Of a stretch of DNA of 64,000 nucleotides, positions 1-64,000 are shown in pieces; the stretch's first letter is position 1; every line of letters begins with the position of its first letter. The notes beneath the pieces were generated by a model. The model did not search any database. It saw only the letters and a program-made list of their open reading frames with translations, and was not told where the DNA came from. Source of the stretch: an uncultured Campylobacter sp. (GTDB lineage: Bacteria > Campylobacterota > Campylobacteria > Campylobacterales > Campylobacteraceae); contig CAURGM010000001.1 of assembly GCA_963524395.1 (NCBI GenBank), positions 26,013-90,012 of the forward strand, read 5' to 3'. The translations under genes and the position numbers were made by a program.

Positions 1-2
1 TA

Positions 3-290
3 TTTAAACTAATAGGAAACGGTATAGTATGGCTAATTAGTTGGATAATTGGTTCTATCGTTTTTGTATTAGGTGTAATATTTTACATTATACCTGCAAA
101 AATATTAGATCGTATCTTAGGACGTAAAAAACATTCGAAAAAAGATGCTTCCGATGCAAACGACTATAACTACGACTTCTATCAATTAGATTCCTATACA
201 CAAGATCTAATAAGAAGCGCTAGAAAAAATAATTTTACATCCGTTCATAACGGACAAGATCTGCTTCGAGTAAAAGATTTTTTAGCTTAA
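3..290 (+). CDS. C-terminal fragment of a hypothetical membrane protein (5' end outside window)
   Basis: Open frame from the window edge to TAA at 288-290. Manual translation gives FKLIGNGIVWLISWIIGSIVFVLGVIFYIIPAK..., one hydrophobic helix followed by a charged tail. Confidence 0.35.
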   Translation, partial: FKLIGNGIVWLISWIIGSIVFVLGVIFYIIPAKILDRILGRKKHSKKDASDANDYNYDFYQLDSYTQDLIRSARKNNFTSVHNGQDLLRVKDFLA

Positions 291-322
291 TTAGTCATAG
301 TTGAAATAACGTTCGAATTTAC

Positions 323-457
323 GAAAGCTTATTTACCGTTAGGGGCAGCGCTGCGCTATCGCTTGCGCTGGGGGAAATCACAATATCGGAAAGAAAAGAA
401 TTTAATCGATCTTTCGTTCCCCCCGAGCGGAGCGGAGCGACGCTCGCTCCTACCGGT
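323..457 (+). repeat. Copy 1 of a 135-bp GC-rich structured direct repeat
   Basis: Near-identical to 4336-4472, differing by about four single-base indels or substitutions. Contains nested complementary arms: ACCGTTAGGGG/CTCCTACCGGT, CAGCGC/GCGCTG, GGGGGAA/TTCCCCC and GGAAAGA/TCTTTC. Confidence 0.85.
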
Positions 458-503
458 ATGATCAGTTACACCGATAGATAATCGAGCGTATTCTGTCGGA
501 GAG

Positions 504-2366
504 CTATATACCGCGATCTCTCATATCTTGAGAGCCTAAATTTTTCGATTTGTTTTGAGAAGGTAGATTTTTCTGTAGCGATGGAGATATTTCTGCGATC
601 TTCTTTTGAACTCTTTCATATGCCTTATCTATCATTTTTTGCTTATCCATTTCAAAATTTTCGCCTTTCTTTTGCTTCATCGCCGATCTCGTTTTAATGT
701 ATTCCTCTTTATTGAAAAGCCTAGCCGAAAATTCTAACATACCACCTGTATTGGGAAGCTCTTGTATATACGTGTCAAATTCATCGCTATAATCTTTATC
801 TAATAACTTATTGAGCGATCTCTTACATTTCATAAGAAGCCACTTACGAGCTTCTTCGTATGTTTCGAATTCGAGCTTTTCGTTAGTTCTATTTAATTTC
901 TCACTATATTTTACAAAGATCACATAAGGTTTTTTGAAATTGCGATTCCACCATTCTTCGCGCTCTTTCTCTTTACGTTCTTTGTTTTCCTTCTCTATAC
1001 GAGATTGCTGCGATGTAGATTTCTTCGGTGTAGCTGGTTTAGGCGCAATAGGCTGTGGTGTAGGTTTTTGCGTCGATTGCGATGCTTCTTGCTCGGCTTT
1101 TGTTTGAATAGGTTGCTTTTGAGAGAATAGCGATCGGAATTTATTTTTAACACTTTCCAATACGCGGACGTATCCTTCTCTACCGCTTGGTTTTTCAGGC
1201 TTTTTCTTTTTGATAACGACCTTTTCTTTATCTACTTTTTCTTCCGCAGCTTCTTCTACGACTTTTAATTCTTCAACCTTTTCCTCTACAATCTTTTTAG
1301 CACGTTCAAGTTGAGACAGCGAGAAATGGTTTTTATGTTTTCCATTGGGTAGGTTTTCCTTCTCGGTTTTCAGCAAAATTTTATCGCCTATACAGAGATT
1401 ATTATCATTACATATACGATCGAGATCAATACCCCTTACTCTGCTTGGTTTACCATTTGACGAGCGTAGTTTGATTTGATCCACTTTGCCATCGCTTTCG
1501 CGTCTAATGATCTCTTCGATCGTCATAAGGCGGTCAGGCTTTTCGTGCTCCGGATATAAAGTTTTATCAAAGCGCTTCGGATCATCTAGCTCATAACCGC
1601 GCATTCTCATTAATAGCGTCATCTCTTCACGCAATTCATACATTTTAGTGCGGTTAAGATCTTGATAACGACAAAGCACGTGTATATGTGGGAAGTTGCG
1701 TTCGCCATTTGGTCCTTTTCTTTGTTCGGGGTGTTGAGCGATTAGGCATTCATCATCGATCATCCATGAATGCCTACACTTCTCTACCGTTTGCTTCCAT
1801 GATTCTACAAGCGCTTCGGTGGCTTTACGCGGATCTTTGCATTCAGCTTTAACATGAAAAATCAGATGCATAGTTTGAGCGCGCTTTGAGTTTTTTTCAA
1901 AACCCGATATGAAATCATTAATCATAACGCGCTTTCCATCGGGATCTGAATGTTCAATATCAGAAAAGCCCGGAGCATAATGCGTTAATATAACATCGTC
2001 ATTTTTATCGTTCGATAGCCCTGCGATGTATTGTGCGGATCTAATGATTTGAGCTTGCGAATGATGTATGCTGCACTTTTTCATTATTAACTGATTTGAC
2101 GGTTTAGATCCACCGCTGCCATAATGCCCCTTTTTCTTATCGTCATAAAGCTTAGATGCTTTGGAGGGTTTCGGCGCTTTGGTAGATTTTGGCACTGGAG
2201 CTAATTTAAATTTGCGCTTTGGCTGATATTTCGCTTCGTTAGGCATAGCTGGTTTTGAATGATGCTTTATCCCGGTTGGAATATTGATTAAAGGCGCAAA
2301 TGGATCTTCGGCATCTACATACGATCGTGATTTATTATCCCAAACTTTTTTTGGCTGCAGTTTCAT
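504..2366 (-). CDS. MobA/VirD2-family relaxase (mobilization protein) with a long Lys/Glu-rich C-terminal region
   Basis: HLIFHVKAE and ERNFPHIHVLCRY resemble relaxase motifs I-III (histidine triad HxH). ATGA start/stop overlap with the upstream 199-aa gene. Confidence 0.65.
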   Translation of the reverse strand: MKLQPKKVWDNKSRSYVDAEDPFAPLINIPTGIKHHSKPAMPNEAKYQPKRKFKLAPVPKSTKAPKPSKASKLYDDKKKGHYGSGGSKPSNQLIMKKCSIHHSQAQIIRSAQYIAGLSNDKNDDVILTHYAPGFSDIEHSDPDGKRVMINDFISGFEKNSKRAQTMHLIFHVKAECKDPRKATEALVESWKQTVEKCRHSWMIDDECLIAQHPEQRKGPNGERNFPHIHVLCRYQDLNRTKMYELREEMTLLMRMRGYELDDPKRFDKTLYPEHEKPDRLMTIEEIIRRESDGKVDQIKLRSSNGKPSRVRGIDLDRICNDNNLCIGDKILLKTEKENLPNGKHKNHFSLSQLERAKKIVEEKVEELKVVEEAAEEKVDKEKVVIKKKKPEKPSGREGYVRVLESVKNKFRSLFSQKQPIQTKAEQEASQSTQKPTPQPIAPKPATPKKSTSQQSRIEKENKERKEKEREEWWNRNFKKPYVIFVKYSEKLNRTNEKLEFETYEEARKWLLMKCKRSLNKLLDKDYSDEFDTYIQELPNTGGMLEFSARLFNKEEYIKTRSAMKQKKGENFEMDKQKMIDKAYERVQKKIAEISPSLQKNLPSQNKSKNLGSQDMRDRGI

Positions 2367-2962
2367 TTTTTATTCTTTGGTTTGCGCTTTGAATGATCTT
2401 GACTTGTAAATTTCCTAGTTACGTGTAAGGGCTCAAAAAAATCTTTTAGTTTTGGACTATTGACATAACTAAGAATTTGCTCTTCTACTTTGTATGTATA
2501 TTCGATCAGATTTTCCTTTTCGGCTTGATTTAAATCGCTAGAAGTTAAAAAGAGCTGTATTAAATCTCGTAGCTGCGCATAAAGTTTTTTAAATTTTTGA
2601 GAGATTTTAGCTATGTCGATATAATACTTTGACGTTACATAATTACTGCCATAAAGCACACTGCGAAATGCGTTCGAGATGAATTCTCTAGGTATAAAAC
2701 CTCTATCAATAATCGCTTTAAGCTCACAATCGTAGAGTAAAATCATTATACCGTGTCGTTTATTTTCGGCAAAATTCATCGGCGGAAATTCTTCGGGCGA
2801 TCTATTCATTAGAGCATTTTGGAACAGACGAAGCATAAAATCTTTGTTACTTAATTTCTCATTCGGGTATAGTTCGTTTTTGAAAGCATTCATTTTGTCT
2901 TTGGGTATTTCAACATACGAAATATCACGAATTCGTTTTGGTTTTTGAATTGGATCTTGCAT
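2363..2962 (-). CDS. Hypothetical protein, possible relaxosome accessory protein
   Basis: 199-aa ORF translationally coupled (ATGA) to the relaxase and lying immediately downstream of the oriT-like region. No recognisable motif. Confidence 0.45.
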   Translation of the reverse strand: MQDPIQKPKRIRDISYVEIPKDKMNAFKNELYPNEKLSNKDFMLRLFQNALMNRSPEEFPPMNFAENKRHGIMILLYDCELKAIIDRGFIPREFISNAFRSVLYGSNYVTSKYYIDIAKISQKFKKLYAQLRDLIQLFLTSSDLNQAEKENLIEYTYKVEEQILSYVNSPKLKDFFEPLHVTRKFTSQDHSKRKPKNKK

Positions 2963-2992
2963 CTTTTATTCCTTTCTTTATAAATTTTATCG

Positions 2993-3090
2993 TGCGATAG
3001 CACTTGATTTTATACCTGCGATAGCACCACAAGCCGTCGGCAGGACCTAGGTGAAAGATAGCGTTGGTCTGACCAATGCTATCTTTCACC
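2993..3090. promoter_or_regulatory. Candidate oriT/operator: two 11-bp direct repeats plus a 41-bp near-perfect palindrome
   Basis: TGCGATAGCAC occurs at 2993-3003 and 3017-3027. GGTGAAAGATAGCGTTGGTC (3050-3069), T, then GACCAATGCTATCTTTCACC (3071-3090), with 1 mismatch. Located in the gap between the primase and the mob genes. Confidence 0.4.
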
Positions 3091-3115
3091 GTTCTGTGCA
3101 CTATATAAATTTCTT

Positions 3116-4297
3116 TCATTCTAATCCCTCTATATTATCGTCATATTCTCCACCGATCCATTTTCGTTTCCAAAAATAATCACAGATTTCTTTAGCAGCT
3201 TGGGATAAACTTAATCCTTTATGCGCGCTATAAAATTCTAAAAGGTCATTGCCGTTTTGAGTTTCGCCGAAGTCTGTAAAAATAAAATGGTCGTTCACTT
3301 TTTTAAAATGTCCGCTTGGATTTTTATCGTTAGCCCTGATACTAAAAGCATGAGACTCTGAAAAAATTGCATCCATCTTTTCGATCAAAAATTTTTTGAT
3401 GTTGTTTTCGTCGCCCAGAGCTTTTGATTTTTTAAGAGCTGAAAAATCTACCCAATCATTTTTTCTTATCACCTCCGGCTCACGATAAATTTTAATATCG
3501 TCTGGAGATGAAAAATCTTTTGCGACTGAATTTTTTCTAGGCTTATCGTCTTGAGTGGATAAAATTTTAACAGGCAAAGTTTTAAGCTCGCTTTGCTTTT
3601 TTAAAATTTCATCGCTTGTAATTTCGAAAGCCTTTCCATGATAAAAAGATTTTAAAGAAGGTCGAGAGCTTGCATAGCAGAAAAACATTCTTGCCTTATC
3701 GGTTACGGCTAAGTCGGAGTTTATTCCCAACTTTTCATTAGCTACTGCGTAAATCGCTTTTAAATTTTCGGGAGTTTGTTCTATCGGCAGAGTTTCGATA
3801 AAGATACGATAAGCATATTGGTTATTTGGATCAGACGTGCGACAGATGATGTGATCTATATTCATAGCCTTTAGCTTGTCGTGCATTTGCTGATCGCTAA
3901 GGGGTTTTGTATCGCCTTCGTGATAATCTACGTCCAAAACTAAAACTACGATCGGGAACAACTCGGTAGTATCATTACTGCGATAAGCTCTATCCTTAGG
4001 CTCTTGGCTACGAGCGCGTTCTTTGCTCTTTTCGCCGTAGAAGTATATGACTCCGTTCTTGCCGTGACGGATAAAAAGATGTTTATTCTTCTCCGTTCGA
4101 TAGCACTTATTCATAGCAAAGGCAGCAGAGCTACTAAGTAAACTTTCTAGATCACTAAAAGACGGGATATTTAAGCGATAGTTCGTAAAATACGTTGCCC
4201 TGCTTTTCATCTCTTCTTTCGTGATATTCGGATTATTCTTATTGCTTACGGACTCTTCCGGATCGTAAAACATTTTTATAGCAATGTATAATTCCAT
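3116..4297 (-). CDS. Primase-like replication protein: prim-pol-like N-terminal part and a degenerate DnaG-type zinc-binding-like C-terminal segment
   Basis: VVLVLDVDYHE (DxD) and IDHIICRTS resemble prim-pol catalytic motifs. C-terminal NDKNPSGHFKKV...FTDFGETQNGNDLLEFY resembles the CHC2 primase finger but lacks the Cys ligands. Confidence 0.5.
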   Translation of the reverse strand: MELYIAIKMFYDPEESVSNKNNPNITKEEMKSRATYFTNYRLNIPSFSDLESLLSSSAAFAMNKCYRTEKNKHLFIRHGKNGVIYFYGEKSKERARSQEPKDRAYRSNDTTELFPIVVLVLDVDYHEGDTKPLSDQQMHDKLKAMNIDHIICRTSDPNNQYAYRIFIETLPIEQTPENLKAIYAVANEKLGINSDLAVTDKARMFFCYASSRPSLKSFYHGKAFEITSDEILKKQSELKTLPVKILSTQDDKPRKNSVAKDFSSPDDIKIYREPEVIRKNDWVDFSALKKSKALGDENNIKKFLIEKMDAIFSESHAFSIRANDKNPSGHFKKVNDHFIFTDFGETQNGNDLLEFYSAHKGLSLSQAAKEICDYFWKRKWIGGEYDDNIEGLE

Positions 4298-4335
4298 ATA
4301 AAAAATCCTTTCTCCGATTCAATCGGTTATGATGA

Positions 4336-4472
4336 GAAAGCTTATTTACCGTTAGGGGGCAGCGCTGCGCTATCGCTTGCGCTGGGGGAATATCACAATA
4401 TCGGAAAGAAAAGAATTTAATCGATCTTTCGTTCCCCCGAGCGGAGCGGAGCGACGCTCGGCTCCTACCGGT
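4336..4472 (+). repeat. Copy 2 of the 135-bp GC-rich structured direct repeat
   Basis: Aligns base for base with 323-457. Lies 39 bp upstream (minus-strand sense) of the primase start codon. Confidence 0.85.
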
Positions 4473-4705
4473 CAAAGCTTTTTCATAATTAAATCAAGAC
4501 TATTTTCTTGAGAAATCTCGCTTTTCTCGAAATCAGCCAAAACGCCATAAACGGCTTTGCGATAATCTTTGCATATTTTTAAACGCCCTATATCGGTTGC
4601 CGCACACATACAACGCTTGTTCTTTTCATCATAATTCAAGCAACCCAAATAAAACTTCGAGCCGCCACTCTCGCATGGAGCACTAAAATTAAGATTATTT
4701 AACAT
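4472..4705 (-). CDS. Small cysteine-rich hypothetical protein (77 aa)
   Basis: ORF with 5 Cys (CESGG, GC, CMC, ICKD). Sits between the iterons and the structured repeat. No family recognised. Confidence 0.4.
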   Translation of the reverse strand: MLNNLNFSAPCESGGSKFYLGCLNYDEKNKRCMCAATDIGRLKICKDYRKAVYGVLADFEKSEISQENSLDLIMKKL

Positions 4706-4833
4706 CTTTAATCCTTTGATGAATTAAATTGTTTGGCTCTGCCAAGATAAATTTGAGTTTTCCGTGGGGGTATCACTCAAAAATACCTTCAAAGCACCTA
4801 TTTTAGGGCATTTCATATTTTTCATATGCTCTA

Positions 4834-4922
4834 AAAAACTGTAAAAACACCCCAAAAACTGTAAAAAACAGTTAAAAACTGTCAGAAAGGGGCAAAAAAT
4901 GTAAAAAAAGGGCAAAAACTGT
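4834..4922 (+). repeat. Five iteron-like direct repeats AAAAA(C/A)TGT at an exact 20-bp period (candidate oriV or operator array)
   Basis: Motif starts at 4834, 4854, 4874, 4894 and 4914. Intergenic, just downstream of the RepA-like helicase gene. Confidence 0.6.
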
Positions 4923-4976
4923 CAGGAGACCCTATTTTCAGTCAGCCTTAAGGTTTCTATTAAGCTAATATTAAGC

Positions 4977-5912
4977 CTACGAGGTATTTTGAGCCGGGTT
5001 CTCTTCCTTCCTTTCTAGCCCGTCCGATAAAACAGAAACCGCGAATCCGCCCTTTTCATCTATTTTTATACTCAAGTTTAGTTCATTTCCACCGGTGCGA
5101 GCTTTTTCTGTGGTAAATTTATAAACTATGTCATGTCGCTCTGTTATGTCGGATATACGTTCTACAAAGTAAGCCGTATCGATGGAGTTTTTAAAGCTTG
5201 CTGCCCCGCTATAGGTAGATGTTCCTTTTGGCATATGATTTAGAAAGATTATGCAACAGCCAAATTTATTACGCAAATTCTTTAAAACTTGCATAACGGC
5301 TTTTATATAAGTGTCGTCGGTCATATCTTTTTCAAGAATATCGCGAATGCTATCTATAACGATAACAGAATTTTTAAAGTAGGTTTTATTTTTTTTCGAA
5401 AAATCAAAACGCTTTAAAAATTCCAATAGCTTTTGAATAGGAAAATTTTGGTTCTTGTCTTGTCCAAAGCAGATATATTTAAAAGCAGGCTTTCTCGATA
5501 TAAGTCGATCCAAGCGCCTATCGCTTAAAGTAATCATGCCGTTATCGCAATCAAAATATATGACATGCTTAACCCCCGTTTTGGCTTTATTATCTAGCAT
5601 CCACCAACAAAGATAGGTAGTAGAAAGTGTTTTGCCAGTTCCTGCTTCTGCAAAAAGCATAACGTTGGTGTCAAAAGCTATAGCGCCCGGGATAATCCAA
5701 CGCACTTTTGTATTGCGTATCTCTTGGGGGGTTACCGCCATAGCATTTATACCTTCTATAGTAGGGCTAAATTGCTTGTTCTTTTTTGTAGTAATAGCAA
5801 GCTCAGCGCCGTTTAAAGACTTTTTCGATATAATAGAATTTTTATTTTCTTTAAGAAGCTCTTTATCTCTTTTAGAACCTTGAGATAAAGAGCCTTCTAT
5901 TTTCTCATTCAT
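4977..5912 (-). CDS. RecA-fold ATPase, RepA/AAA_25-type replicative helicase-like protein
   Basis: Walker A FAEAGTGKTLST and Walker B VIVIDSIRD. The 311-aa size and the context with a primase resemble plasmid RepA helicases. Confidence 0.6.
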   Translation of the reverse strand: MNEKIEGSLSQGSKRDKELLKENKNSIISKKSLNGAELAITTKKNKQFSPTIEGINAMAVTPQEIRNTKVRWIIPGAIAFDTNVMLFAEAGTGKTLSTTYLCWWMLDNKAKTGVKHVIYFDCDNGMITLSDRRLDRLISRKPAFKYICFGQDKNQNFPIQKLLEFLKRFDFSKKNKTYFKNSVIVIDSIRDILEKDMTDDTYIKAVMQVLKNLRNKFGCCIIFLNHMPKGTSTYSGAASFKNSIDTAYFVERISDITERHDIVYKFTTEKARTGGNELNLSIKIDEKGGFAVSVLSDGLERKEENPAQNTS

Positions 5913-6141
5913 CGCATATCGCCCCTTTTCTTTGAGACAATAGCCATTTTTCTATATCTGCTTTTAGATACAAAATATGTTTACCTATCTTCACAAACGG
6001 AATGGGATATTTTGTAGCACCATCTTTATAGTTACGCCTCATTCTAAGCTTTGCTTGTTGGGTCCTAGAAATACCGTATTGGTTTTGAAGCTGTTCGGGC
6101 GTTAGCCAACTTTCATTTTTGATGTCGTTACATACTTTCAT
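5905..6141 (-). CDS. AlpA/excisionase-family HTH DNA-binding protein
   Basis: 78 aa. WLTPEQLQNQYGISRTQQAKLR...IPFVKIGKHILYLKADIEKWL matches the HTH_17/AlpA pattern. Divergent from the repressor gene and overlaps the helicase start by 8 nt. Confidence 0.6.
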   Translation of the reverse strand: MKVCNDIKNESWLTPEQLQNQYGISRTQQAKLRMRRNYKDGATKYPIPFVKIGKHILYLKADIEKWLLSQRKGAICDE

Positions 6142-6298
6142 GACATTTTCCTTTCAAATATATCATAGCTTATTTAAGTAAATTATACTCCTAATACCTT
6201 AAATTTCAATTAAATAGATTATGATATAAATATTATTCAATTAGTAAGCTAGTTTGGCGTTTTAAATTTCTATAAATTCCAAATCTTAAGCTAAAATT

Positions 6299-6306
6299 TG
6301 TATAAT
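6299..6306 (+). promoter_or_regulatory. Extended -10 element (TGTATAAT) for the repressor gene
   Basis: TGnTATAAT-like sequence about 34 bp upstream of ATG 6340. AAGGA RBS at 6331-6335. Confidence 0.35.
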
Positions 6307-6339
6307 TTAATTTCCTCAATATATAGTTTTCAAGGAATC

Positions 6340-7035
6340 GGAATGAAAACAAATGGCGAAAAGCTAAGAAATCTTAGGACGGCTTATGGATTATCACAGG
6401 AGCAATTCGGAAACGCATTGTCGATTACTAAGAGTAGTATAAATGCTTATGAACATGATCGGAACCCGATAAATTCTAACGTTAAGTATAAAATATTGCA
6501 GGCAACAGGTATCGGTTTTGATTATTTTGATACGGATATGGAGTTGTGGGAAGCTTTTGCAAAGTATGGATTAGACCCTAATCATTTAAAGCTAAAGTCA
6601 TTTACGGAGTGTATAGTTTATGTTTATCCTTCTATAAGCGATTTCGCAGCTAGAGAAAGGGCAATACAAGAAAAAAGAGGCGAAGTAGATTTTTTAGAAT
6701 TTATTACAAATTATAAAAATTCTAAATATTGTCTAGTAAAAGTAAGGAACGGTGAGGGTGGCTTTATAGCACAAGAAGGAGATATCTTAGTGCTAATCGA
6801 TGATGATGAACCTCTGACAGAAGAATGGATTATAGCTAAATATAGAAATAACACTTTCATTGTTCAATATTTCTTTGTTTCTGATGATGAAATAGAGTTG
6901 AGATCGTCTATGTATAATTTTAAATTTAGTGAAAAGAGATTCAAAGACGAAGTTGAGATTGCGGGCGTGATAAAGTCTAAAATCCCTAACCCTATCAAGA
7001 TCAAAGAAACTATACCGGATTATTTAAAAAATTAG
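6340..7035 (+). CDS. XRE/cI-type HTH repressor with a C-terminal S24-like domain lacking the catalytic Ser
   Basis: MKTNGEKLRNLRTAYGLSQEQFGNALSITKSSINAYEHDRN is a classic HTH_3 motif. Start moved to ATG 6340 because it has an RBS. The C-terminus (GEGGFIAQEGDILVLID...AKY) is LexA/cI-like in layout. Confidence 0.7.
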   Translation, partial: GMKTNGEKLRNLRTAYGLSQEQFGNALSITKSSINAYEHDRNPINSNVKYKILQATGIGFDYFDTDMELWEAFAKYGLDPNHLKLKSFTECIVYVYPSISDFAARERAIQEKRGEVDFLEFITNYKNSKYCLVKVRNGEGGFIAQEGDILVLIDDDEPLTEEWIIAKYRNNTFIVQYFFVSDDEIELRSSMYNFKFSEKRFKDEVEIAGVIKSKIPNPIKIKETIPDYLKN

Positions 7036-7424
7036 TATATTATTCTTAAGCTTAAATTGATAACATATAGCAGAAAATAAGGTTTATAAAAAGTAAATAG
7101 GGGCATAATTAGGGGTCTTTATGCTAGCTTAAATCATCAAATCCCCATTTTACCGAGATTATAAACTTAGAAACGGGTGAGCACACCCCAATTAAGCTAT
7201 CTTTAAGTTCCAATCACTTCTTTTTACTTCTCTTTAATTCCCGTATATAGGTGCTTATCTTATATTTCGATTATTTTTCTCTCCTTTTATTTTTGTTTGT
7301 AGTATAATTACTTCTGAAAAAATAAGGGACTAATTCAAGACTTTTTCATATTAGGGGTTTTGTAAAAAAAGACGATATAGAAAAATGGCAATGGCAATAA
7401 TCTTATACTTAAAAGGAGCGAATT

Positions 7425-7769
7425 ATGTCATTTATAGATGAGGATTACGTAAATATCGTGCCGCAGGATCTGCTAGAGCGCAGTATACGCCTAAGGGAGG
7501 AGTACGGAATTTATGCTATAGCTTGGAGATTTGACGATGTAATGGAGGTACTAAAAATCGCAAGAGATAGAGATATGCTTATCCTAGGAGGAGAAGTATA
7601 TCGCCTAAGCGGCGATGAGCCCATCATCACATACGACGGCTGGAGTACCAACAGGGGAGATGACGATGCATTCGAAGTGGCAATCGAATATATCACTAAG
7701 TATCGCGCTAGAAATGGAGATAATTTTATATATTATCCAGCCATTGGCCCCGGACGGGTGTCCAAATGA
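7425..7769 (+). CDS. Small acidic hypothetical protein (cargo 1, immunity-protein-like)
   Basis: 114-aa ORF with RBS AAAGGAG at 7412-7418. No TM segment or catalytic motif. Confidence 0.5.
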   Translation: MSFIDEDYVNIVPQDLLERSIRLREEYGIYAIAWRFDDVMEVLKIARDRDMLILGGEVYRLSGDEPIITYDGWSTNRGDDDAFEVAIEYITKYRARNGDNFIYYPAIGPGRVSK

Positions 7770-7892
7770 AAATTTTAATTGGATTGCGCAAATAAAATAT
7801 CGACAACCGATTAAATTTTAAAAGGAAAAACAATATGAAATTTAGAATTTTAGAACCGAGGCTTTATGAAAAATATAAGGATATGGTTATAG

Positions 7893-8294
7893 ATGCGTGA
7901 GGACGAAAGGGTAAATACAGCATTGATGGCCAAAATAGATATTTTATTAAATTTAATAAATTTTTCTAAAAATATAAGCGCGATAAAAAGCGACTTGGCA
8001 AAGATAGGTTTTAATAGCGAATCGGAGCTTGTAACAATAACTCAAAATACCATTGCAAACATCTTAAATAGGGTCGTCGATAAAGAAATTTCATATGATC
8101 TCCTTGAGGAGTGGGCAAATTTAATCGAGTGTCGCGAGGATATAGGATATGAGGATGAAATTTTGCAAGAGATCATATTTGAGCTGGCAAACCCTTGCCT
8201 TTATGGGGAGATAGACGAAGAGAAGATTTGTATGATTTTAGATGAAATTAAATACAGGCGGAGCGATTCAAATGATATTAGAGAAAAATATTGA
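7893..8294 (+). CDS. Small highly acidic hypothetical protein (cargo 2)
   Basis: 133-aa ORF, about 25% Asp+Glu and predicted helical (LLEEWANLIECREDIGYEDEILQEIIFELANP). Confidence 0.5.
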   Translation: MREDERVNTALMAKIDILLNLINFSKNISAIKSDLAKIGFNSESELVTITQNTIANILNRVVDKEISYDLLEEWANLIECREDIGYEDEILQEIIFELANPCLYGEIDEEKICMILDEIKYRRSDSNDIREKY

Positions 8295-8607
8295 CATGGT
8301 AAGCGAAAGGGCAATTTTATTGATGGCGCTAGGTTCATTGCAGGCATTGGAGCACCAGGCGATTACCATAGATGAAAGCCAAAGAATTTTGTTTTCGCCC
8401 TATATTTCAACGCATTTGGAAAACAATAAAGTTAGCAAGCGTGTCATAGATATAATAACTGAATGTTGCGAACTAGAGGATATTTTCGAGATAATTCCTA
8501 CAAAATATATACAAACCTTACGAATATTGCAAAATAGAATAATAAAAATTTTAAAGCGATACGATGAAGAATCTGGAAAAAGATGGGTAATTATAGATAA
8601 AGAATAA
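8272..8607 (+). CDS. Small hypothetical protein (cargo 3); start uncertain (8242, 8272 or 8296)
   Basis: ORF overlapping the end of cargo 2. GGAG lies 8 nt upstream of ATG 8272. Confidence 0.45.
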   Translation: MILEKNIDMVSERAILLMALGSLQALEHQAITIDESQRILFSPYISTHLENNKVSKRVIDIITECCELEDIFEIIPTKYIQTLRILQNRIIKILKRYDEESGKRWVIIDKE

Positions 8608-9013
8608 GCTTCCATGACTTCCGTCTTTGCGAGCAGGCGAACGGATAAATAAAATTTGACTCAAGATAAGTTAAAAACTTTCAAGGAATTTTTAACTTTT
8701 CTTGAACCTTTAAAATTTTAACGTCACGATAGAAACTCTGTGTAAATTTAAGTCCTTTCAATACTTTATAATGCTATTAACAAGATCGGCGACACAATAT
8801 AAATCATAGATTTTAGATGAATCGGCAAATTTTACAGTTTAAAGAGTTTAATGTATCTTATTTGATGACTTTATGAATTTTAAGCTATTAGTTTAAAAAT
8901 AAATTTAGTAGATAAAATCCTCTGATTTAGATAAAACACATTTTTCTTATACCGCAATGAAGACAAGAGTAAAATTTTGAAGCCACGATGCTGTGATATA
9001 AATTTAAAGATAT

Positions 9014-9088
<75 letters not shown>

Positions 9089-9129
9089 ATACAAGAAGCG
9101 CAAATGAATTTTAAAACAGCATTCGCGAT

Positions 9130-9204
9130 TGGATGGGGTAGGAGGATTCGAACCTCCGAATGATTGGACCAAAACCAATTGCCTTGCCGCTTGGCTATAC
9201 CCCA
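9130..9204 (-). tRNA. tRNA-Gln (anticodon TTG)
   Basis: Reverse complement is TGGGGTATAGCCAAGCGGCAAGGCAATTGGTTTTGGTCCAAT...TTCGAATCCTCCTACCCCATCCA. Cloverleaf with loop TTTTGGT. Confidence 0.9.
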
Positions 9205-9327
9205 TCAAAAAAAGACTTTAATTATACAAAAACTGTAACTAAAAGTCAAGATTATTTTTAAATATACCAATAATTAATAAATAATTCTCAGAAAGATTAA
9301 ATTATACAAAATTTTATATTTACACAA

Positions 9328-9360
9328 ATAAAAAAAGGCTCTAGCAAAAGCTAGAGCCTT
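9328..9360 (-). terminator. Rho-independent terminator downstream of the pilin-like gene
   Basis: GGCTCTAGC-AAAA-GCTAGAGCC hairpin (9337-9358), followed on the minus strand by a T-run. Confidence 0.7.
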
Positions 9361-9383
9361 AAAGCTATATCTACACTAAAATA

Positions 9384-9797
9384 TTAGTTATAGTTAACGT
9401 TTTTACCACCAAATTTTAGACCAGTATCTGCATCAATTCTAGTTTTAATTTGTGATAGACCTGGCATACTCCATACTTGACCGCATAATCCAGTATCGTT
9501 CACAGTTACAGATATTGTATCATTACCAGCAGTAGGAGTGTTAGCCGTAAAGCAAGCTAGTGATTTAACTTTTACTGGATTAGCAACATTTGTCATAGTG
9601 CTAACAGTAGTAGAGAAATTTCCTTGAGATGTATAATATGCACCTAAATCTGTTACCATAGTTTGAATATTGCTAGCTGCCTTAGAAACCTCAGCATCAT
9701 CACGAGTAGCTGCAAGTCTTGGAATAGCAACAGCTGCCAAAATACCTAAAATAACGATAACGAAGATCAACTCGATCATAGTAAAACCTTTTTTCAT
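9384..9797 (-). CDS. Prepilin-type N-terminal cleavage/methylation domain protein (type IV pilin or pseudopilin)
   Basis: MKKGFTMIELIFVIVILGILAAVAIPRL is a canonical class III signal peptide (G/FTxxE). Confidence 0.85.
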   Translation of the reverse strand: MKKGFTMIELIFVIVILGILAAVAIPRLAATRDDAEVSKAASNIQTMVTDLGAYYTSQGNFSTTVSTMTNVANPVKVKSLACFTANTPTAGNDTISVTVNDTGLCGQVWSMPGLSQIKTRIDADTGLKFGGKNVNYN

Positions 9798-10081
9798 GGT
9801 TTACTCCTTAAATAAAATTCATCCCGCATACCTATATGCGAAACTTGGCAGAATTATAGAGAAAAATTTAAAAATTGTCAATAGTTTTTAGCAAATTTTT
9901 TACAATTTATTTATAAAGTCCGATTTTGCGGGCATTTTAAAATCAAAATTTTAAGTCCGCCTCGTTCTATTTGATGTATTTTGACGGCGCCTTGCACATT
10001 AAAATTAATAGCATAAATTAAATACTTATTCTCACGTTTCCACGCGCCGCCCAATAAACCCTATCTATTAGCGATACGGGA

Positions 10082-11254
10082 CTACAATCCGTATCGCTTA
10101 GTCAAAATTTCATAGTTCTCTACGCGTCTATCGCGCAAAAACGGCCACCAACGGCGCACGTTTTCGCATCTTTGCATATCGATCGCTACGACTTCGCATA
10201 GCTCGTCGGTGCTGTTTGCGCGAAATAGCTGCTCGCCCTGCGCGCCAAAAACAAAGCTATTACCCCAAAACCTAATCCCTTCTTCGCTGACAAGCTGGTC
10301 CACGCGCTGTTTATTCGGCAGCACCTCTAAAGTTTCGCCGTTAAATTTAATCTCTATAGAAATTTTTAAATTCTCTCGCGCCGCCTCATTTTTCGCGGGC
10401 AAAATTTCGCCGCCGATCGCCATTTTGCCGCCACCCGTTAGCGCCTCGTTATTAAAGGATAAAATTCCGCCCTCGCTTAAAATTTTACTCTCGCTGCTCA
10501 CATCCGCGGAGCGCGAAATTTTATCGCGCATATTCAAATTTGCTTCACTCCCGGATAAAATTTCATCCGGTGAGATCTCGCTAAGCGCGGCGCTTTCAAA
10601 ACCCACGCGATTTACGGCGACTACGGGTAGAGAGTTTGCCACTACATGCCCGCGCTGTACCGCAACCCAAGCCTCCAGCTGACGCGCTTTTTCGTCCTCG
10701 CCGTCGCCGTCGAACCACCCGATCGCGGTCGGATATATGAGCAGCTCGGCACCGCGTAGCGCCATCGCGCGCGCCGCTTCTGGATACCACTGATCCCAGC
10801 ACACCAGCACGCCGAGCCGCCCCACGCTCGTATCTATGGGCTCAAAGCCCAGATCGCCCGGCGTGAAATAAAATTTTTCGTAAAACTGCGGATCGTCGGG
10901 AATATGCATCTTGCGATACCGACCCGCGATAGAGCCGTCGCGCTCGAAGACCACGGCGGTATTGTGATACAGCCCCGCGGCGCGGCGCTCAAAAAGCGAG
11001 CTTACCAGCACGACGCCAAATCTCTTCGCCACCTCGCTCCACAGCCGCAAATCGCGCTCAAAATCCTGCGCGTAGTCGAAATTTTCGGTATTTTCGCGCT
11101 GGCAAAAATAATGCGTCTGATGAAGCTCTTGCAAAACGATTAACTGCGCACCTTTCGCCGCCGCACGCGCGATGAGCTCGATACTGCGCGCTATCGTGCG
11201 CGCTTTAGTTCCTTCAAATTTATGCGAAATCAGCCCAACTTTTAAAATTTTCAT
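10082..11254 (-). CDS. aguB: N-carbamoylputrescine amidase (carbon-nitrogen hydrolase) with a ~100-aa internal insertion
   Basis: Nitrilase-superfamily triad context (LQELH, YRKMH, VCWDQWYPE). Adjacent to the agmatine deiminase gene. Confidence 0.8.
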   Translation of the reverse strand: MKILKVGLISHKFEGTKARTIARSIELIARAAAKGAQLIVLQELHQTHYFCQRENTENFDYAQDFERDLRLWSEVAKRFGVVLVSSLFERRAAGLYHNTAVVFERDGSIAGRYRKMHIPDDPQFYEKFYFTPGDLGFEPIDTSVGRLGVLVCWDQWYPEAARAMALRGAELLIYPTAIGWFDGDGEDEKARQLEAWVAVQRGHVVANSLPVVAVNRVGFESAALSEISPDEILSGSEANLNMRDKISRSADVSSESKILSEGGILSFNNEALTGGGKMAIGGEILPAKNEAARENLKISIEIKFNGETLEVLPNKQRVDQLVSEEGIRFWGNSFVFGAQGEQLFRANSTDELCEVVAIDMQRCENVRRWWPFLRDRRVENYEILTKRYGL

Positions 11255-11274
11255 ATTTTTCCTTCGATCTAAAT

Positions 11275-12267
11275 TTAAAGTTTAAATTTATTCATGCACG
11301 AGCAGTGCAGCGAGCCGTTTTGGCGGATGAAAACGCGCGCATTCACTCCCACTACTTCGCGATCCGCGCATGCCGTACGCAGACGCGACAGCGCCAGCTC
11401 GTCCGCCGCGCGATTTGGATCATGCGGATCTGCGGGGTCTGCGTAGGTAGGTACGATGAGCGCGCCGTTTAAAAAGACGAAATTTGCATACGTCGCAGGC
11501 AGCCTACGCCCCTGATAAAGGATCGCGCGCGGGATCGGCAGTTCGATCACGTCGTATCCGAGCGATAAAATTTCATTCCTCATCGCGCCAAGCTCTGCAT
11601 AGTGTAGATCGCTCGGATCGTCGCACGACGAAATAGCCACAGTGCGCGGGTTTAGAAAGCGCGCGAGGGTATCGACGTGACTATCGGTGTCGTCGCCTTT
11701 GATGAAGCCGCGTCCCAGCCAGATTATGTTTCTTAGGCCGAAAATTTCACGCAGCCGCGCGTCCAGCTCGGCCTTGCTAAGGGAGTTGCGATTTTCATTC
11801 AGCAAACACGCGCTGGTAGTTAGCATCGTGCCCGCGCCGTCAAAATCGACGCTACCGCCTTCTAAGATCAGATCTACGTCTCGCAGCGGGCGCTCGCTCG
11901 CGGCGTAAAGCTTGGAATTTAACGCGTCGTCCTTGGCGCTTGCAAATTTGCCGCCCCAGGCGTTGAAACGAAAATTTAGTCCCGTGATTTTGCCGCCCTC
12001 CTCCACGTCGATCGCGCCGTAATCGCGGATCCATGTATCGTCGGTGTCGATTTGCGCGAAGTTGACGTTTGCTAAGCCGCCGCAAATTTGCTCAAAATCC
12101 TCGCGGCTCGGCGCGATCGCGACGATAGGCTCAAACCTCGCTGCGGCGGCGATAAAGTCGCGATAAGCCGCCCGTATCTCGCCTAAATACGGCGCCCAGT
12201 CGGTACCTGTGTGCGGCAAAGACACCAAAAGCGCCTCTTGCTCTTCCCATTCGGCGAATGCTCTCAT
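11275..12267 (-). CDS. aguA: Agmatine deiminase
   Basis: PAD_porph-type motifs (TWIRDYG, DTDSHVD, GSLHC at the C-terminus). 330 aa. Confidence 0.8.
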   Translation of the reverse strand: MRAFAEWEEQEALLVSLPHTGTDWAPYLGEIRAAYRDFIAAAARFEPIVAIAPSREDFEQICGGLANVNFAQIDTDDTWIRDYGAIDVEEGGKITGLNFRFNAWGGKFASAKDDALNSKLYAASERPLRDVDLILEGGSVDFDGAGTMLTTSACLLNENRNSLSKAELDARLREIFGLRNIIWLGRGFIKGDDTDSHVDTLARFLNPRTVAISSCDDPSDLHYAELGAMRNEILSLGYDVIELPIPRAILYQGRRLPATYANFVFLNGALIVPTYADPADPHDPNRAADELALSRLRTACADREVVGVNARVFIRQNGSLHCSCMNKFKL

Positions 12268-12331
12268 TTTTGCTCCAAGATTAAAATTTCACGGATTATA
12301 GCGAAGCTCGGTTTAAAAAGATATTTGTGGA

Positions 12332-12408
12332 TGGTGCGCCCGGAGGAATTCGAATCCCCGACCTTTTGAACCGCAATCAAATGCTCTATCCAGCTGAGCT
12401 ACGAGCGC
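12332..12408 (-). tRNA. tRNA-Arg (anticodon read as GCG)
   Basis: Reverse complement is GCGCTCGTAGCTCAGCTGGATAGAGCATTTGATTGCGGTTCAAAAGGTCGGGGATTCGAATTCCTCCGGGCGCACCA. Cloverleaf with loop TTGCGGT. Confidence 0.8.
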
Positions 12409-13081
12409 ACGAAATAAAAGAAACGGGATTATAGCGTTTTTAGCTTAAATTTAGCAAAAAAACCGAAGTAAATTTTAACGCAGCGGCAAATCTGGCACAA
12501 GCGCGACGGCTCTGGCGCGATCGCATAAAATTTTAAATCGAGTATCTGCTGCGGATCGCCGTATAATTCGCGCCGCGAGATTAAATTTTAAAATTTTGCG
12601 CTACTTTTAAATTTTATGCGGCGGCACAGCGACGACGCAAGACGGCAGACGCAACCAGAAATCGCAAGCTGCACGCGCCTATCACGATAAACGAGATGCG
12701 ATCTAAACGGCGTCGGCATTATCGAGCCAAAACCTCGCCTTGATATGCCCAAATAAGATTCGCCGCCGTAAAGATCGGCAGTATGAATCAATACTATTGT
12801 GCGCAGTATCGCAATGTACTCGATTGCGGCCAAAAAGCTATCCCGCAAGCAGCGCATAAATTTAATCCGCTTCGCAAAACGTTCAAATTTAAAAATCCGT
12901 TTCGCCAAAAACTTCTAAATTTAAGAAATCCGTTCCATTAAAACATTCAAAATTTAAAAACTCGCGGCTGCCTCGCGCACGAACGTGAAATCACGAAATC
13001 ACGAAAAATAAGCCGAACTCGCGCATAATAAATAAAATTTAAATACTTTTTTGCTACCATAACGCAAATTTAAATAGGGGT

Positions 13082-14401
13082 ATGCAAATGAATAAACGAA
13101 GTTTCTCGTCGCGCTGGGCTTTCATCATCGCCTGCGTGGGCTCTGCCGTGGGTATGGCAAACGTTTGGGGCTTCCCCTACAAACTCGGCACGAACGGCGG
13201 CGGCGCGTTTTTGCTGATCTATCTATTTTTTATCGCGCTGTTTTCCTATGCGGGGCTTAGCGCCGAGTACGCCATCGGACGCCGCGCCAGAACGGGCACT
13301 CTGGGCTCTTACGAATACGCGTGGAAAAGCCGCGGTCTGGGCACCATCGGCAAGATCATCGGCTGGCTGCCGCTTGCGGGCTCGCTGTGTATCGCCATCG
13401 GCTACGCAGTCATTATCTCATACGTGCTTAAAGCCCTAGCGCAGGCCATAGACGGCTCTTTGATGAGCGTGGATACGAACACCTGGTTCGAATCCTTCGC
13501 GCTAACGCCCTATTCGGTCGTGCCGTTTCACTTCATAGTCGTTGCGGGCACGCTTTTTACGCTGTTTTTCGGCGCGCACAGTATCGAAAAAACCAACAAA
13601 ATCATGATGCCGCTATTTTTCATACTTTTTGCGGTACTCGCAGTCAAGGTCGCCACGCTACCAGGCTCGGGCGCGGGGTATAAATTTCTATCCACGCCCG
13701 ATTTCGGCAAGCTCAGCGATCCGATGGTGTGGATATCTGCGATGGGGCAGGCGTTTTTCTCGCTTTCGATCACGGGCTCGGGTATGATCGTCTACGGCGC
13801 GTATCTGCCTAAAAACGAAGACGTCGTCTCGGCTGCGAAAAATACGGCGTTTTTCGACACGCTTGCGGCGATGGTGGCCGCGCTAGTGATGATCCCTGCG
13901 GTCTTTGCGTATCACACCGATCCCGCCGCGGGTCCGGGGCTGCTTTTTGTGACGCTGCCTAAAATTTTACAAGATATGATCGGCGGGCAAATTTTTGCGA
14001 TCATCCTCTTTACGGCGGTGATCTTCGGCGGAATTTCATCACTTCAAAATATGTTTGAAGTCGTCGCCGAGTCCTTGATGCATAAATTTCCGCGCCTGAA
14101 CCGCACCTGCACGCTCGTGCTTTTGTGCGTGATCTGCTTCGGCGTGGGCGTGAATATGGAAGCGATCGTCAAATGGGGGCCGTGGATGGACTTCGTATCG
14201 ATCTACATCATCCCGATCGGCGCGGTCATCGGCGCGGTTTCGTGGTTTTGGGTGATCAAAAAAGATGAAATTTTAGATGAAGTAAATTCGGGCGCATCCA
14301 AGCGGTACGGCGCGTTTTGGTACAACACGGGGCGATTTTTATACGTGCCGCTGGCGATGTTGCTTTGCATAATCGCGCTAAGCATGCATATTTCGTTTTG
14401 A
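13082..14401 (+). CDS. Sodium-dependent transporter, NSS/SNF family
   Basis: GSAVGMANVWGFPYKLGTNGGGAFL is the NSS signature. About 11-12 TM segments. Alternative start at 13088. Confidence 0.8.
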   Translation: MQMNKRSFSSRWAFIIACVGSAVGMANVWGFPYKLGTNGGGAFLLIYLFFIALFSYAGLSAEYAIGRRARTGTLGSYEYAWKSRGLGTIGKIIGWLPLAGSLCIAIGYAVIISYVLKALAQAIDGSLMSVDTNTWFESFALTPYSVVPFHFIVVAGTLFTLFFGAHSIEKTNKIMMPLFFILFAVLAVKVATLPGSGAGYKFLSTPDFGKLSDPMVWISAMGQAFFSLSITGSGMIVYGAYLPKNEDVVSAAKNTAFFDTLAAMVAALVMIPAVFAYHTDPAAGPGLLFVTLPKILQDMIGGQIFAIILFTAVIFGGISSLQNMFEVVAESLMHKFPRLNRTCTLVLLCVICFGVGVNMEAIVKWGPWMDFVSIYIIPIGAVIGAVSWFWVIKKDEILDEVNSGASKRYGAFWYNTGRFLYVPLAMLLCIIALSMHISF

Positions 14402-14442
14402 GTTAAATTTAGAATTCTAGGCGCCGATACGAAGGAGAGAAA

Positions 14443-15066
14443 ATGAAGCAAGTATTTTTAGCGTTTGCGCTGTGGCTCGGTTTTGGCGGGGCTGCTTTTG
14501 CAGCGCAAGATACGGAGCTGAGCGAGGCACAAGGACAAAATTCCGCGGAAGTTAAAATTTTAAGCGACGGGTTTTTTAAGCTGTCCGCAAGAGAATACGC
14601 GAATGCAGTCGGTCGCTGTGTTACTTCCCATATTTACGATGATTGTGACAAAATTTACTCACTAGAAATTTCACGACTTATAAAGGAGTGCGGTTTCGGC
14701 GATGGGAGATATAGCGCTTGTCAGAGCTTATTAAGTATCGCGGATAAGCGTTGCTTTGAAAAAGATCAAATTGAAAATTTATTAGCATGCAGCTTGTCCG
14801 GAGAAATTTTAGTTAAAACAAATAAGATCGAAACTGGATTAAAGCGATTAATAAGAGCTTGCGAGATAGGCAAGATAGGGGATTCTTGTTTGCTCTGTGC
14901 AATAACCCATTTTTATTACTCTTTAGATATAAACGAGGTAATAAAATATATGACAATGACGCGAGATCTAGCGTATGATAAAGAACATTTCAATAAAATC
15001 ATCAAAAAATTGCAAGATTGTAAAGCCGACAAAGAGTGCAATCCCGCGAAATTAGAATTTCAATAA
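14443..15066 (+). CDS. Secreted cysteine-rich protein (possibly degenerate Sel1/Hcp-like repeats)
   Basis: Signal peptide MKQVFLAFALWLGFGGAAFA. Paired Cys motifs such as ACEIGKIGDSC. Confidence 0.45.
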   Translation: MKQVFLAFALWLGFGGAAFAAQDTELSEAQGQNSAEVKILSDGFFKLSAREYANAVGRCVTSHIYDDCDKIYSLEISRLIKECGFGDGRYSACQSLLSIADKRCFEKDQIENLLACSLSGEILVKTNKIETGLKRLIRACEIGKIGDSCLLCAITHFYYSLDINEVIKYMTMTRDLAYDKEHFNKIIKKLQDCKADKECNPAKLEFQ

Positions 15067-15133
15067 GCAAACGGCGATATAGCAAATACGGCGGGCTAAA
15101 TTTCTAAATTTAAAAAGCAAAGGAAAGATCGCT

Positions 15134-15475
15134 ATGGCGGATAGGCTGATCGACATCGGACTCATTTTGTTTTTCGGCGGCTTTGGCTTTGTATGCTATA
15201 TAAACGGCGTATTGGGCATCGGCAAAGACTATATGCAGCGCAGTAAAATAGACTTCGTGCGCTGGATGTTTAGTCCAAAGCACATCTTGCGATCCAATAC
15301 GCCGTTTGATTCGAGCGAGCCGCTAGAATTAAAATTTAAAGAGCCCAAAAGCAAACACATAATCTACAATTTCTTCGAGTTCATCATCCATTATGCGATA
15401 ATCGCGCCATTTTTAGTGATCTATGCAGGGATTTTCATATTTTGCGCGGGGCTAGCCATTAAAATTTTATCCTAA
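15134..15475 (+). CDS. Small membrane protein, hypothetical
   Basis: 113-aa ORF with N- and C-terminal hydrophobic helices. RBS AAGGAAAG lies upstream. Confidence 0.45.
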   Translation: MADRLIDIGLILFFGGFGFVCYINGVLGIGKDYMQRSKIDFVRWMFSPKHILRSNTPFDSSEPLELKFKEPKSKHIIYNFFEFIIHYAIIAPFLVIYAGIFIFCAGLAIKILS

Positions 15476-15880
15476 ATTTAAAATTTGCGACGCGGATGCA
15501 TAGCGGGCATTGCATAGACGCCGTTTTCGTTGCAGAATTTTAAATTTTACGCCGCATCTCTTGCTAAGCACGCTACACTTATTATATTTTAAGAGATAAA
15601 ATTTCAAAATTTCATCCCCAAATTCACGACTTGCGAATTTTATGCCGTGATTTCCGTTTCTATCGGGGCGGGAAGGGGTTGCGAGGTCACACTTCTCGCA
15701 GAGGTCGCGCTGCCCCGTAGCACCGTGTTGCTCTGCTCGCTCGCAAACCCCACCTAACCCTCTACAACGCTATATGGACGAGCTGCACTCGCGTTAAATT
15801 CTTTCTATTGCGACTACGCCGCATGAAATTCTTTAGAGGTAAATTTTTATCGTATTTGGAATTTTAAAATTCCATCCGTA

Positions 15881-16200
15881 GCCGCCAAGCCAATTTATCC
15901 GCCGATAAATCATCAAACCGCCAAGCCGTCCGCCGATCGTCAAGCTTCCGCTCAACCGCAAACTAAACTAGCCGCCAGCCAAACCGATCGGCAACCGACC
16001 GATTGAAAATCGATCGTCTAGCCGCCAAATTTATCGATAGCGGAGCCGTATAAAACCGAACGACCGCCAAAAGCAGTAGCCACAGACTAGAGAAGCGCGC
16101 ACCCGAGTTACAAAACGACTGACCGCCGAACCGATATACCGCCGACCGATCGGCAGCCGAGCCGTATAAAACTAACCGACCGCCGAGCCAAAGCCCTAGC
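15881..16200 (+). repeat. Strand-asymmetric C/A-rich tract with many CCGCC(A/G)A units
   Basis: About 14 CCGCC-containing units. The longer unit AGCCGTATAAAAC(C/T)(G/A)ACCGACCGCC appears twice. No ORF of 60 aa or more. Confidence 0.6.
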
Positions 16201-16205
16201 TCGCG

Positions 16206-17279
16206 TTATTCTACGTAAATTTTATAATCCCCGTAGCCTAGCGCGTCCATCTCCTCAAGCGGGATAAATTTCAAACTCGCGCCGTTGATGCAGTATCTCA
16301 TACCGCCCTTCTCTCTCGGTCCGTCATCAAAGACGTGCCCTAAATGGCTGCCTCCTACGCGGCTGGAGACCTCGACGCGCTGCATGCCGTGGCTGTCATC
16401 TTGCGCATAGGCGATCGCATCGGTCGTTATCGGCTTTGAAAAGCTCGGCCAGCCGGTGCCGGAGTTGTATTTATCGGTAGAGGAAAAGAGCGGTTTTTTC
16501 GACACGATGTCGACGTAGATGCCCTTTTTATAATTCTTGTCGTATTCGCTAGAAAACGGCTGCTCGGTCGCCTTTTCCTGCGTGACTTGATACTGAAGCT
16601 CGGTCAAATTTTTCTTCAGCTCCTCCTTACTTTGCACTTTAAATTTTTCATCATCCTCAAGCGGCTTTTTAGCAAGGCGCAGATCGATGTGGCAATATCC
16701 GCCAGGGTTTTTACCGAGATAGTCCTGATGATACTCCTCGGCGCGGACAAAATTCCTTAGCGGCGCCACTTCTACGGCGATCTTTTCTTTAAATTTTGCC
16801 TGCTGCGCCGCTATGAAAAAGCGCGCCAGCTCGCCGCTCGCCTCGTCGGCATAGTAGATGCCCGTGCGGTATTGGCGCCCGCGGTCATTACCCTGCTTGT
16901 CGATCGAAAACGGATCGATGATGCGGAAATAATGCGCCAAAATTTCAGGTTCGCTGATGATGTTTGCGTCGTATTTTAAGTGTAGCGTCTCGGCATGATC
17001 GCTGCTATGCAGCCCTTCGTAGCTTGCCTTATCGCTCTTGCCGTTGGCGTAGCCTACCTGCGTCGCGACTATGCCGTCGAGCTGTTTGTAATACGCCTCC
17101 ATGCCCCAAAAGCAGCCGCCTGCTAGATAAATTTCTTTTACGTTTGCGTTCACGCCGCCTCCTTTAACTTTAAAATTTGCGTCCGACGCACCGGCGCTAC
17201 TGCCGCCTGCAGCATTGAGCGCGACTAAATAACCCGCCGCCAAAGCAAAGAGGCAGATTAAAACTTTAGAAATTTTCAT
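16206..17279 (-). CDS. msrAB: Bifunctional peptide methionine sulfoxide reductase MsrA/MsrB, secreted
   Basis: [11 protein letters not shown] (MsrA), plus GWPSF and RYCINGASL (MsrB). Signal peptide present. Start set at ATG 17279 with an AAAGGA RBS. Confidence 0.85.
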
Positions 17280-17344
17280 TTTGATCCTTTCGTTTTGAAT
17301 TTTGCGCAATTTTACAATCTCTAAATGAAGCGAGAGTGAAAGAG

Positions 17345-18405
17345 AGAAATTTTATCGCTTACGACGGATCGCTACCCAAATTTTATCGCCGCAGGATCGG
17401 AGCTTTCGGCTCGCCGTCACCGCAGAATTAGAATTTTATCGCCGCGGTGAGGCGGGACCAAAAATTTTACCTTACCGCGGCGGCGCAAGATCAAAATTTT
17501 ATCTTACCGCAGCGCGCTGCAGCATCGGAATTTTACCTCCTCGCAAGCGGTTAAAATTCTACGCTATAACGAGGGCTGAAATTTTACCGCCGCCGTCAAG
17601 ATTAAAATTTTACCGCTTCAGCAGGGGGGCGGATTTCGCTAACGCGGCAAGCGGTTGGATTTGATCGCCGCGGCAGGAATTAAAATTTTGCTACCGCTGC
17701 AGGGTTAGAATTTCATCGCCCCCTGCGCTACGATGAAATTTGTCCCTTTTGTGAGCGAGACCCTTGCGCCGTCGATTCGCCTGCGCTACGGCTCGCGTGA
17801 AATTTATCCATTCGTCGCGGCTTACGTGGAGATTTTAGAGATCTTGATACGCCCTATTGCGGCGCGAAATTTTATTGTCGCGCCTCGCGGCTAGATTTTG
17901 CTACCATCGCGGGGATCAAAATTTTACCGCCGCGCAACCGTGGCTTGAGCCTGATTTAGCGCCTTTGCGAGTTTTACGACGCGGCCGAATTCTACCGCGC
18001 GCCGTTTTGCGAGGGCACGGACTGCTCGCGGGACGGAAGCTTTGCACTGCGCCCGCTGCTCTACTACGCGATTAAATTTTATCTACGCACCGCTTCAAAT
18101 GCGGCACGGCGTCCATCCGCTTGCCGCGCGATTAAAATTTATCTACGAGCGCGCCGATCGCGACGAGGCGCCGCCTTAAAAATTTATACTCCGCTCCGTA
18201 TCTGCTGCGAAACGGCGCCGAAATTTCAACGCAAAATAGGCGCCATGAAATTTTCGCGCCGTGAGATAAAATTTGCGCCGTTGTGTGACGGCGAGGCGCG
18301 AACCCATCCGCTGCGCGCGCGATTAAATTTAAAATTTTCGCGTTACGGCCGCTAGATAAAATTTCGCGACCATTCAAGAGCGGCGGATGATTAAAATTAA
18401 ACTGC
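17345..18405 (+). repeat. Degenerate array of about 25-28 same-orientation (R)AAATTTTA(Y)C..CGC motifs in a gene desert
   Basis: Motif occurrences read by eye at 17348, 17378, 17432, 17461, 17494, 17528, 17553, 17579, 17604, 17681 ... 18391. Spacing is 22-85 bp. Confidence 0.7.
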
Positions 18406-18446
18406 GCCGCACCGATACGAAGCGGTATGTCGCATAGCCAAAAACC

Positions 18447-18845
18447 CACGCCGTGCAGTAATATAACGAAGCGCGAGCAGCCGGATCCGCACTGCCTCCG
18501 CCACGTAGCGGAGCGCAGTCATTTACATCGCACACGACTTCGTAGCTGAGGTAGCCGGACTTGCGCCGCGCAGTCGCGAACAGCCGGATCCGCGCTGCGT
18601 TGGTGCGTAACAAAGCACTATGCATTAGATCCGCACCGCGCCACTACAAAACGATATACCGTGCAGCCAAATCGGCGCCGCATAGCTGTATGGCAAAACG
18701 CAAGTAGTCCGATTCGATCACGCCCAGCGCGTATCGGAGCACAGTCAAATTTACATTGCGCACGGCTGTGTAGCGGAGGTAGCTGGGTCTGCACCGCGCT
18801 GGCGCGTAACAAAGCACCGTGCATTAGACCCACACCGCGCGCAAT
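18447..18845 (+). repeat. Imperfect two-copy tandem repeat, unit about 200 bp
   Basis: Shared blocks CGGAGC(G/A)CAGTCA..ATTTACAT..GCACACG.., GTAGC.GAGGTAGC.GG and G.GCGTAACAAAGCAC..TGCATTAGA.CC.CACCGCGC occur in both units. Confidence 0.65.
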
Positions 18846-18954
18846 AAAGCTAGCGCTACAAGATCCGCTCCGGCACGGTTTTCAAGATTTGCAACGGCAT
18901 AAAAAGTTACGAAGCTATCGCAATAAATCCGCCCGTGCCGCAGGTGAGCAAAAT

Positions 18955-20493
18955 TTAGTGCAAAAAGTGGCGCACTCCCGTAAAATACATCGCCATGCCG
19001 AACTCGTCGGCACTTGCGATCACCTCATCGTCGCGGATGCTGCCGCCGGGCTGCACCACTGCCGCGACGCCCGCAGCATGGGCGATCTCGATGCTGTCTT
19101 TAAACGGGAAAAACGCCTCGCTGGCAAGCGCGCAGCCGCGCAGATCGACGCCCACGTCGCGCGCCTTTGCCACTGCCGCACGCGCGGCGTCCACGCGGCT
19201 CGTCATACCCATGCCGATCGCGACCATCGCGCGAGCTTTGACGTAAACCACGCAGTTGCTTTTCGTAAGTGCGGCGATCTGCCAGGCGATTTTTAGATCG
19301 TCAAGCTCGCTCTGGCTCGCCGCGCGCCCCGTGACGCAGCGGGCATTTGCGACCTCGCCCGCGCCCACGTAGTCGCGCTGCTGATACACAAAGCCGCCGT
19401 CAATAAATTTAAAATCATACTTGTCGTTTTCGCGAATCAAAAACTCCCCGCCCTGCTCGAAAATTTTAATACGCTTTTTCTTTTCAAATACCGCAAGCGC
19501 TGCGGGCGTGACGCGAGCGGCAAGGATAACTTCGACAAAAATTTCGTTAATTTTATGCGCCAGCTCCTCGTCCAAAACGCCGTTTATCGCCACGACGCCG
19601 CCGTATGCGCTTACGGGGTCGCATTTTAGCGCCTCGGTGTAGCTTTCAAGCAGGCTCCCCTTTACGGCAAAGCCGCATGGATTGGCATGCTTGCAGATCG
19701 CTACCGCAGGCGCCTCCCCGAAGCTGCTAGCGAGCATCAGCGCGCCGTGCATATCGGTCATATTGTTAAAGCTCGCCTCGCCCTTTAGGCTCTTAAAGTG
19801 CTTGCTAAAAAAGTCCTCGAACTCGTACAGAGCGCCCTTTTGATGCGGATTTTCGCCGTAGCGGGTGTCGAATACCTTGCTACCCATGATAAATTTTTTC
19901 GCGCCGAAGCCGCCGTTAAAGCGCTCGTTCATATAGTTTGCGATCATCGCGTCGTAGGCTGCGGTGTGCTCATAAGCTTTTATCATTAAATTTTGCCTAA
20001 ATTTCAGCTTCTCGCTCTCGTCCGCGCTGCTTAAATTTTGCAAAACCGCGTCGTAATCAAGCGGGCTAGTAACGACATATACGCTAGAAAAATTCTTAGC
20101 CGCGCTTCGCACCATAGCGGGGCCGCCGATGTCGATATTTTCGATGATCTCTGAAAAATCGTCGGTGCGGGCTACGGTCGCTTTAAAAGGATATAAATTT
20201 ACGCAGACTAGATCGATGCCGCCGATGTCGTACTGCGCGGCTTGGCTGGCGTGATTTGCGTCGTTTCGCTTATACAAAATTCCGCCGTGGATCTTTGGAT
20301 GCAAGGTCTTAACCCGTCCCTCAAACATCTCGGGCGAGCCCGTGTATTGGCTCACTTCCGCTGCTTTCACGCCATTTTGCAAAAGTAGTTTATGCGTGCC
20401 GCCCGTGCTTAAAATTTCAAATCCGAGCTTCTGTAGCCCGAGAGCAAACTCTACGACGCCCTCTTTATCGCTGACGCTGATTAACGCTCTCAT
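18955..20493 (-). CDS. purH: Bifunctional AICAR transformylase / IMP cyclohydrolase
   Basis: [16 protein letters not shown]...GGTHKLL, a C-terminus of VQPGGSIRD and 512 aa are typical of PurH. Confidence 0.9.
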
Positions 20494-20509
20494 CTTTTCT
20501 CCTTTTAAT

Positions 20510-21100
20510 TTATTCGCATAATTTTTTAAAAATCAGCTCGCGCGCGTCGTTTGCGTTAAGCTGAAAATACAAAATCGCCTCGCGGCGAGCCTCTTGATAC
20601 TCGCGTCTCGTCTTTTCATCTGCCGCGCTGAGCTTTGCGCCGTTAAATTTCGCCATGCGCGCCGAACTCAGCTCTTTTAGCCTCTCGCCGCCCGCAGAAA
20701 TGCCGCCGCTATAATTAAACCACTCTTTGCTTTGAAAAATATTAAATAAAATTTGAAAATCTACGAAATTTCCCTTATTATACTCGGCGCAGACCCCGTT
20801 TTTGTGGCTTACGGCGTAGATCGCGCCGTATCTGCGCTCGAAAAAATATAGTTTTATGAGCTTTGCGTTTTTGTCTAAATTTGCGCCGCTACCGCCTAAA
20901 ATCGCAAGCTTCGCATCGCCGCGCGTTTCGTAAGGGCCTAAAATCGCGCCGTTTTCGTAGAGATTGCCGCCGTAAAAAGCGTATTTCGTATCGCCAAGCT
21001 CGCTTGAAAGAACGTAGGTTTTATCGCTTGCAGGCGAGTTTTTGCCAGCGCAGCCGAGCAGCGACAGAGCCAAAAACAGAGATGAGATAAAAAATTTCAT
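20510..21100 (-). CDS. Lipoprotein, paralogue family member A
   Basis: Lipobox LSLLGC. Start set at MKFFISS (21100). Shares the LYENG..LG.Y and HK.G(V/I)C..YN.G.(F/Y)V.F motifs with 23288-23899. Confidence 0.65.
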
Positions 21101-21590
21101 CGCGAAAAATCCTTTAAATTTTAAAATTTTGTCTAATTTATGAAGCGGGATCGGCAAAGCGAAATTTGCTAAATTTACCGCATTTACCGCGCGCAAATTT
21201 TAATTTTGCTTTTCAAATACCGCCGCTTTGCTCGCGCGGACGTAAATTTTAAAATTTTGCGCCGCTTGCAAAGGCTAAATTAAAAGCCGCGCGCAAAACG
21301 TAAATTTAAATCGCAGCGTAAGCTTAGCCGAAAAGATCGGCGCGAACCGGCTAAATTTAAAATTTCACGGCGCAGCTTTTATCGCCGAGCTAGGTTGGCG
21401 CCTCCTCTTGCCGCTTTTAAAATTTTAAATTTACCTGCACATCCTATTTTTCCAGCTCGTCCATAAGCGCGGCTACGTCATCGCCTAGAGCTCCATTAGC
21501 GCCGTTTGCCGCTGCTGCTCGTTTAAATTTTGCACGCCGATTTAAATTTTACAAGCCGTAAATTTAAATCGGCACGAAATCCAAACAGCA

Positions 21591-22622
21591 CTAAATATAA
21601 TAGATGCTGTTTTTGATATTTTTGCCGTCGATCTCGTTTTTGCGCCACGAGCTCTCGTCGTTTAGCACGATCCAGCGCTTCTCCTCCTCACGATAAAACC
21701 AATCCTTGTCGATCTGATAATAAATCTGGCATCCCGAAATTTCGATGATATTGGCGATGTTGTTGTCGTGGTAGTTGTTCTCATCGAAGTCGGTGAAGGT
21801 GCGCTGCCCCATCTCGGCGTAGAGCTCGTTTAAAATTTGAAGCATCTCGCTTAGGCGCGTATCCATCTTCTCGACCTGAAGCCCAAGCTCGTTAGCCTCT
21901 CTGAATAAGATCGGATAATCGTGCGACGGATAGCCGCTGTTTAGCTTGTCGCTGATAAAGGCGATCTTTTGCTCATCTTCGAAGTGGTAGCGCAGAATTT
22001 CGCGGCAAATTTTAAGCGACAGGCTGCTTGCGCGATCGACGGCGCCGAAAACGAGCGGATGGATATATTTGTAAAGCTCCTTGTACGGGTTCTCGTCGTT
22101 CGGGCGCTCGTTATTTTTCCAAAGCTTCACCACGCGGCTTAGCTCGTCCATCGAAACGTTGGCTTGATCGTTGGTGTTCGTAACCGGCGAAAGCTCGTGG
22201 CGCAGCGAGGTGTCGACCGACGTGAGGTATCCTAGCGGCCCCATTAAAATTTTATTCGCTCCAAGCGCCATCATCGTAGCCGCCGAAGCGCAGTTTGCCG
22301 GCACCAGCGCGATCAGCTCGTCGCAGTGGTTGCGCAGGATCGAGACGATCTTAAGCGATGCGATGCCGCTGCCGCCGTCAGATTTGATGTAAAGGTAGAG
22401 CTTTTCGAAATGCTTGCCTTTAAGATGGTCGTTGATACTGATCGCGTCGTTGCCGCAAACGCTGCCCGCGCCCGAATTGAAGTAGGTAAGCAGCGGCGCG
22501 CCCAGATATTTCTCGATATTGGTGATCACCTCTTGCGTTTGCTTCATCAAGATCGGCGGTTGCTTCGCCGCCTTTTTAGCGCCCTGCTTCTGCGGCTCCT
22601 CGTCTTTGGATAAAAATCCCAT
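21591..22622 (-). CDS. Clp-fold serine protease, SDH (serine dehydrogenase proteinase)/SppA-like family
   Basis: IKSDGGSGIASLKIVSILR...VPANCASAATMMALGANKILMGP matches the ClpP/SDH_sah nucleophile region. Confidence 0.55.
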   Translation of the reverse strand: MGFLSKDEEPQKQGAKKAAKQPPILMKQTQEVITNIEKYLGAPLLTYFNSGAGSVCGNDAISINDHLKGKHFEKLYLYIKSDGGSGIASLKIVSILRNHCDELIALVPANCASAATMMALGANKILMGPLGYLTSVDTSLRHELSPVTNTNDQANVSMDELSRVVKLWKNNERPNDENPYKELYKYIHPLVFGAVDRASSLSLKICREILRYHFEDEQKIAFISDKLNSGYPSHDYPILFREANELGLQVEKMDTRLSEMLQILNELYAEMGQRTFTDFDENNYHDNNIANIIEISGCQIYYQIDKDWFYREEEKRWIVLNDESSWRKNEIDGKNIKNSIYYI

Positions 22623-22649
22623 GTTTTTCCTTTCGTGTTGGTTTGGTTT

Positions 22650-23273
22650 TTAAAATTTTATCTTACAAATATCGCGCAATTTGTCCCGGTGCCACTCGAT
22701 GCTCTCTTTAACCGTATTGCCTAGAGCCGTATGCGGGCTTTGCAAGAATGCCCTACTATTTTTTAGTCTTGAGCCCACGTACTCATAGCGTGAGATCACG
22801 TTTGCGCTGGAGCTTTGCGACACCGAAGCCGAAAACGAGTATGAATAAAGCGGCGCGGAGGAAGCGTAGCCGCTAAAGTGCTCTTTCAGGCTTACGAATT
22901 TACCCTCCGTAAAGGCCTTGCAAACGCCGCCGCTCGCGGAATACTCGGCGATTCGTAGCTCTTTATTGGGCGTAAAAACGTAGATCGTAAATTTATTTAG
23001 AGCTCTTTGCGAAATTTGATCCTTAGCTACGCCGACTCCTCTTTCGTCCGTAAATAGATAGAGATTGGAGCCCGCCTCTTCGTATTTTCCTAAGATCGCG
23101 TCATCTTTAAAAAGCACGCCGCCTGAAATTTTATACTCTGTGGCGGTCTGCCCGTCATAGCTCATCATCACGGAATTTTCCGGATGCAACTCGGCTTGCG
23201 AATATTTTACCTTCATACAGCCTGCGAGCAGCACGACCGCCGCAAGCAGCGCTAAAATTTTAATTTTATCCAT
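22650..23273 (-). CDS. Lipoprotein, paralogue family member B
   Basis: Lipobox LLAGC. GAGGGAG RBS before ATG 23273. SGGVCKAFTEGKFVSLKEHF is shared with member D. Confidence 0.65.
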   Translation of the reverse strand: MDKIKILALLAAVVLLAGCMKVKYSQAELHPENSVMMSYDGQTATEYKISGGVLFKDDAILGKYEEAGSNLYLFTDERGVGVAKDQISQRALNKFTIYVFTPNKELRIAEYSASGGVCKAFTEGKFVSLKEHFSGYASSAPLYSYSFSASVSQSSSANVISRYEYVGSRLKNSRAFLQSPHTALGNTVKESIEWHRDKLRDICKIKF

Positions 23274-23287
23274 AACTCCCTCGAAGT

Positions 23288-23899
23288 TTATCTGCAAAAA
23301 TCGTCTAAGATCATGGTTTTAAGACCATCGATCGTCTTTTTGAAAAATCCAGCCACAGCCAACTCCTCCGCGATATATTTCGTATCTTTGCGATCGATCG
23401 CTTTTTCAAAATTCATATTTTTATATGCACTCAACGTTTTTGAACTCATATTTTGCACCGAACTCTCGCTTTTTGAAATTTTGCCGTCCGCGTAAAGCCA
23501 ATCGCCGTCTTTGAACATATTTGAAGTATAGTCGAAATTTACGTATCTGCCGGCGTTATAGACGCTGCAAATCCCATCTTTGTGCCAAATGCTAAATACC
23601 ATAGCCCTTTCATCGTTAAAAAGATAGAATTTCATCCGCTTGGCATTCAGCGCGGACTTATAGTTATTGCCGTAAGACTTGCCCGCTTCATCGAGCACAA
23701 GCATCCTAAACTCGCTTCTATCCATAGAATACACGCCCAAGCTTCTGCCGTTTTCATACAGATCCTCGCCCGCAAATTTATAGATCACGGTTTTGTTGCC
23801 GTCGTAAAATTTAAACTCCTTGTCACTCTTAGCGGGGCGCAATATCCCACATCCTCCAAGTAGTGCCGCCAAAACGGCAAAAATTATGAAATTTTTCAT
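23288..23899 (-). CDS. Lipoprotein, paralogue family member C
   Basis: MKNFIIFAVLAALLGGC lipobox. HKDGICSVYNAGRYVNF motif. Confidence 0.7.
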   Translation of the reverse strand: MKNFIIFAVLAALLGGCGILRPAKSDKEFKFYDGNKTVIYKFAGEDLYENGRSLGVYSMDRSEFRMLVLDEAGKSYGNNYKSALNAKRMKFYLFNDERAMVFSIWHKDGICSVYNAGRYVNFDYTSNMFKDGDWLYADGKISKSESSVQNMSSKTLSAYKNMNFEKAIDRKDTKYIAEELAVAGFFKKTIDGLKTMILDDFCR

Positions 23900-23915
23900 T
23901 TATTACTCCTCAAAT

Positions 23916-24557
23916 TTAATCCAACCTTTTAGACTTTTCTCTACAAAGCAGACCAAGAAGCGTAGCACCACTAAGCACGACGGATGCTTGCACATGATCT
24001 GCTACTGTCGAATTTAGTTTTTCTAAAATTTTTTTATCCACATAAGATAACTTTTCATTAGCGAAATCATACCTGGATGAAATTTTCCCCATTCCTTTTC
24101 TTGACATCAAAACATCATAACTATATGCCACGATCGGCTCACCTCGTGAATACATAGTAATATACTCCTTTATATGTACATATTTTCCTGCGGACAATGC
24201 TTTACAAACGCCGTCATTATGGCTAAAAGAGATTACTTTAAGAAATTCGTTCGGAACGAATATTATCTCCGTAATTTTTTTAGAATTATGTTCTTTTATC
24301 GCGCTGGGATCTATATAACCATTTCCCATTTCATCAGTATAAATGTGCGTACCAAGTCCCGGTGCCGTAAGATATTTGCCTAACACTTTGCCATTTTTAT
24401 AGAGTTTTCCATTATGGGCTCGGTATCTGGTGGAAATATTTTTGTCAAAGCTTAACATTGCGATATCTTCCGAGTCGGCAATTCCGTTTTGATCTTTTTT
24501 GCCCGCGCATCCTCCAAGCAGTGCCGCCAAAACGGCAAAAACTATAAAATTTTTCAT
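23916..24557 (-). CDS. Lipoprotein, paralogue family member D
   Basis: MKNFIVFAVLAALLGGC, a signal peptide nearly identical to that of member C. HNDGVCKALSAGKYVHIKEY motif. Confidence 0.7.
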   Translation of the reverse strand: MKNFIVFAVLAALLGGCAGKKDQNGIADSEDIAMLSFDKNISTRYRAHNGKLYKNGKVLGKYLTAPGLGTHIYTDEMGNGYIDPSAIKEHNSKKITEIIFVPNEFLKVISFSHNDGVCKALSAGKYVHIKEYITMYSRGEPIVAYSYDVLMSRKGMGKISSRYDFANEKLSYVDKKILEKLNSTVADHVQASVVLSGATLLGLLCREKSKRLD

Positions 24558-24664
24558 TCATCGCTCCTTAAATTCTAATCTTTCGCCGCACCTTGCCGCC
24601 GTATCGCAATCCACCTCAAAATTTCAAGGCGTTTTGCGCCCTCAAATTTTAAAATTTGCTCGCC

Positions 24665-25648
24665 CTACTTCTCGCCGAAGCGCTCCTTTAAAATTTTATA
24701 CGCCTCGTTGATCTCCTGAAGCTTCTTCGTGCCCTCCTGGATGATCTCCTCGTCCGCGCCCTTGCCCATCAGGATGTCGGGGTGGTATTTTTTCACGAGC
24801 TCGCGATATTTTTTCTTGATCTCGCTAAACGTAGCGTCCTTGGAGAGCCCCAAAATTTCATACGGATCTCTTTTGCCTTTGGCGGAGCTTTGCGAGCCGC
24901 CCGAATAGCCGCCATATCCACTCGAATACCCGCCGCCGTATGAACCGCCCGAACTTTGCGAGCCTCCGTAGCCCGAACCCGTCGTGCCGCCATAGCCGTA
25001 GCCCGTACCGCCGCCGTAACTGCTGCTTCCGTAGCCGCCGGTGCTTCTGCCGCCGTATTTGTCCCAATATCCGCCGCTTCTTGTGCTATAGCCGTCGTAT
25101 TCGTCGTAAGCCGCATCGCTTGGCGCGCCGCCGTTTTCGTAATATGTGCCGTAAAAGCTGCGCTCAAAGGTCGCAAACATCTGACTTTGGATATGCTCGG
25201 GCAAGCCCAATCCATCGCAGATCTGCGAGATTGTGCGCCGCTCTGCCGCGCTAAAACCGCGATCGACGTAGGCTAAATTTAAAAAGAAATAGATTAGCCC
25301 CGTTTTGCGGCTCGGGCTAGGGCGGTAGGTTTGGTTATACTTCTCGGCGAGCTCGCGCACGTTTGCGAGGCTTTCTTTCTCGACTTTGTAAACGAGTTTC
25401 AGCGCCTCTCGCTCGCGCTCGCCGGCGCCCATTTGGCGCACCAAATCGTCCAAAATTTCGCTTATCATCGCGGCTTCGGACTCGCTTACGTGCCCGTCGC
25501 TTTTGGCGACCTTGGCTAGAAGCGCTACTAAAATTTTAGCCTCTCCTAGCTGCATTTGCGCCTTGCCGCGATAGCCCGAGTTGCCGAGAGCCCCGCCGAT
25601 CTGCGCGAAAATATACAGCGCGATTAAAATAAATATGACGCTAAGCAC
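24665..25648 (-). CDS. djlA: DjlA-type membrane co-chaperone (TM + TerB-like domain + G/S/Y-rich linker + C-terminal J domain)
   Basis: N-terminal TM segment. TerB-like [17 protein letters not shown] domain [31 protein letters not shown]. Confidence 0.75.
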
Positions 25649-25649
25649 G

Positions 25650-27845
25650 CTAGTCTTCGCTCTTTATGATCTTGGCGAACTCGCCGAAGTAAATTTCTTT
25701 TAGCGCCTTTAGATTTTTGCGGATGGAATTTATGCGAAACTCTTCGCCGCCGCTGACGCCTAGTCGCATCAAGCTTAGCCCGTATTTTGCGGCCAGCTCT
25801 TTAAATTTCGCCTCGTCGCGCACGCCGAAAATCGCGCGCGAAAAGCTCTCGTCGAAAATATCTCTGCTATCGTCACATCTCATCTCAAACTCGCCGCCGA
25901 TACCACCTACGCACGCCATCTTAGCAAGCGTAATCGCCACGCCGCCGATGCCTATGGAGTTTGCAAATTCCAAAACTCCGCTCTTGCCAGCTTCTATCGC
26001 GAAGTCCCACAGAGCGCGCTCTGCTTTTAAATTTAACTCAGGCAGGCTGCCTGCGACGCGGTTTTCTACCGCTTTCATATAAAGCGAGCCCGCAAAAACG
26101 CCCTTCGTATCGCCCGCCAGATAGACGCTTACGCCGCTAGCGCAAAAATCGCTAGGGATGATCTCCCCCTTATTCGTTCCCACGCACACGATCGCGGGAG
26201 TGGGCTGGATGCTAACGCCGCCCGTTTCGTTATATAGGCTTACGTTGCCGCTTACGACGGGGGTATTTAGTGCGGCGCAAGCCTGCTTGATCCCCTCGCA
26301 GCCCTGCGCGAACTGCCACATAACCTCTGGATTTTGCGGATTGCCGTAGTTTAGGCAGTCGGTGATGGCTAGAGGCGTCGCGCCGCTCATAGCGACTTTT
26401 CGTCCCGCTGACGCTACCGCGAGCGCCGCGCCTATGCGAGGATGGACGTAATTCATCCTCGTGTTGCAATCCGCAGCCATCGCGAGCTTGACGCCGTTTT
26501 GCTTAACTCGCATTACCGCAGCGCCCAGCATACCGGGACGCTTGGCGGAGTTTAACCCCACGTTAGCGTCGTATTGATCGTAGATGTAGGATTTATTTAG
26601 CACTTCGGGGTCCTCAAAAATTTTATCAAACGCCGCGTCCAGCTCGCGCTCGCTCGCGCCGCAGCCGCATAAATTTTGCCGCGCGATCTGCGCCATATAT
26701 GCAGGCTCTTTTATCGGGCGATCCAGCACGGGCGCCGCCTCGCTAAGCGGCTCGATCGGGATAACGCCCGCTAGCTCGCCGTGCCAAAAAAGCTCCATCT
26801 TGCCGCTATCCGTCACCTCGCCGATTACGGCGGCATCAAGATCCCATTTGGAAAAAATTTCTTTGATTTTCTCCTCGCAGCCCTTTTTGGCGCAGATCAG
26901 CATACGCTCTTGGCTCTCGCTTAGCATCAGCTCATACGGGCTCATCCCCTCCTCACGCATTGGCACGCGATCCAAATTTAACCTCATGCCGCTGCCGCTG
27001 CGCCCCGCCATCTCAAAGCTGCTTGAAGTAAGCCCCGCAGCGCCCATATCCTGGATGCCTATGACGTAATCTGTTTTAAAAAGCTCCAAGCACGCCTCCA
27101 TCAGCAGCTTTTCGGCGAACGGATCGCCCACCTGCACCGTCGGGCGCAGAGATTTGTTCGCGTCGTTAAAGCTATCGCTCGCCATCACGGCTCCGCCGAG
27201 CCCGTCGCGCCCGGTCTTAGAGCCCACGTAGATCACGCTATTGCCCACGCCTTCGGCCCTGCCGTAGAAAATTTCATCCTTTTTAACGATACCTAGAGCA
27301 AAGGCATTAACCAAAATATTGCCGTCAAAGCTCTTATCGAAGCTCGTCTCGCCGCCGATCGTAGGGATGCCCATGCAGTTGCCGTAGTGAGCGATGCCTG
27401 CAACCGCGCCTTTAAGCAGATAGCGCTGCTTGCGCGCATTCTCGCTTCTTCCACGCACCTCGCCGAAGCGAAGCGAGTTCATATTGGCCTCTACGCGCGC
27501 GCCCATCGTAAAGATATCGCGCAGTATCCCACCCACGCCGGTCGCAGCCCCCTGAAACGGCTCAATGAAGCTAGGGTGGTTGTGGCTTTCCATCTTAAAA
27601 ACCGCAGCCATGCCGCCGCCGATGTCGATTACGCCTGCATTTTCGCCGGGGCCCTGGATAACCCAAGGCGCCTTGGTCGGGAAGCCATTAAGGTATTTTT
27701 TGCTCGATTTGTAGCTACAGTGCTCGCTCCACATCGCGCTAAAAATCCCAAGCTCGAGCAAATTCGGCTCGCGATCTAAAATTTTTAAAATTTTTTCATA
27801 TTCTTCGTCTGAAATTTTATGTGCCGCTATCGTTTTTTTATCCAT
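25650..27845 (-). CDS. purL: Phosphoribosylformylglycinamidine synthase subunit PurL (FGAM synthase II)
   Basis: [24 protein letters not shown] and ESHNHPS motifs. Start set at [16 protein letters not shown]. Confidence 0.9.
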
Positions 27846-27909
27846 TTTTTCGCCCTTTTCGCCGTTAAATTTAGATTCCAATGATAACTAAAATTTTCTA
27901 TCATTTCGA

Positions 27910-28665
27910 TTAATCTTCGCCCTTTTTAAGATACTTCTCGTAAAGTTTCGCCTCTTTTAAAAACGCGTAAAATGCGTTAATATTTGCCGTGATAAATCCC
28001 TTGCGCCCGTCAAAAAGCGATCTGCGCAAAATGTATGATTTAAAAAACGCAAACGGATAGATCAGCAAAAGCTTCACAAGGCTCGGCTTTTTGCCCTTCT
28101 CAAAATCCCCCTGCGCGCGCAGCGTAGAGTAGTTGTTGTTTTTCATAACGAGCTCGGCGATCGGCTTTTCGCTAAAATGGTTGATGCAAAATTTGCTCTT
28201 TTTCACCGCGCCTTTTATGATCGAAATTTGCGCGTGCACCCCCATATTTTTATACTCGCCGCACTCCTTACGAAAGAAGCGGATGTGAGTATTTTTACGC
28301 ACGAGATCCGAGCACTTGCGCCCTAGCGAGTATTCGTGAAATTTAATATCCAGCGCCGAGTAATCGCTCTGGCTCATAAACTCCTCTATCTCGCCCTTTA
28401 GCTCAGGACTTACCTCCTCGTCGCCGTCGAGATTGAGCACCCATTCGTTGCTACACAGCGAAAACGCGTAGTTTTTCTGCACCCCCTCGCCCTGCCAGTC
28501 GTGATGGTAAATTTTATCGGTAAATTTACGCGCGATTTGCAGCGTGGCATCGGTGCTGCCGCTATCGACGATTATGATCTCGGCAAAATCCGCCACGCTA
28601 CGCAGCATACGCTCGATGTGGCGCTCCTCATTCATCACTATCGCATAAACGGACGCTTTAATCAT
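27910..28665 (-). CDS. Family 2 glycosyltransferase (LOS/LPS core type)
   Basis: SVYAIVMNEERHIERMLRSV..IIVDSGSTDAT...DGDE is a GT-A DxD layout. Confidence 0.75.
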   Translation of the reverse strand: MIKASVYAIVMNEERHIERMLRSVADFAEIIIVDSGSTDATLQIARKFTDKIYHHDWQGEGVQKNYAFSLCSNEWVLNLDGDEEVSPELKGEIEEFMSQSDYSALDIKFHEYSLGRKCSDLVRKNTHIRFFRKECGEYKNMGVHAQISIIKGAVKKSKFCINHFSEKPIAELVMKNNNYSTLRAQGDFEKGKKPSLVKLLLIYPFAFFKSYILRRSLFDGRKGFITANINAFYAFLKEAKLYEKYLKKGED

Positions 28666-29453
28666 AGTTTGTTCCTTATCCTAGTAAATTTCAGCCAAAA
28701 ATCAAAAAACCCCTCCGTACCCAAAATGCCGATACGCTTTACGGCGTATTTGTCGTCGCCCGCCTCGTAAAGTCCGCGCTTGACGACCACCGCGCCTTTA
28801 AAATTTGATCTGGCGATATTTAAAATTTCGTCGTTAAATTTACCGTACGGGTAGGCAAACACCTCGCAAGGCTGAGCGCAAATACGCGCTACGCGAGCCT
28901 TGGATGCGATGATCTCATCTGCTGCGAGCTGCGGATCGCTCGCGTAGGTAAGGTCTAAATTTACGTGGTGCATCGTATGCGCGCCAAACTCAACTAGTCC
29001 GCTTGCTTGCATTTTTAAAATTTGCTCCTCGCTCAGCATCCTTGCAAGATGAGCGGTGTTGACACGCTCCCAGTCGTTTTGCACGGCATCCGGCACCAAA
29101 AATATACTCGCTTTAAAATCGTATTTTTTCAAAATTTCAAAGGCGCTAGTAAAATTATTTTCAAACCCGTCGTCAAACGTAATGCAAACCGCCTTTTTAG
29201 GCAGCCGATCTAGCGCGATAAGCTCGCTAAACTTAAAGCTGCTAAAGCCGTTTTTCGCAAGCCACGCGATCTGTCTTTCAAAATCAGCGGGTCTTAGACG
29301 CCATTTGTCGAATTTATCGCCCTTATGTTCCTCTACGCTATGATACATCAGCACCCGCGCCTTATGCCAGCCCTGCGGGATCCGCCACCAGTTATACCGC
29401 AGCGAAACGCCCGCTGCGGCGGCAAAGATCAGAAACGCCGCAAAATAAATCAT
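28662..29453 (-). CDS. Polysaccharide deacetylase (NodB homology domain), membrane-anchored
   Basis: N-terminal TM segment, then ITFDDGFENNF and GAHTMHH motifs. Confidence 0.75.
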   Translation of the reverse strand: MIYFAAFLIFAAAAGVSLRYNWWRIPQGWHKARVLMYHSVEEHKGDKFDKWRLRPADFERQIAWLAKNGFSSFKFSELIALDRLPKKAVCITFDDGFENNFTSAFEILKKYDFKASIFLVPDAVQNDWERVNTAHLARMLSEEQILKMQASGLVEFGAHTMHHVNLDLTYASDPQLAADEIIASKARVARICAQPCEVFAYPYGKFNDEILNIARSNFKGAVVVKRGLYEAGDDKYAVKRIGILGTEGFFDFWLKFTRIRNKL

Positions 29454-30616
29454 CTAAATTTCTCTCCGTTTTTATAGACGAACTCGCGCCATTCGTAAGG
29501 CTCGCTGTAAAAATCGCCCCGTTCGTTTTTGTCTTTTCCGCCTAGTGCGTCGTGACGTTCGCTGCCGATCTCGCTGCATTTTTCATCAGAAATTTCACCG
29601 CAAGCATCTGCGCCGAAGCTCTCTTCGAAGATCGTCTCAAGCATAAATTTTGCCACTCGGGCGGCGTTTGCGATCCTTAGCGTCTTGGCTCTGCCGCGCC
29701 GCGCGATACGCGCGTATTCGCCGCTAGCAAGAAGGCGTTTGATCTTTGAAAAGCAATCCGCAGGATCATCAAAATAAACTATCTCCGAGCCATCCTCGTA
29801 AAGCCGTTCAAACCCCGCGATCTTGGGACTAAAAGTGCAGACGCCGCATCCTAAAAACTGCGCCATGCGGTCGCTCGCGCCGAGCAATTTATGAGCACGC
29901 GCGCACTCAAGCTCGTCGTCGCGATTAAAATTTATCGCAATCTTAGCAGCCGCGATCTCGCGATGAAATTTATCTCCGAATACGGCAGGCGCGCCGAGGC
30001 TCGCAAAAATTTTAAGCTGCAGCCCCTCTTTTTCGCAAAAATCGCGCAGCAAAAGCGCAAATTTATACCTCACGTCCTCTTGATAATCGCGCGCTATGTA
30101 TATAACGTCGGTCGTTTTAGCGGCTTCTAGGCGTCTATCAAACGCCGCGTCGGAGATGTTTGGAAAAAAAGCGAATTTCGCGCCGTATCTTGCAGAAAGA
30201 TCACGCAGCTTCAGCGCATTCGCCCAAAAAAACGCGTCGATGAAGCTTAATTTTTCGAAAAATTCCCGTTTTTCTTGAAGATGATCGACATACCAGATCG
30301 CGATTTTAATCTTAGGAAGCGCCGATTTTATCGCTCGCAGCGTGCTAAGACCGATCTTTTCGCCTTTGCCGATTAAAAGCAGATCGGCGCCGATGTTTTC
30401 GCAGATACGCACGAGTTTGGCGTTCATCTTTTTTAAGCCGCTATTTTTCAGCCCGCAAAAGCGCAGGCTCCGCTCCCAATCGCGGTAGCTAAAATCATAG
30501 ACGAAGTGGCCGCCGCGAACGAGCCCATGGCTGATCTTGCGCTCCATGCCGTAGAAAAAACTGCCGTCGTCGTATTCGTTGAAAATGCCGCAATGCACGA
30601 TCTTTAGGCTTCGCAT
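29450..30616 (-). CDS. CgeB-like / DUF3880-type glycosyltransferase family protein
   Basis: 388 aa. C-terminal GT-B-like region (VCTFSPK..YEDGSEIVYFDD) resembles the Glyco_trans_1_2/CgeB family. Confidence 0.45.
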   Translation of the reverse strand: MRSLKIVHCGIFNEYDDGSFFYGMERKISHGLVRGGHFVYDFSYRDWERSLRFCGLKNSGLKKMNAKLVRICENIGADLLLIGKGEKIGLSTLRAIKSALPKIKIAIWYVDHLQEKREFFEKLSFIDAFFWANALKLRDLSARYGAKFAFFPNISDAAFDRRLEAAKTTDVIYIARDYQEDVRYKFALLLRDFCEKEGLQLKIFASLGAPAVFGDKFHREIAAAKIAINFNRDDELECARAHKLLGASDRMAQFLGCGVCTFSPKIAGFERLYEDGSEIVYFDDPADCFSKIKRLLASGEYARIARRGRAKTLRIANAARVAKFMLETIFEESFGADACGEISDEKCSEIGSERHDALGGKDKNERGDFYSEPYEWREFVYKNGEKFR

Positions 30617-31806
30617 AACAGCTCCTCGTAGTAATTTTTAAGCGAGCTAATATAATTTTGCAGCGTCAAAGTTTGCTTAAGACCGGCGTGTTTTTGCGCA
30701 AAAGCCCGGGCGTATTTGCCGTAAGTGCGGTAAATTTCATCGATCTTGGCGCCCAGAGCCGCCGCCTCGCACAAAAACTCCTCGCTTAAAATTTCCGAAA
30801 TTCCGCCCACGCGGGTAGAGATCAGTACGGGCGAATAAAAAATACCTTCGATCAAAATCACCGGAAAGCCCTCCTTGCGCGAGCTGATGACGTGCAGGTG
30901 CGACGCGGCAAGAGCTGCCGCAACGTCGTCACAAAAGCCGCACAACCGCACGCGGTCCTGCAATTTTAGCGAATCGATTAAATTTTGCAAATTTTGCCTC
31001 TCGCCGCCCTGACCGTAAATTTTAAGCTCGAAATTAAATTTCAGTTCGCTTACGGCGCGGATCAAAAGATCAAAACCTTTGATCTTATCGAGCCTGCCGA
31101 CCGCGACGATGCTAAATTTAAAATTTTCCGCCGCCGCGTTTGCGCCTTTTTGCGATACGAATACGCTGCCAGTTTTATTTTGCGATGCGTCCGCATCCAA
31201 AGGCGTATCTTGCGACGCAAATGCAGCGCCAGCCATGTCTTGCGACGCGCCCGCAGCATCATCCGAGTCGCCGCATGCATCTTTTTTTCTCTCAAGCGCC
31301 CTATTTGCAGCGCCCTCCGCGTCCTTGCAGCGCGCGTAAATTTCACGATTTGCAAACTCCTGTCGCGGCTCTATGCCGAAATATATCACCTTCGCGGCGT
31401 GATTTATCGTGGTTGCGACCTTGCGCGAGGCTGCGATGACGTTTCGCACGCGATCGAAAACCGGCGCCTTGCGGTCGTTGTGTTTGGTCGCAACGAGCTT
31501 AAGATTTAAAAATTTTTCGACCACGAAGCCGATCTGTGCGGCTTTGGCACCGTGCGAATGTAAAATTTCAAATCCACCCGAGCGTAAAAACCGATAAATT
31601 TCAACGAACAAAAACGGATTGTAGCGCTTGTCGCGGCTTTTATACTGATAAATTTGCACGCGAGCATCCAAGCGCTGCAAAAACTCGCATCTATCGGGCA
31701 CAATGAGCGCCGCCTGCTCGCTTTTGCAAAGCTCATTTAGCGAGTCGATCACGATCTTTTCGACGCCGCCGTAAAATCTGGAGCAGCAAAGGTAGGCGAT
31801 TTTCAT
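30604..31806 (-). CDS. Family 4 (GT-B) glycosyltransferase with an Ala/Ser/Gln/Asp-rich insertion
   Basis: VAVGRLDKIKGFD...SRKEGFPVILIEG is the GT4 EX7E region. Insertion at about aa 155-228. Confidence 0.7.
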   Translation of the reverse strand: MKIAYLCCSRFYGGVEKIVIDSLNELCKSEQAALIVPDRCEFLQRLDARVQIYQYKSRDKRYNPFLFVEIYRFLRSGGFEILHSHGAKAAQIGFVVEKFLNLKLVATKHNDRKAPVFDRVRNVIAASRKVATTINHAAKVIYFGIEPRQEFANREIYARCKDAEGAANRALERKKDACGDSDDAAGASQDMAGAAFASQDTPLDADASQNKTGSVFVSQKGANAAAENFKFSIVAVGRLDKIKGFDLLIRAVSELKFNFELKIYGQGGERQNLQNLIDSLKLQDRVRLCGFCDDVAAALAASHLHVISSRKEGFPVILIEGIFYSPVLISTRVGGISEILSEEFLCEAAALGAKIDEIYRTYGKYARAFAQKHAGLKQTLTLQNYISSLKNYYEELLCEA

Positions 31807-32621
31807 CTATTTCTGCCCTTTTTCATCTTCAAAATAAAGCTCAAAAGCCCCTGCCTGCCGCTAACCATGATGCGCGGAATTTCAAAATTTGAGTAGTGAG
31901 GGCGCAACACGTCGTTTTGCGTCGTAACCGCGCAGCTAAAGCCCGCCTCTCGCGCGCAGCGCACACTAATCTCGTCGTAAAAGCCGAACGGATAGGCAAA
32001 GGCGCTGCAAGGGATGTCAAATTTCGCCTCTATTTCGCGCTTTGATTCACTCATCTGACGCAGCTGCTCTTGCGCGCCCAAGCTAGGCAAATTTGCATGA
32101 TCGAGCGTATGCGAGCCGATCTCGATGAGCCCGCTTCGCAAAAGCTCGCGAACCTCATCGTCGCTTAGCATCTGTTCGCGATTTAGCTCGTCGCTTGATT
32201 TTTTCAGATCCTTATCGGTCGCCCAATTCCCCTCAAAGCGCCGGTTCACGATGAAAATCGTCGCCTTAAAGCCGTATTTTTGAAGTATCGGCAGAGCGCC
32301 CGTGAGATTATCGCGGTATCCGTCGTCGAAAGTGATACAAACCGCCTTTGTAGGCTTTTTATCCAAGCTTGTAAGCTCGCTTAGCGTGTAGCTCGTAAAG
32401 CCGTTTAGCTTCAGCCACGCAAGCTGTTTTTCAAACGCGGCGGGGGTCACGCGCAGGCGGTTAAATTTAGAGGCATGCTTTGGCAGATGCGCGCGAATCA
32501 TATGATACATCAGCACGCGCGGATACTCGTAAGATTGGTCCTTTGCCCACCACGCAAAGCGTAGGCAAAACCACACAAAAAGCGCAGCCGCCGCAAAAGC
32601 CAAAACCGCCGCGTAGATCAT
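31803..32621 (-). CDS. Polysaccharide deacetylase, second paralogue
   Basis: ITFDDGYRDNL and GSHTLDH motifs. Start set at ATG 32621, which forms an ATGA overlap with the upstream ligase-like gene. Confidence 0.75.
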   Translation of the reverse strand: MIYAAVLAFAAAALFVWFCLRFAWWAKDQSYEYPRVLMYHMIRAHLPKHASKFNRLRVTPAAFEKQLAWLKLNGFTSYTLSELTSLDKKPTKAVCITFDDGYRDNLTGALPILQKYGFKATIFIVNRRFEGNWATDKDLKKSSDELNREQMLSDDEVRELLRSGLIEIGSHTLDHANLPSLGAQEQLRQMSESKREIEAKFDIPCSAFAYPFGFYDEISVRCAREAGFSCAVTTQNDVLRPHYSNFEIPRIMVSGRQGLLSFILKMKKGRNR

Positions 32622-33805
32622 CGCTCGATCCTTATGCGATAAGCCAAAAAACTCAAAATCGTAGCCAGGCTTAGCGCTTCTTTCGACAGATACGCTCCGT
32701 GATCGAACTGGCAATCTATCAAAAGATAGATCAGAAGCGTAAGAACCCCAAACTGCCTGCTTTGAATGCACTCCTTAAAAACGCTAAATAGGATCGCGCC
32801 GTAAAAGATAAGGCCAAGCACGCCACTATAAAGTAAAATTTCTAAAAATAAATTATGCGGCGCGTTATATTCGGGGTGCTCAAGTACGGGGGAGCCCGGC
32901 AAATTTATATATGAACCCAGCCCGTAGCCTAAGATAGGCTTTTCTTGCGCCATCTCTAAAATATAGCTCCAAATCACGGTTCTGCCTGAGGAGTTGCCGC
33001 TAAATAGCGCTGCTAGCCTTTGCTCAAACGACGGCGAAAGCGCAAGCAAAACAGCAAAAATCGCGATGAAGCCTACCGTGAAAAGCAGGTATTTTTTGTT
33101 TAGGCTCTTTAAATTTAGCGCGCCGTAAAACGCAAGCGCGCAGAACGCGCCGACCCACGCCGCTCTGGAAAATGAAAAGATCATAAAAAACGCAAACAAA
33201 AGCAGAGCCGCAAATTTAAGCGCCAAAGGCCGCCATATCGCCACCGCGCTAAGGCAGAGCCCAAAGCCCATAAAAAGCCCTAAAATATTGCGGTTCGAAA
33301 GCGCTCCGCTAAGACCTCCGCGAACAGAGTCGCTTGAAAAGACGATTGCGTCGCTGCTACTTGCAAACTGATAGATCGCGCTCGCCGATAAAATTCCAAG
33401 CCCTACGAACAGAAAGGCAAAAACGGCGTTTTGATCAAAAAATTTAAGCTTATAAAAATAACAAAGCACCAAAAATATCGCGCCGTATCGAAGGACGAAA
33501 AATATGGTGCTCTGCCATGCTTTTTTTGAGATAACCGCCTCGTTTAGGAGGTTTGAGATCGCTAGCGTCGCCACTAAACAGACAAAGCAGATCGCAATAA
33601 ATCGCGTTTTTTTCAAAATTTCGCTTAGGATTGCGTAGTTTTTAAAATACAATAGATGCGCCAAAAAGAACAAATTCAGCGCCGCAAAGGAGATCTGATA
33701 GACCGCGTTTTTAAAAAACAGCGACGCGCACCAAAGAAGTAGCAGCGTTAAAAATGTGATCCTCCAGCCGCTAGGCGCGCCGTTTTCGTAAAAAAATTTT
33801 TTCAT
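32618..33805 (-). CDS. O-antigen ligase/polymerase family membrane protein (WaaL/Wzy_C-like)
   Basis: About 10-12 TM segments. FSFSRAAWVGAF loop region is typical of Wzy_C. Context is a glycan cluster. Confidence 0.6.
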   Translation of the reverse strand: MKKFFYENGAPSGWRITFLTLLLLWCASLFFKNAVYQISFAALNLFFLAHLLYFKNYAILSEILKKTRFIAICFVCLVATLAISNLLNEAVISKKAWQSTIFFVLRYGAIFLVLCYFYKLKFFDQNAVFAFLFVGLGILSASAIYQFASSSDAIVFSSDSVRGGLSGALSNRNILGLFMGFGLCLSAVAIWRPLALKFAALLLFAFFMIFSFSRAAWVGAFCALAFYGALNLKSLNKKYLLFTVGFIAIFAVLLALSPSFEQRLAALFSGNSSGRTVIWSYILEMAQEKPILGYGLGSYINLPGSPVLEHPEYNAPHNLFLEILLYSGVLGLIFYGAILFSVFKECIQSRQFGVLTLLIYLLIDCQFDHGAYLSKEALSLATILSFLAYRIRIER

Positions 33806-34878
33806 ATTAAACTCTCATAAACCTTTATCGTTCTTTCTACCATCTGCTCTAGGCTGAAGTTTTGCGAAACGTAGCCGTAGCCGTCAAATTTCAGCTCGCG
33901 CGCGGGAGCAAATAGCCCCGCCAGCGCCCGTGCGTCGCCTACGTCAAAAAAATAACCGTTTTCGCCCTCTCTTACGATATCCAGCGCGCCGCCGTGGCGG
34001 GTCGCGATCACCGGGCAATTCAGCGCGATCGCCTCAGCCATTGAGCGCCCAAAGCTCTCGGGCTTGCTTGAAGCACTTACCGTGACCGATGAGAGCGAGT
34101 AAATCTCGGCCACCTTGCTCTGCGAACCTGCAAAAATTACGCGCTCGCAGAGACCAAGCCCCTCTACGAGCGATTTTAGCTCCGAAAAATACTCGTCGCG
34201 ATCCGCTCTCGCGCCGCCTACTATCAAAATTTTAAGCTTTTGTTCGCTTGCCAAAGCCGCGGCGCGGATCAGGGTTTTGTAATCCTTAATCTGCGTGATG
34301 CGCCCAACGCCGGAGACGATGAAATCATCCTGCGCGAGGTTAAAATTCTGCCGAAATTCCGCGATGAAGCGCTCATCTAAATTTTTGGGATTAAATTTTT
34401 CTAGATCGATACCGCGCGGAATGATCGTGATCTTGGCTGCATCCGTGCCGTAGCTTCGCACCACGTGATCGCGCGTATAGCCGCTAGGACAGATGATCGC
34501 GTCCGCATCGGTCATAATCTTGCTGTAGAAATTTACGGAATTTATCCCGTGCACGGTGCTTACGATCTTTGCACGCGGTTGAGCAAATTTAACCAGCCAC
34601 GCCGGCACGCGGGAGCGGACATGCACGATGTCGGGAGCGATCTCGCTTAAAATTTTACGCAGCTTTAAGACGCGCGACGGAACGCTTAGGATATTTTTGG
34701 AGCAAACATCGAGCTGTATGTGCACGCCGCCATCTTTTTCTATCTTTGGCGCCAATTTACCGCCGTTACTGATAACGAAATTTTCGATGCCGCGTCGTGC
34801 GAACTCCCTATTTAGCTCGACTACGCCGCGCTCGACGCCGCCTTCGTTCAGCTCGGGCAGGATTTGCACGACCCTCAT
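33802..34878 (-). CDS. Family 4 (GT-B) glycosyltransferase
   Basis: MRVVQILPELNEGGVERGV, plus SSKPESFGRSMAEAIALNCPVIAT (EX7E). Confidence 0.75.
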   Translation of the reverse strand: MRVVQILPELNEGGVERGVVELNREFARRGIENFVISNGGKLAPKIEKDGGVHIQLDVCSKNILSVPSRVLKLRKILSEIAPDIVHVRSRVPAWLVKFAQPRAKIVSTVHGINSVNFYSKIMTDADAIICPSGYTRDHVVRSYGTDAAKITIIPRGIDLEKFNPKNLDERFIAEFRQNFNLAQDDFIVSGVGRITQIKDYKTLIRAAALASEQKLKILIVGGARADRDEYFSELKSLVEGLGLCERVIFAGSQSKVAEIYSLSSVTVSASSKPESFGRSMAEAIALNCPVIATRHGGALDIVREGENGYFFDVGDARALAGLFAPARELKFDGYGYVSQNFSLEQMVERTIKVYESLI

Positions 34879-36245
34879 ATTTTTATCTCCCTCACAAACG
34901 CCTTAAGATCGTACTTCGCGGTCTTTTTTAGCGCTTCATCGTAGCGCCTAGCATGCCCCGTAGAAACAAGAGCGCTTATAAAATCGTCAAATTTATTATG
35001 AGCGTCTTTGCGTTTTAAACTCAAAATAGCTACGTTCGCGCTCCCGTTAGATGCAGCCTCACTTATCATCGAGACGCTGTCTTCGCTGATAAAAACCCAC
35101 TCGCACTGCGCCAAAAAATCGCCGATCGGATTTACTGGCTCGCGGCTGTAAATCACGCTGTAATCCCAGCTGAGATTTTCTAGCGCGCTCTCGGTAGCCC
35201 GCGGCGTGCGCGGAGAGGTCGTTAGCGCAAACTCGCAGTCCGCAAACCGCGCCCTTACGCCCTCTATCTGCTTTAAAATTTCATCCCCCATCTCAAAGCA
35301 GGAATTCGGCCCGCCGATGATAAATCCGATGGATTTGCGCTGCGGCTTATACAGCCCCGGCGGGCGCGAAAAGCTAAGCGAAATTGGCGAAATTTTAAGA
35401 TTTGCACGCGGCTTTGGGCGGTCATGCGCGCCTGCGATGATGACGCTAAAATCCTTGCGATAGCCCTTCGGATACATTAGTGCTATACTCGGCCTAGCGT
35501 ATCTGCGCGCGTAAAATTTCAGCGCGTAATAGCTCGTAGAGCCCGCTCCTACGAACAGATCGAAATCTACGAAATTTAAATTGCGATCTGATGCAGCGTC
35601 TAAATTTGCGCTATCTGATGCAGCGGGGCTATTTAAAGAGGTATTATTTAAATTTGATCCGTTTTTACGGTCCGCCGCCGTGCCACTCCCGCCAAGATCG
35701 CACTTAAAAATTTTAAAATAAAGCCCAAAAAAATCAAGCGCGTAGGAGCAGAGTTTAAGAAACTTGCTTGCGTAAGCGATCTTGCAAATGCAAAAATCAA
35801 GCCCTTTTAGCTCGCAAAATGCGATACTTTGGTTCTCGTGCCCCTTGCGGCCGTCGCTTAAGATGAGCGCTTTTCGATGCGGATTTTTTGGGGCGGACGG
35901 ATTTGTAGCGGAGTTTTCGCTGTTTAAATTTAATGACCCGCCGCCTGCGTGCCACGCGTAATCTGAGGCGTCGGATCTTAAATTTTTATCGCTAAAGCTT
36001 TCACGCCGCAAAGTGCAAGACGTGTGACCGCAAAACGATATAAAATTTTTGAAGTTCGAATTTTTACCTGCTCGCGCGACAGCGATCGCCATAGAGCTTT
36101 CGCGATTTAAAATTTTAACGGCGCGCGCGGCGCTGCCCAAATTTTCGACGCTTTGCTCTTTTGCAAAAAGACGCGAGCCCTGCGGCGCGGGTAAATTCCT
36201 CACAACGCTCTGCCTGCTCTCGCCTCTTAGAATTTGCCGCACCAT
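34875..36245 (-). CDS. ELM1/DUF1022-family protein (putative glycan biosynthesis) with low-complexity N-terminal and internal extensions
   Basis: ILSDGRKGHENQSIAF is the ELM1-family N-terminal motif. Start chosen at ATG 36245 (TGATG coupling with lpxL). Alternative start at 36092. Confidence 0.5.
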   Translation of the reverse strand: MVRQILRGESRQSVVRNLPAPQGSRLFAKEQSVENLGSAARAVKILNRESSMAIAVARAGKNSNFKNFISFCGHTSCTLRRESFSDKNLRSDASDYAWHAGGGSLNLNSENSATNPSAPKNPHRKALILSDGRKGHENQSIAFCELKGLDFCICKIAYASKFLKLCSYALDFFGLYFKIFKCDLGGSGTAADRKNGSNLNNTSLNSPAASDSANLDAASDRNLNFVDFDLFVGAGSTSYYALKFYARRYARPSIALMYPKGYRKDFSVIIAGAHDRPKPRANLKISPISLSFSRPPGLYKPQRKSIGFIIGGPNSCFEMGDEILKQIEGVRARFADCEFALTTSPRTPRATESALENLSWDYSVIYSREPVNPIGDFLAQCEWVFISEDSVSMISEAASNGSANVAILSLKRKDAHNKFDDFISALVSTGHARRYDEALKKTAKYDLKAFVREIKI

Positions 36246-37126
36246 CAGTCCATCTTCCATCGTTTGTGTATCCAAAACCACTGCTGCGGCGCGGTTCGCA
36301 CGACCTCTTCGAAAATGTCGTTGCACTTTTGCGTGATAAACAGCTCGGCTTCGTCCTTATTTAGCCCTTCAGGTAGCGGCGGAAAATCCTTGATCACAAT
36401 CTCGTAGCGATCATCCGCGCCGCGCCGCGCAAAGATCGGGATCAGCACGGGATGAAATTTCAAATAAAGCGACGCGATGGTCTTTGTGGTGTAGCACTGC
36501 CGTCCAAAAAAAGTCGTAATCAGGCTGTTTTTAGGGCCCGGCTTTTGATCGGGCAGAATGCCTACGTTGCGCCCCTGCTTTAGCGCCTGCACGAGCCTGC
36601 GCATCGCATCGTCCTTATAAATGAGGTCATTGCCGTAGCGCTCGCGAAAGGGCGCCACTAGCCGCTCTTCGATCAACTCATTATCGCTGCGACGCCCAAC
36701 TACCGAGACAGGAAAGCCGTTGGCGCCAAAAAAATTAGCTAGAATTTCCCAATTTCCAAAATGTGCGGTAAAAAATAAAATCCCGTGCGGATTATCACCT
36801 TTTAACTTTCGGACGCGCTCTAGCGCCTGCTCGCCGTTTGAAATCAGATCATCAAATTTTAGTCTGCCATTGTAAAATAAAAGCGTGTCGGTAAGCGTCC
36901 TAGCGATACTGCGAAAATTCTCGATCGCAAGAGCGTGAAGCTCACTTTCGCTTTTTTGCGGATAGGCGGCGCAAAGGTTGTCTTGTGCGACTTTAACGCG
37001 CCTACTAAGCTTCCACGATGCAAAAAGTGCGAGCTTATCGAAAAATGCGAATATGAAGCTTTTCGGCGCGAATTTTGCAAATTTTATCAGACACAGCGCC
37101 AAAAAATATTGGATTTTTTCCTTCAT
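36245..37126 (-). CDS. lpxL: Lipid A biosynthesis (Kdo)2-lipid IVA acyltransferase (LpxL/HtrB family)
   Basis: TAHFGNWEILANFF (HX4-type acyltransferase motif). 293 aa. PQQWFWIHKRWK C-terminus is typical. Confidence 0.75.
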   Translation of the reverse strand: MKEKIQYFLALCLIKFAKFAPKSFIFAFFDKLALFASWKLSRRVKVAQDNLCAAYPQKSESELHALAIENFRSIARTLTDTLLFYNGRLKFDDLISNGEQALERVRKLKGDNPHGILFFTAHFGNWEILANFFGANGFPVSVVGRRSDNELIEERLVAPFRERYGNDLIYKDDAMRRLVQALKQGRNVGILPDQKPGPKNSLITTFFGRQCYTTKTIASLYLKFHPVLIPIFARRGADDRYEIVIKDFPPLPEGLNKDEAELFITQKCNDIFEEVVRTAPQQWFWIHKRWKMD

Positions 37127-37185
37127 AAAGACCTCGTTTTAAATGCGAGATTATATTGAATTTTGGCTAATTAGTAGCTAAAACG

Positions 37186-38934
37186 CTATTTGCCGAGGCA
37201 AAAATTGCTAAACATTTCGTCTAGAATTTCGTCTCGCTCAAATGGACGCGAAATACGTGCAATCGCCTCAATAGCGCGATTTATCTCAAATGCAAAAAGC
37301 TCAAGCTCGCCGCAAGCCAGGCACTCGCTCGCGTTTTTAAGAGCTGCGAGCGCGCTCTCGCAAGATAGAATTTGCCGCTCGTTGCTTAGCATAAGGCCAT
37401 CGAAATTTTGAGAATTTAAGTAGCTCTCAAGCGCGGTTAAAATTTTATCCACGCCCTCATTTGCAGAAATTTCAAGCGGCGCAAAAATGGAATTTGCTTG
37501 GGTATTTTGCCTAACGGAATTTATTGCAAAGCTACTAGGCGCGATGGAATTTGCAGAATTTTGTTTGGAATCATCTTGAGTAAAATTCTCCGCAGCACAG
37601 CTTGCAGTAGTGCGCTCGGTATTTGGCGACGCTAGCCCGGCTTTTGCAGCGGAATTCTGTTCCATCAGATTTATGGAATTCGCAAGGGCTATTTGGCTTG
37701 TAGGCGCGTAATTTGTGGAAGTAGAATTTTGCGCGCTTAAGTCACGCTTTAAATTTTTAGCTTTTAAATTCTGCGCGCAGGAATTTAAAAAAACATCGCA
37801 GGTCCGACTTTGCTTTAAATTTTCGGCTGTGAAATTCTCTGATATGGGATTTTCGGCTGCGAAATTTTTTTCAGAAAAAGCCTCTAAATCCTCGCCAAGA
37901 TCCTCCGCGCTAGGATGAAATTTACGCGACAAGTCACATTTATTTAAAACGTAGATGATTTTTTTGTCTTTTTGTTCGCGCAATATTTTTAGGATCTGCG
38001 CGTCCTCGGCGTCCCATTCGCGACTTGCGTCAAACACCGCCAAAATCACGTCTGCCTCGCTTGCAGCGCGAAGAGAATATGAAATGCCGATACTTTCGAG
38101 CTTTGAGCCGCCGTGTCTGATACCTGCAGTATCGACTATACGGATTAGATGAGTGCCTATCTGCAGGCTTTCTTCGATGAGATCGCGCGTAGTGCCCGCT
38201 TCGTCGCTCACGATAGCGCGACTAAAGCTCAGCATAGAGTTCAAAATGCTTGATTTACCGACATTGGGCTTACCCACAATCGCTACTTTAAAGCCCTCGA
38301 TCAGTCCCTTGCGGCTGCGGCTGATGCGAGTGATTTTTTCTAGCGAAGCGATATTTTGGCTAAGCATTTCTTGCGAGTTTTGCAGCACATCTGCGGGCAG
38401 ATCATCCTCCGCGTAATCGATGCAAACCTCGACGAAGGCCAACGTCTTAACCAGAGCTGCGCGCAGATTTGCGACGAAGTCTGCCAGCTCACCCCGCAGG
38501 CTGCGCGATAAAATTTTAGCCGCACTTTGTGAGCGAGAATTTATAAGATCGCTTATGGCTTCGGCTTTACTAAGATCCATTTTACCGTTTAAAAACGCTC
38601 GCTTACTAAACTCGCCCGGATTTGCTATGCGCGCACCCAGAGCCAGCACGGCATCTAACGCCAAGGATGAAGCCGTAAAGCCGCCGTGGGTCTGCACTTC
38701 TACGACATCCTCACCGGTAAAGCTATGCGGAGCTTTAAAATATATCAAAATCGCCTCGCCAAACGCTTCGCCGCTCGTATCAAAAAGATTCACAAGCGTG
38801 GCATAGCGAGGGCACAAAGAGCTGCGATGTGAAAGGCTTAGAGCGATAGATAGCGCTTCCTCGCCTGAAATTCTAACTATGCAAATTCCACCGATGCCGT
38901 GAGCCGTAGCGATAGCGGCGATAGTCTCGCTCAC
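37186..38934 (-). CDS. mnmE: tRNA modification GTPase MnmE with a ~140-aa insertion after the G4 motif
   Basis: GKPNVGKSS (G1), DTAGIR (G3), NKCDL (G4) and the C-terminal FCLGK tetrapeptide motif. 582 aa versus roughly 440-460 typical. Confidence 0.85.
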
Positions 38935-38936
38935 GA

Positions 38937-39692
38937 TTAGCTTTTTTCGTCTACGATGACGATTTTGCCGCTACGCGTGGATTTAATGCCCACGAAACGA
39001 TCTGGGTACGCCCGCTTTAGTTTATCGGCTACGATTTTGATAAATGCGCCGTCAAAAGCTTTCGTGACAATACGCTCATTTCCGGAGCGCTCTACGAGTG
39101 CATTTACATAAGAATCGATAAATCGTTCTTGATTTTGTAAAAATTCCGCGATTTCAAAAACCACAGCAAGATCATATCTGATGCTGATCCAGTTGTAAAT
39201 CATATACGAAAGCGCCTTGTAGCGGTGTCCTTCTTTGCCGATAAGCAGCGCGCTATCCTCGCCTTGCAGCTTGATATAGACGGTATTTTCGTCGATTTTG
39301 CTAACATCGCTAACTTCGATATTAAACTCACTTGATCTGAAAAGTGCAGATAGCTTCTCTTTGATATCGAATAGAATTTCATCCGTCACAGCGCCCTTTT
39401 GCTTTTCTTTGCGATGTTTAGAATGCGTGGTGCGCGGACTTTGAGACTCTGATTTGTCGCCCTGCTTTTTCTCTGCTTTGCCGGCTTTATTTTGCGGGGC
39501 GCTAAATTCCAGATTTTCGCTAAATTTTTCCCCTTCGAGAACCGCTTCTATAATGGCATTTTTTTTAAAAAAGCCCAAAAATCCACTGCTTGGATGCTGC
39601 AGCACGCGCACATTAAGTTGCGTTACCGAGCATCCTAGCTCAGCTGCTGCTTTATTATATGCGTCTTTTAAATTTTCTGCTTCAATTATCAT
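38937..39692 (-). CDS. jag: Jag/KhpB RNA-binding protein (Jag_N + KH + R3H)
   Basis: Position downstream of yid[15 protein letters not shown] (KH-like) and a C-terminal R3H-like segment. Confidence 0.7.
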
Positions 39693-41332
39693 GATTTTTT
39701 CTCCGCTATTTGAGCTTGTTTATGCCTAGCAAAGGCTTTATTAATGACGTATTGCTGGATAATGGAGCAGAAATTATTTACCGTCCAGTATAACGTAAGA
39801 CCCGCCGGGAACATTACGAAAAATACCGTAAAAATGAGCGGCAAGAATTTCATCATCTTCTCTTGCATCGGATCGGTAAACGTAGTCGGCGTAATCTTTT
39901 GCTGTAAAAACATCAAAATTCCCATCGTAATCGGCAGGATGTAATATGGATCTTTAAGCGACAGATCGTGGATCCACAGCGCCCACTCCGCGCCCTTTAG
40001 CTCGATCGCATTAAGTAGCACGCGGTAGATCGCGAAAAATACCGGTATCTGAAGCAGTATTGGCAAGCAGCCGCCCATCGGATTGGCACCGTTTTTCTTA
40101 TACAGATCCATCATATGCATCTGCAGCTTTTGCTTATCGTCCTTATATTTTTCCTGAAGCTCCTTCATCTTAGGCGCCAGATCTTTTAGCTTATTCATCG
40201 ATAGCATTCCCTTGTAACTTAGCGGGAATAAGATTAGGCGGATGATGAGCGTAAGCACTACGATCGACCAACCCCAGTTACCGATATAGCCGTGCAACCA
40301 GTTTAGAAATTTAAACATCGGGCGGGCGATGAAGGTAAACCAGCCGTATTCGATAATGTGCGTAAGAGCAGGATTTATCGAGCTTAGCGTCGCGTGATCT
40401 TTCGCGCCGATATAGCCTGTAAGACTAAGATCGCCGTCCGAGCTTATGAAAACCTGCGAAATTTTATCTGCGTCAGTCACGGTCACATTCAAGCTTTCTC
40501 CGTAAAATAGCGTCGTATAATAACGATCCGAGCTCGCAGCAATATTTGCGCCACTTATTCGCTCGTTTTTATCCACGTCGCCATCTTTAAAAATTTCTAC
40601 GCTTTCGTTTATAGCCTGCGAGCCCGTAAAAAATGAAGCGATTTTATCTGAAATTCCAGCGTCGCCCGGTTTTCCTACGATGACGCCGTGAACCGTATAG
40701 CTATCTACTTCTACGTTCGGACGCGAGCCGGGGCTGATGAAATAACGCGCATTGCCACTTAACTTCAGATCCAATTTATAACTACCATTTGGATAAAAAG
40801 TAAGAATTTTATTTATGCTAACGGCGCCTAAACTTTGACTTAATGTAACACTAGCCTCTCCATTTCGTGCGTCAAGCTCATTAGATGAAGCGCTGTAAGG
40901 AGTATCGAAAGCCATTGCATTCAACGCCGCGTCCTCGAAGCGCATCTCAAGCGGTTTAGAATGTGATTTAGGATCAATTAAATTTATCGCATCGCCGTTT
41001 TCGTCACGGAATTTAGCATCGTTTAGCACATACGAGCTTATGCGACCGAGCCCGTCGATCGTGAAATTTGCTTCTTTGCCAACCACGCGCACTAACGGTG
41101 CGGAGATGGAATTTGAGGTATTTAAATTCGCTCCTTGCGCGCTCACGCCAGCGGCGGTAGTTTGCGGAGCGGACTTGGCGGCATTTTTTTGCGCGATTTG
41201 CGCTGCGGTTGCGTTTGCCTCCATAGCGGCGCGAATTTTTGATAAATAAAAATGATCGTAAGCTACGAAAAATATGAGCGCAGTTGCTATTGCGATAGCA
41301 AGGCGCTTTGATTGAGGAAGTTTATCTAGCAC
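39689..41332 (-). CDS. yidC: Membrane protein insertase YidC
   Basis: [38 protein letters not shown]-like and LYWTVNN motifs. 547 aa. Confidence 0.9.
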   Translation of the reverse strand: [547 protein letters not shown]

Positions 41333-41669
41333 TATTTTCTCCTAGTCGTATGACGTAATATCTATTTTTTTTATATGGTATGAACCAAAGCTTAAATTTA
41401 TCCGCAGAGGCATTGCTGCTGCGGATTTTAGAAAATACGCAAAATTTGAAATTTCGCGCGATTATCGGATAATCTATACCACCGCTAAAGAGCGGATTGC
41501 ATCTTAAAATTCTAGCCGTTACAGCGCAGAGCGCGCCAAAGACGCCGTTAAACTTAAACTCATAAAGCGCGTATTCCGAACAGCTTGGATAATAACGGCA
41601 ACAGCGCGGTAGCAAAGGCGAAATAAATTTTCGATAAAACCCGATCACGGCTATAAAAAATCTCTTCAT
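41322..41669 (-). CDS. yidD: Membrane protein insertion efficiency factor YidD
   Basis: FYRKFISPLLPRCCRYYPSCSEYA signature. Confidence 0.85.
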   Translation of the reverse strand: MKRFFIAVIGFYRKFISPLLPRCCRYYPSCSEYALYEFKFNGVFGALCAVTARILRCNPLFSGGIDYPIIARNFKFCVFSKIRSSNASADKFKLWFIPYKKNRYYVIRLGENSAR

Positions 41670-42001
41670 TTTACTGCGCCGATCTTTTTAAACGCCCATT
41701 TTAAATTTCGCTCAATGTCTTCAAAGCTCATATCTATGATCTGCTTTTTTGCGATTAATATAAAAATTCCGCTAACAATGGCGTCTTTTTGATTATAAAA
41801 CGCTGCGCGCAAACGCCTTTTAGCGTAATTTCGCGTAACTGAATTGCCTATTTTTTTACTGGCGACTGCGCTAAATTTACGCTCTTCGCTAGCTAAAAAA
41901 TACACGACAGCGCATTCGCAATGCCACTTCGCCGCACTTTTATAAACCTCCGAAAAAACGCTGCTATCGCTTATTGCAGCAAATTCGCCTACGCAGCCAA
42001 T
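41666..42001 (-). CDS. rnpA: RNase P protein component; 5' end uncertain (no ATG/GTG/TTG before the conserved N-terminal region)
   Basis: [18 protein letters not shown] is the RNR motif. Conserved upstream in-frame [14 protein letters not shown] lies 5' of the only canonical start (GTG, codon 41903-41905). Confidence 0.7.
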
Positions 42002-42123
42002 CTTCTTCTGCCTTTAGCGCGTCTTGCACTTAAAACTCTGCGGCCGTTTTTTGTTTTCATGCGGACGCGAAAGCCGTGAGTGCGCTTTTTAGGGGTATTG
42101 TGGGGTTGGTACGTTCTTTTCAT
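41989..42123 (-). CDS. rpmH: 50S ribosomal protein L34
   Basis: Manual translation gives [44 protein letters not shown] (44 aa). Not in the ORF track because it is under 60 aa. Confidence 0.95.
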
Positions 42124-42198
42124 AACTGTTCCTTTAAGAAAATGTAAAGCGGAGATTTTATAGAAACTTTACTTAAAAACCGATAAACAAAAGCAGCC

Positions 42199-42552
42199 CT
42201 AGCGCCGATAAGCGTCGCCTTGCAGCTTTTTACAGCGCAGTTTTAAGTCCTGTTCATTTTTATTGTTTCGCTCCTTGATGTCTTGCATCGGCTGCTTTTT
42301 CATCGAAAAATCATCGTGGTCGCCTGCGCCTTTTGATTCACGTTGCAAATTATTTTGCAGGCTTTGCCTATCTAGTTCATTTTTTTGACGATTTAGCAGA
42401 ATTTCACTATGATTTTTCTCAAATTCTGATTGTTTATCGTTCGCAACGTAAGCGCTGGCGCTAAGGCTTACTGCACCATCTTGCGCACTTAGTACCATAG
42501 AATCAGCAAATATCGCGCCGCAAAGCAGCCAAAGTATCAAAGCCTTTTTCAT
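42199..42552 (-). CDS. Small secreted charged protein, hypothetical
   Basis: Signal peptide MKKALILWLLCGAIFA. ATGA overlap with the upstream outer-membrane factor gene. Confidence 0.5.
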   Translation of the reverse strand: MKKALILWLLCGAIFADSMVLSAQDGAVSLSASAYVANDKQSEFEKNHSEILLNRQKNELDRQSLQNNLQRESKGAGDHDDFSMKKQPMQDIKERNNKNEQDLKLRCKKLQGDAYRR

Positions 42553-43907
42553 TTGCGTTTAAATTTGCCTGCCATCGCGCGATAGATCGCTGCCTCATTT
42601 TGTAGCGTCAAATATCTTTGATTTAGCTCGTTTATCTTAGCGTTTACGGCGTCGGTGCGGGCTTCTAGCATATCCTTTAGCTCGCTTGAACCTGCTTCGT
42701 ATTTCGCGGCGTAAAGATCGGCAATACGCGCCTTTTCGTCATAAGCGGCACTTAAATTTTTAAGGCTAGCCAGATTGATCTGATAAATTCTATATAAATT
42801 TAGCACCTCATTCGTAGCGTTAGAGAGCGTCTTTTCGTAATTTACGACGTTTTTGCGAAAAGCGATCTCCGAAATTTTAAGGCGGTTTTCAACCCTCGCA
42901 TAATCCAAAAACGGCAGACTTATGCTTACGTTGCCGCTTAAAAAATTTAGCTTGAAGCTATCGTTAGCGCTCACGCCTTGCCCGTTAGTAAGCCCTGCGC
43001 CTAAATTTACGCTAGGAAAGAAATTTAACTTAGCGGTCTGTTCGTCGTAAAAGCTGGAATTTAGCCTAGCGATCGCAGCTCTAATGTCGGGGCGATTAGC
43101 AAGCGCCGTGTAAGGCACATTTAGATCAACGCCTTGGAATTCTATGGAATTTATCGAATCGGTGTTATCATCAAATTGCAAGCTGGAGGAGATAAGATTT
43201 CTCATATATTTATGATTATCCTCGATATTTTTTTGAATGCTTAAGACCTTGTTTTCAAGTCCTAGAATAGAATTTTGAATCTGCCTGTAATCAAGCTGCT
43301 CGGACTTGCCGTAATCATATTTTGCCTTGATTATTTTTTCGATCTCGCGGTAATCGCTTAAATTCTGTTTTGTCCATTTTAGCGAATCGTTTAAATAAAG
43401 CATCTCGAAGTAGCCGCTTACGACAGAATTTATAAGAGTCAGGCGAGTATTTTCAAGGTCAAACTCACTAGCTTTGGCGTTCCAGCCCTCGGCATTTACC
43501 GCCGAGCGGATCTTGCCGAAAAGATCAAGCTCATAGCTTACGTTAAAACCAGAGCTATAGGTTTTGTTCCAGTTCGAGCCGGTGCTTATGTCGCGATTAG
43601 CGCCCGCACTCCACGAGCTACTTAGCGTAGGAAAAAGATCAGCCCTACTTAGCCCTAAATTTGCATAAGCACTCTCAACATTTAAAGCCGCTGTTTTTAG
43701 ATCGTAGTTATTCGCAAGGGCTTGATCTACAAGCTTATTTAAGTATGATTCGCCATATTTTTTATACCACAGCGTATCTATTTCATAGCTTGCATTTTCG
43801 TCCTTGAAATGCTCTACAGGCTTAAATTCGACCTCACTTTGATTTGAGGCACAACCGCCGATAAAAACAGCTAAAACGCCGCTTAAAATTACTTTAGAAT
43901 TTATCAT
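42549..43907 (-). CDS. Outer membrane efflux protein (TolC/NodT-family lipoprotein)
   Basis: Lipobox FIGGCAS. Two OEP repeats. Position downstream of macAB. Confidence 0.8.
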   Translation of the reverse strand: MINSKVILSGVLAVFIGGCASNQSEVEFKPVEHFKDENASYEIDTLWYKKYGESYLNKLVDQALANNYDLKTAALNVESAYANLGLSRADLFPTLSSSWSAGANRDISTGSNWNKTYSSGFNVSYELDLFGKIRSAVNAEGWNAKASEFDLENTRLTLINSVVSGYFEMLYLNDSLKWTKQNLSDYREIEKIIKAKYDYGKSEQLDYRQIQNSILGLENKVLSIQKNIEDNHKYMRNLISSSLQFDDNTDSINSIEFQGVDLNVPYTALANRPDIRAAIARLNSSFYDEQTAKLNFFPSVNLGAGLTNGQGVSANDSFKLNFLSGNVSISLPFLDYARVENRLKISEIAFRKNVVNYEKTLSNATNEVLNLYRIYQINLASLKNLSAAYDEKARIADLYAAKYEAGSSELKDMLEARTDAVNAKINELNQRYLTLQNEAAIYRAMAGKFKRK

Positions 43908-43920
43908 TTTCTCTCCTTGA

Positions 43921-45849
43921 TTATTCTTGTGCTAAAGCATCTATCGGATTTAATCTGCTGGCGTTTCTTGCCGGCAGATAGCCAAAAACTATACCGATCG
44001 CGGATGACGCCGCAAAGGCGATCACGAAAGGCGCCGTAGTAAATTTCATCGCAAAATCCGGGCTTATGGTATTAAATGCAAATCCAAGCGCCAAAGCGAT
44101 TAAAATTCCTAAAGCTCCGCCCAGCGAGCAAAGCAAGATCGCCTCTATCAAAAACTGCTGCAAGATATTGGATTGCTTCGCGCCGATCGCCATTCTGATG
44201 CCGATTTCGCGCGTGCGCTCGGTAACGCTTACGAGCATGATATTCATCACGCCGATGCCACCGACGACGAGCGAGATCACCGCGATCGATGAGATCAAAA
44301 TCGTCATCGTGCCGGTAGTGCTTTGTATTGTTTGTTTGATAGTATCTGCGTTCATCGTATGAAAATCCCGCGAGCCGTGTCTTTGGATAAGTAGCTGAGT
44401 TAGGCTCTCTTCAGCCACTTGAGTATTGACATCGTCTTTGATTTTGATGGTGATAGAGCTGATTTTTCGATTGCCCGTGATTTTATTCATCACAGTTGAA
44501 TACGGCGCGTAAATTCTTAAATTTTCGTTGCTTCCGAAGGCGTTCTTGTCCTTGCCCGAAACCCCTATGATCTTAAGCGGCTTACCCGAAAATAAAATCG
44601 TCTTGCCGATCGGATCGGAATTTTTAAAAAATGTTTTTTTAGTGTTTGGATCGATAATCGCGACGGAGGCAGAATTTTTAATATCATCGTCGCTAAAATT
44701 TCTACCATCTTCTATATCTATGCCATTAACCGCCAAAGAATTCACGCCGCCGCCGCGCAGTTGAGCCTTGGAGCTTAAATTCGCATAGGTTGCCGTACCG
44801 CTTGCAGAAGCATTTGGTGTAGCGTAATCGACGTAGGGCTGGCGCGCCAAAACTTTAGAATCGCTTATCGTAAGGGTGCTCACAAAGCCCGCTCGCACAT
44901 CGCCGAAATTTTTACCGGGAAAGATATCGATCGTATTGGTGCCAATTTTACGGATCTCGGATAAAATTTTCTCCTCCGAACCCTTACCTAGGGCAACGAC
45001 GCAGATGACGGAGGCAATACCGATGATGATGCCTAGCATCGTCAAAATCGATCTTAGTTTATGCGAAAATATCGCGCTAATGGACATTTTAAAGCTCTCG
45101 ATGAGCTGATCTTTGCGCAGTATGAAAGAATTTTTCGTTTTGATCTGCTCTTTTTTGCGCTCGAAAACCCGTTCCGTCTTTCTTTTATCACTTAAAATTC
45201 TGCCGTCTTTGATCTCGATGATACGATCCGCAAATTCCGCAATATGCGCATCGTGCGTAACGATAATGATGGTATGTCCCTCTTTGTGCAGTGCTGTTAA
45301 AATTTGCATCACCGTCTCGCCGCTTTTGCTATCAAGCGCGCCGGTAGGTTCGTCTGCCAAAATCACTTCGCCGCCGTTTATCAGAGCGCGGGCGATGCTT
45401 ACGCGCTGCTGCTGCCCGCCGCTAAGTTTGCTCGGTAAATTTTTAATGCGATCGCCAAGCTCCAGCTTATTTAAAAGCTCCACAGCTCTTTTCGTCCGTT
45501 CGCTCGCCCCTACGCCCGCATACACCGCAGGTAGCGAGACGTTTGCGGTCGCGTCCATCGTAGCGATGAGATTATATTTTTGAAAGACAAAGCCGAATTT
45601 TTTGCTTCTAAGCGCCGCAAGCTCGTCGCCGCTTAAATTCGCGGTTTCTCGACCCTTGATCTTGTAGCTTCCGCTACTTGGCGTATCGATGCAGCCGATT
45701 ATATTCATCAGCGTGGATTTTCCGCTTCCTGATTGTCCGATTATCGATATAAACTCGCCCGCCTCGATATTTAAGCTTACGTCCTTTAGTACGTGGATTT
45801 CGTTATCGCCGACAATGAATTTTTTGTTTATATCTTTAAGCTCTAGCAT
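43921..45849 (-). CDS. macB: MacB-type ABC transporter (ATPase fused to FtsX-like permease)
   Basis: GQSGSGKST (Walker A), LSGGQQQRV and ILADEPTGALD motifs, with a C-terminal 4-TM FtsX domain. Start set at MLELKDINKKF. Confidence 0.85.
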   Translation of the reverse strand: MLELKDINKKFIVGDNEIHVLKDVSLNIEAGEFISIIGQSGSGKSTLMNIIGCIDTPSSGSYKIKGRETANLSGDELAALRSKKFGFVFQKYNLIATMDATANVSLPAVYAGVGASERTKRAVELLNKLELGDRIKNLPSKLSGGQQQRVSIARALINGGEVILADEPTGALDSKSGETVMQILTALHKEGHTIIIVTHDAHIAEFADRIIEIKDGRILSDKRKTERVFERKKEQIKTKNSFILRKDQLIESFKMSISAIFSHKLRSILTMLGIIIGIASVICVVALGKGSEEKILSEIRKIGTNTIDIFPGKNFGDVRAGFVSTLTISDSKVLARQPYVDYATPNASASGTATYANLSSKAQLRGGGVNSLAVNGIDIEDGRNFSDDDIKNSASVAIIDPNTKKTFFKNSDPIGKTILFSGKPLKIIGVSGKDKNAFGSNENLRIYAPYSTVMNKITGNRKISSITIKIKDDVNTQVAEESLTQLLIQRHGSRDFHTMNADTIKQTIQSTTGTMTILISSIAVISLVVGGIGVMNIMLVSVTERTREIGIRMAIGAKQSNILQQFLIEAILLCSLGGALGILIALALGFAFNTISPDFAMKFTTAPFVIAFAASSAIGIVFGYLPARNASRLNPIDALAQE

Positions 45850-45868
45850 CTTCACACCATAAAATTCT

Positions 45869-47053
45869 CTAAAACACCATCGGAGGTCCATCCATATTTA
45901 ACGGCGCGGTTTTTCCGTCGGCGATAAGCACCTCATCTTTTTCATCAAGCCCGCTTAAAATTTCGGTATTCAGATCGTCGCTGACGCCGGTTTTTACGTA
46001 TCGCTGCTCGGGCTCTTTGCCGTTAAGCACAGTGACGTAATCGCCTCCCCCGTCGCGCTTAATGACGGAGGTAGGCAAGTAGCTCGTATTGTTCGCTTCG
46101 CTTACGATTATGTTGTTTTCGGTCGTCATTCCGATCTTTAAAAAATCGTTTTCATTGTCCACTAGCATCTTTGCGTAAAAATAGATCGCACTGTCGCTGC
46201 TGCTCGAAGAATAGGACGAACCGCTAGAGGTTTTATCGTAAGTCCCGTCGCTAAGCGTGGTAAGACCCGGATCGATCTTGTAAATTTTAGCCTTTTTGAT
46301 ATTATCCAGATCCGATAGTATGGAGTATTCTACGTCCATTCCAACCTTTACTTTGGATATATCGCCCTCTGCGATCTGCATCTTGATCTCCATCTTGCTT
46401 AGATCGGCGATCTTTACGATCGTAGGCGTAGTTTGGTTGGAATTTACCGTCTTACCCTCCTCTACCGGCATGGAAACGATCGTGCCGCTTATCAGAGCTG
46501 TGATTTTGGTGTAGCCGAAATTCGTCTCCGCAGTGCTTAGCTGAAGTTTCGTCTGCTCGATCTGCGCCTCGATCTGCTTCTGCTCGGCCTCTTTTAAAGC
46601 GGCGCTATTTTTGGCATTTTCTACCGCCTCTTTGGAAGCGGCGTTTCTTTTATACAGCTGTAGTTCGCGGTTATACTGCGTTTTAGCGTTTTCTGCGGCG
46701 ATCTTTGCCGAAGCTAAATTTGCCTCATGGATCAGGAGCTGCGCCTTTTGCTGCGCGATCTCGTTTTCTTGAGTGACCGAGTCAATCTGCGCGATCATAT
46801 CGCCTTTTTGAACCTTATCGCCCACTTTGACGTAGAGCTTTTTGATCTGTCCGCTTACCTGCGCACCCACATCGACCAAATCCCTGGCATAAACCTCTCC
46901 TGCAGCCGTCACCGTGCCTCTAATACTGCCCTTCTCAAGCCTTGTGGTAAGGGCCTTCGGCGCCTCTTCTTGCTTAAAAAATTTGCCGTATAAGAAATAT
47001 ATCGCAATGACTATGAGCAGGGTAAAGGCGATAAATTTCAAGATTTTTTTCAT
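45869..47053 (-). CDS. macA: Efflux periplasmic adaptor (HlyD/MacA family)
   Basis: N-terminal TM segment, lipoyl/coiled-coil/beta-barrel layout, upstream of macB. Confidence 0.8.
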   Translation of the reverse strand: MKKILKFIAFTLLIVIAIYFLYGKFFKQEEAPKALTTRLEKGSIRGTVTAAGEVYARDLVDVGAQVSGQIKKLYVKVGDKVQKGDMIAQIDSVTQENEIAQQKAQLLIHEANLASAKIAAENAKTQYNRELQLYKRNAASKEAVENAKNSAALKEAEQKQIEAQIEQTKLQLSTAETNFGYTKITALISGTIVSMPVEEGKTVNSNQTTPTIVKIADLSKMEIKMQIAEGDISKVKVGMDVEYSILSDLDNIKKAKIYKIDPGLTTLSDGTYDKTSSGSSYSSSSSDSAIYFYAKMLVDNENDFLKIGMTTENNIIVSEANNTSYLPTSVIKRDGGGDYVTVLNGKEPEQRYVKTGVSDDLNTEILSGLDEKDEVLIADGKTAPLNMDGPPMVF

Positions 47054-47117
47054 TTTGCCAACTTCAAATAAAATAAGGGCTAATTCTAATGTAAAAATAT
47101 AAAATTTTAGTTAAATA

Positions 47118-47987
47118 CTAAATTCTTTGCTCGCGCACGGCGTAAAATTTCATAATCTTTTTATGTAAAATTAGCGAAATGTAAATCAGCGCCGAGCCCG
47201 CAAGTAGGCGCGCCAGATCGGCGTCTTTTTGCCAAAACACTAAATTTACGACGATCGCTGCGGGGATGAGCGCGTTATTCATAATCGCAAGCACGCCGCT
47301 ATCGACTTCGCACGCGCCTTTATTCCACAAAAAATACCCTAAAGCGCTTGCGACAGTGCCCAGATACACGATCACCGCGCCCTGCGAGAAGCTAGGATTA
47401 AATTTAGAAAAATCCCCGAGCACGATCGCGGCAATCGCCGTAACCGCGGTAGCTCCGACGAAAAAATAGCCGAAAAGCTCCTTCTGCTCGCTAAAGCCGT
47501 GGCGCTCCAGCATAAATTTATACGCGCTCTGTCCGAGCCCGAAGCATAAATTTGCGCCTTGGACTAGCAAGAAGCCCGTCAAAAACTCAGAGTTTATCGC
47601 GCCGAATTTAATCACCAAAGCCCCCAGCACCGCGACAGCGACGCTGAAAAGATATAGCGCGCGAAATCTAAGTTTAAGCGCGTCGTAAAGCAGCGTCACG
47701 TAAAACGGAGTAAATATCGTAAAAAGCGCCACCTCATAGACCTTCAAATACGCAAAGCTGCGGTAGTAGAAGATATACATCACGCCGATCTGCACGGCGC
47801 CCACGGCGCAAATTTTAAGCGCCAGAGCGGGATTTACGCCGCGAAATTTCATAAACGGCAGAAAACAAATTAGCGCCAATGATACGCGAGAAAACGCCAA
47901 ATACGCGCTATCTATGCCGCGCAAAAACTCGCCTATCAGCGAGAAGCTAAAAGCCCAAATACAAGTAACCAAAATCAGTTTTTTCAA
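47118..47987 (-). CDS. EamA/DMT-family transporter
   Basis: 10-TM protein of 289 aa with two EamA-like halves. Confidence 0.7.
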   Translation of the reverse strand: MKKLILVTCIWAFSFSLIGEFLRGIDSAYLAFSRVSLALICFLPFMKFRGVNPALALKICAVGAVQIGVMYIFYYRSFAYLKVYEVALFTIFTPFYVTLLYDALKLRFRALYLFSVAVAVLGALVIKFGAINSEFLTGFLLVQGANLCFGLGQSAYKFMLERHGFSEQKELFGYFFVGATAVTAIAAIVLGDFSKFNPSFSQGAVIVYLGTVASALGYFLWNKGACEVDSGVLAIMNNALIPAAIVVNLVFWQKDADLARLLAGSALIYISLILHKKIMKFYAVREQRI

Positions 47988-48137
47988 AACGTCCGCCTAA
48001 GCTTTAAAATTTAGGCGGAATTTTATAAAATTTTAGTTGAATTTGGGATTTAAATTTCGCCCGCGCGGCATAAATTTAGGTTTTTATTTATTTTAAATGT
48101 GTTAAAATTATCCGATTTTTGAAATTTAAGGGTAAAA

Positions 48138-49439
48138 ATGAACGACGTTTCGGTTATAGTTCTTGCCGCAGGGCTGGGCACTCGGATGAAGTCGCAAAAG
48201 GCCAAGGTTCTTTTCGAGCTTTGCGGCGAGCCGATGATAATCCACATCCTAAAGAAAGCTTACGAAATTTCAAACGACGTGAGCGTGATTTTACACTATC
48301 AATTCGACGAGGTTAAAAGCGCGGTTCTAGCGCACTTTCCAAACGCTAAAATTTACAAACAAGATCACGAGCATTTCCCCGGCACTGCGGGCGGGCTAAA
48401 AGAGGTCGAAATCCGCGGGGAAAAAACGCTCATAATCTGCGGCGATATGCCTTTGGTAAAAAGCGCCGAGCTTCGCAAACTCTGCGAGGGGGACGCAGAG
48501 GTAAATTTAAGCGTTTTTAGCGCGCGCGATCCATTCGGATACGGCCGCGTAATCACCCGCGGCGGCGAAATTTTAAAGATCGTCGAGCAAAAGGACGCAA
48601 GCGAAGAGGAAAAAGCGGTAAAAGACGCAAACGCCGGCTGCTACTGCTTCAAAAGCGAGGCATTGAAACAAATTCTGCCGCAGATCAAACCAGATAACGC
48701 GCAAAAAGAATACTACCTCACAGACGCGATCAAAATCGCCAAAGATATGGGCTTAAAATGCGCCGCCGTGTGGGTGGACGAGCAAAGTTTCATGGGCATA
48801 AACGATAAGCTCGCCCTCAGCATCGCCGAAAATTTAATGCAAAACGAGATCAAAGAAAATTTGATGAAGCAAGGCGTTTTGATGCGCCTACCGCAAAGCA
48901 TCTACATCGACAGCAGGGCGAAATTTATCGGCGAGTGCGAGCTGCAAGAAAACGTAAGTATCATCGGTCCTTGTGTGATCGAAAGCTCGCTCATCAAAAG
49001 CGGCTGCGTCATCGAAGATAGCGTCATAAAAAACTCCGATATCGGTCCGATGGCACATCTGCGCCCAAAATGCGAAGTTATAGGCACCCATATCGGAAAT
49101 TTCGTCGAGCTTAAAAACGCGAAAGTAAACAAGATCAAGGCGGGGCATTTAAGCTATCTTGGGGATTGCGAGATCGATGAGGGCAGTAATATCGGCTGCG
49201 GCACGATTACGTGCAACTATGACGGCAAGAAAAAATACAAAACAATAATCGGCAAAAATGTCTTTATCGGCTCGGATACGCAGCTAGTAGCGCCCGTGCG
49301 GGTGGCCGACGACGTCATAATCGCCGCGGGCACGACGGTTACGAGCGACGTTCCAAGCGGCGCGCTGGCGATCAGCCGAAGCAAACAAATCAACAAAGAT
49401 GGGTTTTTCCATAAATTTTTTAGGAGCGAAGATGAATAA
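48138..49439 (+). CDS. glmU: Bifunctional UDP-GlcNAc pyrophosphorylase / GlcN-1-P N-acetyltransferase
   Basis: VIVLAAGLGTRMKS motif and a C-terminal left-handed beta-helix with hexapeptide repeats. Confidence 0.9.
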   Translation: MNDVSVIVLAAGLGTRMKSQKAKVLFELCGEPMIIHILKKAYEISNDVSVILHYQFDEVKSAVLAHFPNAKIYKQDHEHFPGTAGGLKEVEIRGEKTLIICGDMPLVKSAELRKLCEGDAEVNLSVFSARDPFGYGRVITRGGEILKIVEQKDASEEEKAVKDANAGCYCFKSEALKQILPQIKPDNAQKEYYLTDAIKIAKDMGLKCAAVWVDEQSFMGINDKLALSIAENLMQNEIKENLMKQGVLMRLPQSIYIDSRAKFIGECELQENVSIIGPCVIESSLIKSGCVIEDSVIKNSDIGPMAHLRPKCEVIGTHIGNFVELKNAKVNKIKAGHLSYLGDCEIDEGSNIGCGTITCNYDGKKKYKTIIGKNVFIGSDTQLVAPVRVADDVIIAAGTTVTSDVPSGALAISRSKQINKDGFFHKFFRSEDE

Positions 49440-50613
49440 GAAAAAGGTTTTACTCGCGGTTTGCGGGAGTATCAGTTTTTACAAAGCGTTTGAAATTTTA
49501 TCCGCTCTGAAAAAGTCAAATTTCGACGTCTATGTCGCGCTTAGCGACGGCGTGCAGGAGTTTGTCAGCTACAAAGCTTTCGAAGCGCTGTGCGATCACC
49601 CCGTGCTTTGCAAAGCCAACGAAAACTGGCAGGCGGGCATCAACCACATCGCTTATTCCAAGGTGGATTTAGTTTTGATAGCACCCGCGACGGCAAATAC
49701 GATAAACAAGCTCGCTTGGGGCGTCTGCGATAACGTATTTTTAGAGGTGCTAAACGCGGCTTTTGCCCACGCTAAGGTGGTTATCGCGCCGGCCGCAAAT
49801 CCAGCGCTACTTGAAAACAATATCACAAAAAACTGCATCGATATGCTAAAAGCGAGCGTGAATGCGTATTTTGTGGATCCGATAGAAAAAACCCTAGCTT
49901 GCGGCGATACCGGCAAGGGCGGACTAGCGAGCACCGAGGCGATAATGCAGACGCTAAAGCGCGCGCTTTATAACGATAAATTTTGGGAGGATAAAACAGT
50001 CATCATCACCGGAGGCGCGACGATCGAAAAGATCGATAGCGTGCGCGGCATTACGAATTTTTCCAGCGGCAAAACCTCCAAAGCGATTGCCGACGCGCTG
50101 TTTTATCTGGGTGCGGACGTGACGCTGATCTCTAGCAACGAATATGAAAATTTACCGTACAAGCTCGTTAAATTTGAAAGCACTATCGGGCTAAAATCGG
50201 CGCTTGACAGCACAAAATTCCCCGACGGCGCGTATTTGATAATGGCCGCCGCGGTAAGCGACTACTCGCCGAAGGTGCGCTACAAAGATAAGGTGAAAAA
50301 AGCGGAGATCGGCGAAATTTGGAATTTACGCCTGGGCGAAAACGAGGATATCTTAAGCTCCGTGCGCGGAAATATCAAAAAAGTGGGCTTTAAACTCGAA
50401 ACCGACCGCGAAAATGCCGTCGGCGAGGCCAAACGCATGCTCAATGAAAAGCATCTCGACGCCGTGTGTCTAAACGTACTGGACGACATCATCAAGCTCG
50501 GCGGCGACGTCCTTAAGGTCACTTTCATCACCAAGGGCGATCAGGTCGTAATCGACACCGCGCCGAAGGACGAAGTCGCCCTAAAAATCGCGGCTGAGCT
50601 GAAAAAAATCTGA
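49432..50613 (+). CDS. coaBC: Phosphopantothenoylcysteine decarboxylase / phosphopantothenate-cysteine ligase
   Basis: VLLAVCGSISFYKA flavoprotein motif and the PATANTINKLA motif, followed by the CoaB half. Start set at MNKKKV. Confidence 0.85.
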   Translation: MNKKKVLLAVCGSISFYKAFEILSALKKSNFDVYVALSDGVQEFVSYKAFEALCDHPVLCKANENWQAGINHIAYSKVDLVLIAPATANTINKLAWGVCDNVFLEVLNAAFAHAKVVIAPAANPALLENNITKNCIDMLKASVNAYFVDPIEKTLACGDTGKGGLASTEAIMQTLKRALYNDKFWEDKTVIITGGATIEKIDSVRGITNFSSGKTSKAIADALFYLGADVTLISSNEYENLPYKLVKFESTIGLKSALDSTKFPDGAYLIMAAAVSDYSPKVRYKDKVKKAEIGEIWNLRLGENEDILSSVRGNIKKVGFKLETDRENAVGEAKRMLNEKHLDAVCLNVLDDIIKLGGDVLKVTFITKGDQVVIDTAPKDEVALKIAAELKKI

Positions 50614-50616
50614 TCC

Positions 50617-51294
50617 GTGAATAACCTAAATCATCTAGCCCTCGTGATGGACGGCAACGGGCGCTGGGCGAAAAAGCGCGGTCTGCTGCGCACCGGCGGG
50701 CACGAAGCGGGCGCGGAGGTCGTGGAGCAGATCTGCGAGTTTTGCATCGACGAAGGTATCGCAAACCTCACGCTCTACGCCTTTAGCACCGAAAATTGGA
50801 AGCGCCCGAAAAGCGAAGTGGAATTTTTGATGAAGTTGCTGCAAAAATTCCTAATTTCACGCCGCGAAAAATTTATCCAAAACGGGATAAAATTCTATCC
50901 GATCGGCGACATATCGGCTTTTGAGGGTAATCTGCGAAGCGAGATAGAATATCTTTCAAATTTAACTCAAAACGGGCGAGCGCTAAATTTTAACCTAGCG
51001 ATCAACTACGGCTCGCGAGACGAGATCGTGCGAGCGTGCGAGCGGCTGCTTGCAAGCGGCGAGCGACTAAGCGAAGCGGGCATCGGCGCGTATCTGGATA
51101 CCGCGCACAGCGGCGACGTGGATCTACTTGTGCGCACCGGCGGCGAGCAGCGGCTGTCGAATTTCTTGCTCTGGCAGGCAAGCTACGCCGAGCTTGCGTT
51201 TACGCCGACGCTGTGGCCGGATTTCACGCGCGAGGAGCTTGCGCGCATAGTGGATGATTTCCGCCGCAAACAGCGCCGCTTCGGCGGTCTTTAA
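50617..51294 (+). CDS. uppS: Undecaprenyl diphosphate synthase
   Basis: HLALVMDGNGRWA, FSTENWKRP and RTGGEQRLSNFLLWQ motifs. Confidence 0.9.
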   Translation: MNNLNHLALVMDGNGRWAKKRGLLRTGGHEAGAEVVEQICEFCIDEGIANLTLYAFSTENWKRPKSEVEFLMKLLQKFLISRREKFIQNGIKFYPIGDISAFEGNLRSEIEYLSNLTQNGRALNFNLAINYGSRDEIVRACERLLASGERLSEAGIGAYLDTAHSGDVDLLVRTGGEQRLSNFLLWQASYAELAFTPTLWPDFTREELARIVDDFRRKQRRFGGL

Positions 51295-51299
51295 GCTGC

Positions 51300-51634
51300 G
51301 GCGCAGTCGCTCTAACGGTCGCTTTAAATTTTAAAATTTTATTTTGCAGAACCGCCTACGACGCGGTAAATTTTAAAATTTAATCTGCGGGCGCTCGCGA
51401 CACCATGAAATTTTAAAATTTCAGGATTTTAATTTATAGCGTCGTAAATTTTAAAATTTTTAACTACGTAGTCGTGCGGCGCCGTGAAATTTCAAAATTT
51501 TAGAATTTTAAAATTTCACGCCTTTTAAATTTAAAACTCTAGCGCGAGCCGTATTGCGCGGCGCGGTAAATTTAAACGCGGCATAATTTTAAAAATCACG
51601 CTGCCCGTTCGCGCAAAAACCGACAAGGAAGGCC
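51300..51634 (+). repeat. Intergenic cluster of AAATTTTAAAATTT-type repeats
   Basis: At least seven (G)TAAATTTTAAAATTT / GAAATTTCAAAATTT units in 335 bp. Confidence 0.7.
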
Positions 51635-52060
51635 ATGAGCTACTATATACAATGCGGTTGCGGCAAAAAGCTTACGAAAAAGCCGATGAAAACTCTAAGA
51701 TGCCCAAGATGCGGCAGAGTGTATAAAAAATCAAAAAAATTTATACTGGCGGTCTACATTTGCCTGCTGCTGTTTTTTATGCTAGCGTTTGCTTTCATCC
51801 CCGATAAAATGGGGATTTTGGCATCCGCAGGCAGCGGGATAGGCGCATATATTATGTTTTTATGGATCGTAGATACTTTAAACTTCGATCTTTTGGACGC
51901 CGTGATACTGGTGGCGGGATTTTTGATTTTCGGCGGATTATATGAGGCATGGGGCAAGCCGCTAATCGCAGGGCTCATAGCTATTTTATTTTGCGTGGGC
52001 GCGGCGGCGATTTTCGTAAAATTTTTCCCTTACGAGAGGCAAAAAATCAATGAAAACTAA
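51635..52060 (+). CDS. Membrane protein with an N-terminal zinc ribbon
   Basis: CGCG...CPRCG motif followed by 3-4 TM helices. Confidence 0.5.
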   Translation: MSYYIQCGCGKKLTKKPMKTLRCPRCGRVYKKSKKFILAVYICLLLFFMLAFAFIPDKMGILASAGSGIGAYIMFLWIVDTLNFDLLDAVILVAGFLIFGGLYEAWGKPLIAGLIAILFCVGAAAIFVKFFPYERQKINEN

Positions 52061-52125
52061 GAAATTTCTCGCTACCATAAAGCGTTTGATTAAATTTTAA
52101 AAAGTTAAAGCTCCAAAGGAAAAAG

Positions 52126-52881
52126 ATGGATTTAAATATCGTTTACGGCGTGATTTTTGCGGTATTCGGCACCTGCGTAGGCTCGTTTTGCAACGTCCTG
52201 ATCTACCGCTTGCCGCGCGGACAGAGCGTAAATTTCCCCGCTTCGCACTGCCCGAAATGCTCTCACGCTCTGAAATTTTACCACAACATTCCGCTGCTTT
52301 CGTGGCTCTTTTTGGGCGGCAAATGCGCCTTTTGCAAAACCAAAATTTCGATCCGCTACCCGATCGTCGAGCTTTTAGGCGGCGCGCTTGCGCTTGCGGC
52401 GTATTTCGGCGAACCCGATCTTGCAAAAGCCGCGGTGCTTGGGCTTTGCTTCATATTGCTTATGGCGCTTTCGGCGATCGATTTTGAGTATAAAGCCGTA
52501 CCCGAGAGCCTTCTTTACGTAGTTACCGCGCTTTCGCTTGCTTATACGCTGATGTATAATTTTGATCTTAGCGGCGTGGGCGCGGCGGCGGGATACGCGG
52601 CGATATTTTTCGTGCTGCGCCTCATCGTCACCTTCGTGCTAAAGCGCGAAGCGATGGGCAGCGCGGATATTTTTATCGCGGGCGTTATGGGAGCGATTTT
52701 GGGCTGGAAGCTGGGCGGCATCTCGATCTACATCGGCGCGATTTTGACGCTGCCTGCGTATCTCATCGCGCACAAAAAGGGCTATGAGCTGCCGTTCGTG
52801 CCGTTTTTATCGATGGGGCTGCTTCTTACCTTTATCTTCAAAGATCAAATTTTAAGGCTCTTGGACATCATTTATGGATAG
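52126..52881 (+). CDS. Prepilin peptidase (A24 family)
   Basis: CPKCSHALKFYHNIPLLSWLFLGGKCAFCK zinc-binding motif and the GSADIF / polytopic layout. Confidence 0.85.
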   Translation: MDLNIVYGVIFAVFGTCVGSFCNVLIYRLPRGQSVNFPASHCPKCSHALKFYHNIPLLSWLFLGGKCAFCKTKISIRYPIVELLGGALALAAYFGEPDLAKAAVLGLCFILLMALSAIDFEYKAVPESLLYVVTALSLAYTLMYNFDLSGVGAAAGYAAIFFVLRLIVTFVLKREAMGSADIFIAGVMGAILGWKLGGISIYIGAILTLPAYLIAHKKGYELPFVPFLSMGLLLTFIFKDQILRLLDIIYG

Positions 52882-53905
52882 GGTGCAGCGCTATTTATTT
52901 AGCAATTTCGTTAGTTCCTTTGCGTCGCTTTTTAGCACGCTTTTTATCATAATGTCGATCGTATTTTTCCTTCAGATCGCGCGCATTACGTCGTTTATCG
53001 AGATAAATTTTTCAGAGCTAGTCAAGCTCTATCTTTTCATGCTGCCGCGTATACTCATATTTACGGTGCCGATCGCGTTTTTCGTAGCGCTTAGCATCTC
53101 GCTTTTTAGGCTCTCTAAAGAGAACGAAACCATCGTCATTTTTACCATCGGCTACGCCACGCGCAAGATCGCGCTATTTTTTGGCATAAGCGCCGCGCTG
53201 TGTTCCTTGGCGCTACTTTTCGTATCGCTTTTTATGATGCCGATAGCCGAAAATTTAAAGGACAATTTCATCGATTACAAAAAGATCAGCGCGACGCTAA
53301 ATATCAAATCCAACGAATTCGGGCAGAAATTTTCTGACTGGCTCGTTTTTATCGATTCGCAGGAAAACAACGGCACAAGCACGCTGTATAAGGATCTGGT
53401 GCTGTATAATCCGGGTGGCTCGCAGGATCACGAGCGGATGATCGTAGCGCGTAGCGGCGAGTTTAAAAACGAAAACGCGAGCTTTTCGGCGATGCTGCAC
53501 GACGGCAAAATTTACACGATGGGCAGCGATCAGTGGCACGTAAGCGAATTTGAAAGCCTAACTCTGCGCACGCAAAGCGACCGCAATATCCGCGGCGGAG
53601 GCGGCGTGATCGGATACTGGAGCGATATGAGCGGCAGCGAGAAGCGCAGGAAAGAATTTAGCATCTACACCCTAGTCTCGCTCTTTCCGCTGGCGAGCTT
53701 TTTGTTTGCGCTAAGCCTCGGTATCGTGACCTATCGCTACGAAAAGGGCTTCGTTTACGCGGGGATCTTCGGCGTGCTTTTTAGCTACTTCGCGCTGATA
53801 ATGCTACTCTCCAAACATCCGAGCATCGCACTTCCAGTGACATTCGGCGTTACGCTTATCGCATCGCTGCTTTACTACAGGATCAAAATTGCCCCGAGGT
53901 ACTGA
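52874..53905 (+). CDS. LptF/LptG-family LPS export permease
   Basis: YjgP/YjgQ layout: 3 TM segments, a periplasmic beta-jellyroll, then 3 TM segments. N-terminal RYLFSNF motif. Confidence 0.75.
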   Translation: MDRVQRYLFSNFVSSFASLFSTLFIIMSIVFFLQIARITSFIEINFSELVKLYLFMLPRILIFTVPIAFFVALSISLFRLSKENETIVIFTIGYATRKIALFFGISAALCSLALLFVSLFMMPIAENLKDNFIDYKKISATLNIKSNEFGQKFSDWLVFIDSQENNGTSTLYKDLVLYNPGGSQDHERMIVARSGEFKNENASFSAMLHDGKIYTMGSDQWHVSEFESLTLRTQSDRNIRGGGGVIGYWSDMSGSEKRRKEFSIYTLVSLFPLASFLFALSLGIVTYRYEKGFVYAGIFGVLFSYFALIMLLSKHPSIALPVTFGVTLIASLLYYRIKIAPRY

Positions 53906-55226
53906 AAAAGACTCCGAGCTTTGCGGCGGCGAAATTTTAAACAAAAGCTCGTCCGCTCGAAATTTAGCGGATAAAATTTCGGCGAGCAAGGCTAGCGCGT
54001 CTGAAATTTTGCGTGGCGTAAATTTAAAGCGCGAAGCGCAAAACGGCGAACAAGCTTTGATCTTAAACGACGGGTTTTCAAATTTTAAAAATTTCGCCCT
54101 CGCAAGCTCGGTGAGTGATACGGCTGCTTATACTGCGCCTGATTGCGAGTTGAGTCACGAAAGCGTCAGGCGAAATTCGGACGCCGTTTGTGCCAAAAAG
54201 GCTGCGCGTGCGGCAAATTTAAATTCCGCCCGTAAAAATTCCGCCGATACCGCCGCTTTGGATATTTGTGCGGTAAGCGCAGAGGAAATTTATACGACCG
54301 TGCGCGCAGACGACCGCGCCGCAGACTCTCTCAAAGCAGATGCCGCCTACAAAGCGGGTATTTCCGCAAACACCCTCGCAAGCGCGTCCGAACTCAAAAA
54401 TATTATCAAAAGTGCGCCTGCAAGCGACTTTGTAGCGAATGAACTTGCGCACATCGGCAAAATAAGCACCCCGCCAAATATCCCCGCAGATGCGTGCACC
54501 TTCGCAGCAAGCGCAAACTCCGAGCGCGTAAAGCTCAAGCTCGTCTATTCCTATGACGGCTCGAAATTTAGCGGCTCGCAGTCTCAGCCTCACGGGCGCG
54601 GCGTCGAGGACGCGCTGCGCGCGGCTTTGGGGCGAGTAGGGATCTTTGCGCCGCTGATAAGCAGCTCGCGCACCGATAAAGGGGTGCACGCGCTGCGCCA
54701 GGTAAGCTGCGTCGAATGCACCGTGCACTGGGAGCTGCCGCGCCTAAAAGAGCTCATAAACCGCCACTGCGCGCCCTATATTTTTGTGCAATACATCAGC
54801 CCGGTGCCGCGCGATTTTCATCCGCGTTACGATGCCGTGGCGCGCTGCTATCGCTACGTTTTAAACCATGGACGTCCAAGCCCCTTTCTTAGCGATTTTT
54901 GCGTGTTTTATCCGCGCGTGGATCTTGCCGCGCTCAATGCTGCGCTTGCAAATTTTATCGGCGAGCACGATTTTAGCGAGTTTATGAAAAGCGGCAGCGA
55001 CATAAAAAGCCCTGTGCGCGAGCTCTACGTCGCGCGCGCCTATTCTTTTAGAAATTTAACCTTGATAAATTTTAAAGCCAACGGATTTTTGCGAGCGCAG
55101 GTGCGGCTGATGGTCGCAAACGCCCTAAAATCCGTGCAGAGCGGGCGCAAGATCAGATTCTCGCGAGCGCTTAGCAGAATCCCCTTTCCGCCGAACGGGC
55201 TGTATCTTAGCGGCGTGAGTTATTAA
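53889..55226 (+). CDS. truA: tRNA pseudouridine(38-40) synthase TruA with a long low-complexity N-terminal extension
   Basis: The core begins at KLKLVYSYDGSKFSGSQSQPHGRGVEDAL (about 54531), with SSSRTDKGVHA as the catalytic Asp motif. The only in-frame starts lie 77-214 codons upstream. Confidence 0.75.
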   Translation: MPRGTEKDSELCGGEILNKSSSARNLADKISASKASASEILRGVNLKREAQNGEQALILNDGFSNFKNFALASSVSDTAAYTAPDCELSHESVRRNSDAVCAKKAARAANLNSARKNSADTAALDICAVSAEEIYTTVRADDRAADSLKADAAYKAGISANTLASASELKNIIKSAPASDFVANELAHIGKISTPPNIPADACTFAASANSERVKLKLVYSYDGSKFSGSQSQPHGRGVEDALRAALGRVGIFAPLISSSRTDKGVHALRQVSCVECTVHWELPRLKELINRHCAPYIFVQYISPVPRDFHPRYDAVARCYRYVLNHGRPSPFLSDFCVFYPRVDLAALNAALANFIGEHDFSEFMKSGSDIKSPVRELYVARAYSFRNLTLINFKANGFLRAQVRLMVANALKSVQSGRKIRFSRALSRIPFPPNGLYLSGVSY

Positions 55227-55459
55227 GACTTGAAATTTATAGCGTTAAATTTTATCCACGGGCGTTTGGATTTCAAGCTTAGAATTTTATCGCGGTAAAA
55301 TTCTGCATATCAGAGTAGATCGCCACCCTACTTTGATATTAAATCACCTGCACCACGATGTGTAAAATCGTAAATTTGCGCGAAATTCGATCTATTTTTA
55401 TTAGAATTTTATAGAAATTTAGCAATACTTTCAAACTTTTAACTCAAAAAGGAGCAAAG

Positions 55460-56401
55460 ATGAAAAAAATTTCTGTTGCTTTGGTCGGTTTGGCCTTACT
55501 AGCTAGCGTTTCAGGCGCTAAGGAGTTCATCAATATTGGCACCGGCGGTATGACCGGCACCTATTATCCGGTAGGTGGCGCGATTTGCCGCTTGGTAAAT
55601 ATGGATAAAAATATGAAATGCTCCGTGCAATCGACGGGCGGCTCGACATATAACGTCAATAACGTGCTTAAAAAAGAGCTAAATTTCGGCTTCGTTCAAA
55701 GCGATGTCGTCTATGATAAGTACAACGGTACGGGCAAATTTCAAGGCGCGGCGGATAAAAATTTACGCTCCGTAATTTCGATCTATCCGGAGCTTTTGGC
55801 TTTCGTAGTTTCTAAAGAGAGCGGTATCAAAGCCTACGGCGACGCTGCGGGCAAAAAGATCAATATCGGAAACCCGGGCAGCGGCAACGAGCTAACCAGC
55901 ACGATAGTTTTTGAAAACTACGACTTCGATCTTAAAAAGCTCGCCCAGCACGGCGTCCTAACCGCGCAAGAATGCCCCATGGCGCTAAAAGATAAGAAGA
56001 TCGACGGATACTTCTATGTCGTAGGACATCCGACCGCAAATATCACCGATGCGGCGACTTCGCTTCCTATCGACTTAGTCGGCATCGACGATGAGCATAT
56101 CAAAAAAATTATGGAGAAATATCCATATTTTGCCAAAGGCGTGATCCCTGCGAAGATGTATGACGGAGTAGATCACGACACGCAGACTATCGGCGTAAAG
56201 GCTGTGCTCGTAACCGACGCTAGCCAAAGCGACGAGGCGGTTAGGGCGGTAGTTAAAGCGATACTTGATAATTTCGACGAGTATAAAAAGCTACACCCTG
56301 CGCTAAATTTAGTGAGCAAAGAATCTCTTTTAGAGGGGCTTAGCGCGCCGCTTCATCCTGCGGCAGAGGCGGTGTATAAAGAAGCCGGGTTGTTGAAATA
56401 G
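55460..56401 (+). CDS. TAXI-family TRAP transporter solute-binding protein
   Basis: Signal peptide and the IGTGGMTGTYYPVGGAIC motif. Confidence 0.85.
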   Translation: MKKISVALVGLALLASVSGAKEFINIGTGGMTGTYYPVGGAICRLVNMDKNMKCSVQSTGGSTYNVNNVLKKELNFGFVQSDVVYDKYNGTGKFQGAADKNLRSVISIYPELLAFVVSKESGIKAYGDAAGKKINIGNPGSGNELTSTIVFENYDFDLKKLAQHGVLTAQECPMALKDKKIDGYFYVVGHPTANITDAATSLPIDLVGIDDEHIKKIMEKYPYFAKGVIPAKMYDGVDHDTQTIGVKAVLVTDASQSDEAVRAVVKAILDNFDEYKKLHPALNLVSKESLLEGLSAPLHPAAEAVYKEAGLLK

Positions 56402-56409
56402 GCTAGTTG

Positions 56410-58491
56410 ATGGAGAAATCTACACAAAAAGATGAGCAGGTTTTAGAGGTAAAGAGTAGAGAATTTACCTCTAAAAAGCTCTTCTGGCTCGTGACGCTGG
56501 TCTGCTTCTCGTGGTCGGTCTTTCAGCTTTATATCGCGTATTTCCCGATGAATACGAATATCGCGCGCTCGATCCACTTAGCGTTCGCCGTTTTTATAAT
56601 TTTTTCGCTTTTTCCATTTCGGCCGCGCTCCAAAGCGCATTTTTACATCCCGTTTTACGATTATATTTTATTAATCGTCGGAGTCGCCGCGATCCTATAT
56701 CCTGCGATCGAATTTAACGGGCTAGCGCATCGCCCGGGAGATTATCTAACCAGAGATATTGTAGCGTCGTTTATCGGAATTTTCATACTCTTTGAAGCCG
56801 GGCGCCGCATGATGGGACCTGCGCTAGGCATTATCGCTTTTACCTTTCTTCTGTATTGCTACTTCGGCCCCTATATGCCAGATATCATCGCGCACCGCGG
56901 CGCAAGCTTTGAAAAGCTCGCAGGGCATATGTTTTTAACGACAGAGGGTGTATTCGGCGTGCCGGTAGGGGTCAGCACTAGCTTTATCTATCTGTTCGTG
57001 CTATTCGGCGCGCTTTTAGAACGAGCGGGCGCGGGGCAGTATTTTATAAACGTAGCGTTTGCGATTTTAGGTCGCTTCCGCGGAGGACCCGCCAAGGCTA
57101 GCGTAATTGCCAGCGGGCTAACCGGTATGGTAAGCGGCAGCTCGACCGCAAATGTCGTGACGGTGGGCACCTTTACGATCCCGCTTATGAAAAAAGCGGG
57201 GCTTACCGCCACTAAGGCGGGCGCTATCGAGGTCGCCGCAGGCGTAAACGGGCAGCTTATGCCGCCTATCATGGGCGCTGCGGCGTTTATCATCGCGGAA
57301 TTTTTGGGTATGAGCTACACCAACGTAATGATCGCGGCGGTGATCCCTGCCTTCGTCTGCTACGCGGGGTTATTTTTCATCGTGCATCTGGAAAGCTGCA
57401 AGTTGGGGCTTCACGGTAGCCGCGATTACGCCAAGGTTTCAAAGCTAAAAATTATATTTAGCGGAATTCATTACATAATCCCGATTTTGGTGCTTCTTTT
57501 TACTCTATTGATTCTAAAAGAAAGCGCGATCTCTGCGGCGTTTAACTCAATCTGCGTGCTATTTTTGATAATGATCGTACAAGAGCCTGCTAAAAAAACG
57601 ATATTTGGCGAAAAAGTTGGCAAGTCCGATTTTATCGTAGGTTTCGTAGATATCTTTTGGGCTATGGTAGGTGCTGCCAAAAATATGGTCACGGTAGCCG
57701 TTGCCACCGCGCTAGCGGGCATCATCATCGGCTCGATCTCGCTTACCGGGCTGGGACAGGTTCTTTCAGAGCTAGTAGAAGCAGTCGCAGGAAACAGCAT
57801 AGTACTGATACTTCTGATGACTGCGATAATGAGCCTTATTTTGGGCATGGGACTTCCTACGACGGCGAATTATATCGTCGTTTCAAGCCTTATTGCACCG
57901 GTGATTTTGATACTAGCGGGCAAAAACGGCTTTTTGATCCCTGCGATCGCAGTGCATCTTTTCGTATTTTATTTTGGAATTTTAGCCGATGATACCCCTC
58001 CGGTAGGCATTGCCGCATACGCCGCCGCGGGCATCGCAAAGGCAAATCCGGTAACTGTGGGACTTCAGGGCTTCGTGTATGATCTGCGCACCGCGGTGCT
58101 TCCGTTTGCGTTTTTCTTCAACAATAAGCTGCTTTTGATCCAAAGCATAGGCGATCCGATGGATTCAAAGAGCATCGTTTGGATCAGCGATCCACTGCAA
58201 ATCGTGCTGATTTTTGCCACGGCGATCGTGGGCATGTTTGCTTTCAGCTCCTCGCTGCAGGGCTGGTTCGTAACCAAGTGCAACATGGTAGAGCGCCTGC
58301 TATTGCTGCTAGTAACGCCGCTAATGCTGGTACCTAATATATGCGCGAAATTCATAGAGTTTATCCCAAGCGAATATGCAAGCTACGGTATCGGCGCTGC
58401 GATCTACGTGCTGATCTTTACAAAACAGTGGCTTTTAAGGCCCAAAGACTCTGACGATGCTCACGCCGAAAATAGCGTGCCTGCGGCGTAA
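56410..58491 (+). CDS. TRAP transporter fused 4TM/12TM permease
   Basis: About 690-aa polytopic protein downstream of the TAXI binding protein. Confidence 0.8.
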   Translation: MEKSTQKDEQVLEVKSREFTSKKLFWLVTLVCFSWSVFQLYIAYFPMNTNIARSIHLAFAVFIIFSLFPFRPRSKAHFYIPFYDYILLIVGVAAILYPAIEFNGLAHRPGDYLTRDIVASFIGIFILFEAGRRMMGPALGIIAFTFLLYCYFGPYMPDIIAHRGASFEKLAGHMFLTTEGVFGVPVGVSTSFIYLFVLFGALLERAGAGQYFINVAFAILGRFRGGPAKASVIASGLTGMVSGSSTANVVTVGTFTIPLMKKAGLTATKAGAIEVAAGVNGQLMPPIMGAAAFIIAEFLGMSYTNVMIAAVIPAFVCYAGLFFIVHLESCKLGLHGSRDYAKVSKLKIIFSGIHYIIPILVLLFTLLILKESAISAAFNSICVLFLIMIVQEPAKKTIFGEKVGKSDFIVGFVDIFWAMVGAAKNMVTVAVATALAGIIIGSISLTGLGQVLSELVEAVAGNSIVLILLMTAIMSLILGMGLPTTANYIVVSSLIAPVILILAGKNGFLIPAIAVHLFVFYFGILADDTPPVGIAAYAAAGIAKANPVTVGLQGFVYDLRTAVLPFAFFFNNKLLLIQSIGDPMDSKSIVWISDPLQIVLIFATAIVGMFAFSSSLQGWFVTKCNMVERLLLLLVTPLMLVPNICAKFIEFIPSEYASYGIGAAIYVLIFTKQWLLRPKDSDDAHAENSVPAA

Positions 58492-59084
58492 ATCCAAATT
58501 TGATCTCGCTAAATTTTAAAATTTGCGGGGTCTTATTAAATTTATCTTCTTACTTTGCATTCTTGCGCCAGGATTTTAAATTTGGATTGACTCTTTACTT
58601 CTAAATTTAAAACCTCGACAGATTGTGCCATGCTGATAAATCTAGTTTAAATTTAAATCCGCCTATATAAACTACTCAAAATTTTAAATTGCGCCGAAGC
58701 GATTATGCCCCTTAGTAAGATAAATTTATTCATACGAAGCTACTGTGTTAAAAACATCGCATATTAATCCCATGCTAGTTTAATAATTATTGCAAGCCGC
58801 AGGATGCACGAAATCAATAGAGTAAAGCTGTTTTCGCGCTGCCGCTTGTAATGCCTTCAATAGTTTAAAATATACACGTCCACAAAAGCGAAAATGATTC
58901 TTAAAGCAGATAAAATCAAAAACTGTGCAAAATTTCTCCAAAACAACTTGATGATTAAGGATTAGCGTTACAAAATTTTACTTATTTAGAGCGACTCTTG
59001 ATTATATGTTGTACTTTATTTAAAATAATTTTTATAAAAATATCGATGGAATGGGGAATTATTAGTCAAATTTAATTCTATAAA

Positions 59085-59112
59085 AATACTTTAATAATTA
59101 ATATTAAATTTA
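59085..59112 (+). promoter_or_regulatory. Possible Fur-box-like AT-rich dyad upstream of the TonB-dependent receptor
   Basis: TAATAATTAATATTAAATT overlaps the -35 position relative to TATAAT at 59125-59130. Confidence 0.25.
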
Positions 59113-59162
59113 TCCGCTTTGAGTTATAATCCGCGATTAAATTTCAAAATAGAGGAACAAAA

Positions 59163-61286
59163 ATGCAAAAAGATATGTATTTTAAAAAGGTGAAATTTAT
59201 CGCATTATCTATATGCGCGAGCGTTTCGATTTTATGCGGCGTCGAAGGCTCACACCTAAGCAGTGACGCAAATAGCACGAATCTTGGCGAGATCGTAGTA
59301 AGCGCTAGCGGCTTTCGCCAAGATATCAGGCAGGCGCCGGCCTCCATCTCCACCTTGGATAATAAAGAGATATCAAGCGGCAGATTCACTTCGCTACACG
59401 ATATTGCGAATAAAATGCCGGGCGTCAGCGTTATTGCAGGCGATGATGGCCCGGCAAGCGGAATCTCGATAAGAGGCATGGAGAGCTCTAAAACGCTCGT
59501 GCTTATAGACGGCAAACGTGTAAGCTCGGCTGCGGCAAATCCAAAAGGCGGCGCGGGCGATATGAACTCAAATTTTATCCCGCCCGCAGGAGCGATAGAG
59601 CGTATCGAGGTGATTAGAGGGCCGATGAGCTCGCTTTACGGGAGCGATGCAGTAGGCGGCGTGATAAATATCATTACGAAAAAGAATTTTTCTAAATTTA
59701 GCGGAAGCGCTGCTATATCTACAACTATCCAAGATCACGAAGGTATCGGAGACGGCAAGATGGGCGAAGCCTACGTCAATATTCCCTTCGGGCAGTATGC
59801 GGCACTTCAGCTGTGGGGATATAAAAAGCTGCGCGACGAGGATGGCTATAAGGGAGGCTATCAGAAGAGTGATAAATCGGATTCTAACGCCAAACTTTGG
59901 CTAACGCCGGATGAAAATAATAAATTTTACTTTCAAACCGGAAGACAAAATCATGATTATTCAAGGACCCTTGGTAAAACCGCCGTTTATCCCAATGCGC
60001 GTGGATTAAATCACTATAAATATAAAAGAGAAAATCACGGCGTCGGATATTTGGGCGAGTTTGAAAGCTTAAGCGCTGATATAAGTTATTTTTGGGATAA
60101 GACTCGCCGTACGAGCATTTTTGATAGCCTTTCTCCCGCAATCGTAAAAAATAGAAATTTTAATTCCAAATTTACGACTTATCTCGGTATAAATACGCTT
60201 ACCTTCGGCTATGATTTTAGCAAACAGGATGTGCAAACGACTTTCATCGTTTCAAACGCGAGCAGGCAAAATTTACGCTCTCCGCAGCGATTTTCTATGA
60301 ACGAGCATGCGGGATTTTTAGAGGACGAGATTGAAATTTTGGAAAATACGCTATTTTTGACGCTCGGCGGCAGACTCACGCACAACGAATACTTCGGCAA
60401 CCACTTTTCTCCTAGAGCCTACGCGACGTTTAATATAGGCGATACTTGGACGATCAAAGGCGGCGTTGCAACCGGTTATAAAACTCCCGACGTCAATCAA
60501 ATTTCGCTGGAAGTGGGCACGATTCAGGGCGGCTGGAGGATTATAGATTTTGGTAACAAGGATTTAAAGCCCGAGAAAAGCACGACCTACGAGATCGGGC
60601 TTTATTACGACAATGCAGACGATCTGCGCGGCAATATCACGCTATTTAAAAACGACTTCAAAGATAAAATTTTAGATACCGATGGCAGCAATATCAATAG
60701 GATTCCCGCTTACGGAGGCTGCGCCGGCGCGCCGAGCGTTAATTGCCCGGGTTGGGGAACGTATTTTAATATAGAAGGAGCCGAGGTTTACGGCGTTGAG
60801 CTGAGCGGCGATTACGATATTACTAAGAGGCTAAATTTCAAGGCGAACTACACCTATAGCCACTCCGAGATCGAAACCGGGGATCCTACGATCTATACGC
60901 CAAACGGCGCCGTTAAATTTAGCCAAACCAATCTTAGTAGGCTGGATGGCAAATCCCTGACCGCTACTCCGAAGCATGCTGCACATGCGACGCTTAGCTA
61001 TAGGCCTATCGCTCCGCTTTCTACCTTTATCGGTCTTAATTACGAAAGCGAGCTTACAAGCGTGCAATTCGGTCCGGGCAATAGGGTTAGCAAAAACGAC
61101 AAAAAGCTTTTTACTACGGATTTGGGCGCACAATACGATTTAAACGATAATCTGAGCCTAAATTTAACCGCTTATAATATCTTTGATAACGTCCGATACG
61201 ACGAGGGTCTCGCAGACGACGGCAATTACTATTGGTACCCCGAGGAGGGCAGGAGGTTTTGGTTTAAGGTAAACGCTAAATGGTAA
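59163..61286 (+). CDS. TonB-dependent outer-membrane receptor (siderophore type)
   Basis: Signal peptide, TonB-box-like LGEIVVSA, plug motif IRGMESSKTLVLIDG and a C-terminal aromatic residue (FKVNAKW). Confidence 0.85.
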   Translation: MQKDMYFKKVKFIALSICASVSILCGVEGSHLSSDANSTNLGEIVVSASGFRQDIRQAPASISTLDNKEISSGRFTSLHDIANKMPGVSVIAGDDGPASGISIRGMESSKTLVLIDGKRVSSAAANPKGGAGDMNSNFIPPAGAIERIEVIRGPMSSLYGSDAVGGVINIITKKNFSKFSGSAAISTTIQDHEGIGDGKMGEAYVNIPFGQYAALQLWGYKKLRDEDGYKGGYQKSDKSDSNAKLWLTPDENNKFYFQTGRQNHDYSRTLGKTAVYPNARGLNHYKYKRENHGVGYLGEFESLSADISYFWDKTRRTSIFDSLSPAIVKNRNFNSKFTTYLGINTLTFGYDFSKQDVQTTFIVSNASRQNLRSPQRFSMNEHAGFLEDEIEILENTLFLTLGGRLTHNEYFGNHFSPRAYATFNIGDTWTIKGGVATGYKTPDVNQISLEVGTIQGGWRIIDFGNKDLKPEKSTTYEIGLYYDNADDLRGNITLFKNDFKDKILDTDGSNINRIPAYGGCAGAPSVNCPGWGTYFNIEGAEVYGVELSGDYDITKRLNFKANYTYSHSEIETGDPTIYTPNGAVKFSQTNLSRLDGKSLTATPKHAAHATLSYRPIAPLSTFIGLNYESELTSVQFGPGNRVSKNDKKLFTTDLGAQYDLNDNLSLNLTAYNIFDNVRYDEGLADDGNYYWYPEEGRRFWFKVNAKW

Positions 61287-62176
61287 GCCCAAAGAACTTC
61301 CTTGTGATATTCGACGCACTCTTTTTAGTATGCTTATTCGCTTGCGATCTGAGGGCAAAACCGCCGCAAAAGATTGAGCAGGCAAGTGGAGCTGCGCACG
61401 AAATGTTTAATGTGAGCGATTTTATTCTAAAAAGCAAGAACGGCGAAAAATATAAAATTTTTATAGCTCGCCAAAAAAATGTCGCTCGCTACGATAGGGT
61501 AGTTTTTATGGTTGATGCGAACGCGCAGTTTCCGATACTTTTAAACTCCTATGCGAAAATTTATGCGAATGGCGCAAAGCAAAACGCAAAAGCGGTGCCG
61601 AAATTAAGCAAAACCGTCCTTATAGTAGGCATCGGATACGACAGCCCGCTAGCGTATGATATTAAGCGTCGCACGAGAGATTTAACGCCCGCGGCGAGCG
61701 GCGAAGAATATGCAAACGGCGGCGGCGCAACAGAATTTTACGATTTCGTAAAAGATGAACTATTTCCGCTCGTGGAGAAAAAATACTCTACGGCAAAAAG
61801 CGATAAAATTTACTTCGGACATTCTTTTGGCGGGCTATTCGGGATTTATGCTTTGCTGCGCGACGATGGGATTTTCGACGGGTTTTTTATCGCCTCACCT
61901 TCGTTGTGGTGGGGCGAATCACAGCTGATCAGAGATGCCCTAGACGAGGGAAAGCTTAGATCAAATTTAAAAGCAAAATTCATAATGCTCGTTGCTGGCT
62001 CGCGTGAAATGCGTAAAGGGAAAACCGATAAAGCGGAAATTTTAAAAGCGGCCGATCTAGCTGAAATTTTAAAAGCACGGGGGCTTTCTTGCGAGTTTAA
62101 GCTCTACGAAGGCGCTTCGCACGGCGAAGTAATCCCATTGGCTTTGCGAGATTTAGCGCTATTTACGCAAAGATAA
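61280..62176 (+). CDS. Secreted alpha/beta-hydrolase, putative siderophore (enterobactin-type) esterase
   Basis: GHSFGGLF nucleophile elbow. Esterase PF00756-like layout. 7-nt overlap with the receptor gene. Confidence 0.6.
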   Translation: MVSPKNFLVIFDALFLVCLFACDLRAKPPQKIEQASGAAHEMFNVSDFILKSKNGEKYKIFIARQKNVARYDRVVFMVDANAQFPILLNSYAKIYANGAKQNAKAVPKLSKTVLIVGIGYDSPLAYDIKRRTRDLTPAASGEEYANGGGATEFYDFVKDELFPLVEKKYSTAKSDKIYFGHSFGGLFGIYALLRDDGIFDGFFIASPSLWWGESQLIRDALDEGKLRSNLKAKFIMLVAGSREMRKGKTDKAEILKAADLAEILKARGLSCEFKLYEGASHGEVIPLALRDLALFTQR

Positions 62177-62345
62177 TTTTCTATTTAGCTGGTAAAGCCT
62201 TAATCTAAACCCGGCTCGTTTATATTTGCAAGCGTAAGACCGAGTGGCGCAGGCTCGCTGATCGCGCCGAAACGCGTCGCTGGATTTAAGAAATTAAATT
62301 TTAAAGCTCTTTTGGCTAGTATCGCACAAATTTAAAGGATGGAAA

Positions 62346-62597
62346 ATGCAAAGTTTCAAATGGCAGATTTCAAAACGGCTCAAACAGGCGATGCGCGAGC
62401 GAGATATCGATAATCTCACGCTCGTGCGCCGCACTGACGAGCTGTATTCGCGCTCACACCCGGGCCATGACGAGGATATGCGCGCCGAAGTTTACACGGT
62501 TTTGGACGAATACGCGCCCAACGTCGATATTGAAATTTTTGATCTAGTCTGCAGGGTACTCGGCGTCAAAATCGAGCTAGGCGAGACGCTTGATTGA
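62346..62597 (+). CDS. Small hypothetical protein (83 aa)
   Basis: ORF with an AAAGGATGG RBS-like sequence upstream. No family recognised. Confidence 0.4.
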   Translation: MQSFKWQISKRLKQAMRERDIDNLTLVRRTDELYSRSHPGHDEDMRAEVYTVLDEYAPNVDIEIFDLVCRVLGVKIELGETLD

Positions 62598-62797
62598 GTA
62601 GTCGTAGCCGAATTTTATCCGTGCCGCAAGGCTAAATTTAGCGCTACGATAAATCGTAAAATTCTACTTAAAGCCTAGCTACAGAGCTTGCTTAAGTAAA
62701 TTTTGCCGCAAAATTTCGCCCAAAATCCGCAAGATTAATATCTATTTTAACTGCAAAGTGCTAAATTTAGCGCTAAAATTTTAATCCGAGGTAAGCT

Positions 62798-63256
62798 TTG
62801 AACTACTTAATCCAATTTAGTGTGATTTTAGGGATATCTTTTGTTGCGGAGATTTTGGCGGCGCTCGTGCCTGTGCCGATCCCCGCTAGCATCTACGGGC
62901 TAGTCATTATGCTTTTAGCCCTGATCTTCAAACTCATCAAAGTATCACAGATCAGAGAAACCGTGTCGTTTTTTATGCAGATTATGCCTGTGATCTTCAT
63001 CCCGGCGGGTGCCGCGATCATCATCGCAGGCGACGCGCTACGCCAGCATCTTTTCGCAATCATCGCCATTACAGCAGTCTCTACGGTAGTAGTCATCGGT
63101 GCAAGCGGCGCGGTAACGCAAATTTTTTATAAAATCGCCCTCGCCCGCGTTAAGCGCAGACTCTACGCAGCCGCACACGAACAAGACGGCATGAATACAA
63201 AGGGCGTGGATGCGAAGCTGGAGCGCGAAATTTTATCCGGAGACGACAAAAAATGA
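62798..63256 (+). CDS. lrgA: CidA/LrgA-family holin-like protein
   Basis: 4-TM small protein with a TTG start after a GAGGT RBS. Paired with an LrgB-like gene. Confidence 0.7.
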   Translation: MNYLIQFSVILGISFVAEILAALVPVPIPASIYGLVIMLLALIFKLIKVSQIRETVSFFMQIMPVIFIPAGAAIIIAGDALRQHLFAIIAITAVSTVVVIGASGAVTQIFYKIALARVKRRLYAAAHEQDGMNTKGVDAKLEREILSGDDKK

Positions 63257-63945
63257 GAGAAATTTTAATGAACTCCGCTTTTTTTGGCGTGTTTTTATGC
63301 CTAGGCTCGTTTGAGCTGGGGCTTTATCTAAAAAAGCGCTTTAAGCTAACGATTTTCAACCCGCTTCTAATCGGCATCGTGCTTACCGTCTGCGTGCTTT
63401 TACTCTTTAAAATTCCATATGAGAAATTTAACACAAGCGCCTCACACATTAGCTTTTTCTTAACGCCGATTACCGTCTGTCTAGCCGTGCCGCTATACGA
63501 GCAGCTGGCGCTTTTGCGAAGTAATTTTTTAGCTATTTTTGCAGGACTGATTTCGGGTATGATCGCAGGGCTAGGCAGCATCTACGCGATGTCGGTGATA
63601 TTTGGGCTAAATCACACAATGTATGTCACGCTACTACCGAAATCCGTCACAGCGCCGATCGGTATGGGTATCAGCGAAAGCTTAGGCGGCATCGTGACAC
63701 TAACGGTAGCCTGCATCATCGCTACGGGCATCATCGGCAGCGTATTTGGCGAGGCACTACTTAAAATTTTTGGCATCAAAAAGGCGATGGCAAAAGGTAT
63801 CGCCCTAGGCTGCGCGAGCCACGCGATGGGAACGGCGCGCGCTCTTGAGATCGGCGACGTGGAGGGGGCGATGGCGTCTTTAGCAATGGCGGTTACAGGG
63901 CTTCTTACCGTCATCGGTGCCGGTATTTTTGCACATTTCATCTAA
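63253..63945 (+). CDS. lrgB: CidB/LrgB-family membrane protein
   Basis: 230-aa polytopic protein. LLPKSVTAPIGMGISE motif is typical of LrgB. Confidence 0.75.
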   Translation: MREILMNSAFFGVFLCLGSFELGLYLKKRFKLTIFNPLLIGIVLTVCVLLLFKIPYEKFNTSASHISFFLTPITVCLAVPLYEQLALLRSNFLAIFAGLISGMIAGLGSIYAMSVIFGLNHTMYVTLLPKSVTAPIGMGISESLGGIVTLTVACIIATGIIGSVFGEALLKIFGIKKAMAKGIALGCASHAMGTARALEIGDVEGAMASLAMAVTGLLTVIGAGIFAHFI

Positions 63946-63954
63946 GGAGAAAAT

Positions 63955-64000
63955 ATGATAATCTCGATCGCTAGACAAACGGGCGCAGGCGGGCGCGAAA
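63955..64000 (+). CDS. 5' fragment of a cytidylate kinase-like family protein
   Basis: MIISIARQTGAGGRE matches the N-terminal P-loop-like start of this family. Truncated by the window edge. Confidence 0.4.
   Translation, partial: MIISIARQTGAGGRE

Follow-up and report, generated by a model that had tools for sequence, protein, structure and literature searches.

The single-strand initiation sites ssiA and ssiB of IncQ plasmids are 40 nt long each, with a hairpin at nt 7-27 and the primer start in the 3' tail (PMC8567376). In ICEBs1, the sso1 site directly follows the relaxase gene; it is located on the displaced strand and is orientation-specific (PMC4595007). The IncQ layout was verified on a real IncQ1 plasmid, where rc(ssiA)-72 nt-ssiB spans 152 nt and is located 178 nt from the 22-bp iterons TGACAGTTATTGCAGGGG. 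In phage P4, ori and crr are octamer iteron arrays bound by the alpha primase-helicase.

The window (i.e., the whole stretch of 64,000 nt analysed here) contains two copies of a 135-bp element, at 323-457 (135 nt) and 4336-4472 (137 nt), which differ in the alignment by four single-base indels and no substitution. Both have the same orientation, with a start-to-start distance of 4013 nt. These near-identical direct copies had been reported in the preliminary description, together with a GC-rich island in AT-rich DNA, and both observations hold: G+C is ~50% in the repeat, much higher in its arms, and 30-40% in the surrounding DNA. The homology ends abruptly on both sides of each copy, and the chance expectation for a 44-nt piece of the repeat is 0 occurrences. 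A coding role is excluded because one-base indels separate the copies. All genes between the two copies are on the minus strand. The upstream copy (4336-4472, minus strand) is localized between the stop of a Cys-rich 77-aa gene (4472..4705, minus strand; 79-92% identity in other islands), whose stop codon is immediately next to the first repeat base, and the start of a 393-aa ORF, 38 nt further. The downstream copy (323-457, minus strand) is localized between the stop of a 620-aa gene (504), at a distance of 46 nt, and the end (290) of a convergent ORF.

Each copy is built from two inverted GC-rich units of ~39-41 nt, named U in this analysis, which lie on complementary strands on either side of a 44-45-nt AT-rich spacer. 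On the gene (minus) strand, the upstream copy consists of rc(U_A) (4472-4434), the spacer (4433-4389), U_B (4388-4348) and the 3' tail TAAATAAGCTTTC (4347-4336). On the plus strand, the downstream copy consists of the tail (323-334), rc(U_B) (335-374), the spacer (375-418) and U_A (419-457). U has CCCCC at its 5' end, then a GC-rich hairpin of (GAGCG)n; its 3' tail starts with CC-TA[A/C]CGG[G/T] and continues with A/T-rich bases. The motif CYCCTAMCGGK is found 4 times in the window vs. 0.03 expected. The energies of the U hairpins range from -7.4 to -13.6 kcal/mol, vs. -8.7 and -8.4 for ssiA and ssiB.

Both strands of the repeat fold with significant stability as RNA, the plus strand at -61.3 kcal/mol (z -4.5) and the minus strand at -54.4 kcal/mol (z -3.3). 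The three-hairpin closed junction proposed earlier can form but is suboptimal (-50.7 vs. -56.7 kcal/mol as RNA, -27.3 vs. -28.7 as DNA), the minimum-energy fold being a single long imperfect hairpin. Since U units are used in direct and inverted pairs alike, this long hairpin is not the conserved feature. A search of Rfam with the repeat gave zero matches. The covariation check gave no base-pair covariation in the repeat copies; none is obtainable because the copies are ~94% identical, and the structure is thus not demonstrated by evolution.

Scans of genomes, metagenomes and viruses, one of each kind, confine the element to a single family of islands of ~10 kb, integrase-borne, from uncultured oral Campylobacter. 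No match was found among 72,556 plasmids, and no known sso matches. The bracketing of a gene module by the repeat is true of the window, and all related islands examined have the upstream copy between the 77-aa gene and the 393-aa gene; a full downstream copy is limited to a subset, i.e., the window, L012, L016, L020 and L021 (L001 is consistent with having one). These are the islands whose relaxase-like 620-aa protein has the window-type C-terminal domain. Directly past the stop of the relaxase-like gene, L005, L017 and L023-27 have a single U (same stem, loop of 4-6 nt) and L002 and L011 a direct U pair. U units following this gene are on the gene strand in every case, which is the strand bearing the RP4-like nick core GGTCCTG/CC (the slash marks the predicted nick).

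Purifying selection acts on the sequence of the 135-bp element. Columns variable by substitution represent 11/138 (8%) of the element vs. 21/85 (25%) of the 4-fold sites of the adjacent gene (p=4e-7), with 2/40 and 2/41 substitutions in the arms. Moreover, the element remains constant and next to the 393-aa gene while the helicase-plus-iteron and relaxase-plus-oriT modules are swapped. In the distant island L028, where the 393-aa homologue is 27% identical, four strong hairpins directly follow that gene (DNA z -8).

The 393-aa ORF (3116..4297, minus strand) belongs to an orphan family, with homologues 86-98% identical and exclusively found in oral Campylobacter. Its conserved motifs include LDVD and NH..TS..N..R, and its C-terminus resembles a DnaG-type zinc ribbon in degenerate form (E=0.16 against Zn_ribbon_DnaG, i.e., below threshold). 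It has no significant similarity to RepB' or any primase, and eight weak distant relatives contain no primase-related Pfam domain. The 620-aa ORF (504..2366, minus strand) displays relaxase-type motifs in its N-terminal domain (about residues 90-340): Y113, H212 and H227-x-H229 are invariant across three variants of <20-50% identity. Residues 394-620, the C-terminal part, form a module of their own. With hhalign, LIAQH..PHIHVL was aligned to LAIH..PHCHLM of MobA with a probability of 2%. The AF2 models of the 393-aa and 620-aa proteins (pLDDT 37 and 50, respectively) are too poor for use, and Foldseek was uninformative for the latter. Neither protein has a sequence match in Pfam, PHROG, NCBIfam or PDB, nor in plasmids; the names primase and relaxase given in the preliminary description are thus confirmed by no database and rest on motifs, picked by eye in the case of the possible primase. 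The 199-aa ORF (2363..2962, minus strand), exchanged jointly with the relaxase variant, is possibly a relaxosome accessory protein.

An oriT-like site (3030..3090, minus strand) contains a 20-bp near-perfect inverted repeat (3050-3069 / 3071-3090), past which the gene strand reads TAGGTCCTG/CCGACGGCTTG. By analogy with RP4, whose nick-region sequence was verified against IncP plasmids, the nick would fall between 3041 and 3040. The inverted repeat differs among the relaxase variants a, b and c and folds in each of them (DNA z -5.4, -3.8 and -6.0, respectively); the core GTC..CGAC is retained, including in L028. Judged by its inverted repeat and GGTCCTG/CC, this site is a better candidate oriT than the 135-bp element.

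On the other side of the 77-aa gene, an iteron array (4834..4933, minus strand; 20-bp period x 4.4) is made of units (C)TGACAGTTTTT / TTTACAGTTTTT and is likely the initiator-binding part of the replication origin of the island. The two occurrences of TGACAGTT in 64 kb are both inside this array; it is the IncQ iteron core too, a shared 8-mer that was noticed post hoc. The array is restricted to islands with the 311-aa RepA-like helicase (4977..5912, minus strand), an AAA_25 protein (Pfam, 3.4e-12) that matches IncQ RepA with E=3e-5 over 71 aa (BLASTP).

The comparison of these features leads to a tentative conclusion, to which we give a probability of about 0.4: the 135-bp element serves a small integrative mobilisable island as a cis-acting DNA site and is most likely a pair of ssi/sso-like signals. 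Two events would let the U units fold into hairpins: unwinding of the nearby iterons by the RepA-like helicase or, alternatively, displacement or transfer of a strand starting at the oriT-like site (3030-3090). The hairpins would then be recognised by a primase, which may be the product of the neighbouring 393-aa ORF or an enzyme of the host, and complementary-strand synthesis would begin there, as with RepB' at the IncQ sites ssiA/ssiB and as at sso1 of ICEBs1. Behind the relaxase gene, priming of the predicted transferred strand would fall to the downstream copy or, in other islands, to the single or double U at that place. A single-strand initiation role had already been suggested by analogy with RSF1010, and the anatomy is closer to it than was claimed (inverted pair, iterons with the IncQ core, RepA-like helicase); the part of the suggestion that assigns the sites to the element's own primase is weakened by the above comparison of the 393-aa protein with RepB' and other primases. 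It must be noticed that the position of the element next to the 393-aa gene could be plain linkage, which counts against priming, as do the restriction of the iteron array to islands with the 311-aa helicase and the post hoc notice of the 8-mer shared with IncQ.

An action at the RNA level is doubtful, though less so than the other alternatives. The transcribed GC-rich hairpins would punctuate the operon as attenuator, terminator or 3'-end stabiliser, the upstream copy setting the amount of 393-199-620 mRNA and the downstream units ending or protecting the transcript that faces the convergent gene. The copies are indeed on the gene strand, within or at the end of an apparent operon starting from a strong promoter-like site (6209-6182), and the gene-strand RNA fold is significant, as given above. 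The upstream copy begins at the stop of the 77-aa gene, U units begin 0-1 nt past the relaxase stop codons, and the downstream sites are between convergent genes. This last location, i.e., U units abutting stop codons between convergent genes, equally fits RNA hairpins and is in itself a point against priming. However, no hairpin is trailed by a T/U run and the terminator scan was negative at the element. The arms and 32 nt of loop are kept by sequence and not by compensatory change, the antisense strand folds more stably than the mRNA strand, and the repeat tail pairs with the Shine-Dalgarno of the 393-aa gene no better than expected by chance (z -0.7). The Rfam result and the use of U in direct as well as inverted pairs, which removes the long hairpin from the conserved features, point in the same direction.

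It is unlikely that the U units are secondary recognition or termination sites for the HUH relaxase-like protein of the island or its partners. If initiation took place at one U and termination at the next on the same strand, a 4-kb single-stranded circle with the 393-aa gene, the mobilisation genes and the oriT-like site would be released, much as in recombination between two oriT sites or at the ori/ter ends of rolling-circle transposons. HUH enzymes typically act on a hairpin with a short conserved tail behind it; in every island a gene-strand U of the same orientation flanks both sides of the 393-199-relaxase segment, and relaxase remnants too retain U directly after the gene. Yet the site at 3030-3090, with an inverted repeat that tracks the relaxase variant and the RP4-like nick core, is a much better oriT candidate, while U units are unchanged when the relaxase N-domains fall below 20% identity. 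Circle or deletion junctions are 0 among 24 copies. The copies share island-specific variants in 3/5 two-copy islands (2-4 differences within vs. 6.6-8.1 between islands), but this sharing is missing in 2/5 and would be given by ordinary gene conversion.

A selfish or structural repeat of the REP/REPIN type, spread within the island without serving it, is an improbable explanation. The resemblance is one of form: on the other strand, the unit reads (C)CGGTAG followed by an imperfect palindrome, like the GTAG and imperfect GC-rich palindrome of REPs; the units occur as single, direct or inverted doublets, the inverted doublet giving a long hairpin as in REPINs; and they are extragenic, directly after genes, with an HUH-type gene close by. 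However, REPs reach tens to hundreds of copies vs. 2-3 per genome region here (2 full copies in 64 kb), and every copy found sits in this family of mobile islands at two fixed positions. No RAYT or IS200/IS605-type gene is present, the HUH-like protein shows the relaxase motif order, and the neighbouring coding sequence is under weaker purifying selection than the element.

Least probable of all is the integrated 4-kb plasmid-like circle of the preliminary description, with the copies as attL/attR-like recombination junctions in a larger island: direct repeats with sharp ends, 4013 nt apart, do surround a set of replication and mobilisation genes, and contig L001 (3959 nt) ends within the repeat at both ends (3959+55 being the repeat period), but such ends are the outcome of a de Bruijn assembler at any two-copy repeat, islands with other relaxase variants keep the gene order without a full second copy, flanks exist in only two combinations and never in recombinant ones, among the 24 copies there is no circle or deletion junction, the segment has no recombinase gene, no related plasmid or phage was found at the DNA or protein level, and there is no empty site, since no island lacks the 393-aa gene or the upstream copy.

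Compared with known systems, the island shares with phage P4 two cis-acting sites ~4-4.5 kb apart that bracket a (here putative) primase gene in a small integrative satellite-like element; the P4 sites, however, are not hairpin pairs, and two full copies exist here only in a subset of islands. With the oriT of MOBP/MOBQ systems (RP4 nick region, R1162 oriT), the 135-bp element shares an inverted repeat beside a short conserved sequence and an intergenic position within a mobilisation module. The oriT-like site of the island is, however, another sequence, at 3030-3090, TTCACCTA(GG)TCCTGCC with a relaxase-variant-specific inverted repeat, vs. TTCACCTATCCTGCCC for RP4; the 135-bp element has no such core and is unchanged when the relaxase changes. 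The element is non-coding, strongly structured and of ~130-200 nt, like the sso of rolling-circle plasmids and ICEBs1 sso1, and the constant gene-strand orientation of U after the relaxase gene corresponds to the position and orientation of sso1. In contrast to known sso types, which were recognised by homology, it has no similarity to plasmid sequences, and its host is a Gram-negative epsilonproteobacterium.

The differences from IncQ (RSF1010/R1162; primase RepB') are the following: (i) U has no similarity to ssiA/ssiB beyond TTCCCCC; (ii) the 393-aa protein is not detectably related to RepB' and no RepC-like initiator was identified in the island; (iii) the spacer is AT-rich and a small gene separates the iterons from the U pair; (iv) the island has a second full or partial copy 4 kb away and is chromosomally integrated, in Campylobacterota. 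By analogy of architecture, it is nevertheless the IncQ strand-priming sites that the 135-bp element appears to resemble most. In both cases, two inverted units of ~40 nt lie on complementary strands with their 5' ends toward the spacer, and within a unit a short single-stranded 5' part precedes a GC-rich hairpin, which is followed by a 3' tail (PMC8567376). In both cases, 20-22-bp iterons sharing TGACAGTT, a RepA-type helicase and a MOBQ/P-like mobilisation system belong to the same element. In the island, rc(U_A)-44/45 nt-U_B spans 135 nt and is located 362 nt from the 20-bp iterons with the TGACAGTT core. Three traits parallel the IncQ oriV, i.e., these iterons, the RepA-like helicase and the inverted U pair.

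The two copies of the 135-bp element, at 323-457 (downstream copy) and 4336-4472 (upstream copy), lie in direct orientation, their starts being 4013 nt apart. Their alignment shows four single-base indels, each located in or beside a homopolymer run, and no substitution. Similarity is lost sharply at either edge of both copies, and the chance expectation for a 44-nt stretch of the element is 0. With copies aligned so closely and ending so abruptly, the duplicated direct repeat of the preliminary description is real. Every gene between the two copies is on the minus strand (i.e., the gene strand): the 393-aa ORF (3116-4297), the 199-aa ORF (2363-2962) and the 620-aa ORF (504-2366). One edge of the upstream copy is 38 nt before the start of the 393-aa ORF and the other adjoins the stop codon of a 77-aa ORF. 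The downstream copy is 46 nt past the stop of the 620-aa ORF, with a convergent ORF ending at 290 on its other side. The G+C content of the element is about 50% (much higher in the arms), against 30-40% in the surrounding DNA.

Constraint was evaluated on 13 orthologous upstream copies, with the adjacent 393-aa gene as reference. Substitutions are found in 11 of the 138 columns of the element vs. 21 of the 85 four-fold sites of the gene (binomial p=4e-7); over the whole gene, 16.6% of the sites are variable. The arms have 2/40 and 2/41 variable columns and the left 32 nt of the spacer 3/32, and three of the 11 variable columns cluster where the spacer halves meet (CCG/ATATTG). Since copies differ by one-base indels, the element cannot code for protein; it is conserved and non-coding.

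Folding of both strands is far above that of shuffled sequences, the minimum-energy fold being one long imperfect hairpin. The closed multi-helix junction proposed earlier is possible but suboptimal, since it lies 6 kcal/mol (as RNA) or 1.4 kcal/mol (as DNA) above that hairpin. None of the 41 predicted pairs shows a compensatory change among 12 copies, which at about 94% identity are too alike to be informative. No tRNA- or tmRNA-like structure was found at the repeat, Rfam gave no relevant match over 250-4600 (gathering thresholds and E<=10), and the promoter and terminator scans gave no site within the repeat.

Relatives of the 393-aa protein are close only (86-98% identity), and all were found in metagenomes of the human mouth and MAGs of uncultured Campylobacter. 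The contigs of these relatives were retrieved, and metagenome and viral collections were scanned with a 32-nt arm pattern, giving six and zero matches, respectively. In the genome, metagenome and viral scans, the element is confined to one family of islands of about 10 kb. These are small integrative mobilisable islands of human oral Campylobacter; the family is previously undescribed and its core proteins are orphans without annotated relatives. The order on the gene strand is: cI-like repressor (divergent from an HTH_17 gene), helicase-like gene, small ORFs, 135-bp element, 393-aa gene, 199-aa-type gene, relaxase-like gene, accessory genes and tyrosine integrase. The islands are integrated at tmRNA or tRNA-Val. 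In the related locus L013, 79-nt direct repeats (6897-6975 and 17115-17193, 84% identical, with the tmRNA at 17284-17645) have the look of att sites for a 10.2-kb tmRNA-inserted island. The integrase end of the window's own island falls beyond position 1. A strong promoter-like TTGAAA-16-TATAAT (11/12), at 6182-6209 on the minus strand, precedes the HTH_17 gene and points away from the cI-like repressor gene; it probably serves as the early promoter of the island. A stretch of 50-66% G+C (10050-12000; island, about 30-40%) carries minus-strand ORFs of 390 and 330 aa and is flanked by tRNA-Met/Gln (9014-9204) and tRNA-Arg (12332-12408).

Every island has the copy that precedes the 393-aa gene, and its flanks are the same throughout. 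The full downstream copy is found only in the window and in four related loci (L012, L016, L020 and L021), and L001 agrees with its presence. The same islands, and no others, have the window-type C-terminal part of the relaxase-like protein (394-620), followed by the convergent ORF. Bracketing of the module by the repeat is thus a sub-lineage trait, i.e., the earlier claim holds where the full second copy is present and not for the island family as a whole. L001 was also considered as a free 4-kb circle and rejected as such, assembly breaks at the two-copy repeat accounting for its ends. The islands are mosaic, with two helicase modules and three variants of the relaxase-like N-domain (less than 20-50% identity), each variant having a 199-aa-type partner and an inverted repeat of its own. 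Chimeric proteins join a variant-c N-domain to the window-type C-terminal 230 residues (mosaic loci or proteins: window 504-2366, L002, L005, L020, P0014/P0015). Degraded islands beside panB (L023-L027) contain only a 300-aa relaxase-like remnant with a single unit of the element directly after its stop, small ORFs and an integrase; L026 has also immunity-like genes, plus a Phage_GPA-type Rep nearby.

The element is made of two inverted GC-rich units of about 39-41 nt each (U_A and U_B), separated by an AT-rich spacer of 44-45 nt and followed, on the gene strand, by the 13-nt tail TAAATAAGCTTTC after the second unit. The layout of a unit U is CCCCC, then a (GAGCG)n/(AGCGNN)n hairpin, then CC-TA[A/C]CGG[G/T]; the window has four occurrences of its terminal motif, CYCCTAMCGGK, for 0.03 expected. 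In the islands devoid of a full second copy, U units are still localized directly 3' of the relaxase-like stop codon. L002, L011 and L013 have U_A, about 150 nt and U_B' in direct orientation; L005, L017 and the degraded L023-L027 have a single unit, i.e., GGAGCGCA, a 4-6-nt loop, TGCGCTCC and TACCGGGATACTAATA. All these single or direct-pair units are on the gene strand (at least 12 loci). Since units are used in inverted, direct and single arrangements alike, the conserved functional piece is probably the U unit and not the 135-nt hairpin. The 150 nt or so between the direct units of L002 (13456-13675) and L011 (7532-7751) are GC-rich and include a hairpin, GGGATAG..CTATCCC. In the window, three perfect GAGCG pentamers follow one another in the U_A of both copies (425-439 and 4439-4453), a private variant of these two copies, most other islands having GAGCG GAGCG CAGCG. 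Private variants are common to both copies of one island in three islands out of five, which ordinary gene conversion between 135-bp repeats suffices to explain.

The 393-aa and 199-aa genes are separated by a region with an oriT-like site on the minus strand, at 3030-3090. It holds a near-perfect inverted repeat of 20 bp (3050-3090), after which the gene strand reads TAGGTCCTGCCGACGGCTTG; the nick-like stretch 3' of the inverted repeat is TAGGTCCTG/CCGACGGCTTG, and the oriT-like sequence is CACCTAGGTCCTGCCGAC. The island CTTTCACCTAGGTCCTGCC resembles the RP4 nick region CTTCACCTATCCTG/CCC (TTCACCTATCCTG/CCC), the sequence of which was verified in IncP plasmids and where the slash marks the position of the RP4 nick. 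The inverted-repeat sequence differs for each relaxase variant, yet each one folds (DNA z -5.4, -3.8 and -6.0), and the core GTC..CGAC after it is kept across variants. A like arrangement (inverted repeat and TTTGTCAGGCGAC) occurs in the distant island L028, ahead of its relaxase gene (2560-2640). The features that define an oriT are those of the 3030-3090 site rather than of the 135-bp element, and the gene strand is predicted to be the nicked, transferred strand. In MOBP/MOBQ oriT, an inverted repeat has the nick core of the family within about 8-10 nt and is specific to the cognate relaxase; the element has no such core and is unchanged across the three relaxase variants. The oriT role of the repeat was dropped because the variant-specific inverted repeat and the RP4-like core are found at 3030-3090. 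A 64-aa ORF called at 2925-3119 is probably spurious.

The 393-, 199- and 620-aa proteins have no match in Pfam, PHROGs, NCBIfam, PDB (sequence/profile) or 72,556 plasmids (tblastn). For these ORFs, homology searches and an exhaustive search of representatives yielded close relatives in Campylobacter or weak matches lacking annotation, and nothing else. The AlphaFold models of the 393-aa and 620-aa proteins have pLDDT of 37 and 50 and the fold evidence was therefore set aside; Foldseek found nothing at E<=0.001 with the low-confidence model of the 620-aa protein. Across the three variants of the 620-aa family, Y113, H212 and H227-x-H229 are invariant, with the Tyr upstream of H..HxH. hhalign puts LIAQH..PHIHVL over the RSF1010 MobA metal motif LAIH..PHCHLM, but with a negligible probability (2%). 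The 620-aa protein is treated as a probable, though putative, HUH relaxase (MOBQ/MOBP). Eight distant relatives, all weak, are known for the 393-aa family, and the alignment with five of them keeps LDxD...D, H and NH..TS..N..R; the comparison of its C-terminus with the DnaG zinc ribbon (E=0.16) is below threshold. «Primase» is a putative label, only a lead. The two enzyme names of the preliminary description come from motifs, and the proteins have no family match in any database searched. A relationship of the 393-aa protein to RepB', based on motif likeness by eye, was rejected: the alignment statistics are null (hhalign probability 0.14%; Smith-Waterman z 0.17 and -1.1) and Pfam RepB_primase has no match in the protein. 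In L028, an AT-rich island with a cI-like gene, an HTH gene, an integrase, a relaxase-like 535-aa, a P-loop 414-aa and a primase-like 353-aa protein, the latter is 27% identical to the 393-aa protein; four strong CGCT-rich hairpins (6965-7200, DNA z -8) come right after its gene.

As a kind, cis-acting DNA sites of mobile elements, for priming or otherwise, are known. No database searched contains the element; its sequence, its partner protein and the duplication are new. The preferred reading is that U units may be single-strand initiation signals, with a probability of about 0.4, held to that value because known ssi and sso sites show no homology to them and the enzyme is only putative. The upstream inverted pair would prime both strands at the vegetative origin, and the gene-strand units 3' of the relaxase gene would prime the displaced or transferred strand. 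A wider version appears decidedly improbable: each copy would by itself form a cassette for priming on both strands, its reader being an orphan family of primases with no sequence relationship to RepB', i.e., an independent IncQ-like solution in Campylobacterota, and the 4-kb segment of two-copy islands could act as a nested mini-replicon (primase-like gene, oriT-like site, accessory gene, relaxase gene and one cassette) copied or mobilised apart from the 10-kb island.

Hairpins acting at the RNA level, as in the cis-regulatory or non-coding RNA envisaged in the preliminary description, are unlikely: their location at gene ends suits this role, but there is no U-run, conservation is at the sequence level and the antisense strand folds better, to which the lack of any Rfam match and of compensatory changes is added. 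The intrinsic terminator scan is empty at 323-457 and 4336-4472, where the tails are TAAATAAGC and ATGATCAG, with no T run. If true, this reading would describe an ordinary operon hairpin, mainly for annotators of Campylobacter islands. An anti-Shine-Dalgarno role of the repeat tail was rejected: CUUUCUC can pair with the SD region of the 393-aa gene, GAGAAAGGA, and the fold (4288-4349, minus strand) is no better than shuffles (z -0.7). It is quite unlikely that the copies are secondary relaxase sites able to release a 4-kb circle. A REPIN-like repeat, which would have many extragenic copies dispersed over the genome, is highly improbable, as only two copies are present in 64 kb and the genome, metagenome and viral scans gave island-family loci only; there is no RAYT (IS200/IS605-like Y1 HUH transposase), Y1_Tnp or any other Pfam match is absent, and the Tyr of the HUH-like protein is upstream of H..HxH as in relaxases. 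The junctions of an integrated 4-kb circle, also envisaged earlier, are barely credible: there is no empty site and the 393-aa gene is in every island, the 24 copies have parental flank combinations only (recombinant flanks would be CTGATCAT-repeat-TCATCATA for the circle and AAGCTTTG-repeat-GTAAATT for the deletion), the segment is without recombinase, the integrase being elsewhere and using the tmRNA or tRNA-Val sites, and no plasmid relative was found.

The single-strand initiation reading leads to a comparison with the ssi sites of IncQ plasmids, the only replicons in which complex ssi sites are described (PMC8567376). ssiA and ssiB measure 40 nt each and consist of a short 5' single-stranded part, a hairpin of about 21 nt (nt 7-27) and a 3' tail in which the primer begins (PMC8567376). 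The likeness of U units is in anatomy only: 39-41 nt, a CCCCC 5' part and a conserved tail TA[AC]CGG[GT] followed by A/T-rich sequence, the hairpin stability being -7.4 to -13.6 kcal/mol (-8.7/-8.4 for ssiA/B). The topology is IncQ-like, i.e., an inverted pair on complementary strands near iterons: rc(ssiA)-72 nt-ssiB (152 nt), 178 nt from the iterons, in the IncQ1 plasmid NZ_CP031119, and rc(U_A)-44/45 nt-U_B (135 nt), 362 nt from the iterons, in the island, the units having their 5' ends towards the spacer in both. The iteron array (4834-4933, 20 bp x 4.4) is downstream of the gene of a 311-aa AAA_25 helicase matching IncQ RepA (BLASTP E=3e-5). The core of the iterons, TGACAGTT, has no other occurrence in the 64 kb and equals that of RSF1010-type iterons. 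Only islands with the 311-aa helicase carry the array, no iterons being found in those with the alternative 479-aa protein, as expected for a cognate initiator-origin pair. The 135-bp element accompanies the 393-aa gene regardless of the helicase or relaxase module. The ssi analogy suggested in the preliminary description thus extends to unit size, layout, iterons and RepA-like helicase, but not to sequence or enzyme: blastn of the repeat against 72,556 plasmids (224 records with an IncQ ssi region included) gave no match, the letters shared by U and ssiA/ssiB are TTCCCCC only, and the cognate RepB'-family primase of IncQ ssi has no counterpart detected in the island. If true, the priming reading would provide a pair of priming site and primase outside IncQ plasmids, and functions for two orphan protein families.

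An sso is a structured, non-coding region that works in one orientation, on the strand that is displaced or transferred. The repeat shows no homology to a known sso type (ssoA/U/T/W, pTA1060 type), having no match in the plasmid collection and no Rfam family, and the whole 4.2 kb has no DNA similarity to phages and plasmids. In ICEBs1, sso1 is functional, orientation-specific and immediately 3' of the relaxase gene (PMC4595007). The strand of the downstream U units is that of the RP4-like nick core, i.e., presumably the transferred strand. The conversion of single strand to duplex is characterised for very few integrated mobilisable elements (PMC4595007), and the priming reading, if true, would give a handle on this step for the transferred strand. 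In position, and in strand if the gene strand is the one transferred, the downstream U units would follow the rule of ICEBs1 sso1.
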